This document shows, piece by piece, positions 1 to 64,000 of a stretch of 64,000 nucleotides of DNA; within the stretch, counting starts at the first letter, position 1, and every line of letters starts with the position of its first letter. A program made the translations under genes and the position numbers. This DNA is from Macrostomum lignano (Eukaryota), in assembly GCA_002269645.1 (NCBI GenBank), contig NIVC01003488.1, forward strand, positions 31,331-95,330, written 5' to 3'. A model generated the notes under the pieces. The model was not told the DNA's origin, made no database searches, and saw only the letters and a program-made list of their open reading frames with translations.

Positions 1-71
1 GACAGACAGACAGACAGACAGACAGATGGACACTAAGACAGACAGACAGACAGACAGACAGATGGACACTA

Positions 72-134
<63 letters not shown>

Positions 135-143
135 TGGACACTA

Positions 144-174
<31 letters not shown>

Positions 175-303
175 TGGACACTAAGACAGACAGACAAACA
201 GACAGACGATGGACTCTAAGACAGACAGACACTAAGATATACAGATGGACACTAAGACAGACAGACAAACAGACGGACAGACAGACAGACAGACAAACAG
301 ACG

Positions 304-347
<44 letters not shown>
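1..347. repeat. (GACA)n microsatellite with GATGGACACTAA interruptions
   Basis: Direct reading of the sequence; ORFs 174..401 and 245..511 are its translations. Confidence 0.97.
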
Positions 348-462
348 GGCAGGCAAAACAGACATTCTCTTCTTTTATCTTATTTAGCCTATTTTGCTTA
401 ATATCTATGCGTCTTAGTTTAGTCGCAGAGCCTGTAAGTGTGCTAAGAGCCTGTATCGATTT

Positions 463-1845
463 GGGAGTACGAGATTTGCTAGCAGGAAATCTGCTAGCCG
501 AAGTTTGCTAGCCGAAATCTGCTGGCCGAAGTTTGCCAGCCGAAGTTTGCTAGCAGGAATTTTGCTAGCGAGGATTTTGCTAGCAGGAATTTTGCTGGCC
601 GAACTTCTTGCAACCGGCGTCAAAATATTGCTTGTTTTCTGGCAATGGCAATGCATTGTTTTAGCTAAAAAAACCCCAGAGAACTAAGTAAAATTCCTAA
701 ATATTTTTCTTATAAGATCCTAAAAGCATCAGCATCAGTTCAAGTGCTTGGAAAGTCAGTTTGTCATTGTGGGGGACAGAATACTCTCAAGTCGCAATCA
801 GATAGCTCGTAGTAGGACAGTAGTTGAATTCCTTACTGAACTGTCATGGCTAAATGTTAGCAGAGAAGGCTATAAAAAGTTATTCCAAAACACTGTACAT
901 TTGCTATGTACATTGAGCCCTATCACCTGATCCTTGGTCTGGGGGAATGAGTGAGTGCAGTAGCACAAACAACAGAGAAAGCAGACAAACTTCACATGCC
1001 TACATTTTCTGTTCTAACTGAGGCACAAAGTTGAGACTATATTTGGACAGAGAATGAGTCAATGAAGAATTGTATCAAGTTTGAAGTCAATCGCTGTATA
1101 CGTGGAGCAAACTTGTGTCAGCTGAAAGTTAGTTAATTTTAAACCCCTTTCACACATCTGTCTAGTGGCCAGGAAGGAGAGAGACGGAGTTTGGGGTGGC
1201 TGTCTCGCTGACGAAAAGCAGACTAACTTTAAAAGTACACAGTGCCGTTCAGAATTAACTTCGAGACTCGAAACTTTATACGATTGTGTCAAAATAGTTG
1301 AAAATTGGATTGTGTCCAATTTGAAGAGGATTGGTAAAAGTGGAGCGACGCTATAGAGGATTTAGTGAAATTCTTGCGAAACTGGACAAGCAAATTGTCT
1401 CTAGCTAATTACAACTTCCTGAGTTCGGCTAGCCAAATTGCTGCTTGCCGGTTTTGGTTGGATTCTTGCTAGCAGATTTCGGCTAGCTAAATTCTCGCTA
1501 GCAATATTCCTGCTAGCAACTTTCGGCCAGCAAAATTCCAGCTAGCAAATCTCGGCTAGCAAAATCCTCGTTAGCAAAATTCCTGCTAGCAAGCTTCGGC
1601 TGGCAAACTTCGGCCAGCAGATTTCGGCTAGCAAACTTCGGCTAGCAAACCTCGGCTAGCAGGTTTCGGCTAGCAGATTTCGGCTAGCAAACTTCGGCCA
1701 GCAGATTTCGGCTAGCAAACTTCGGCCAGCAGATTTCGGCTAGCAAACTTCGGCTAGCAAACTTCGGCTAGCAGATTTCGGCAAGCAAATTTCTCGCTAG
1801 CAAACTTCGGCTAGCAGATTTCCTGGTAGCAAATTTCATAGACCC
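463..1845. mobile_element. Non-autonomous foldback/Mutator-like DNA transposon
   Basis: Left end GGGAGTACGAGATTTGCTAGCAGGAAATCTGCTAGCCG (463) is the imperfect reverse complement of the right end CGGCTAGCAGATTTCCTGGTAGCAAATTTCATAGACCC (1845). Both arms are built of ~15-bp GCTAGC-containing repeats (about 470-605 and 1420-1835). 9-bp TSD TATCGATTT (454-462) / TATCAATTT (1846-1854), one mismatch. No transposase inside. Confidence 0.8.
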
Positions 1846-1871
1846 TATCAATTTGCCTCCCCCGGTCGCAC

Positions 1872-2585
1872 ATGCAGAATCGGGTGCTGGACCAGCAGAT
1901 CACGCAGCTGCTAGACAGGCACCGGTACACCGGAGAAGAGCACGCCTGCAAGCGGCATCGGCAGGAGGACAACATGACCCACTGTGCCCTGATGCGCGCT
2001 CACTGTCACGCTTGGACACTGCTCGAACGGGCCATTGAGCCATTCGAACTCACCTGTACGCCGAATCACGGGCCGAAGGAGTTGGACACTCCGGTTGCGC
2101 GGCCTGTCAAAGCCGGCTGGCTGTCTAAGGCCAACAATCGCCGGTTGGCTTCCAGCAGCTGCCCAGCTAATATGGCGGCTTCATCTGGCGGCGCTGGCAG
2201 CGGCGGCGGCTTTCGCGGCCAGCGCTGCTGGCAGCCACCGGCCCAGCCACCAGCTGCTCGACGATTGCCGGCGGCGGCGGCGGCGGCGGCTCCCACGCCT
2301 CCGGCTGTGAACTTTTTCGAGCCTGGTTGTCAAGACGACCGCTACGCCGACGAAGTCGACGAGGATTGCGTGTCGCAGGCGCCCAGCGACTATTGTCCGG
2401 CTGCTCTGGAGCACGAGTTCACCCGGGCCGTGTCTATGGAATCGAGGCTGCCGGTCGCTGCTCGCCAGGATAGCGGCTTTGTCGACACTGTTACCGTCGG
2501 CGGCGTCGGAGGTGCCGGAGGTCGCGGTCGAGGCCGCGGTCGACCGAAGGCTAGCGGACCTCGCGCACCTATCATTATCGACTGA
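1872..2585 (+). CDS. Probable terminal exon of an unidentified gene starting upstream of the window
   Basis: GC-rich 237-codon ORF; pyrimidine tract plus CAG acceptor at 1875-1877, so the exon probably starts at 1878; low-complexity Ala/Gly C-terminus; AT-rich 3'UTR-like sequence follows; no family recognised. Confidence 0.5.
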   Translation: MQNRVLDQQITQLLDRHRYTGEEHACKRHRQEDNMTHCALMRAHCHAWTLLERAIEPFELTCTPNHGPKELDTPVARPVKAGWLSKANNRRLASSSCPANMAASSGGAGSGGGFRGQRCWQPPAQPPAARRLPAAAAAAAPTPPAVNFFEPGCQDDRYADEVDEDCVSQAPSDYCPAALEHEFTRAVSMESRLPVAARQDSGFVDTVTVGGVGGAGGRGRGRGRPKASGPRAPIIID

Positions 2586-3129
2586 CAGAAATTTATTGAC
2601 GCTGCCTGTTTTTTGCTCAAGTCGGACAGTTCTTTTTAAGTCCGGTAAAAATCCCAATTTAAGTTGTTTTCAAAGCGCACGCTGTTGACTCACTGCAGTT
2701 TCTGTTAGGCGTTATGAGTAAAGGTATTTTAATTTTTTTCTGTCTTAAGCCAGTCCTGATTAGTCTTTTGTGGCATCCTCCGTTTAGCATTTAAGTTTTT
2801 TATGAATTTGTACTTCAAAACTAACGCTTGTTACGATCTTATGTAACTCGCTTTAGCATTGTTTTAATAGAAATTCACTAGCGTCTCTCAAATGCTTTTA
2901 TACAATAATTACAACAGTCGTGCTGCTGTTTAATAAAACGATCGGTGATGGTAATTTTCTGGTTTATAATAAATATAAATGCTTACAGGTGGTTCATTTG
3001 CTTTTCGATTTTTTCTGGAAAAGTTCCTTTAAAGTTCGAACTTTTTTGTAAAAATACGCTGCGCCTCATCAGGCGCCAGGTGGAATGTACAGCTGGTACA
3101 GTGCTAACAGTCCCTCCTAGCTCAGGGCT

Positions 3130-3400
3130 GCCAACCAATCACAGCAGGGTGAGCTGGAGCTCAGAGCTGCTAGCCAATCACAGCAGGGAGAGTTGGAGCT
3201 CAGAGCTGCCAGCCAATCACAGCAGGGTGAGCTGGAGCTCAGAGCTGCTAGCCAATCACAGCAGGGAGAGTTGGAGCTCAGAGCTGCTAGCCAATCACAG
3301 CAGAGAGAGTTGGAGCTCAGAGCTGCCAGCCAATCACAGCAGGGAGAGTTAGAGCTCAGAGCTGCCAGCCAATCACAGCAGGGTGAGTTGGAGCTCAGCT
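3130..3400. repeat. 39-bp minisatellite (CAGCAGGGTGAGCTGGAGCTCAGAGCTGCTAGCCAATCA)n, ~7 copies
   Basis: Period of 39 read directly (3142 to 3181). Confidence 0.95.
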
Positions 3401-4714
3401 AAATTTCCCCTCTGTTGCAATGGCTGCTTTAAAGAAATGCAGTAGGGAATGATTTAACGGCGGTCATCTTAAGGACTTGAGTAGAGGAAGGATCTCGTTT
3501 CTTATCTAAGGCATTTTAATTCACTCTATAGGTTGGTTTAGTCTGGGTCTGCATATTTCTTCGTAGCTATTGTAGAATTGCTTGCAAAAGTTTTAAGTTG
3601 TCATTTCTTATAAATCAATAAAATTGCACGCCCAATAGATAAAGATTGTTATAATAAACTTTCCTGTCCTACTTGTTGTTATTGAGCAAACTCTACGCTT
3701 AACTTGCGATTGATTTCTGATTCTTGATAGACTGTAGAGGGGAGGGGGGCAGGCGAGGTGGGGGCGGATTCGAATTCGCCAAAACTGGGAATAAGAAATC
3801 CTTTAGGCACTGCCGGAAAGCAGACGAATGGAGGATCGAGTTGGGGCAGCGAGTGCAGCTCGAGGCTGGCAGTCCCGCGGCCCTCAATTCTTAGCCGGTC
3901 CCTCCACCTCTTCTTAGTTCCGAGACATGGATTTCTAGACCAGAACGAATAATGTTGCTTGGAACATTGCTTGCTTACCGGTCTTCAGTGGTCGCTTTTC
4001 TAAGAAACGTTAGCTTGATAAGCTTAATACCATTGACCCTGAAGTAGAAGTCGTATTGCTAGTGCATTTAGTATGCTCATAGACCGAGTTTGTCTATGGC
4101 TAAACCCCATTCAGCGCTATGCGTTCTCTAGAGCTCACTTCATGTCCGTAGGCCTAAAACCAGCTTCTAGCTACGGAACTCCACGACTCCCCAGCCGTTT
4201 GAGATGAGGCATGGGCAAGAGGGCAGCGGTCTGCTTGAGTTCAACTCCTCGCCCCAGCTGCAGTCGGGCAAGTAGGCATTTTACATTCCTTCCTCGCGAT
4301 TGCCGTGCAGTGCGCGGCCGTGCTAAAGGCGAGAGGGGGTTGGTGAAGTTCCAGAGGGCACGGGAAGGGGGAGATTGGGGAGCACCGCGGGCAGAGCTAG
4401 TAATGCCGTCGCTGCGGCTTCTGGGATTGGGGGAGGACAGACAGACAGAGGAGGAGGAGACTAGGAGGTCGATTGTGGAGCTTGGGAAGGAGCTGCTCAC
4501 GCACTGAGGAGGCCTAGGGATAGAGGGAAGGAGCAGCAAGGAGGGGGGTTGGAAGATTTATTTATCCCTCCCTGCTGCCCGGTCCGCTGCGGCTATTTCT
4601 CCCTATATTGGCTTCCCCTTCTCCCACTGCATTTCCCCTTTTTTATCCCATTCCAAAAGCAACTGAGCCGCTGCCAGCTCCTGAAAGCATATTTTTCAGC
4701 AGTGAGAACTGAGA

Positions 4715-6126
4715 ATGCAATCGATTAAGTGCGTGGTGGTTGGCGACGGTGCTGTGGGCAAGACCTGCCTGCTGATCTCTTACGCAACCAACCAGTTCCC
4801 TGAAGAGTACATACCCACAGTGTTCGACACCTACAGTGCCAACGTGATGGTGCAGCAGAAGTCCATCAATTTGTGCCTGTGGGACACCGCCGGTGGGTCG
4901 CTTATTCAGTCTGTGTTAGCCCCGCTCTTCAATCCGCTCCCTCTTCAATCTGCTCCCTGCCTCCCTCTTCAATCCGCTCCCTTCCTCTTCAATCCACTCC
5001 CTTCTTCTTTTTAATCCGCTCCCTCCCTCCCTCTTCAATCCGCTCCTTTCCTCTTCAATCCGCTCCTTTCCTCTTCAATCCGCTCCCTCCCTCCCTCTTC
5101 AATCCGCTCCCTCCCTCCCTCTTCAATCCGCTCACTCCCTCCCTCTTCAATCCGCTCCCTCCCTCCCTCTTCAATCTGCTCCCTCCCTCCCTCTTCAATC
5201 CGCTCCTTTCCTCTTTAATCCGCTCCCTCCCTCCTCTTCAATCCGCCCTCTCGCTCCTCTTCAATCCGCCCTCTCCCTCCTCCATCCGCCCCCCCAGGCC
5301 AGGAGGAATACGACCAGCTGCGCATTCTGAGCTATCCTCAGACTGACGTCATGATCGTCTGCTTCTCGCTCGAAAACCCGGTCAGTTGCGACAATGTCCG
5401 CTCAAAATGGGTACCGGAAGTGCGGCACTACGCACCGGAAGCGCCAATCCTGCTAGTTGGCACCAAGCGAGATTTGCGCGAAGACCCCGACACAATTGAG
5501 AGACTGAGGGCCAAGGGCAAGGCGCCAGTCTCTACTGAGAAGGTGAGCTCTGGAGCCGGGTGAGGCTGACCGCGGCTCAACTCCATTTGCATTTTGATAA
5601 TTGTCATTAGCGCAGCTACTGCGCCCCATCGCCCCGCTACCCAGCTCCATTTTGTCCGCCTTCTTTGCTCACTAACCAATCATCTTTTCCCTCTCTATTC
5701 TCCCATCCTTCCTCTCAGTCTTCTCTCATACTCTACTCTCTCATCATCCCATCCAATCTCATCATCCCATCTACTCTCATATTCTACCCTCTCATCCTCC
5801 CATCGACTCTCTTATCCTACCACCCGCACCTAGTCTCTCATACTCTCCTCTACTCTCTCATTTTCTAATCTCCCATTTTTCTTCTCCCCTTCCCCTATCT
5901 CCTCCATCCTCTACCGGTATCTAAATGCAGATAAACACAGACGCATGCATCCGTAACCGTCTCCCAGGGCCTGGCTCTGGCCAAGGAGGTTCAGGCGGCG
6001 GCCTACCTGGAGTGCTCATCCAAGCTGCAGTCCGAGGTGAAATCCGTCTTCGACGAAGCCATTCGCCTTGTCCTGGTCCCTCGCCGGCCAGTTCGGAAAC
6101 AGAAGCGCGAGTGCCAACTATTGTAA
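4715..6126 (+). CDS. Rac: Rac/RhoG-like Rho-family small GTPase, 193 aa, 3 exons (4715-4892, 5298-5542, 5968-6126)
   Basis: [33 protein letters not shown]|[30 protein letters not shown] and C-terminal CAAX CQLL. GT-AG introns 4893-5297 and 5543-5967 keep the frame; total 582 nt. Confidence 0.96.
4925..5295. repeat. CT-rich ~20-24-bp minisatellite (CTCTTCAATCCGCTCCCTCC-like) filling Rac intron 1
   Basis: Direct reading; it runs into the CCCCCAG acceptor at 5297. Confidence 0.9.
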
Positions 6127-6564
6127 TATTTCGGCGCCGTTTTAAAATCTGTGCACCTCTCGAGTAGTAAAAATAGCGTCTTTCGCTATTTTTGCAATTA
6201 GAATTCGAAAATTTTTTCTTTACTTGAGGACCGACTGATAAACCCTACTTATATAAGTAGTACCTTGAAGATGGCATTTCGTCTTTGGATTAGTGAAGTT
6301 GAGGCACAAGCAACCACAAAAAACTAAACGTCACGATATAATGCTTGCTTTAATTATTATTTTTTGCTAGCTTCCAAAGTCTTCTTCAAAAAGACTAACA
6401 AAGAGAGCGTCTTGTTTTCGAAAACTCGTTCATGTATTTGTAGTATTGTTCCTTGTGCCGCTTGACTCTGCGCTTTTTGTTGAATAGCCTTGCTTTCTAA
6501 GAAATAATAAGATTTGCGATTCTGTCTATTTACATGTATTAGCATGAGTGACTGTGAAAGCACT

Positions 6565-7085
6565 GTTAGACAGTGGCGCTGACCTGTTAGACAGTAGCGT
6601 CTACCTGTTAGACCGTAGCATCTACCTGTTAGACGGTAGCGTCTACCTGTTAGACAGTAGCATCTACCTGTTAGACGGTAGCGTCTACCTGTTAGACCGT
6701 AGCATCTACCTGTTAGACAGTAGCGTCTACCTGTTAGACCGTAGCATCTACCTGTTAGACAGTAGCATCTACCTGTTAGACAGTAGCATCTACCTGTTAG
6801 ACAGTAGCATCTACCTGTTAGACAGTAGCATCTACCTGTTAGACGGTAGCGTCTACCTGTTAGACAGTAGCATCTACCTGTTAGACAGTAGCGTCTACCT
6901 GTTAGACAGTAGCATCTACCTGTTAGACAGTAGCGTCTACCTGTTAGACGGTAGCGTCTACCTGTTAGACAGTAGCATCTACCTGTTAGACAGTAGCGTC
7001 TACCTGTTAGACAGTAGCGCGTCTACCTGTTAGACGGTAGCGTCTACCTGTTAGACGGTAGCGTCTACCTGTTAGACAGTGGCGC
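6565..7085. repeat. 21-bp minisatellite (CTACCTGTTAGACAGTAGCAT)n
   Basis: Direct reading; ORF 6548..7033 (SSIYLLD)n is its translation. Confidence 0.97.
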
Positions 7086-7759
7086 CCACAACAGCCGGTC
7101 AGTTATCAGTGCCATGCATGTTTGTATTCTGTAATTTATCACCCGCTTGTTGCTTCCACAGTTCATTATGCTCGTATATTCAATATCCTATTTGCAAGAG
7201 CTCGCTCGCAAGTCCACCGCGATCATGCGGCACCCACGAATCAAGGACAAGCCAATAACCATGTACACCTGGCCTCCATCTCATTTCTAAGAAAATCAAG
7301 GATGTTATTTTTTATAGAAAGAAAGATGACCAACTGCTTCTGCTTTCGCCAATATTCCTAACGATTTGTGAAAGCACGCGGCTGCCTGCCGGCACGAAGC
7401 TTTCACATGACCGAAGTCTCAATGCGATAATCTCTTTCTCTGCTGCTTTGCGGTGAATAAATTAATACAATTGCTGTACATACGACTGCATATATTATAT
7501 TATTGCAGTACAATGCACACTGATTATGGATTATTGAACGAACGAGCCTGTTTGCAAAGTAACGCCTTAACATTGGGCTATTCGAATTTAATTCATTGCG
7601 CCTTGTGGAAGGCTGACTGGCACAGTGGATTACTAGAATCTCAGGTTAAGCAGAGCCGCCGTTAGCAAATTAAGCTTGGGGAGCTGCCGTAGACAAGCAG
7701 GCAGATTACATGTAGCACAATAAATTCAATGTACTGCATTCTGAAACCCGATTTATCCG

Positions 7760-9505
7760 CTCTCTCCTTCCTTGATCCGCCCTCTCCTTTCTCAACCCGC
7801 CCTCTCCTTCCTCAACCCGCCCTCTCCTTCCTCAACCCGCCCTCTCCTTCCTCAAACCACCCTCTCCTTCCTCGATCCGCCCTCTCCTTCCTCAAACCAC
7901 CCTCTCCTTCCTCGATCCGCCCTCTCCTTCCTCGATCCGCCCTCTCCTTCCTCAAACCACCCTCTCCTTCCTCGATCCGCCCTCTCCTTCCTCAACCCGC
8001 CCTCTCCTTCCTCAACCCGCCCTCTCCTTCCTCAACCCGCCCTCTCCTTCCTCAAACCACCCTCTCCTTCCTCGATCCGCCCTCTCCTTCCTCAAACCAC
8101 CCTCTCCTTCCTCGATCCGCCCTCTCCTTCCTCAACCCGCCCTCTCCTTCCTCAAACCACCCTCTCCTTCCTCAAACCACCCTCTCCTTCCTCAAACCAC
8201 CGTCTCCTTCTTAGATTCGCCCTCTCCTTCGTAGATCCGCCCACTCCTTCCTAGATCCGCCCTCTCCTTCCTCAACCCGCCCTCTCCTTCCTCAAACCAC
8301 CCTCTCCTTCCTAGATCCGCCCTCTCCTTCCTCAAACCACCCTCTCCTTCCTAGATCCGCCCTCTCCTTCCTCAAACCACCCTCTCCTTCCTAGATCCGC
8401 CCTCTCCTTCCTCAACCCGCCCTCTCCTTCCTCAAACCACCCTCTCCTTCCTCGATCCGCCCTCTCCTTCCTCGATCCGCCCTCTCCTTCCTCAAACCAC
8501 CCTCTCCTTCCTCGATCCGCCCTCTCCTTCCTCAACCCGCCCTCTCCTTCCTCAAACCACCCTCTCCTTCCTCAAACCACCCTCTCCTTCCTCAAACCAC
8601 CCTCTCCTTCCTCAAACCACCCTCTCCTTCCTCAAACCACCCTCTCCTTCCTCAAACCACCCTCTCCTTCCTCAAACCACCCTCTCCTTCCTCAAACCAC
8701 CCTCTCCTTCCTCAAACCACCCTCTCCTTCCTCAAACCACCCTCTCCTTCCTCAAACCACCCTCTCCTTCCTCAAACCACCCTCTCCTTCTTAGATTCGC
8801 CCTCTCCTTCGTAGATCCGCCCACTCCTTCCTAGATCCGCCCTCTCCTTCCTAGATCCGCCCTCTCCTTCCTCAACCCGCCCTCTCCTTCCTCAAACCAC
8901 CCTCTCCTTCCTCAAACCACCCTCTCCTTCCTCAAACCACCCTCTCCTTCCTCAAACCACCCTCTCCTTCCTCAAACCACCCTCTCCTTCCTCAAACCAC
9001 CCTCTCCTTCCTCAAACCACCCTCTCCTTCCTCAAACCACCCTCTCCTTCTTAGATTCGCCCTCTCCTTCGTAGATCCGCCCTCTCCTTCCTAGATCCGC
9101 CCTCTCCTTCCTCAACCCGCCCTCTCCTTCCTCAAACCACCCTCTCCTTCCTAGATCCGCCCTCTCCTTCCTCAAACCACCCTCTCCTTCCTAGATCCGC
9201 CCTCTCCTTCCTAGATCCGCCCTCTCCTTCCTCAAACCACCCTCTCCTTCCTAGATCCGCCCTCTCCTTCCTCAAATCACCCTCTCCTTCCTCAACCCGC
9301 CCTCTCCTTTCTCAACCCGCCCTCTCCTTCGTAGATCCGCCCACTCCTTCCTAGATCCGCCCTCTCCTTCCTAGATCCGCCCTCTCCTTCCTCAAACCAC
9401 CCTCTCCTTCTTCAACCCGCCCTCTCCTTTCTCAACCCGCCCTCTCCTTCCTCAAATCCACCCTCTCCTTTCTCAACCCGCCCTCTCCTTCCTCAAATCC
9501 ACCCT
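7760..9505. repeat. 20-bp minisatellite (CCTCTCCTTCCTCAAACCAC / CCTCTCCTTCCTAGATCCGC)n, ~85 copies
   Basis: Direct reading; 20-bp register across lines. Confidence 0.98.
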
Positions 9506-9974
9506 TTTTCTATTCAATTCTCGTTGGTTGTTGCACTTTGTGACAAAGAAGACCGCAAAAAGCGAGACCTCTAAATATTTTAACGGTAAACTACTATAAG
9601 TAAGTGCATTCGGATATACCAATATTTATTTTGAAAATTAAATCAGCAAATCGAATATCGTGGCAGGCATCAGCTGGAAGAATGCAAGAATGCGCGACCA
9701 GTACAAATGTTTGTTCAGATAAGGCATGCCGAAGGAAAACCCTAAGTAGATTAGGAAAGTAGAAGAAAAACAATAAGATAAAAATCTTGATTTTCGTTGA
9801 ATTTGGTGTAACATAGCTTGCGTATGACGCTGCATACCAAAATATCAAGCACTGTTTAAGTTATTTAAAGTTAATTTTTTGAATTGGCACTAAAATTCAG
9901 CTACTAATAGTAGCGAATGCTAAAAATTACTCAAGCTAATAACAAAGTTTATATAAAGCTAACCCCAGCCTGGC

Positions 9975-10400
9975 TGGGGTGGTGGTTTCGGGGCTGTGGC
10001 TACCCTGGATGGGGTGGTGGTTTCGGGGCTGTGGCTACCCTGGATGGGGTGGTGGTTTCGGGGCTGTGGCTACCCTGGATGGAGTAGTGGTTTCGGGGTT
10101 GTGGCTACCCTGGATGGGGTGGTGGTTTCGGGGCTGTGGCTACCCTGGATGGGGTGGTAGTTTCGGGGCTGTGGCTACCCTGGATGGGTGGTGATTTCGG
10201 GATTGTGGCTACCCTGGATGGGGTGGTGGTTTCGGGGTTGTGGCTACCCTGGATGGGGTGGTGGTTTCGGGGTTGTGGCTACCCTGGATGGGGCTGTGGT
10301 TGTGTGGTGTGGCTACACAGGGGCCTGAATTGGGCTGTGGTTGTGTGGTGTGGCTACACAGGGGCCTGGATTGGGCGGGGGTTGTGGCTACATAGGTGAT
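9975..10400. repeat. 35-bp G-rich minisatellite (GGGGTGGTGGTTTCGGGGCTGTGGCTACCCTGGAT)n
   Basis: Period of 35 (10011 to 10046). Confidence 0.95.
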
Positions 10401-10715
10401 TGCATGCAGTCAATCCTTTAACTGAGAACAAAACAAAACTAATAAAAGAGTGTAAAGTTAGCACAGCCAGAAGATAAAAAGCTGAGTAAGAAATCGTACC
10501 AAAAAACTAGGAATAGAATTGACAGAGTGAGTGAAAAACAGCAATAAAACAGGGTCGCATGGACGGAAATAAGCAGATTTCAAAGGCAACTTCTTAAACC
10601 ACAATCATTCATTTTTTCTCTAATATCAAAACTGATCGCAGTGAAATTTCAACAACACAACACCAGAAATTGAAACTGCACAGAAACTACACGCCAAAAC
10701 AAATGAAAATGAAAA

Positions 10716-13700
10716 TCATTCATCACCAGCATCGTCTTTGTACAGCACTAGCAGACAGGGCGACAGCTGCCTGGGATCGAACACCAGGTATTCCCTAGCC
10801 AAGTTATCGTCGCCTTTGTAAGCCGAACGGCCAGGACACAGCAGCGATTGGTAGCCGGCCGAGGGGCCGGCGCGGCCGCGGCAGGGCGACACGACGGTCT
10901 CGGTGGCGCCGAGGGCCGCCCAGACGAGGAGCAGCATCCCGGATGGAGCGTACAGGGCAGCCGTGAGCGGCGAGGGACTCAAATAGAAGCCTAAGCCGAA
11001 TGCGCCCTGGCAAAGTGTTGCATTTTTAAAAGATAATGTTCATCGATTTTACGTCGCCTAAAATTTAAGTCTTACTAAAATAAGCGACTTTTGCCTAAAA
11101 ATACATTAAAATGCTTCTTGTTTACTTTCTACTGAACTGCAAGTAGTTTACACGCAAATCTAGTTATTATTTATATAGGTTGGTTGTAGCCTAGTGGTTA
11201 CAGCGTCGGACTCACGACAGAAGGTCGGGGGTTCGATTCCCGGTCCCACTCGGAACAATTTGTGTCTTTGAGCAAGACACTTAACTCTGCATTGCTTCAG
11301 TTCACCCAGCTGTAAAATGGGTGCCAGCATTAGCTGGGGTAATTGAGGGTGTGTGTGGCGACCCCCCCTCCCCCCAGTCCTTGGACTGAACAGCCGTACG
11401 CAGCCTTCAGATGCGCTGCGCAATAGCTGCGGCTGAGCTGTCGGTTGGACATCTGGCCTCATTGGGGCAGGTGAAATCAATTATTAATATTCAAACTATC
11501 TGTAACTTCTTTACACGGCTAGTGAAGGGCCAGAGAGGGCAAGCAAGGTGCCCCTACCTGCTCCATGTGCTCAGCTCCGGTGAATCCGCGCTCTAGCAGA
11601 GCCTCGCAGGCCTCGGCCCGCCGTGGTCCGCACAGGTACAGCTGGGTGCACTGCGCGTGCTGCTGCTGCTGTTGCTGGCGCCACAACTCGGACAGAGCGG
11701 TCGCGGGTTCGCGCACCGCAATGACCCGGTGCCGACCATTCGGCGCCCGGGGATCGGAGTTCAGACCGCGCTCAATTCGCGCGGCAGCTTGGCGCCAGCG
11801 CGCTGGAACAGCCGGATCGGTTTTTTCTACGGTGGCGGCGCTCTCTGGCGCGTCCGACAGAGAAGCCGCCTTCTGAGGCCCGTCAGCTGCCTCGCCGCCT
11901 TCGGCACCGACCCCAGTCGCTAAGCGCAGCTGCTCGGTGAGCGAGCGAATCAGGTCGTCCCTGGACTGCACCAGCAGGCGGAGATGGGCCAGCTCGTGGC
12001 GCATTCGTTCGAATAGAATTGTTTGGGAGTTTAGAGACTTAACCTGACAAATGCAAGTTGGGGATGGATGAGTGCGAGTTACGCATCGGCTTATATAGAT
12101 AAGCACTGAAAACGCCTGGGGTAGTTAGTGGCGGCAACGATACTTAAAAAATTAGGAGGGTGGCGGCACATCAAAGGACAGGAGTTATAGCGGCACCTCA
12201 AAGGATCGGGGAGGTATAGCGGTACATCAAAGGATCGGGGAGGTATAGCGGCACATCAAAGGATCGGGGAGGTATAGCGGCACATCAAAGGATCGGTGAG
12301 GTATAGCGGCACATCAAATGATACGAGTTATAGCGGCACATCAAAGGATCGGTGAGGTATAGCGGCACATCAAATGATACGAGTTATAGCGGCACATCAA
12401 AGGATCGGGGAGGTATAGCGGCACATCAAAGGACCGGGGAGGTATAGCGGTACATCAAAGGATCGGGGAGGTATAGCGGTACATCAAAGGATCGGGGAGG
12501 TATAGCGGCACATCAAAGGATCGGGGAGGTATAGCGGTACATCAAAGGATCGGGGAGGTATAGCGGTACATCAAAGGATCGGGGAGGTATAGCGGTACAT
12601 CAAAGGATCGGGGAGGTATAGCGGTACATCAAAGGATCGGGGAGGTATAGCGGTACATCAAAGGATCGGGGAGGTATAGCGGTACATCAAAGGATCGGGG
12701 AGGTATAGCGGTACATCAAAGGATCGTGGAGGTATAGCGGTACATCAAAGGATCGGGGAGGTATAGCGGCACATCAAAGGATCGGGGAGGGAGCGGCGCA
12801 TCAAAGAAATCCATAGCCTCACCTGCTGAGCCCGATTAGCGAAGAACTGCCGTTCCATCTCCTTGGCTTCGAGCCGAGGCGAGTAGGTCAGGGCCGGGTG
12901 ATCGGGCGCGAAGGCGGACCAGGGCGGGTGGTAGGACATGATAGTGCAGTTATAAAACTGATCAGCGAACTCTTTCCATTTCTCGTTCATCACAGGGTCG
13001 GTGATGAAGCCCCAGCGGGCGAAGAAGGACACGGCGTCGGGATCGGCGTGGACAACCACAGCGGAGTGGCGGCCCACGATGGCGGGATCCTTGAGGCTGC
13101 GGAGCAGGGCGCTGCCCAGGCCAGCCCGGCGGAACCGAGATCGGACGGCCAGGAAGACCAGGTGGACGACGCGCTCGCCCTCCACAGTTTTCAAATCGAA
13201 GGTGGCCGCCCCCGCGAGCCGATCCACAACGGCGGGGTTGGCGGCTTTGGCTTCATTGGTTGAGCTTTCTGGTGCGCCTTCTGTGGCACCTGGTTGGAGT
13301 TGGTTGGGGTTGATTGGAGTTGCTTGCTCTTGGTTGGAGTTGGTTGGAGTTGGTTGGTGTCGCTTGGAGTTGGTTGGCGTTGTTTCGAGTTGATTGGTGT
13401 TGTTTCGAGTTGGTTGGTGTTGCTTGGAGTTGGTTGGTGTTGTTTCGAGTTGATTGGTGTTGCTTGGAGTTGGTTGGCGTTGCTTGGAGTTGGTTGGTGT
13501 TGTTTCGAGTTGATTGGTGTTGTTTCGAGTTGGTTGGTGTTGCTTGGAGTTGGTTGGTGTCGCTTGGAGTTGGTTGGTGTTGCTTGGAGTTGGTTGGTGT
13601 TGTTTCGAGTTGGTTGGTGTTGCTTGGAGTTGGTTGGTGTTGCTTGGAGTTGGTTGGTTGGTGTTTGCGCAATGTACATGTTGGGCTGTTAGCCACCGAG

Positions 13701-15545
13701 TTTGACTGTGTACTTTCGAAGCCAGTGGACAGTGGGGTGTACTTTTGGACGAATAGCTGTGTGCATTCGGGCGAGTAAGGGTAGGTGTGTACTTCTGGCT
13801 TGAGCAGGAGTGTACTTTTAGAGAAAGTAGAGCGTGTACTTTTGGGTTTCAGGGTGGGCGGAGCGTGTTGGTCATTAGTTGATCAAGGCTGCTCAGATCC
13901 GCTCTAGCCATGCTGATGAGGCATCCGCCCAGCTCACCGTCAGCCGCCTTTATCCGATCAGCCGCTCGAGCCTCAAATTGAATTCGCGATTCCAGCTGCC
14001 GCCGGATGAAGCCGCGATAACCGACTGAGAAATCATCTTCATCATCATCGTCGTCCTCATCTTCCCATTCGCCGTCGCCGTCGCCACCGGTCTCGCCGTC
14101 CTCATCAGACGAGTAGAACTGCACAAAGTCGGAGGTTCGCTCCGGCTCTGGCTCAAAGTGGTCCAGCTCGGCCTCGTCTGGCGGAGTGTACTTTGCTAAC
14201 AGCGGCACGTACAGGGCCTTGCGAGCCTGCGCCAGGGCCTCTCCGATTGGCTGAGGCTCGACCGCCGGGTCGCCAGATGCCGAACTATTAATCAGGCAGT
14301 TTCACGGACGGAGTGGTGCAACATGGGCAGGTACTCGGACACACAAGCTACTCTGAAGCAATAGATATCCCATTGATCCTTCACATCCCCCAGCTAGATA
14401 GCCAGTAGATATCCCGTTGATCCTTCACATCCCCCAGCTAGATAGCCAGTAGATATCCCGTTGATCCTTCACATCTCCAAGCTAGATAGCCAGTAGATAT
14501 CCCATTGATCCCCAAGCTAGATAGCCGGCAGATATCCCATTGATCCCCAAGCTAGATAGCCGGCAGATATCCCATTGATCCCCAAGCTAGATAGCCGGCA
14601 GATATCCCATTGATCCCCAAGCTAGATAGCCGGCAGATATCCCATTGATCCCCAAGCTAGATAGCCGGCAGATATCCCATTGATCCCCAAGCTAGATAGC
14701 CGGCAGATATCCCATTGATCCCCAAGCTAGATAGCCGGCAGATATCCCATTGATCCCCAAGCTAGATAGCCGGCAGATATCCCATTGATCCCCAAGCTAG
14801 ATAGCCGGCAGATATCCCATTGATCCCCAAGCTAGATAGCCGGCAGATATCCCATTGATCCCCAAGCTAGATAGCCGGCAGATATCCCATTGATCCCCAA
14901 GCTAGATAGCCGGCAGATATCCCATTGATCCCCAAGCTAGATAGCCGGCAGATATCCCATTGATCCCCAAGCTAGATAGCCGGCAGATATCCCATTGATC
15001 CCCAAGCTAGATAGCCGGCAGATATCCCATTGATCCCCAAGCTAGATAGCCGGCAGATATCCCATTGATCCCCAAGCTAGATAGCCGGCAGATATCCCAT
15101 TGATCCCCAAGCTAGATAGCCGGCAGCTATCCCAGCTCAGCCCTTACCTCTCCTCCTGCTGTTTCTGCAATTTTTTCCTCTCAGCAGCCAGAGCTCTCTC
15201 TGCCCGCGCCTCAGCCGCTGCCAAAGCCTCCTCAGGCTCTCGCACAGCAACCAGACTGTAGGTATTATCCCCAGACACAGTCGAATAGATAATCTCAGTC
15301 TCCATGGAACCCAGAGCAACATCGTACAGCGCGGCGAGAGCGTGCACCAAATCCTGCGCCGGAATGCCGGCAACTTGACAAGCGGATTTAAATGTTGGAT
15401 TTAGAAGCCGTTTAATATTGACCAGGTAAACTGAGAGCCGGTGACGCCCGGACGGGCCGTAAGGAACCGACAGGTCTGTCAGACAGACCGCCGGCTGCCC
15501 AACCAGCAGCTGCTTGACGATGCCCTCCAGGTTGCGGCTGCTGCT
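10716..15545 (-). CDS. GNAT acetyltransferase - coiled coil - PARP-like ADP-ribosyltransferase fusion protein, 5' end unresolved. Exons about 15545-15148, 14284-13938, 13289-12823, 12043-11558, 11006-10716.
   Basis: All four junctions are GT-AG and phase-compatible (2,1,0,0). GNAT: VHLVFLAVRSRFRRAGLGSALL and HADPDAVSFFARWGF, like the Gcn5 motif A and YADNYAIGYFKKQGF. PARP-like: LYLCG..ALLERGF..GAFGLGFYLS..AALY..MLLLVWAALG..GYQSL..EYLVFDPRQLSPCLLVLY. Confidence 0.85.
11178..11465 (+). mobile_element. tRNA-derived SINE, family 1 (CORE/Meta-like central domain)
   Basis: A-box TAGCCTAGTGG, B-box GGTTCGATTCC, central TGTGTCTTTGAGCAAGACACTTAACTCTGCATTGCTTCAGTTCACCCAGCTGTAAAATGGG resembling the MIR/CORE domain; second copy at 15775-16047. 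Confidence 0.85.
12165..12800. repeat. 29-bp intronic minisatellite (GGCACATCAAAGGATCGGGGAGGTATAGC)n
   Basis: Direct reading; lies in intron 12822-12044. Confidence 0.95.
13290..13665. repeat. 20-bp intronic minisatellite (TGCTTGGAGTTGGTTGGTGT)n
   Basis: Direct reading; abuts the acceptor of the GNAT exon. Confidence 0.95.
14365..15135. repeat. 35-bp intronic minisatellite (GATATCCCATTGATCCCCAAGCTAGATAGCCGGCA)n
   Basis: Direct reading; homogeneous copies. Confidence 0.96.
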
Positions 15546-15774
15546 TCAGCAGTAGAGAAACTGCAAATCCGATCAGTTTAAGCTGACAATGTTATCTAGA
15601 TTTTCTATTTTTGTATGGCACCCTGACTATGGATCTTAAATTCAAAAATGTAATTTAGATTCAGACAATAAAACCTATAGCCCCCATGCAAGAAATATTT
15701 TCTCAGTATACTTTCTCAGGATACTACTAGAGACTAATGGAGACTAGTGGATACTAATAGAGACTAGTAATAAT

Positions 15775-16047
15775 AATAGGGCCAGATGTGCAACCGACAG
15801 CTCAGCCGCAGCTATTGCGTGGCGCATCTGAAGGCTGCGTACGGCTGTTCAGTCCAAGGACTGGGGGGTCGCCACACACCCTCAATTACCCCAGCTAATG
15901 CTGGTACTCAATTTACAGCTGGGTGAACTGAAGCAATGCAGAGTTAAGTGTCCTGCTCAAGGACACAAATTGTTCCAGTGGGACCGGGAATCGAACCCCC
16001 GACTTCAAAGTTGTGAGTCCGACGCTCCAGTCAGGAGGCTACAAACC
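15775..16047 (-). mobile_element. tRNA-derived SINE, family 1, second copy
   Basis: Reverse complement of 11178-11465 with scattered substitutions (GGAATCGAACC is the B-box on the minus strand). Confidence 0.85.
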
Positions 16048-16059
16048 TCGCTACTAGAT

Positions 16060-16830
16060 TACAGGATACTAATAGGGACTACTTGATACTAATAGGGACT
16101 ACTGGATACTAATAGGGACTACAGGATACTAATAGGGACTACTGGATACTAATAGGGACTACTGGATACTAATAGGGACTACTGGATACTAATAGGGACT
16201 ACTGGATACTAATAGGGACTACTGGATACTAATAGGGACTACTGGATACTAATAGGGACTACTGGATACTAATAGAGACTACTGGATACTAATAGAGACT
16301 ACTGGATACTAATAGAGACTACTGGATACTAATAGAGACTACTGGATACTAATAGGGACTACTGGATACTAATAGAGACTACTGGATACTAATAGGGACT
16401 ACTGGATACTAATAGAGACTACTGGATACTAATAGGGACTATTGGATACTAATAGAGACTACTGGATACTAATAGGGACTACTGGATACTAATAGAGACT
16501 ACTGGATACTAATAGAGACTACTGGATACTAATAGGGACTACTGGATACTAATAGGGACTACTGGATACTAATAGAGACTACTGGATACTAATAGAGACT
16601 ACTGGATACTAATAGGGACTACTGGATACTAATAGAGACTACTGGATACTAATAGAGACTACTGGATACTAATAGAGACTACTGGATACTAATAGGGACT
16701 ACTGGATACTAATAGAGACTACTGGATACTAATAGAGACTACTGGATACTAATAGAGACTACTGGATACTAATAGAGACTACTGGATACTAATAGGGACT
16801 ACTGGATACTAATAGAGACTACTGGATACT
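16060..16830. repeat. 20-bp minisatellite (ACTGGATACTAATAGGGACT)n
   Basis: Direct reading. Confidence 0.97.
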
Positions 16831-17859
16831 AGTAATTGCTACATTTTACAGCAAAATTTAGGCCTTAGAAAAGCTTATAACAATTTTCTTGGGCTTGTGG
16901 GTCTACAATAAAGTACATCATGTAGTTATTCACAATGAAAACATTGTAGATCAATTAGTTTATCTACAGCATATTATATATCGCTATGGAAATAAATGTA
17001 CAAAAAGAAACCCAATTAAAATCATTGTAGCAACATAATGAAAACGTGAAAATTAGTTCGATGCACATTTATAATCAAATAGCACGCGCACTAGAAACTA
17101 GTTAAAGTAGCATAATTAAGCGGATAAATTTAATCTATAAAACCCCTGCATTAAGGATGCACTGCAGGTCAAGTATTAAAAGAGAAATTAAGTGCAGAAC
17201 GAATTAGCGTACCAAACAACATATAAAAACAGAACTAAAAAGACAATGCCAGGACAACATAATATCGCTCTGAATTGCTTATACAATATTGAATGAATAA
17301 CCAGCATCTCAAGAAGATTTTGATTGCTATATAAAAAACAGCTAGCTTATAAGGAAAGACACTGATAGAGTAATTAAATCGCGCAGAATGTAAGACAGAA
17401 TTTCAATTCACGCGAAATATTATTGTGAAATTAAAACAAAACATTATTTTGTAGTTTCCAATGAGCCTATCGCTTTGAAGTGCACAGAAGCCAAACTGTG
17501 TTGTCCAATAAAAAATTACCGAGTACTATCACATGGGCTATGACAGAACAAAAGACCAAACAGTAAAATCATGCACAAATCTGTACAGTACACAACAGGT
17601 CAACATTATAACAAAGAAAAAAAGGTTTCTGTCGCATTGAATGTATAATAACATAGGGGTGCAATAAAGAATATCAATCAGCTTTCAGTCATTCATTCGC
17701 ATTGCACAGCTCAGTAAATGCACCGCTTTAACGCTTAGTGTAAGCTAGAATTCAGTTCGACCGCTTGCATACGTTTAGTACTGGTTATTATTAATTACCT
17801 GAGATCCTCAAACACAATTTGAAATCCCTAATCCTAATCCTGAAATTCTAAATCATGAT

Positions 17860-18110
17860 ATCAGATCCTCAATTACAATCTGAGATCCTCAATTACAATC
17901 TGAGATTCCAAATGACAATCTGAGATCCACAATGACAATCTGAGATTCCCAATGACAATCTGAGATCCACAATGACAATCTGAGATCCCAAATGACAATC
18001 TGAGATCCCAAATGACAATCTGAGATCTCAAATGACAATCTAAGATCTTCAATGATAATCTGGGATCCCTAATGAAAATGAGATTCCTATTGTAGTATGA
18101 GATCCCTAAA
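17860..18110. repeat. 20-bp minisatellite (AATGACAATCTGAGATCCCA)n
   Basis: Direct reading. Confidence 0.9.
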
Positions 18111-18144
18111 TCAGAATCTGTTATAATCCCAGATTTCGAGGGGG

Positions 18145-18430
18145 AGGAGAACGCAGCAGCTCACCAGTAAACGCGCCTGACTCTCGTACCAGGACCCCTG
18201 CTTCGATTCCGTGCCATTCATTTGGGGCTTGTTCACACCCATTACCCATGAGGCCCAACCCCCAAGGCATAGAGAGTGCACATGCCTGACGAATAGAAAG
18301 TCAGGGCCGCTGTACATCCTGTGTGAGCGTACAGCATTGGTGCACTTGTGTGTGCTCAGGAGTCAGTCGAATGGGCGGAATTGCCTCAGCGACACGATGT
18401 CGCCGATGGCCCCAGATATCACAGATAGAA
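18145..18430 (+). mobile_element. SINE-like dispersed repeat, family 2
   Basis: B-box-like GCTTCGATTCC, then block GAGGCCCAACCCCCAAGGCA..AAAGTCAGGGCCGCTGTACA shared with 37240-37330 and its mirror at about 47430-47520. Confidence 0.6.
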
Positions 18431-18580
18431 AGCAGATAGTGAACCGCAGTGACGCATTGAATTTCAGAACTTTTCCGAATATTTAGGGCCAATCCTAACA
18501 AGTGATCCTGGGAAATCCCAAATCCTAGCAACAGATCCCAGAGACCGCTTCAGAGCCCTCTGGATCCCGACTTTCTCCAT

Positions 18581-20104
18581 TCATCCGGCCGCGGCCGTCC
18601 GCCCAGACAAGTTGGCCCTGGCCACGGTGTAAACAGCCAGGCCAATAACAATGAGCACAACGGCCAGTATGAGCAGCAGCAGAGCCCGATTCTGCACCAC
18701 CCTGCGCAGCATGCCGCTCAGTATCCGACTGCTGGCGCCCAGATCCCTATCGGCGCCGCGTAGCCGGTCTCGGCCGCGCTCCAGCGTCTCCCGCTGTCCG
18801 GCCAGATCGGCCAGAATGGTCCGGCCAACTTGTTGAGTTGTTTCAACACTGCCAAGGCCTTCGTCGATACGACGACCGGCACGTTCGAGACGTTCGGTAT
18901 TGTCCAGCAGGCGGGTGCGGTAGTCGGAGGCCAGCTCGTCGTGGCGATGCTGCAGCGACTGTTCGGCCTCCGACAGAAGCTCGTCTCGATCCCGCTTGGC
19001 CTGGCCGGCCTCTCTGGCAGTTCAAATGAGGATTGGGGATAAATCAGTGGATCTAGGAGGATTCGTAACCCAGATGAGCTCTAGGAGTGGCGAGGGACCA
19101 AGATGAAGACCTGGGAGGATTGGGAAACCAAGATGAGGATCTGGGAGGATTGGGAAACCAAGATGGGGATCTGGGAGGATTGGGAAACCAAGATGAGGAT
19201 CTGGGAGGATTGGGAAACGAAGATGGGGATCTGGGAGGATTGGGAAACCAAGATGAGGATCTGGGAGGATTGGGAAACGAAGATGGGGATCTGGGAGGAT
19301 TGGGAAACCAAAATGGGGATCTAGGAGGATTGGGAAACCAAAATGGGGATCTAGGAGGATTGGGAAACCAAAATGGGGATCTAGGAGGATTGGGAAACCA
19401 AGATTGTGATCTGGGAGGATTGGGAAACCAAGATGGTGATCTGGGAGGATTGGGAAACCAAGATGGGGATCTGGGAGGATTGGAGATTAAGATTGGGGAT
19501 CTGAGAGGATTAGGGGTCAGGGAGAGTTGTGGGATCAAGATAGGGATTCGAGAGGATTGGAGATTAAGATAGGGATCTGAGAGGATTTGGAGATTAATAT
19601 GGAGATCTGGAACCATTGGGAAACCAATAGTGTTCTGGGAGGATTGATGGGTCAAACTGGGATCTGGGAGATCGGGAGGATCTGTGAGTAGAGCGGCAGC
19701 ACCCAGAGGATCAGTGAGTAGGGTGTGGGCCCCATTTACCTAGCCCGACGAAAATCCACCTCCAGTTTCTTGTGCTCGGCGGAATAGCTCTGCAGCCGGG
19801 TGGTGTACTTCTGCCTGAGCGATGGTGGCTGGCTTCGTATCTCCAGCTCCAGCTGTTCCAGGGTCTCCTTGGCCTCGGCAAACAGCCGCTCTGCTTGGCT
19901 AATAGTGGTCACTCGGTCATCTATAGATACACAAAAATAGTAAGTTATTGATTTTTGGACACAAGAATAGCAGACAATATATCTTATTTATTTATGTAAA
20001 GTGACCTCACCTGTACTTGATAGGTGACTAATCTGGTTAATTTTACTAGTTATCTCGGCTGTTGTTATGCCAAACTGCTGCTCATAGGTCTCCAGTAAGG
20101 ACAT
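18581..20104 (-). CDS. VTI1A: Vesicle transport v-SNARE VTI1A homolog, 235 aa, 3 exons (20104-20011, 19920-19740, 19013-18581)
   Basis: MSLLETYEQQFGITTAEITSKI.., EAKETLEQLELEIRSQPP, RLLDNTERLER, ASSRILSGMLRRVVQNR plus a C-terminal TM helix; collinear with VTI1A; GT-AG introns in phases 1 and 2; 708 nt. Confidence 0.95.
19085..19500. repeat. 30-bp intronic minisatellite (GATCTGGGAGGATTGGGAAACCAAGATGGG)n
   Basis: Direct reading; inside VTI1A intron 2. Confidence 0.95.
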
Positions 20105-20512
20105 TATATTGTCTGAAATACATTTAAATGCCATTTTATGTTTTACTATGCTGGGGTCTCTGAAATATCTACTGCTGGCTCCAAATTTTGTTATTACAAG
20201 ACTATAATTAATTTCTAAAGATAAGTTAGAATATTAGTCCGAGTGTTTCTTACTTTATACTGATAGCGTTCTTACTTATTATATACTTTATTCTATTTTA
20301 TTATATGCCTAGAATTCCTTGCATATATTTCTTAGAATAAATCTTGTAAATATCTCTCAGTAATCTCAGTATTTGATCATCTAGCTCTTGAGCATTACCA
20401 AGATTAGAGGTTCATAACTTTCTTAATACTAGATATATATAATATATATATATTCTTTAAGATCTACTTTGCTTTTTCTAATAATTGCAGCATTCTACTT
20501 ATTAGTAGTATA

Positions 20513-21715
20513 TCTCTACATGTAAAAATGAAAACTGTGTGTCCATCTATAGACATTTTGTTCGCTAAGGACTCCCAAACTACTAAAACCAAATTACATT
20601 AAATTTTGCACCCACCCTAAACTCACTATGGAGAATATCATAGGCTACTTTTAAATTTCCGAAATTTGAGTCTTTCTACCTAAAAGTGCAAAAAACTGCT
20701 TAAAATGCGCGATGTTTTCACTAAATCCTTTATAGCGCCGCTCTACTTCTACCAATCATCATTAAATTTGACACAAATAATCTTTAACTATTTTGACACA
20801 ATCGTGTAAATTTCTAGTCTGAAATTTAATCCTGAACGGCGCTGTGCACTTTTAAATTTAGGCTGTTTTTGTCAGCGAGACAGCCACCCCAACCTCTGCC
20901 TGCCTCTCTTTCCCCTTATCTGGCGAGATGTGGAAAATGGGTTTGAAAATTGACTATTTTTCAGCTGCTATAAGTTTGCTCCACATAAAGCGATTGACTT
21001 CAAACTTGACACAATTCTTCATTGACTCATTCTTTGTCTAAATGTAAAGTTTCAACTCTGTATCTTAATCAGAACAGAAACTGTAAGCATGTGAGATTAG
21101 AGAGGAGAAAAGATATGAGACAAGAGAGAAAGAGAGAGAGAGGAGTGAGCAGAGAGAAATGAGAAGAGATAAGAGAGAAAAGATAAAAGAGAAAAGAGAG
21201 ATAAGAGAACAAAGATGAGAGAGAAGAGAGAGGTAAGGAAAGAGATAATAGAAGAGATTTGAGGAGTGAGTGGAGAGAGGAAAAGAGAGAGTTGAGAGAA
21301 GAGAGGAGAAAGGAGAAAGGAGAGGAGAAAGAAAAGAATAGAGGGGAGAAAGAAGAGATGAGAGAAGAAAGAAGAGAGGAGAGGAGAGAGATGAGACAAG
21401 AGATGAGAGAGAAGAGAGGGAATAGAAGAGAAAATAGAAGTTTCATTCAAAGGATGCAAGGGACATAGGGAAAGGCAGAGGTAGAGGCCAGAGTTTGCTT
21501 GACATTCTGCGCAGAATACCAGCCAACAATATCAATGTTTGTCTCAAATCCTAATTTTATACAAATGTACTCTATTTTATATTCAACTCTATCCTAACTA
21601 TTAATAAGTTTTTTCTGAGTTTTACCTCAGATTTTAGAATACATGCAAAAATAGTTCTGGGGATTGGAGTTCCCTGGGTTCAAAATCTGCGGGCTTCAAC
21701 AGCTTGTTGAAGCCC
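20513..21715 (+). mobile_element. Possible non-autonomous Helitron-like element with internal GA-rich tract
   Basis: A|TC start TCTCTACATGTAAAAATG.. and CATAGGCTACTTTT motif recall animal non-autonomous Helitrons; perfect 11-bp hairpin GGGCTTCAACA-GCT-TGTTGAAGCCC at 21691-21715; 3' CTRR terminus not clean. Confidence 0.3.
21075..21440. repeat. Degenerate GA/GAA-rich low-complexity tract
   Basis: Direct reading. Confidence 0.9.
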
Positions 21716-33200: not shown

Positions 33201-34387
33201 TTCCCAACTTCAACCATAGACATACAAGTATGGCTCCGGGATTTATCTGAATACATCGGCTTCGGCTCTCGGGATTTAATCACATACCGACCTCAAACCC
33301 ATAGAATATCTCATACATATCCTAGTTTTTGTCAAAATTACCATAGACAACACATTCCCGGCTCAGAATAGTACAATTTTTAACGATAAAATGAGCAATC
33401 GTATTTTATATGACTAGCCAATATGCGATCACGAGCCATTTAAGCATGCTTTTTGTGTTTAATGCACGCTTTTACACATTTATATCCTGTTACAATAAGC
33501 ACCTATTGGAAATGATTCAAAGTTCTGTGGGGTTGGCTACATTCCAAGGGTGTCACGCACATTTCATCTGTATATTTGATGGAATGCAGTTTACGACGTA
33601 TGAAAGTATTTTTTCTCTAATAATAAGAATACACATACGAGCATATAGAGGGCAACTAGCAAGTGGAAAAGCATTGTCGTTTGACCAAATAGTGCAACAA
33701 TGAGTTTAACCATGCAGGAATGCTTTAGTCTCACTTGAAAATAAACTACCGTAAACTCTACCGACAATGCTATACTATGTTTCTAGCATCAATGGGTCAA
33801 ACAAATCAAATTTGAACTAAAAAACAATTGCTTTTTTCAGAATTCAACATTGTATCGGAACGAGCAAATTCGGAGAGGCAGTACACTGCCGGAGCTCGAC
33901 TCTCGGCGGCTGCCATTGCTGCTGCGGTGGAGGAAGGTCCGGAAGGATACGTTTTTGTAGAGTAGCTGTCTGGCTGCCTTTTAAGCTCCTTTACACTCAA
34001 GTGCAATCCCATTTCTGTGCGGATTTTTCGGATTTGCTTCCACTAAAATAGACATCACTTTTTTGTCTGTTAGCCGGGGCTCTAGTAGATTCCCTGTCAT
34101 AGACTTGGTTGAGTATATAAATTTAGGACAACTTAGAGATCAAACTATTAGTTTTGAAGAAACATTTTTGCAATTTGGGAACTTTTTGTAACTTCCGGGA
34201 TCCCGATGCGCATGATTGGTAACTTGTCAACGGCAATTTTTTTCATTTTTTATAGTTTTATGTGAAATAATTGCATATCCAATTTGTATTTGATTTTCAT
34301 TGTTAGTATTATACTTAGAGATTTAGCATATTTAGATAACTACTAAATAAGATATGTATTGGTATTGCTTTTGATTCTTACAATCAT

Positions 34388-35022
34388 GAGTGAGTGAGTG
34401 AGTGAGTGAGTGAGTGAGTGAGTGAGTGAGTGAGTGAGTGAGTGAGTGAGTGAGTGAGTGAGTGAATGAGTGAGTGAGTGAATGAGCGAGTGAGTGAGTG
34501 AGTGAGTGAGTGAGTGAGTGAGTGAGTGAATGAGTGAATGAGTGTGTGAGTGAGTGAGTGAGTGAGTGAGTGAGTGAGTGAATGAGTGAGTGAGTGAGTG
34601 AGTGAGTGAGTGAGTGAGTGAGTGAGTGAATGAGTGAGTGAGTGAGTGAGTGAGTGAGTGAGTGAGTGAGTGAGTGAGTGAGTGAGTGAGTGAGTGAGTG
34701 AGTGAGTGAGTGAGTGAGTGAGTGAGTGAGTGAGTGAGTGAGTGAGTGAGTGAGTGAGTGAGTGAGTGTGTGAGTGAGTGAGTGAGTGAGTGAGTGAGTG
34801 AGTGAGTGAGTGTGTGAGTGAGTGAGTGAGTGAGTGAGTGTGTGAGTGAGTGAGTGAGTGAGTGAGTGAGTGAGTGAGTGAGTGAGTGAGTGAGTGAGTG
34901 AGTGAGTGAGTGAGTGAGTGAGTGAGTGAGTGAGTGAGTGAGTGGGTGAGTGAGTGAGTGAGTGAGTGAGTGAGTGAGTGGGTGAGTGAGTGGGTGAGTG
35001 AGTGAGTGGGTGAGTGAGTGAG
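34388..35022. repeat. (GAGT)n microsatellite (mirror (ACTC)n 49730-50360)
   Basis: Direct reading. Confidence 0.98.
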
Positions 35023-35619
35023 AGTTTTGTGCTGGTTGTTACTGTTTTGCTACAATGATTGATGACTGCAATAAAGGAAAGTTCTCTGAATCATGCGGCA
35101 GAAGAAAAATGAATCATGAGTATTTTTATCGTTCATATTTTTTCTTTTTTCATCTGTTAGCCCATCCCGGTATTGAGGAACCTCCGGTATTTGGGACCCC
35201 TACGCAGAGCTAACTTTAACAATCTTTTTTAATCTTAACCTTGAAATCAAAAACTGGTTTTCTGCAATCAACTTATAAAATATAGATCAAATCATTTCAA
35301 CTGTACTCTCCATTTTAGATAGAATTTTTTCTATGCTGTCCTGACCTTTTTTAATTTGTCAGAGAATATACTGACCAGCATAATTTTTTCTGCCATGATT
35401 ACTTCTAAGTAGGGTGATACGAAATCACATGGCAAACCTTGTTTCCATATTTTCCCATTTTGCTAAACACAAATCACCCACATCACAAGCGCTTACGACG
35501 GAATAAAGCCATTATGAGGCAATTTGAAACTTTGAGGAAGAATACAACCGTGGATACTTCTGAGGTAGATTCTCCCATTCTGATTCTCCCATTCTGTGTG
35601 TTCCCGAATTGCAAAAAGT

Positions 35620-36450
35620 CACCTGTCTGTGGCTTCATTCACCTGTCTGTGGCTTCATTCATCTGTCTGTGGCTTCAATTATCTGTCTGTGGCTTCATTC
35701 ATCTGCCTGTGGCTTCATTCATCTGTCCTGTGGCTTCATTCATCTGTCTGTGGCTTCATTCATCTGCCTGTGGCTTCATTCATCTGTCCTGTGGCTTCAT
35801 TCATCTGTCTGTGGCTTCACTCACCTGTCTGTGGCTTCAATTATCTGTCTGTGGCTTCATTCATCTGCCTGTGGCTTCATTCATCTGTCCTGTGGCTTCA
35901 TTCATCCGTCAGTGGCTTCATTCATCTGTCAGTGGCTTCATTCATCTGCCTGTGGCTTCATTCATCTGTCTGTCTGTGGCTTCATTCACCTGTCTGTGGC
36001 TTCATTCATCTGTCCTGTGGCTTCATTCATCTGTCAGTGGCTTTATTCATCTGTCTGTGGCTTCATTCATCTGCCTGTGGCTTCATTCATCCGTCAGTGG
36101 CTTCATTCATCTGTCTGTGGCTTCACTCACCTGTCTGTGGCTTCGTTTATCTGTCTGTGGCTTCACTCACCTGTCTGTGGCTTCATTCATCTTTCTGTGG
36201 CTTCATTCATCCGTCAGTGGCTTCATTCATCTGTCAGTGGCTTCATTCATCTGTCAGTGGCTTCATTCATCTGTCAGTGGCTTCATTCATCTGTCTGTCT
36301 GTGGCTTCAATTATCTGTCTGTGGCTTCATTCATCTGTCTGTCTGTGGCTTCAATTATCTGTCTGCGGCTTTATTCATCTGTCTGTCTGTGGCTTCAATT
36401 ATCTGTCTGCGGCTTCATTCATCTGTCTGTTTGTGTCTTCATTTATCTGA
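35620..36450. repeat. ~20-bp variable minisatellite (CTGTGGCTTCATTCATCTGT)n (mirror 48300-49135)
   Basis: Direct reading; the 284-353-aa ORFs in all three frames are its translations. Confidence 0.95.
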
Positions 36451-36760
36451 CAGGTATTCACTGGGTCTCCCACTTGCCGTCTGAAATTCGTGGCATCTAA
36501 TTAAACGCAGGGAAATTACCCCTCGCGCACGAAAGCCAATTATGTAAGGTCGGTCAGTAAAAGTACACAGTTGTTCGGGACCAAAAGCAAAATATGTCTC
36601 AGCTGTAGCAAAGTCGCTACAGAGCTGTTCAGGCGTGTGGCAGACTGCTCATAGGAAAAAAGAGACCCGGAAAAGGAGTAAAAATAGATTGACTACTTGG
36701 CACTACTCATGAGCTCCTTTCCCTAATTCGATTGCTTTGATGAAGCCAGCATGTACCAGA

Positions 36761-36998
<238 letters not shown>

Positions 36999-37094
36999 CG
37001 ATTGACTTCAGCTCCTTGCACTGCAAATGACGCAAGCTTTTCCAACTCTCGCTCAGGCTCACTGGGTCTGGGGTGGCGGCTTTCAATGTTGCTG

Positions 37095-37450
37095 AGTATA
37101 GATTGAAGCCGGGAGGCCGTAGCCTTTGTGTGCCAGCGGCCCAGGCTCGATTCCAAGTGCAGTCGCATGAATCCTATATACTAAAATTTGGGGCTAAATT
37201 TGAATCTCGGCTTGGCTCTGCTCGTGCAATTAACGGCCTTGAGGCCCAACCCCCAAGGCACAGTGAAGTGTACATGCCTAACGATAAATAAAGTCAGGGC
37301 CGCTGTACACTCCTGTGTGAGTGCCTGTGCGTATGACTGCGTACGTATCCGCGCGCTTGTGTGCCTGCTCAGGGGAGTCGGCGGAATGGGCAGTAATGCC
37401 TCTCGTCGGTTGTGTGTCTATGTCGCTTAAAGTGCGCCAGGGTGCACACA
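37095..37450 (+). mobile_element. SINE-like repeat family 2, copy in left arm (mirror about 47307-47662)
   Basis: GGCTCGATTCC B-box-like motif plus the block shared with 18145-18430. Confidence 0.55.
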
Positions 37451-37507
37451 GCCCCCTGACTCTAGTAAAAGAATAGATCGAAGCCATAATCCATATTTGC
37501 ATGGATA

Positions 37508-37770
37508 CCAGCCCTTCAATCCCTGCATCAATGCCAGCCCTTCAATCCCTGCATCAATGCCAGCCCTTCAATCCCTGCATCAATGCCAGCCCTTCAATCC
37601 CTGCATCAATGCCAGCCCTTCAATCCCTGCATCAATGCCAGCCCTTCAATCCCTGCATCAATGCCAGCCCTTCAATCCCTGCATCAATGCCAGCCCTTCA
37701 ATCCCTGCATCAATGCCAGCCCTTCAATCCCTGCATCAATGCCAACCCTTCAATCCTTGCATCAATGCCA
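37508..37770. repeat. 26-bp minisatellite (CAGCCCTTCAATCCCTGCATCAATGC)n (mirror 46990-47250)
   Basis: Period of 26 (37509 to 37535). Confidence 0.96.
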
Positions 37771-38442
37771 GCTCACAACACGGCCATCCCTGATTAGTCC
37801 GACGCCACCTCCACCAAAAGAGAGCTCGCACCCAGCTGTTATTCCCTGCAAAATTGCTGCATGCAAACTCCAGTTCGCTTCACGCTTTTGATAAACGCAT
37901 TTATCGAAAATTTCTGATTTAATTGAGGCAAAATTGTATTTAGCAAAGCCATCTCTCGATATTAATTGTCTGTACAATATAAAGATTCGAGGGAGAGATT
38001 TGGCAGGCAAGCCAATTACTTTGCCGTCGTGAAATTGGGCTATTTTTCCAAGTCCATTTCCCTCTTTTTATCTCCTCTCAACAGCGTGCCCACTTGTTGT
38101 TTACCATGTAGGAATATTTCACCCGCCACTCAGCAACCCGGCCTTCTCCCATAGCTGGAGTGAGCTGAATACCTAAAATATTCTCGGAAATTCTAACTGA
38201 AAAATGTGTTCATTGAAATGCTGTGGAACAGGGAGGGGGAGGAGGCTAAAGACTAATGAGAACCGGCTGCTGCTGGTGCCGATGCATCATTTTAATCAGT
38301 CGGCTGGCCTCACGGGCCACCCGCTCACCCGCCACCCTAGGGCAACTACTCTGCTATAGATTCGTTGCAGCGTTAGTGTTCCTCCACACTAAACATTAAT
38401 TACTTGCTTGAGCAAGGGGACCAAACAGAAATTTAGTGGTTC

Positions 38443-38865
<423 letters not shown>

Positions 38866-39275
38866 TACTTATTAAGATGATAAATTATAAAATAAAAAGA
38901 CAATTATAAAAAGTTTCACGCACAATCTCTACGTAAAAAAGAAGGCGGAGCCTCGAGGGGTCGTGACCCGAGCGTCTGATGAAGCCAACGAAGGCTGGAG
39001 AATGTTGAGCTGTAAAAATTACAGATAGGCAAATTTTTCCCACACGAACTTTCATTAAGATGAGAGCAACATTTCTCTCGCTGATAGAGTTACTTTTTTC
39101 CAGATTTAATAAGGCATCAAGGATTACAAATAAAAGTGAAGCTGGGGAGACATGCAGAGATAGGCAGGATCGCAGAAATGGATCGGCAGACAGAATCGTT
39201 GCGAGAGAACAGGAGAGAACAAGCAGAAAACAGAGCAGCCAAGCCGTCGTGTGCGCGCACTCAGTCTCTGCCCTC

Positions 39276-40071
39276 NNNNNNNNNNNNNNNNNNNNNNNNN
39301 NNNNNNNNNNNNNNNNNNNNNNNNNNNNNNNNNNNNNNNNNNNNNNNNNNNNNNNNNNNNNNNNNNNNNNNNNNNNNNNNNNNNNNNNNNNNNNNNNNNN
39401 NNNNNNNNNNNNNNNNNNNNNNNNNNNNNNNNNNNNNNNNNNNNNNNNNNNNNNNNNNNNNNNNNNNNNNNNNNNNNNNNNNNNNNNNNNNNNNNNNNNN
39501 NNNNNNNNNNNNNNNNNNNNNNNNNNNNNNNNNNNNNNNNNNNNNNNNNNNNNNNNNNNNNNNNNNNNNNNNNNNNNNNNNNNNNNNNNNNNNNNNNNNN
39601 NNNNNNNNNNNNNNNNNNNNNNNNNNNNNNNNNNNNNNNNNNNNNNNNNNNNNNNNNNNNNNNNNNNNNNNNNNNNNNNNNNNNNNNNNNNNNNNNNNNN
39701 NNNNNNNNNNNNNNNNNNNNNNNNNNNNNNNNNNNNNNNNNNNNNNNNNNNNNNNNNNNNNNNNNNNNNNNNNNNNNNNNNNNNNNNNNNNNNNNNNNNN
39801 NNNNNNNNNNNNNNNNNNNNNNNNNNNNNNNNNNNNNNNNNNNNNNNNNNNNNNNNNNNNNNNNNNNNNNNNNNNNNNNNNNNNNNNNNNNNNNNNNNNN
39901 NNNNNNNNNNNNNNNNNNNNNNNNNNNNNNNNNNNNNNNNNNNNNNNNNNNNNNNNNNNNNNNNNNNNNNNNNNNNNNNNNNNNNNNNNNNNNNNNNNNN
40001 NNNNNNNNNNNNNNNNNNNNNNNNNNNNNNNNNNNNNNNNNNNNNNNNNNNNNNNNNNNNNNNNNNNNNNN
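39276..40071. other. Assembly gap (796 N)
   Basis: Run of N. Confidence 1.
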
Positions 40072-43000
40072 ACACCTCACTTTACTCTCTACTTCTGTCT
40101 ACACCTCACTTTACTCTCTACTTCTGTCTACACCTCACTTTACTCTCTACTTCTGTCTACACCTCACTTTACTCTCTACTTCTGTCTACACCTCACTTTA
40201 CTCTCTACTTCTGTCTACACCTCACTTTACTCTCTACTTCTGTCTACACCTCACTTTACTCTCTACTTCTGTCTACACCTCACTTTACTCTCTACTTCTG
40301 TCTACACCTCACTTTACTCTCTACTTCTGTCTACACCTCACTTTACTCTCTACTTCTGTCTACACCTCACTTTACTCTCTACTTCTGTCTACACCTCACT
40401 TTACTCTCTACTTCTGTCTACACCTCACTTTACTCTCTACTTCTGTCTACACCTCACTTTACTCTCTACTTCTGTCTACACCTCACTTTACTCTCTACTT
40501 CTGTCTACACCTCACTTTACTCTCTACTTCTGTCTACACCTCACTTTACTCTCTACTTCTGTCTACACCTCACTTTACTCTCTACTTCTGTCTACACCTC
40601 ACTTTACTCTCTACTTCTGTCTACACCTCACTTTACTCTCTACTTCTGTCTACACCTCACTTTACTCTCTACTTCAGTCTACACCTCACTTTACTCTCTA
40701 CTTCTGTCTACACCTCACTTTACTCTCTACTTCTGTCTACACCTCACTTTACTCTCTACTTTTCTGTCTACACCTCACTTTACTCTCTACTTCTGTCTAC
40801 ACCTCACTTTACTCTCTACTTCTGTCTACACCTCACTTTACTCTCTACTTCTGTCTACACCTCACTTTACTCTCTACTTCGTCTACACCTCACTTTACTC
40901 TCTACTTCTGTCTACACCTCACTTACTCTCTACTTCTGTCTACACCTCACTTTACTCTCTACTTCTGTCTACACCTCACTTTACTCTCTACTTCTGTCTA
41001 CACCTCACTTTACTCTCTACTTCTGTCTACACCTCACTTTACTCTCTACTTCTGTCTACACCTCACTTACTCTCTACTTCTGTCTACACCTCACTTTACT
41101 CTCTACTTCTGTCTACACCTCACTTTACTCTCTACTTCTGTCTACACCTCACTTTACTCTCTACTTCTGTCTACACCTCACTCTAGTCTCTACTTCTGTC
41201 TACACCTCACTTTACTCTCTACTTCTGTCTACACCTCACTTTACTCTCTACTTCTGTCTACACCTCACTTTACTCTCTACTTCTGTCTACACCTCACTTT
41301 ACTCTCTACTTCTGTCTACACCTCACTTTACTCTCTACTTCTGTCTACACCTCACTTTACTCTCTACTTCTGTCTACACCTCACTTTACTCTCTACTTCT
41401 GTCTACACCTCACTTTACTCTCTACTTCTGTCTACACCTCACTTTACTCTCTACTTCTGTCTACACCTCACTTTACTCTCTACTTCTGTCTACACCTCAC
41501 TTTACTCTCTACTTCTGTCTACACCTCACTTTACTCTCTACTTCTGTCTACACCTCACTTTACTCTCTACTTCTGTCTACACCTCACTTTACTCTCTACT
41601 TCTGTCTACACCTCACTTTACTCTCTACTTCTGTCTACACCTCACTTTACTCTCTACTTCTGTCTACACCTCACTTTACTCTCTACTTCTGTCTACACCT
41701 CACTTTACTCTCTACTTCTGTCTACACCTCACTTTACTCTCTACTTCTGTCTACACCTCACTTTACTCTCTACTTCTGTCTACACCTCACTTTACTCTCT
41801 ACTTCTGTCTACACCTCACTTTACTCTCTACTTCTGTCTACACCTCACTTTACTCTCTATTCTGTCTACACCTCACTTTACTCTCTACTTCTGTCTACAC
41901 CTCACTTTACTCTCTACTTCTGTCTACACCTCACTTTACTCTCTACTTCTGTCTACACCTCACTTTACTCTCTACTTCTGTCTACACCTCACTTTACTCT
42001 CTATTTCTGTCTACACCTCACTTTACTCTCTATTTCTGTCTACACCTCACTTTACTCTCTACTTCTGTCTACACCTCACTTTACTCTCTACTTCTGTCTA
42101 CACCTCACTTTACTCTCTACTTCTGTCTACACCTCACTTTACTCTCTACTTCTGTCTACACCTCACTTTACTCTCTACTTCTGTCTACACCTCACTTTAC
42201 TCTCTACTTCTGTCTACACCTCACTTTACTCTCTACTTCTGTCTACACCTCACTTTACTCTCTACTTCTGTCTACACCTCACTTTACTCTCTACTTCTGT
42301 CTACACCTCACTTTACTCTCTATTCTGTCTACACCTCACTTTACTCTCTACTTCTGTCTACACCTCACTTTACTCTCTACTTCTGTCTACACCTCACTTT
42401 ACTCTCTACTGTCTGTCTACACCTCACTTTACTCTCTATTTCTGTCTACACCTCACTTTACTCTCTACTTCTGTCTACACCTCACTTTACTCTCTACTTC
42501 TGTCTACACCTCACTCTAGTCTCTACTTCTGTCTACACCTCACTTTACTCTCTACTTCTGTCTACACCTCACTTTACTCTCTACTTCTGTCTACACCTCA
42601 CTTTACTCTCTATTTCTGTCTACACCTCACTTACTCTCTACTTCTGTCTACATCTCACTCTAGTCTCTACTTCTGTCTACACCTCACTTTACTCTCTACT
42701 TCTGTCTACACCTCACTTTACTCTCTACTTCTGTCTACACCTCACTTTACTCTCTACTTCTGTCTACACCTCACTTTACTCTCTACTTCAGTCTACACTC
42801 ACTCTAGTCTCTACTTCTGTCTACACCTCACTTTACTCTCTACTTCTGTCTACACCTCACTTTACTCTCTACTTCTGTCTACACCTCACTTTACTCTCTA
42901 CTTCTGTCTACACCTCACTCTAGTCTCTACTTCTGTCTACACCTCACTTTACTCTCTACTTCAGTCTACATCTCACTCTAGTCTCTACTTCTGTCTACAC

Positions 43001-43570
43001 CTCACTTTACTCTCTACTTCTGTCTACACCTCACTTTACTCTCTACTTCTGTCTACACCTCACTTTACTCTCTACTTCAGTCTACATCTCACTCTAGTCT
43101 CTACTTCTGTCTACACCTCACTTTACTCTCTACTTCTGTCTACACCTCACTTTACTCTCTACTTCTGTCTACATCTCACTCTAGTCTCTACTTCTGTCTA
43201 CACCTCACTGACTCTCTACTTCTGTCTACACCTCACTTTACTCTCTACTTCTGTCTACACCTCACTTTACTCTCTACTTCAGTCTACATCTCACTCTAGT
43301 CTCTACTTCTGTCTACACCTCACTTTACTCTCTACTTCTGTCTACACCTCACTTTACTCTCTACTTCAGTCTACATCTCACTCTAGTCTCTACTTCTGTC
43401 TACACCTCACTTTACTCTCTACTTCAGTCTACATCTCACTCTAGTCTCTACTTCTGTCTACACCTCACTTGACTCTCTACTTCAGTCTACATCTCAGTCT
43501 ACTCTCTACTTCAGTCTACATCTCAGTCTACTCTCTACTTCAGTCTACATCTCAGTCTACTCTCTACATC
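40072..43570. repeat. 29-bp satellite (ACACCTCACTTTACTCTCTACTTCTGTCT)n, >115 copies
   Basis: Period of 29 (40101 to 40130); degenerates at its right edge. Confidence 0.98.
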
Positions 43571-44387
43571 AGTCCGTTAAATTACAGATTAAATATATGA
43601 CTTATTATATCTTATGGATAAGCAGATCTGCAATCAGTGAATATACACTGTGAGAAGATCTATCTATTCCCCTGTTCATAGAGGTTAAGAGATTTCTCTG
43701 AGGACCAGAGTCTGGCTAAATTAGATTCAACTTCCTATACTATGCAGGCTGTATTATGCATAGGAGGCGATATCCCAGTCCCGAAGTGCACTCCCCCTAA
43801 GCCTGATGGTTCCTCTCTTCCCCTCTCTCTAAATAATTTCCTAATATGGGAATTGGTAATGTTTTCTATTGCTATAAAGTGTAGAAGTGTAGAATGGGAG
43901 ATGCGGGTCTGGGCTGCAGCCTCTTCCCCCACCCCGGCCTCGGTCTCGCCAACGCCGGCTTAGCCTGGGGTCACGTGAGGACATGCAGGCCAGACATTAA
44001 AGCCCGCTATGCAAACTGGCGAGAGAGAGAGGAGTTTTACGTGAGGAGACAGTCAAAACACAGCTTCCTTTACGGGACACGGGCGCCATCATCGATTACA
44101 ATTCTGTCTGAGTGCCTAACATTACCTTGGCCTGACCTGAACTCTCCTTACTTTAATCATCTACATCCTCCTCTCACATCCTTTCTGTCCTCTAATCCTG
44201 GAATCAATTCTTGAGTCTATACTCACGATCAGTATAGTATGCCTCAGACTGTGTTAATATTAGGATGCTACTGCTGCCGTAATTTATGGGAGCCAGACTA
44301 GAGAATCCTGTCTGCATTGATTGACGCTACTTATTGCACAGACTATACTCGGATATATTGTATGGCGTGGGTGAAACAACAACAACA

Positions 44388-44745
44388 GGGTCGGTATTTC
44401 TGCAGGGAGGGTAGGGTCGGTATTTCTGCAGGGAGGGTAGGGTCGGTATTTCTGCAGGGAGGGTAGGGTCGGTATTTCTGCAGGGAGGGTAGGGTCGGTA
44501 TTTCTGCAGGGAGGGTAGGGTCGGTATTTCTGCAGGGAGGGTAGGGTCGGTATTTCTGCAGGGAGGGTAGGGTCGGTATTTCTGCAGGGAGGGTAGGGTC
44601 GGTATTTCTGCAGGGAGGGTAGGGTCGGTATTTCTGCAGGGAGGGTAGGGTCGGTATTTCTGCAGGGAGGGTAGGGTCGGTATTAATGCAGGGAGGGTAG
44701 GGTCGGTATTAATGCAGGGAGGGTAGGGTCGGTATTAATGCAGGG
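44388..44745. repeat. 26-bp G-rich minisatellite (GGGAGGGTAGGGTCGGTATTTCTGCA)n
   Basis: Period of 26 (44401 to 44427). Confidence 0.96.
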
Positions 44746-45069
44746 AGGATAGGATAGGGTTCGTGTGGATGCTAGACTAATGAACTCTCCACCGTTTAGA
44801 ATGAAAGAACTCATTGCCATTCTCTGGAACACGTGCCAAATAATCCACAGGATAGTCAGATCCAATGCTGGAGACATTTTAATTAGGATTGAACTATGAG
44901 TAAATCATCTCTGCCTTCCAATTGAAAATTTTATAAAAAGACACCACGTGACCTTCTGGCTGTCAGTCAACGCCTTACTTTTTATTCGTTTTGCCTCCAA
45001 TAACTGGTACTGAAACTGTTAACTGATTTTCTTTACTAAAAAAATTACATTTTAACTAATAGCATCAAT

Positions 45070-45305
45070 AGGATGCAGGGATTGAAGGGTCTGATAGGAT
45101 GCAGGGAGTGAAGGGTCTGATAGGATGCAGGGAGTGAAGGGTCTGATAGGATGCAGGGAGTGAAGGGTCTGATAAGATGCAGGGAGTGAAGGGTCTGATA
45201 AGATGCAGGGAGTGAAGGGTCTGATAGGATGTAGGGAGTGAAGAGTCTGATCGGATGCAGGGAGTGAAGAGTCTGATAGGATGCAGGGAGTGAAGGGTCT
45301 GATCG
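45070..45305. repeat. 26-bp minisatellite (GATAGGATGCAGGGAGTGAAGGGTCT)n
   Basis: Direct reading; unit related to the 46990-47250 repeat. Confidence 0.92.
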
Positions 45306-45894
45306 GATGCTGCACTCTGCCTTGTCCGCGAACCCGTGACACAGCCATCGTTTTTGAAGAAGATTTGAATTCATTTCTGAGATGAAAATATACGGAGAAT
45401 GGCAATCAGCCGTGCATGATTTCAATAGAGTTATTTTACATCCTCACCGGAGTCACGTGCAAGACTCCCAGCGGGGGATGGAGGGCAGAGACTGAGTGCG
45501 TGCACACGACGGCTTGGCTGCTCTGTTTTCTGCTTGTTCTCTCCTGTTCTCTCGCAACGATTCTGTCTGCCGATCCATTTCTGCGATCCTGCCTATCTCT
45601 GCATGTCTCCCCAGCTTCACTTTTTATTTGTAATCCTTGATGCCTTATTAAATCTGGAAAAAATAACTCTATCAGCGAGAGAAATGTTGCTCTCATCTTA
45701 ATGAAAGTTCGTGTGGGAAAAAATTTGCCTATCTGTAATTTTTACAGCTCAACATTCTCCAGCCTTCGTTGGCTTCATCAGACGCTCGGGTCACGACCCC
45801 TCGAGGCTCCGCCTTCTTTTTTACGTAGAGATTGTGCGTGAAACTTTTTATAATTGTCTTTTTATTTTTATAATTTATCATCTTAATAAGTAAT

Positions 45895-46306
<412 letters not shown>

Positions 46307-47785
46307 CAAGTAAGGAACCACTAAATTTCTGTTTGGTCCCCTTGCTCAAGCAAGTAATTAATGTTTAGTGTGGAGGAACACTAACGCTGCAACGAATCTA
46401 TAGCAGAGTAGTTGCCCTAGGGTGGCGGGTGAGCGGGTGGCCCGTGAGGCCAGCCGACTGATTAAAATGATGCATCGGCACCAGCAGCAGCCGGTTCTCA
46501 TTAGTCTTTAGCCTCCTCCCCCTCCCTGTTCCACAGCATTTCAATGAACACATTTTTCAGTTAGAATTTCCGAGAATATTTTAGGTATTCAGCTCACTCC
46601 AGCTATGGGAGAAGGCCGGGTTGCTGAGTGGCGGGTGAAATATTCCTACATGGTAAACAACAAGTGGGCACGCTGTTGAGAGGAGATAAAAAGAGGGAAA
46701 TGGACTTGGAAAAATAGCCCAATTTCACGACGGCAAAGTAATTGGCTTGCCTGCCAAATCTCTCCCTCGAATCTTTATATTGTACAGACAATTAATATCG
46801 AGAGATGGCTTTGCTAAATACAATTTTGCCTCAATTAAATCAGAAATTTTCGATAAATGCGTTTATCAAAAGCGTGAAGCGAACTGGAGTTTGCATGCAG
46901 CAATTTTGCAGGGAATAACAGCTGGGTGCGAGCTCTCTTTTGGTGGAGGTGGCGTCGGACTAATCAGGGATGGCCGTGTTGTGAGCTGGCATTGATGCAA
47001 GGATTGAAGGGTTGGCATTGATGCAGGGATTGAAGGGCTGGCATTGATGCAGGGATTGAAGGGCTGGCATTGATGCAGGGATTGAAGGGCTGGCATTGAT
47101 GCAGGGATTGAAGGGCTGGCATTGATGCAGGGATTGAAGGGCTGGCATTGATGCAGGGATTGAAGGGCTGGCATTGATGCAGGGATTGAAGGGCTGGCAT
47201 TGATGCAGGGATTGAAGGGCTGGCATTGATGCAGGGATTGAAGGGCTGGTATCCATGCAAATATGGATTATGGCTTCGATCTATTCTTTTACTAGAGTCA
47301 GGGGGCTGTGTGCACCCTGGCGCACTTTAAGCGACATAGACACACAACCGACGAGAGGCATTACTGCCCATTCCGCCGACTCCCCTGAGCAGGCACACAA
47401 GCGCGCGGATACGTACGCAGTCATACGCACAGGCACTCACACAGGAGTGTACAGCGGCCCTGACTTTATTTATCGTTAGGCATGTACACTTCACTGTGCC
47501 TTGGGGGTTGGGCCTCAAGGCCGTTAATTGCACGAGCAGAGCCAAGCCGAGATTCAAATTTAGCCCCAAATTTTAGTATATAGGATTCATGCGACTGCAC
47601 TTGGAATCGAGCCTGGGCCGCTGGCACACAAAGGCTACGGCCTCCCGGCTTCAATCTATACTCAGCAACATTGAAAGCCGCCACCCCAGACCCAGTGAGC
47701 CTGAGCGAGAGTTGGAAAAGCTTGCGTCATTTGCAGTGCAAGGAGCTGAAGTCAATCGCTCTCTCTCTCCTCTCTCTCTCTCTCT

Positions 47786-47991
<206 letters not shown>

Positions 47992-50900
47992 TCTGGTACA
48001 TGCTGGCTTCATCAAAGCAATCGAATTAGGGAAAGGAGCTCATGAGTAGTGCCAAGTAGTCAATCTATTTTTACTCCTTTTCCGGGTCTCTTTTTTCCTA
48101 TGAGCAGTCTGCCACACGCCTGAACAGCTCTGTAGCGACTTTGCTACAGCTGAGACATATTTTGCTTTTGGTCCCGAACAACTGTGTACTTTTACTGACC
48201 GACCTTACATAATTGGCTTTCGTGCGCGAGGGGTAATTTCCCTGCGTTTAATTAGATGCCACGAATTTCAGACGGCAAGTGGGAGACCCAGTGAATACCT
48301 GTCAGATAAATGAAGACACAAACAGACAGATGAATGAAGCCGCAGACAGATAATTGAAGCCACAGACAGACAGATGAATAAAGCCGCAGACAGATAATTG
48401 AAGCCACAGACAGACAGATGAATGAAGCCACAGACAGATAATTGAAGCCACAGACAGACAGATGAATGAAGCCACTGACAGATGAATGAAGCCACTGACA
48501 GATGAATGAAGCCACTGACAGATGAATGAAGCCACTGACGGATGAATGAAGCCACAGAAAGATGAATGAAGCCACAGACAGGTGAGTGAAGCCACAGACA
48601 GATAAACGAAGCCACAGACAGGTGAGTGAAGCCACAGACAGATGAATGAAGCCACTGACGGATGAATGAAGCCACAGGCAGATGAATGAAGCCACAGACA
48701 GATGAATAAAGCCACTGACAGATGAATGAAGCCACAGGACAGATGAATGAAGCCACAGACAGGTGAATGAAGCCACAGACAGACAGATGAATGAAGCCAC
48801 AGGCAGATGAATGAAGCCACTGACAGATGAATGAAGCCACTGACGGATGAATGAAGCCACAGGACAGATGAATGAAGCCACAGGCAGATGAATGAAGCCA
48901 CAGACAGATAATTGAAGCCACAGACAGGTGAGTGAAGCCACAGACAGATGAATGAAGCCACAGGACAGATGAATGAAGCCACAGGCAGATGAATGAAGCC
49001 ACAGACAGATGAATGAAGCCACAGGACAGATGAATGAAGCCACAGGCAGATGAATGAAGCCACAGACAGATAATTGAAGCCACAGACAGATGAATGAAGC
49101 CACAGACAGGTGAATGAAGCCACAGACAGGTGACTTTTTGCAATTCGGGAACACACAGAATGGGAGAATCAGAATGGGAGAATCTACCTCAGAAGTATCC
49201 ACGGTTGTATTCTTCCTCAAAGTTTCAAATTGCCTCATAATGGCTTTATTCCGTCGTAAGCGCTTGTGATGTGGGTGATTTGTGTTTAGCAAAATGGGAA
49301 AATATGGAAACAAGGTTTGCCATGTGATTTCGTATCACCCTACTTAGAAGTAATCATGGCAGAAAAAATTATGCTGGTCAGTATATTCTCTGACAAATTA
49401 AAAAAGGTCAGGACAGCATAGAAAAAATTCTATCTAAAATGGAGAGTACAGTTGAAATGATTTGATCTATATTTTATAAGTTGATTGCAGAAAACCAGTT
49501 TTTGATTTCAAGGTTAAGATTAAAAAAGATTGTTAAAGTTAGCTCTGCGTAGGGGTCCCAAATACCGGAGGTTCCTCAATACCGGGATGGGCTAACAGAT
49601 GAAAAAAGAAAAAATATGAACGATAAAAATACTCATGATTCATTTTTCTTCTGCCGCATGATTCAGAGAACTTTCCTTTATTGCAGTCATCAATCATTGT
49701 AGCAAAACAGTAACAACCAGCACAAAACTCTCACTCACTCACCCACTCACTCACTCACCCACTCACTCACCCACTCACTCACTCACTCACTCACTCACTC
49801 ACTCACCACTCACTCACTCACTCACTCACTCACTCACTCACTCACTCACTCACTCACTCACTCACTCACTCACTCACTCACTCACTCACTCACTCACTCA
49901 CTCACTCACTCACACACTCACTCACTCACTCACTCACTCACACACTCACTCACTCACTCACTCACTCACTCACTCACTCACTCACTCACTCACTCACTCA
50001 CTCACTCACTCACTCACTCACTCACTCACTCACTCACTCACTCACTCACTCACTCACTCACTCACTCACTCACTCACTCACTCACTCACTCACTCACTCA
50101 CTCACTCACTCACTCATTCACTCACTCACTCACTCACTCACTCACTCACTCACTCACTCACTCATTCACTCACTCACTCACTCACTCACTCACTCACTCA
50201 CACACTCATTCACTCATTCACTCACTCACTCACTCACTCACTCACTCACTCACTCACTCGCTCATTCACTCACTCACTCATTCACTCACTCACTCACTCA
50301 CTCACTCACTCACTCACTCACTCACTCACTCACTCACTCACTCACTCACTCACTCACTCATGATTGTAAGAATCAAAAGCAATACCAATACATATCTTAT
50401 TTAGTAGTTATCTAAATATGCTAAATCTCTAAGTATAATACTAACAATGAAAATCAAATACAAATTGGATATGCAATTATTTCACATAAAACTATAAAAA
50501 ATGAAAAAAATTGCCGTTGACAAGTTACCAATCATGCGCATCGGGATCCCGGAAGTTACAAAAAGTTCCCAAATTGCAAAAATGTTTCTTCAAAACTAAT
50601 AGTTTGATCTCTAAGTTGTCCTAAATTTATATACTCAACCAAGTCTATGACAGGGAATCTACTAGAGCCCCGGCTAACAGACAAAAAAGTGATGTCTATT
50701 TTAGTGGAAGCAAATCCGAAAAATCCGCACAGAAATGGGATTGCACTTGAGTGTAAAGGAGCTTAAAAGGCAGCCAGACAGCTACTCTACAAAAACGTAT
50801 CCTTCCGGACCTTCCTCCACCGCAGCAGCAATGGCAGCCGCCGAGAGTCGAGCTCCGGCAGTGTACTGCCTCTCCGAATTTGCTCGTTCCGATACAATGT

Positions 50901-53607
50901 TGAATTCTGAAAAAAGCAATTGTTTTTTAGTTCAAATTTGATTTGTTTGACCCATTGATGCTAGAAACATAGTATAGCATTGTCGGTAGAGTTTACGGTA
51001 GTTTATTTTCAAGTGAGACTAAAGCATTCCTGCATGGTTAAACTCATTGTTGCACTATTTGGTCAAACGACAATGCTTTTCCACTTGCTAGTTGCCCTCT
51101 ATATGCTCGTATGTGTATTCTTATTATTAGAGAAAAAATACTTTCATACGTCGTAAACTGCATTCCATCAAATATACAGATGAAATGTGCGTGACACCCT
51201 TGGAATGTAGCCAACCCCACAGAACTTTGAATCATTTCCAATAGGTGCTTATTGTAACAGGATATAAATGTGTAAAAGCGTGCATTAAACACAAAAAGCA
51301 TGCTTAAATGGCTCGTGATCGCATATTGGCTAGTCATATAAAATACGATTGCTCATTTTATCGTTAAAAATTGTACTATTCTGAGCCGGGAATGTGTTGT
51401 CTATGGTAATTTTGACAAAAACTAGGATATGTATGAGATATTCTATGGGTTTGAGGTCGGTATGTGATTAAATCCCGAGAGCCGAAGCCGATGTATTCAG
51501 ATAAATCCCGGAGCCATACTTGTATGTCTATGGTTGAAGTTGGGAATGGGGTGTGGGGGCGAAGCCCCTGCTGGGGATGTGGGGGCGAAGCCCCTGCTGG
51601 GGATGTGGGGGCAAAGCCCCTGCTGGGGATGTGGGGGCGAAGCCCCTGCTGGGGATGTGGGGGCGAAGCCCCTGCTGGGGATGTGGGGGCGAAGCCCCTG
51701 CTGGGGATGTGGGGGCGAAGCCCCTGCTGGGGATGTGGGGGCGAAGCCCCTGCTGGGGATGTGGGGGCAAAGCCCCTGCTGGGGATGTGGGGGCAAAGCC
51801 CCCACATTCTTACCATAGACAAAATTTCATTAAGAAATTTCTTGAGTCACGAAGGAAGAGAAGGCAGAAGCTCGCTTATTTAGATACATAGAATAATCCT
51901 TGCAAAATGTCCGGGAAAGTGATCGATTAAATCGCGCAAAATAAATCTATGTCAATAACCTCCCTGAAAGTGAGCTTTAAAGTGGTTTAATACCGGTATA
52001 TCATATAATCCTCCTCGAAATCAGGATCAATCGAAGTTCATATATGATAAACGCTGTTTAATTCATCATAGTCTATGGTTAGAATGTCCTTCGGAATGTG
52101 AATTAAACGACGTTTATTATTTACTTAATGCAATAGAAATATATATCCTGATTGCAATACCGCTTTTGACAATCTAAATGGGAATTTGGACAATCAAAAC
52201 GGGACGCCATAGACATTCAATTCAAGCCAGGCCACAGGCTCGGGCTGCTTGGGAATACACAACCATAGCATGTGGAATTGACAATCAAAACGGGACGCCA
52301 TAGACATTCAATTCAAGCCAGGCCACAGGCTCGGGCTGCTTGGGAATACACAACCATAGCATGTGGAATTGACAATCAAAACGGGACGCCATAGACATTC
52401 AATTCAAGCCAGGCCACAGGCTCGGGCTGCTTGGGAATACACAACCATAGCATGTGGAATTGACAATCAAAACGGGACGCCATAGACATTCAATTCAAGC
52501 CAGGCCACAGGCTCGGGCTGCTTGGGAATACACAACCATAGCATGTGGAATTGACAATCAAAACGGGACGCCATAGACATTCAATTCAAGCCAGGCCACA
52601 GGCTCGGGCTGCTTGGGAATACACAACCATAGCATGTGGAATTGACAATCAAAACGGGACGTCATAGACATTCAATTCAAGCCAGGCCACAGGCTCGGGC
52701 TGCTTGGGAATACACAACCATAGCATGTGGAATTGACAATCAAAATGGGAAAAAAGCCATTGAAAACGGGAATTCGCCTAATTTAATGTATTTTTATATC
52801 TCAGGGCCACTGGAATATTTAAAAGTGAAGAACAAGGTGAACATGCGGCTTCTTGGGAAAGCGCTCAGTCAGCAGTTCAGACATTTCCTTGAGCGTCAGG
52901 AAAGGATTTTCATCGAGTTTCTCAACCAAGAATTCTCTCATTTCCTGATCGGCCTTGCACAATCCTTATTTACGACCACCGCGAGGAAGGGATTCCACTT
53001 TGCCATCAAGTCAAAAGTTGGCAGCGATTCGGAATGCCGTTTTTTTCTTGATTTACAAGATTCTTGCAGCTTCCTGCGATGGATGACCCTTGTTCAATCG
53101 CATCAATCAGCCGCTGGCGATCTGCTACAGGAATTGGTGGCGCCATTCAATGGGGTCGCTTTCAGGCCAAAGACGAACAAACAGGGGAGAGAGGGACAGA
53201 GAGCTGTAAAATCTCAGTCCGATTCCCGTTTAATTTGAATGGCTTTTTCCCACACTGAATGTTCAAATTTATAGCCTATGGCCTAGCCTCCCTCAGTAGA
53301 CTTTGCTAAACTGCTTAAGTCCATGACTAGGGTGAGATCTGTGGCCTGGCTTGAATGTCTATGGCGTCCCGTTCCGACTGCCCAAATTCCCATTCCGATC
53401 GTCAAAAGCGATGATATTTGGTCACGAGTGCCATAGACATTTAAGCACTCAAAACCAAGTGTTGAATCCTAATATTAAATAACAATCAGCAAAAAAATTA
53501 ATTTAATTTGGTTCACAAATATATCCAAAAAACTCCAAACAGATGCCTATTTGAAAGTAGTTTAATCCCGAAATAGGCGAGACGCCCATCTACGGTTTCT
53601 AGTATCT

Positions 53608-56600
53608 TTATGGTTTGATCTGATTAACTAAATTAATTTGATTAATCAGACCTTTCCGAATGGTGCTTAGGTGATCATGAAACTCCACGTCTGTTTTCTT
53701 GCCATGAAGCTTATGCTTCTCCCTCAGAAAAAATGCCATCAAAGCTTCGCCAGTTGGTATGGGTCGCAAGAACAGAAACAACTGTGGAATTCGCTCCTTG
53801 GCTAGGACCGTGTTGCAGCCTGCTCCGACGATGCGCCCGTTTCCATCGATTCTTATCCACCAGGCTAGGTGCAGTACGTCGCTACTTGTCTCCCTCTCGT
53901 CCTTGAAATTACCATTGTTAAAAAATATAGATGCATTAAAATTTTCTTTTTCATAATCTTTAAAGTCAATCATTTTTAAAACTTAAATGGCATCTTTTCT
54001 TACCTTGTAGAAGATAAATCGACAATTATTTTTTCGTCCCTCGACGTGCACAAATTGCTGAGAAGCGTCAATGCACCTCGGATCTTTTTTGAGAGCCAGA
54101 TCTCGAATACTGACAAGTTTTTTTCGCAGCTCCCATTCTTCTTTTGCGTTTCGTGGAACCACATGGCCGGGCTTGTCAGAAAAGATGTGAGACCAGTTTC
54201 CTTCATCATTCAAAAACTGGTCGTTTTTAGATGTTCTGGGTTGGTTGTCAGCAGAGCTGGTAGCGCCTTCATTGTCACGGCCTGAACGTCCGCCCAGCTC
54301 TGAGTCAGAGGAACTCTCCATTTCGGGAAAATTATTCCCAAGAAGTTCGTTTACAGTCCCTAAATCTAAACTGTCAAAAGTCCGCGTGGAGGCGAACTGC
54401 TTGCTATTCAGTTCGCCGAGAATCAGAAATGATACTACCTTGTGAACGGTGCTTCCCGGGGGAAACTCCATACGAAAACTGGAATGCACTGATTTGGGAT
54501 TCAGTAAGACACCGCCGTATACTGTCGATCGTGTTGTTGCGTCCGAACTAGCGCTCAGCACTGCGGGTGCCCAATCACAATCGGATATCTTCTGTTGCCT
54601 CTGATGCAAGCTACTATTTAACTTATGCTGTATCTTGCTGTTCCAGTTCCTAAATTCTCTTCTCTTCGAGTCAATCAAATCTTGAATTTGTTGCCTAACA
54701 TCCGCAGCAGAGCTTGATGGCAGACTGTCAGCCAACAGGTACTGGAGCGTTCTGACATCTCGCCTACGCAAGGCACGGACAGTCTCGGTCTTATTTAAGT
54801 TTAGTTGGCTTAGCAATTGATCAGTGGCCAGATTGCAACAATCATAGTGGCTTGCACCAGGGATTGATTCAGCTCGATCCAGTGTCTCTAGAACATTTTT
54901 CGCCATCTCATAACTCTTTTCCATTCTAACAGCTCGTTCGTGATCAAGAATTTGCTCTACTTGCTCCTGGCGAACGGTCATTGCTCCGAGGCTTTGGTGC
55001 ATGGCCTTAATAATCAGGCAGAGTTTCGGAATCTTTGTTAGCTCTTTTAGTCTTTCAAACTCGGGAAAGAATCTACCCAAGCTGGGAAGGGCCTCCGTCA
55101 TGTCCTTTGCGAACTGATTCTCTGGAGAATCTTCATCATCAGTCTCAGCGTCCTGGTGTTCGCCACCCATTGAAGCTACCATCCTGTGCGTTTTGACTTC
55201 CAAGCGAACCTTTCCAAACACGAACTCAATCGTGTCAGGTGTTTCCTCCACTTTCATCTCCATGTCTGTGGCTGCAATCCAGAATCTGCTGCAGCGAGAT
55301 CTTTGCCCACCTCTTTCGCTTAGAGGTCTCAACAGCCAGCGCAGCTGATCTGGCAGTCCAGCGAACAGACCCCTACCGTTAAGCAATGGTCTCCGATCGA
55401 ACGGTGGCTTCCTGCAGATCTCTAATCCGGAACTGAATTGCTTCATGATGTAGTCCGTGTTGAAAAGAGTGTCTAGGAGTGGAGTTCCTTTAAGCAGATC
55501 TGGTTGGCTACTCCAGTACTTTTGAAACGGGTGGAATCGAGCTTCGTGAAGATTGGCGGGCTTGTCAAGGCTAAAAGCCACACCCGGATGATCCATTAGC
55601 AGACCAGTCAGCACATCGAAATCGCTGACAAGATTCCCTTTGCTGCCCACGACAGAAATTTGAAACGTATTTTTGTTAAAAATGACCTTGTCAATGCTCA
55701 AATACGTGTTTCCGCATCCTGAAAAATCAAGTGTCTGATTTGGTACAAGCCAACCGTCCTCTGGAACGTCAAGATAGCATGGATTTATCAGGGCGGCTAC
55801 GTTGTTAAAGTCCAGATTCTGCTCTCTAAGCATCTCACGTGCAGTTAAGAGCTCAAGCTGGCGTGTCTCACTTTCAGTGAATGCAGAGCTGCTGATGCTG
55901 TATTCCAAGCTCTGGTAAGCTATGATACTCTTCGGTAGTTCAAGAAAATAGGAATTTTCTGGCTGAGACAAACCACAGAGAAGCTGACCTGCGCACTTTT
56001 TGAGCACATTTGAAAATACCAGCGACTCAGACGGACGAACCAGAGGCAGCGACACAAATGGTGAGAAACGACCAGTGAAGGCTACTATCTCTAGAATCGA
56101 AATGAGCCGTTCAACATCATCTGGTCGTCCAACTTTCGTAGCGGCATCTCTCAGCAAGGCAAAAGCGTGTCTCGAAACATAGTTTAACAAAGCTGAATCG
56201 GAAAAGTTGTTGAGACAAATGCTCACTGAAGCGATCCCGATTTCAAACATGGCTTCTTTGAGCGCATATCTCTGGTAGAGCGACTCCTCTATTTCCAGAG
56301 CTCGTAGAAGCAGAGCTACACACTCAAGAAAACAGGCGAGGACCTCAGCAAGCGTTTCGCAAGCCATGGCAAGGTCCAGTGCGCTCATTGCCGCTTGCAG
56401 TGGCGTCATTTGGCCCTTTTCGAGTCTTCTGGAGATAGCGATCTCGCTCTTCTTCAACGCTTGCACGCTGTGTCCCGGTACGTAAATACCTGGGAATAGT
56501 GGGACTTGTGCTTTGGCTGGTGTTTCCGACGAAGCAGTCCGACGACTGAACATTCCCTGGCAGTCTGACCATGGGTTATCGATTAAATGGAACAGCGCAT

Positions 56601-58369
56601 GAACCGGAAATGTCCCACAAAGAGCTCCGAATCTAGAGACAATACGCATTACAGATGATATCAAATCTGAGTGGTAGAAGACAGAGTATCCTTCGAGCAC
56701 TGCTTGTGTGAGGTCCTTCATACCTCTGAGTTGAGCTGTTACATCACCTGAACAGCTGAGGATCCCTGCACCTCTCAGAAATAGACCTACAATTCTTGAC
56801 TCAAGTTTCGCTTTAGCAAGTGCTTCGTCAGCCAGCTTAGCTGACTTGCTAGCCTGGCGTAGCAGCAACCTGTCTCTCGGTGACTGTGAGAACGCAATGT
56901 GAATCGAGTTGTTCAGATCGGCCGAGTCAACTATCAGCTTTAGCCGGGCTTCTTCTTGTGTTAAAAAAGATCGAAAATTTTCATTACTTTCCAAGGCAGA
57001 CTCTTCATTTTCTACCAAGAGTAACAGCAAGCGCAGCTCTTGGTCAGGATCTTTTTCTTCTGAAATTTCCAGTACGAGCTCAGTTTGACGGCTCTGCAGT
57101 GACTCAATGTCATGCTCATTGCGTTGAGACTTCTGTAGAGCTAGCCACAGCGCCGAAGCAGCAAGAAAAAGTTTTGTAGTGAGAGCGATTGAAGGATCGA
57201 ATGTTGCTTCGACCACAGACTTAGGCTGATTTATCTTCAGATTGTGCATCATTCTTTCGATACTTGCAATTCCTGTCGCCACGTAGGAAGCTACAAATCC
57301 TGTCTGAGGCGTCGCTGCCAACTCCTCCCACAACTGCAGTCTCTTCTTGGACTCAAGCTTAGAGCATGTGAGACACACAGGTCTGAACTCGTGACAGGCT
57401 CCTGCGACAAGGAAGCATTTTCGTTCGGATAAATCTTTCTCGGCACTGCATACCACACAACGAGCACCGAGGAAAAACTTCTTTATACCCCTTCTCTCTC
57501 TATTAACGTCGACGCGAAACTTGGGTAACACATCTTTGAGTCTTTGGCGCATCTTTTCGGGGTCGCTTGACAGTGGCTTGGAGCCAGATGGAGGAATCAA
57601 TATCACCATGAGTTTTCTCAATTCGCTTTCCTTCAAGCTGGAAAGGTCATAGCAGCATACTAGTTCGCCTTCTTGAACTGGTGGAACTTTCGTCTGCGTA
57701 TTCCTTTTCAGCGTTTTTTCTAGCGTCTCTCTCGCCCATTTGCAGGCTTCGGTGAGAACTTCATCGTCTAAATGTTCTTCTGAAAGCTCGCCTGACGCGA
57801 TACTCTCAATAAAAACCGGGCTTTGCAGAGTTGACCGTCTCGTCCTCTTAATAACCCGTAGCTTCTCCTGAAGATCCAGAACTGCTTGACGAGTTTCCTC
57901 GAAAAACTTATTTGCGAATCCGTTTGGGTCGCATTGCGCTCCATGAGCCGTCTCGGAACTCTCCCTCCAAGCAGCGATTCTGCTCATGAGGTCCTTCGAT
58001 AGTGTCTTTCCAGTTGGCAATCGAGGCAAATCAGCGCCACTCTCGTAATCCTCAGTTGCTTCATCTCGACGTTCGTCGTACTTCATTCGTTCGGTTTTAT
58101 CGCACAGGACAGATTTGGCTTGATTCAGAAGCTTGGCCATGTCTTCAGCCTCGCTGCCAGCCTTGTCGGGATGATAGTTCGTCATTCGCTTGCGCCAAGC
58201 TCTCAGAATTTCCGCCTCGGAAGCAGCTTGCGTCACACCCAGTAGCTGGCAAAAAATTGTTATTGTGAATATTATTATGGCTAATATTGCGTCATTAATA
58301 CAACTGAGACTTAGTGGTGTTAAAAAAGTCACTCACCGAGTAGAAACTTGGTAAATCTGAGTTGGCCAT
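53608..58369 (-). CDS. J-domain / DUF1598-like / toxin-like protein, copy 2. Exons 58369-58337, 58245-54004, 53901-53608.
   Basis: Mirror of copy 1; the only amino-acid difference in the ORF track (V/I) falls inside intron 1. Confidence 0.88.
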
Positions 58370-59153
58370 TTCTACTTTCGTTTTGAAGCCAAACTACCAA
58401 ACTCAGTCGAAGTCTCAGACTTTGACGAAAAAACCTGAAAAAAGAAGCTTTGGATATAAGCGCGCATCGGCGCACACAACAGTTTTTAAAGAGCTACTCC
58501 CGACAGAGAGTATTGTGTACTTTTTTGTTGGCTGAAAGCAAAGCAATACGCGCTCGTACTTTCCATAGTTTTTAAAAAAGCCTTTTCCCAGTCTATTTCA
58601 ACAAAACAGATATGCAGTCTCGTCACTTCTTCCTCGTTTCACTCTCGATTGTCAATGGCTTAAAGTACGTGAAGAAGCTATTGAACAGGCCAAAAAGAGA
58701 TAGGTTGAAAAAAGCGAGGAGCGAAGGCCGAAGTTTGCTTAAACTTGTGTAGCGAGCTGAGTATTAGGCATTTGGAAGCACAAAAAGAAAAGTATTGCCC
58801 AACTGACTGAATAAAACTTGTCTAAATAGAAGGACGGCAGTATAATTTGAGTTTGAGATGTGCCTCAGTTCCCCACTTTTAGCCATAGACAATCGAGAGT
58901 GAAACTATAGCAACTCGTAAAATGTACTGCCGCCGGCTAAATTCAATGTTGGCTTGTCTAAATAGAAACTTAAAATGGTGCTCTAAATTAAATGGTATGA
59001 CGAAATTGCTAAAAATAGACTGCGAAATGTACATAATAAAGTAGGAAATTTAGCAAATATGAGCGTATAATAAAGTGTGCCGTAAAAAGTCCCGAGTCAC
59101 TAGGCAGAGGATTTGTCAGTTAGTCTATTAGTGGCCAGATACAAAGTTAAAGG

Positions 59154-59365
59154 TGTTGCGTATTGCTATGGCTAATGCAAAGTATAGACTTTTACTTCGA
59201 AAATAGTCTATGGTTTTTGCGACGCGATACGGTACTCTCCTTTGTTTGCTAAGCTTCGAATCTTTTCATTTAGGAGCACAAGACCCTAGGAGCGCGCTGC
59301 CGCTAAAATATAGCTTAATTTCAAACTACCATAATTCATTGACTTGGCGTTCCTCAAACAAAACA
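59154..59365 (+). repeat. 5' LTR
   Basis: TGTTGCG..AAACA; 211/212 identical to the 3' LTR. Confidence 0.97.
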
Positions 59366-59378
59366 TGGCGACGAGGAT
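59366..59378 (+). promoter_or_regulatory. Primer binding site, tRNA-Ser(GCU)
   Basis: TGGCGACGAGGAT directly after the LTR, complementary to the ..AUCCUCGUCGCCA 3' end of eukaryotic tRNA-Ser(GCU). Confidence 0.85.
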
Positions 59379-59426
59379 AAAAAGCAACTGAGGGTCGAGG
59401 AAAATTCCGCACCTGCTGCCCTCAAA

Positions 59427-62400
59427 ATGGCTCAGTCAATGGAGTACCGTCTTGGTGAGATGCCACTTTCTTACCCAGAGATAGAACAATACTTCAAACG
59501 ACTTCTGTTCTACCTGGAGGCAACTGAAAAGAATGAGCAAGCTAAAGCAGTCCTACTGGCTACCTGCGGTGAATCTGCATTCAATCTGGTGGAGGAGCTG
59601 ATAAAACCAGAAGACATCACCAAGGCCGGTGTTACGTTCAAGTCGATTCAGGACACTTTGCTCGAGCACTTCAAACCGAAAGCTCTGCTTCATTATGAGC
59701 GACATGTGTTCCATTCTACTGTTCAAAAGGACGCGGAGAGCATTACAAATTTCGTTGCACGGCTCAAGCAACAGGCGAACAAGTGCCAATATGGTGAATT
59801 GCGCGAAGACCTGATCCTGTCTCAGTTTATCTTCGGACTTCGTAGTCAGAATCTGCGGCAAAAACTGCTATCCAAAGGCACGCTTGAGCTTAATGATGCT
59901 ATTCAAGAGGGACTCATGACCGAGTCAATTGCAACTGCTACAGACAAGCCGGAAACTATCGCTAATGTGCAGAATGCTGGGACATTCTCGAGACCAAGAA
60001 GCTGCAGTGCCCAACGCTCTGTCTCATTCAAGCAACCTCAGGGACATCTGCATAATCAGTCGAGCGGCAAACCTAAAGGTAAAACAGCTAAGTGTCACAC
60101 CTGTGGGAAATCGGGACATCTACGATCAGCATGCAGGTTCCAAGAAGCCAAGTGCCATAAATGCGGCAAGGTAGGACATCTAGCTACCGTGTGCAGATCA
60201 AAGGCTATGAACGCAATCCAACGAATGCCAAGCTGCAGCCCTTCACCAGGGAACACTAGCTCTTACCATCTGGAACTCATTCATGCGGTTAGACAGCCAA
60301 AAACGGGTTGCTCAGATCAGTGGTTTGTTCGGTGTCGTCTAGGAAAAACTGAAGTCAACATGCTTGTGGACACCGGCAGCCAAGTAACCGTGGTTCCGGA
60401 TCAAATCGCCAAGAGCTCAGGCTTAGAGTTACAGCCAGTCAGCCAAAAACTAAGATCTTACGGAGGTTTTCAAGCTACGGTCACTTCTGTCATCTACGGG
60501 GCAAAGCTACAGGTTATTGGTGGCAAGTCTGCTTCAGAAAACATCTACGTCGGTCATGATACAACAGCTATTCTGGGCATGAACTTCATACCGTCCCTAG
60601 ACCTAGTGCGAATGGATCAAGCGGTTCGAGTGTCGAATGAACACAAGTGCCTACCAGTCGTCCGAGATCAAAACTCAAACTTCATTGCCAGCTTTCGCTT
60701 ACGTTCGGGTGTGAGTATGGAAGGCATGCGATTTCCTGCTCGCTCACTTCCTTTCTCCATGAAGTCTATGGTAGAAACCGAACTAAGAAGACTTCTTGCT
60801 TCAGGAATCATCTATTCAGTCAAGAATCCTACTGTTGCAGCGCCAATAGTCCCAGTGGTCAAGCCCGAGGGATTAGTAAGACCTATTCGACTGTGTGGCG
60901 ACTACTCTATGACGCTCAATCGTCTTATTGACGTGGACAAGTACAGGTTTCCGAAGATGGAGGAGATCCTGGCTAAGATTCCCAACGCTAAATTCTATAC
61001 GGTCCTAGACTTAGAACAGGCCTTCTTACAGGTGGCTCTATCCCCTGAGAGCCAAGAGCTCACATGCATTTCTACTCACATGGGATTCTTTGCATTCAGA
61101 TATCTACAATTCGGGATTTCCGCGGCGCCTCTAATATTTCAGGAAATCATGGACGAAGTTCTTCGGGATGTACCATTTACAGCCTCATATCAGGATGACA
61201 TCATTATTGGGACTCCTGAGGATTCAGCCGAAAAACACATGCAGCTGGTTCGTCAAGTCAAGGATCGTTTGGCAAACTGCGGGTTCAAGATTAACCAGAG
61301 AAAGTCTCAAGAATGTCGTAGAGAAGTTCGATTTCTTGGCTTCATTTTGCGCGATGGAGGCATGCACCCCGACCCAGCACGAATGGAGGCGTGGAAGAGG
61401 TTACCATATCCAAAAGACAAAGACCAACTGCGCAGCGCTCTGTGCACCTTCCGACACAATGGCGTCTTCTGCAAGAACTTTTCAATGATTGCACGACCGT
61501 TATATCAGCTGCTGAAGAAAGGAGTTCACTGGAGTTGGCATGGAGAGCAGTCTGCGGCATTCGACAAGCTGAAGAGCATTATTGCAGGCGGTGTGATAAC
61601 CGCATACGACATTACGAAACCGTTGTACTTGATTTGTGACGCCTCTAAGGATGGCCTCGGGTACGTTCTAGCTCATGATCCAATGCAACGACAGGTTGTC
61701 TGGCTAGGCAGCGAGTCCTGACTCCAGCGGAGAGCAACTACGCTAACATTGAGCGGGAGGCGTTAGCGATCGTCGAAGGGACCAGATACTTTTATCAGTA
61801 CCTCGCGGGTCGAAAATTTACCATCATTTCTGATCACCGACCGCTTCAGTACATATTTAATCCGAACAAGGTCTCCGAGCGAGTTTCAGCAAGGATTCAG
61901 CGATGGGCATTACTGTTAAGAGCTTACGATTACAATGTGATGTACGTCAAGGGTGAAACGATGTACGCTGCAGACACTTTGTCTAGACTTCCATTGCAGT
62001 CGGATTCAGCGGATCAGAAGATCAACCTCTTAGAAATCAATGCACTGGAGGGTTTCGGAAACCCCGAACAGCTACTGCAGAGGATCGTGCGAACTAAAGA
62101 TTACAAGTTGGACATGCTCAAGAAGTACATTCAAGACGGCTGGCCTGCTTATCCACCACCAGCTATGCTGCCATATTCACGCAATAAGTTGGAATACACA
62201 CTCCAAAACGGAGTGATTTTCAAAGGATTGCGCATCGTCCCACCCTCTAGCCTGAGAAGCGAAATTCTTCAGATGCTTCACGAGGACCACCCCGGCATCG
62301 TGAGGATGCTACGTCTATCCAGACAGTACTTCTGGTGGCCCGACATAGATGCTCAAATCAATGCATTCGTTCAACGTTGTGTTCAATGCCAGCTACATGC

Positions 62401-63271
62401 TAGGAAAAGAAGCAATGCAAATCTGTCGTCATGGCCGGAGACAAAAAGTTTCTTCGAGAGAGTTCACGTTGACATCGCTACTTTCAAAGGTCAACGCTTC
62501 CTTGTCCTGATTGACGCATTTTCAAAATGGGTAGATGTACAGTCCGTGCCGTCAATGAAAGCATCCATTGTCATCAGTGCGCTGAGAAAAACGTTCAAGT
62601 ATACCGGATTGCCGAAAAATCTGGTTTCGGACAATGGTGGAACTTTTGTGGCAGAAGATTTCGTTACTTTCCTGCGAGAGAACTACATCGACCACACACT
62701 TACTCCCCCAGGACATCATCAGTCCAACGGTCAGGTGGAGAGAGTCATTGAAGAATTGAAGTTTTATTTAAGAAAGTTAAACGCTGGTGCCAATCTTTCT
62801 GAGCTGGAAAGGCATTTAGCAGGATTCTGCCTGTTTCAGAATACGACTCCTCACTGCAATGGATCAATTCCGGCACTTCTGGTGTTTCAGCAGTCGCCCC
62901 GAACACGTCTATCAGCCATTTGTACAGAGAGGACGAGGCCGGTTCAAGAGCCAGTTCCTGTTTTCGTGCGTGTGGAGCACAAGGAGCAACGGGTCCCCTC
63001 TGAGCTGAAGTCTACAGTTGGTACAAATACTTTCCGAGACGCAGAAGGACGACTAGTGCACCAGTCCGATGCTACTGCTCGTACAGAGGAACTACCGATT
63101 GATGATTCGAAGCAGTCTGGGATCACCCCTCGTGATACTGATGCAACTACGTGCCAAGACAGTGCTACACAAGTCCAATGCGCCATGCAATGCAGTCGCC
63201 TAGGCACAAGGAACACGGTGTGCTCGAGTTCCGTAGGAGCACGCGAGTCAGGCGACCTCCGGAACGATTAA
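59427..63271 (+). CDS. gag-pol: Gag-Pol polyprotein with one 1-nt frameshift at ~61712
   Basis: Two CCHC knuckles (CHTCGKSGHLRSAC, CHKCGKVGHLATVC); protease LVDTGS; RT YQDD; RNase H CDASKDGLG, and the shifted frame continues RVLTPAESNYANIEREALAI..SDHRPL; integrase HHCC plus VHVD/SDNG/ERVIEE. Confidence 0.95.
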
Positions 63272-63331
63272 CTTATTTCTGAATTGCTTGAGGCGTAACT
63301 TTGAACTGCACTGTATAAGCATCGGTGGGGG

Positions 63332-64000: not shown

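Follow-up and report, generated by a model that had tools for sequence, protein, structure and literature searches.

A divergent Macrostomum lignano member of an ancient holozoan family that joins a Gcn5-like GNAT fold to a PARP-like domain

Introduction

The locus described here raises two questions: whether a Gcn5-type GNAT domain and a PARP-like ADP-ribosyltransferase (ART) domain are encoded by one gene in the flatworm Macrostomum lignano, and what a protein with both folds might do. The first-pass annotation of the window (the whole stretch of 64,000 nucleotides that was analysed) had proposed that five exons scattered among minisatellite-filled introns are spliced into one protein, which would combine an acetyl-CoA-using and an NAD+-using writer in an unfamiliar architecture. 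We followed up this proposal with gene structure analysis, profile and homology searches, structure prediction and a residue-by-residue comparison with characterised GNAT and PARP proteins.

Results

One gene and one protein

Mlig018772.g2 is one protein-coding gene with five minus-strand exons at 10716-15527 (Table 1). All splice borders are GT-AG, the five segments join in phase into a single ORF that is intact over 656 codons, and the spliced translation, 656 aa plus stop, is identical at every residue to the deposited protein BOX15_Mlig018772g2. The canonical in-phase junctions and the exact match to the deposited protein bear out the proposal that five exons encode one protein. The annotation of M. 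lignano is RNA-seq-guided, and its transcriptional units were divided into.g1/.g2 genes according to trans-splice and poly(A) evidence (PMC5730564).

The upstream end differs from what had been described. The ORF of exon A is open as far as 15542; since the exon contains no ATG and an in-frame TGA follows at 15545-15543, its end at 15543 is not the true 5' end. Candidate AG acceptors near the start of exon A are located at 15545-15544, 15542-15541, 15539-15538 and 15526-15525. The earlier exon picture is right in its five exons but not in its 5' end, and the GNAT fold is distributed over two exons, A and C. An inverted copy of the SINE-like repeat of intron 4 was observed upstream of exon A.

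Table 1. Coordinates in the window of exons, introns, repeats, domains and key residues of Mlig018772.g2
Feature	Position	Strand	Content
Inverted copy of intron-4 SINE-like repeat	15775-15976		upstream of exon A
Exon A	15148..15527	-	aa 1-126 plus 2 nt of deposited partial CDS; exact translation
GNAT, N-terminal half	15455-15237	-	aa ~25-97
Intron 1	14285..15147	-	filled by 44-bp and 35-bp minisatellites (14362-15134)
35-bp x19 minisatellite array	14473-15134		in intron 1
Exon B	13938..14284	-	aa 127-243; exact translation
Intron 2	13290..13937	-	20-bp x18 minisatellite at 13291-13658
Exon C	12823..13289	-	aa 243-398; exact translation
GNAT, C-terminal half	13245-12922	-	aa 258-365, exon C
His285	13164-13162	-	Gcn5 general-base Glu position
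Motif A RRAGLG	13131-13114	-	aa 296-301
Asp325	13044-13042	-	HAD motif, exon C
Intron 3	12044..12822	-	29-bp x22.5 minisatellite at 12163-12806
Exon D	11558..12043	-	aa 399-560; exact translation
Alternative start of exon D	12037	-	AG acceptor 6 nt downstream
End of long helix	11918	-	helix aa 381-440, begins in exon C
Start of PARP-like domain	11803	-	aa 479; first half in exon D, second in exon E
Cys536	11632-11630	-	motif I
Intron 4	11007..11557	-	SINE-like interspersed repeat at 11252-11463
Exon E	10716..11006	-	aa 561-656 plus TGA at 10718-10716; exact translation
Tyr568	10985-10983	-	motif II
Glu632	10793-10791	-	motif III

From the N- to the C-terminus the protein consists of a beta-hairpin, a split GNAT fold, a helix of ~60 residues, a disordered linker and a PARP-like fold, and the AlphaFold (AF2) model has a pLDDT of 84 (82-96 for aa 10-100, above 90 for both GNAT halves, below 50 for aa 190-206). 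Exon A encodes the hairpin, the N-terminal GNAT half and the start of a long helical insertion, which exon B continues as a helical and acidic low-complexity stretch inside the GNAT fold (DEDGETGGDGDGEWEDEDDDDDEDD), followed by a conserved 'DFSxG..F' helix. The insertion comprises ~160 aa (aa ~98-257) between beta2 and beta3, and its acidic tract is seen in all orthologues (alignment A1). The motifs quoted earlier (RRAGLG, HADPDAVSFFARWGF and FERMRHELAHLRLLVQSRDDLIRSL) are all present, and the central coiled coil described before corresponds to the 60-residue helix, which probably dimerises the protein, as suggested by its length and by weak coiled-coil Pfam matches in orthologues.

A Gcn5-type GNAT domain with a variable general base

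The assignment of a Gcn5-type GNAT domain with the motif A RRAGLG was confirmed by Pfam calls above the gathering cut-off (Acetyltransf_10, 32.2 bits vs 23.6, E=1.2e-7; Acetyltransf_1, 27.2 vs 20.7 bits, E=5e-6) and by a profile match to the Tetrahymena enzyme tGCN5, the closest solved structure among the Gcn5/PCAF (KAT2A/B) proteins. The single M. lignano sequence reaches tGCN5 at E=3e-4 and the family profile at E=3-5e-12, followed by KAT2A and KAT2B; with the insertion deleted, the profile gives an unbroken alignment to tGCN5 residues 15-159 of 162. In the predicted model, with aa ~98-257 taken as an insertion, the order of elements fits the GNAT core beta1-alpha1-alpha2-beta2 / insertion / beta3-beta4-alpha3-beta5-alpha4-beta6. 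Shared with Gcn5/PCAF are the GNAT fold, motif A (R-x-x-G-x-G), motif B Y/H-A-D..FF..GF and the Gcn5-specific C-terminal segment 'KW..F...Y...T.M'; within the family, the first position of motif A is R in 91 and Q in 29 of 126 sequences, 90 of 126 retain its first Gly, and its last position is G in 123 and A in 4 of 128.

Unlike Gcn5/PCAF, the family carries the large insertion between beta2 and beta3, and the M. lignano protein lacks the bromodomain and the PCAF-homology region; Pfam scans of this protein and 17 orthologues detected neither a bromodomain nor other KAT2 domains. Moreover, the general-base Glu in beta4 (yGcn5 E173 / tGCN5 E122) is replaced by His285 in M. lignano, and among 121 family sequences this position is Q in 46, H in 31, D in 16, Y in 8 and E in 4. 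Gcn5 E-to-Q mutants are reportedly severely impaired, and in many GNATs a residue other than Glu serves as the base.

A PARP fold without its motif-I histidine

On the M. lignano sequence alone, the Pfam PARP model (PF00644) stays below threshold (13.7 bits vs 26.7, E=0.046). The PARP assignment is nevertheless secured by the family profile, by the orthologues and by structure. Indeed, the profile matches tankyrase-1 over the whole catalytic domain at E=4.4e-12 and PARP13 at E=4.5e-8, and PF00644 matches 16 of the 17 orthologues at E<=0.01 (best 8e-12). Foldseek searches with the AF2 model, which are consistent with the profile, returned PARP domains for all of the top 50 hits (tankyrase-1/2, PARP13 and PARP4; E about 1e-7, prob 1.00), with tankyrase-1 (4tor_A) at E=9.1e-8, prob 1.00 and TMt 0.64 for the predicted structure. 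TMt values were 0.62-0.71 for tankyrase and PARP13 domains and 0.42-0.50 for three longer target chains, and the single match with the highest TM-score was the inactive PARP13 domain (2x5y, TMt 0.71). The C-terminus thus models as an ART fold, as the first-pass annotation had claimed.

Compared with tankyrase-1/2 (PARP5a/b, the H-Y-E clade), which share the fold (Foldseek E=9e-8, TMt about 0.65), the family conserves the G of 'HG', 'G-x-G-[LI]-Y-F', 'SKAA', 'DS' and 'EY[VI][VI][FY]..Q..P.YL[IL].Y'. Tyr568 in 'GFYLS' aligns to 'GIYFA', and Glu632 in 'REYLVF' aligns to 'AEYVIY' of tankyrase-1; the motif II Tyr, which stacks on nicotinamide, and the catalytic Glu of motif III are each found in about 40 of 51 family domains. 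In contrast to tankyrase, Cys536 takes the place of the triad His of 'LFHGS' (LYxCG vs MLFHGS), with Gly537 kept. None of the 51 domains has this His, its place being taken mainly by C, G, A or S, and 37 of them show a C/G/A/S-Y-E triad. Leu574 replaces the usual pocket Ser in M. lignano, whereas about half of the family keeps Ser; Tyr579 also lies in the exon E part of the domain. Ankyrin repeats and a SAM domain are lacking, and the segment of the zinc-binding loop is missing from the alignment. In PARPs the motif-I His contacts both the 2'-OH of the adenosine ribose and the amide of nicotinamide, as set out in PMC7955679 along with the functions of Tyr and Glu.

An incomplete triad on a PARP fold is also found in the non-catalytic pseudo-PARPs, namely the C-terminal domain of PARP13/ZAP (2x5y, 4x52) and DUF3715 of TASOR/TEX15. 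PARPs without the motif-I His (PARP13 Y-Y-V, PARP9 Q-Y-T) are regarded as inactive. PARP13 has lost both His and Glu, whereas the GNAT-PARP family loses His only and keeps Tyr and Glu. No Pfam match to DUF3715 was obtained for the M. lignano protein (E<=1) or the 17 orthologues (E<=0.01), and a WWE or zinc-finger context as in PARP13 is absent by Pfam scans.

An ancient holozoan family

The search for proteins with both domains identified at least 35 cluster representatives that carry GNAT and PARP domains colinearly, and gene models built independently for more than 30 species from different phyla show the same architecture. Relatives were found in the unicellular holozoan Pigoraptor, a ctenophore, a cnidarian, molluscs, echinoderms, amphioxus, sharks, the coelacanth and amphibians; homology searches found no amniote relatives. 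Phmmer matches to proteins of 600-800 aa from amphioxus, echinoderms, molluscs and coelacanth range from E=1.5e-57 to 1e-45, the Plakobranchus homologue aligns in one stretch (178-650), and the 16 invariant columns of alignment A1 are spread over all modules. Judged by these alignments, the M. lignano gene belongs to an ancient holozoan GNAT-PARP family, of which it is a divergent representative. The architecture is indeed shared with no characterised KAT or PARP family, as had been noted, but it is not peculiar to this locus, since it belongs to an ancient orthologous family. Relatives are labelled 'uncharacterized' or 'N-acetyltransferase domain-containing' in the databases, already with Pfam GNAT and PARP calls, and our literature search found no published paper on the family.

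The full-length colinear relatives with the same module order include the si:dkeyp-50b9.1 group (XP_014351554 of Latimeria, XP_038068410 of Patiria and XP_078573734 of Branchiostoma). Among all aligned members the M. lignano protein has diverged furthest, with identities of about 23-30%, and it differs from its orthologues in the sub-threshold Pfam PARP score, a poly-Q insert and the pocket Ser-to-Leu exchange. Several fish orthologues carry the name si:dkeyp-50b9.1 in NCBI, and the link to zebrafish rests on this naming. Among orthologues the mean pairwise identity is 36% for the PARP-like domain, 36-46% for the GNAT halves and 18-25% for linker and insertion, so that the PARP-like domain is conserved to the same degree as the N-terminal GNAT half. 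PARP-less forms occur in trematodes, lamprey, a crinoid and a sponge; unless these gene models are truncated, the PARP-like module would be dispensable in some lineages.

Discussion

Of the two writers proposed for this locus, the single chain with both folds stands, whereas the two activities are not secured: because the PARP His is absent and the Gcn5 Glu is mostly replaced, canonical ADP-ribosyl transfer is doubtful and acetyl transfer putative. On the basis of residue conservation we favour, with a probability of about 50%, the reading that the gene encodes a Gcn5-like protein that binds acetyl-CoA and carries a non-canonical PARP-like module, which would bind a ligand or a partner. The GNAT module would still bind acetyl-CoA, since motifs A (R/Q-x-x-G-x-G) and B are preserved, and it would probably acetylate its substrate with a base other than the Gcn5 Glu (His285 in M. 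lignano, Q, H or D in other members). Given the variable general base and the impairment ascribed to Gcn5 E-to-Q mutants, the domain could also be a binder only.

The PARP-like module would not be a canonical NAD+-dependent ADP-ribosyltransferase, because throughout the family a small residue stands in place of the His that holds the adenosine ribose. The retained Gly, Tyr and often Ser of the nicotinamide pocket and the retained Glu, together with a conservation equal to that of the N-terminal GNAT half, argue for a regulatory or targeting unit that would bind a ligand or partner, rather than for a dead remnant or a standard writer. Such a ligand might be of the nicotinamide or ADP-ribose type, with its adenosine end altered. 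Equally, the catalytic Glu and the pocket residues may have been retained for genuine catalysis of a non-canonical kind. By analogy, expression in zebrafish, where si:dkeyp-50b9.1 is among the testis-upregulated genes together with sycp3, hormad1 and dmc1 (bioRxiv 10.1101/650218), hints at a germline role.

A true bifunctional writer, in which the GNAT domain acetylates and the PARP-like domain ADP-ribosylates with NAD+ or a related dinucleotide, so that marks or metabolites are coupled, seems unlikely to us. The ART Tyr, Gly and catalytic Glu kept in most members (Ser in about half), a Glu retention that is unusual for dead PARPs, the intact motif A and the constraint on both domains speak for it; however, the motif-I His is missing from all 51 domains, a loss associated with inactivity in PARPs, the catalytic Glu of Gcn5 has given way to other residues, and M. 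lignano carries Leu instead of the pocket Ser. Similarly, we give little credence to a double pseudoenzyme, in which neither domain is catalytic and the protein, assembled from a dead HAT fold and a pseudo-PARP, serves as a coiled-coil scaffold or reader in the manner of TASOR or ZAP. The exchanges of GNAT Glu to Q/H/D and of PARP His to C/G/A/S, the inactive PARP13 as best TM-score match and the loss of the PARP module in some lineages would be consistent with it, but motif A, which binds the acetyl-CoA pyrophosphate, is well preserved, non-Glu bases are common among GNATs, and the retention of Tyr and Glu in the PARP pocket is unexpected under pure scaffold selection.

More speculative, and improbable in our estimate, is a PARP-like domain that would be alive as a re-tooled nucleotide pocket, in which the small residue in place of His would admit a phosphorylated adenosine ribose (NADP+, CoA/acetyl-CoA or acetyl-ADP-ribose-type molecules). 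In this ancient and perhaps germline-expressed family, Gcn5-like acetyl-CoA chemistry would then be physically linked to a domain that senses or transfers a dinucleotide other than NAD+; if true, the [C/G/A/S]-Y-E triad would define a new catalytic or sensor class in the ART superfamily. An artefact, either a wrong joining of neighbouring GNAT and PARP genes or a decaying pseudogene in a repeat-rich region, might be suspected from the long minisatellite-filled introns, the first exon without start codon and a frameshifted relative, but is very improbable in view of the same colinear architecture in the independent gene models of the other species, the canonical in-phase junctions and intact ORF, the conserved residues kept in both domains and the transcript-guided annotation (PMC5730564).

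Few chromatin and signalling enzymes have been studied as thoroughly as those of the PARP and Gcn5 families, yet a clade joining both folds, which predates animals and persists in fishes and amphibians, has no literature that we could find. Should the family prove inactive, it would represent a further, very old pseudo-PARP/pseudo-HAT scaffold. The loss of His with retention of Tyr and Glu is the reverse of the known divergence of mono-ARTs and pseudo-PARPs, and the family is therefore a clean test case for a PARP fold without the NAD+-anchoring His. Since M. lignano is tractable by transgenesis and RNAi and the zebrafish orthologue is reported to be testis-enriched, the function of this protein is directly testable.

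Gene structure and 5' end

The minus strand from 10716 to 15543 holds five open segments, exons A to E, which have canonical AG...GT borders and are joined in phase. The joined translation equals P0001, a deposited 656-aa M. lignano protein, at every residue; its record is titled 'hypothetical protein BOX15_Mlig018772g2, partial [Macrostomum lignano]' and has NIVC01003488.1 (GCA_002269645.1) as home contig. The canonical splice sites and this exact match bear out the proposal of the first-pass annotation that five in-phase exons encode one protein. The M. lignano annotation was RNA-seq-guided, and transcriptional units were split into.g1 and.g2 genes by trans-splice and poly(A) evidence (PMC5730564); therefore, the deposited model already favours one mRNA. 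Colinearity of the orthologues and the intact open reading frame speak against both mis-joined neighbouring genes and a pseudogene; the probability of an artefact or pseudogene is negligible. At the start of exon D (minus strand, 12037-12043) two AG acceptors lie 6 nt apart. The deposited model takes 12043, adding Val-Lys, and the 12037 acceptor is likewise in frame, so the pair could represent a tandem alternative acceptor.

Coding features on the minus strand of the window
Feature	Coordinates	Strand	Observation
Exon A	15527-15148	minus	translation identical to P0001
Exon B	14284-13938	minus	translation identical to P0001
Exon C	13289-12823	minus	translation identical to P0001
Exon D	12043-11558	minus	translation identical to P0001
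Exon E	11006-10716	minus	translation identical to P0001
Vti1-like Qb-SNARE gene	~18560-19900	minus	directly upstream of GNAT-PARP gene

The first ATG in exon A does not occur before residue 75. Despite the missing ATG, residues 1-75 are conserved in A1, our alignment of 17 full-length orthologues, and confidently modelled by AlphaFold2. An in-frame TGA lies upstream of the exon A reading frame at 15545-15543, so the 5' border of this exon must be a splice acceptor. No convincing coding exon or ATG was found in the AT-rich 3 kb between 15545 and the stop of the upstream minus-strand neighbour (~18560). Since the N-termini of the orthologues in A1 are longer by a few residues at most, very little of the M. 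lignano N-terminus can be lacking. In M. lignano the spliced leader has ...TTGCATG at its end (PMC8629364); joined at the AG at 15526-15525, its ATG would start an in-frame M-GIVKQ...; this start misfits the deposited coding sequence, which begins one codon further 5'. The upstream neighbour encodes a Vti1-like SNARE, with an N-terminal piece at ~19900-19740 and a C-terminal exon at ~19050-18560 that carries V-SNARE_C, a transmembrane helix and the stop. This gene and the GNAT-PARP gene may belong to one transcriptional unit, in which the SNARE gene would be.g1.

Domain architecture and predicted structure

On the M. lignano sequence alone, the GNAT domain exceeds the Pfam threshold (Acetyltransf_10, E=1.2e-7; Acetyltransf_1, E=5e-6) and the PARP domain stays below it (E=0.046, 13.7 bits vs a cut-off of 26.7); the nearest solved sequence in a single-sequence search is Tetrahymena GCN5 (tGCN5, E=3e-4). 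A word-indexed search matched nothing beyond the M. lignano protein itself and a single frameshifted relative. The family became visible only when 1.84 billion representatives were searched exhaustively with phmmer, which yielded 180 relatives, including 26 with E<=1e-30. The A1 profile matched tGCN5 with E=5.4e-12 and tankyrase-1 with E=4.4e-12, in the latter case spanning the whole catalytic domain. A Pfam PARP match is present in 16 of the 17 A1 members (best 8e-12), the exception being the M. lignano protein, the most divergent of them. The frameshifted relative (P0002, metaclust, 450 aa) has 71-85% identity to the window protein, but it lacks some segments and is frameshifted in stretches of the GNAT core; probably it represents either a duplicate in decay or a faulty model derived from the M. 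lignano genome, which is partly duplicated.

With an alignment of 148 sequences as input, AlphaFold2 gave a mean pLDDT of 84 and a pTM of 0.63 (single-sequence AlphaFold, pLDDT only 39), with high confidence for residues 10-100, 260-365, helix 381-440 and residues 479-651. All 50 matches listed by Foldseek for this model against the PDB are catalytic domains of tankyrase-1/2, PARP13 and PARP4, most of them with E of about 1e-7, probability 1.00 and TMt of 0.62-0.71 (0.42-0.50 for three longer target chains). The C-terminus thus models as an ART fold, in agreement with the PARP fold assigned to it earlier. No match to the GNAT half is among these 50 PARP chains.

The Gcn5-type fold is interrupted. 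Against the N-terminal part of tGCN5, the full-length profile gave a weak match in a stretch of its own, and removal of residues 98-257 from each orthologue resulted in a single-stretch alignment to tGCN5 15-159/162 (E=3.1e-12). In the AlphaFold2 model, an insertion of long helices and a disordered, acidic stretch separates strand 28-36, helices 57-71 and 77-84 and strand 89-96 from the elements that follow: strands 267-278 and 281-291, the motif-A helix, strand 319-324, helix 326-334 and strand 358-362. From this alignment and order of elements we infer that exon A encodes the N-half and exon C the C-half of the fold. The last part of exon A, together with exon B, codes for the helical/acidic insertion, which is conserved across the family.

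Distribution and genomic surroundings

Among the named relatives, both domains occur in invertebrate deuterostomes (amphioxus, starfish, sea cucumber, sea urchin), molluscs (abalone, other gastropods, chiton), a sea anemone, a ctenophore, the unicellular holozoan Pigoraptor, a Cyanophora entry and vertebrates (sawshark, elephant shark, coelacanth, salamanders, caecilian, frogs). A nemertean relative is an isoform truncated inside the domain, and the PARP part is apparently absent in relatives from trematodes, lampreys, a crinoid and a sponge; the limited sample of relatives whose names were looked up included no amniote. These entries are named 'uncharacterized', 'hypothetical' or 'N-acetyltransferase domain-containing', and several from fishes carry the name of the zebrafish gene si:dkeyp-50b9.1. 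This gene was listed among those upregulated in zebrafish testis, beside sycp3, hormad1 and dmc1 (bioRxiv 10.1101/650218). Literature searches on GNAT+PARP architectures, PF00644+PF00583 and Mlig018772 returned nothing on the family besides this listing, and the GNAT fusion is unmentioned in the surveys of PARP evolution and ART-like families examined. The family is thus present in databases yet unstudied.

A Maelstrom-domain gene of the piRNA-pathway type (PF13017) lies on the plus strand at ~716-2585 (L001 22943-24812), convergent to the GNAT-PARP gene; its proximity is notable beside the germline hint for the family and may be a coincidence. The window is eukaryotic and minisatellite-rich. 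Around the gene, very dense minisatellites with periods of 20-60 bp and up to 75 copies fill introns and intergenic DNA (8000-10386, 12163-12806, 13291-13658, 14362-15134, 16056-16831, 17799-18087 and 19097-19609), and the coding exons form GC-rich islands among them. Introns 1-3 contain one minisatellite each, and intron 4 a SINE-like repeat (11252-11463) with an inverted, 95% complementary copy upstream of exon A (15775-15976); a tRNA-derived origin is unsupported, as ARAGORN detects no tRNA in either copy. An intronless plus-strand frame of 1449 aa (26414-30763) starts with a DnaJ (J) domain (E=2.6e-13), and its remaining ~1350 aa have no match in Pfam. Between 40001 and 44000 the strands are extremely asymmetric (GC skew -0.6 to -0.8, AT skew -0.3 to -0.4), which suggests a long strand-biased satellite.

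Active sites and proposed function

In the profile alignment to tankyrase-1, 'LYxCG' aligns with 'MLFHGS', 'GxGLYFS' with 'GAGIYFA', 'SKAAQF' with 'SKSNQY' and 'QEYVVF..Q..P' with 'AEYVIY..Q..P'. In PARPs, the motif-I His contacts both the 2'-OH of the adenosine ribose and the amide of nicotinamide, and the triad Tyr stacks on nicotinamide; the catalytic residue is the acidic one (PMC7955679). The M. lignano triad reads Cys536-Tyr568-Glu632; Gly537 is retained, Leu574 occupies the Ser position, and Tyr579 is present too. Re-alignment of 51 family domains gave C-Y-E in 20, G-Y-E in nine, A-Y-E in five and S-Y-E in three; since the triad His occurs in none of them, canonical ADP-ribosylation is unlikely. 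PARPs without the motif-I His, such as PARP13 (Y-Y-V), are regarded as inactive. Animal mono-ARTs typically retain H-Y and drop the Glu, which is the opposite of the pattern in this family.

Mean pairwise identity among the orthologues is 36% in the PARP-like domain, 36% in the GNAT N-half and 35% in the helix; linker and insertion, at 18-25%, are clearly below the PARP-like domain. The PARP-like domain is therefore under selection and not decaying. GNAT motif A is kept, and the position of tGCN5 E122 is occupied by His285 in M. lignano and, across the family, by Q (46), H (31), D (16), Y (8) or E (4).

We propose that the Gcn5-like module probably binds acetyl-CoA and acts as an acetyltransferase through a non-Glu base, and that the long helix probably dimerises the protein and links this module to the PARP-fold module. 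In the latter, canonical NAD+ binding would be impossible and a selected nicotinamide-type pocket with its Glu would be retained, so we read it as a regulatory module binding a ligand or partner (probability about 0.5). Two other readings appear unlikely. A genuine bifunctional writer would accord with the kept motif A and triad Glu and would have to modify proteins with a PARP fold devoid of the triad His. The architecture and folds of the first-pass annotation were right, and its 'two writers' are unproven. A double pseudoenzyme scaffold would fit the substituted catalytic positions in both modules and would have to be reconciled with the conserved motif A and the selected pocket. Re-tooling of the PARP-like pocket for a phosphorylated adenine dinucleotide, e.g., NADP+, or a CoA-type ligand is a still more doubtful idea.

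Our analysis delineates an ancient, uncharacterised GNAT-PARP-like clade whose triad is [C/G/A/S]-Y-E and of which the M. lignano gene is an ordinary, divergent member.
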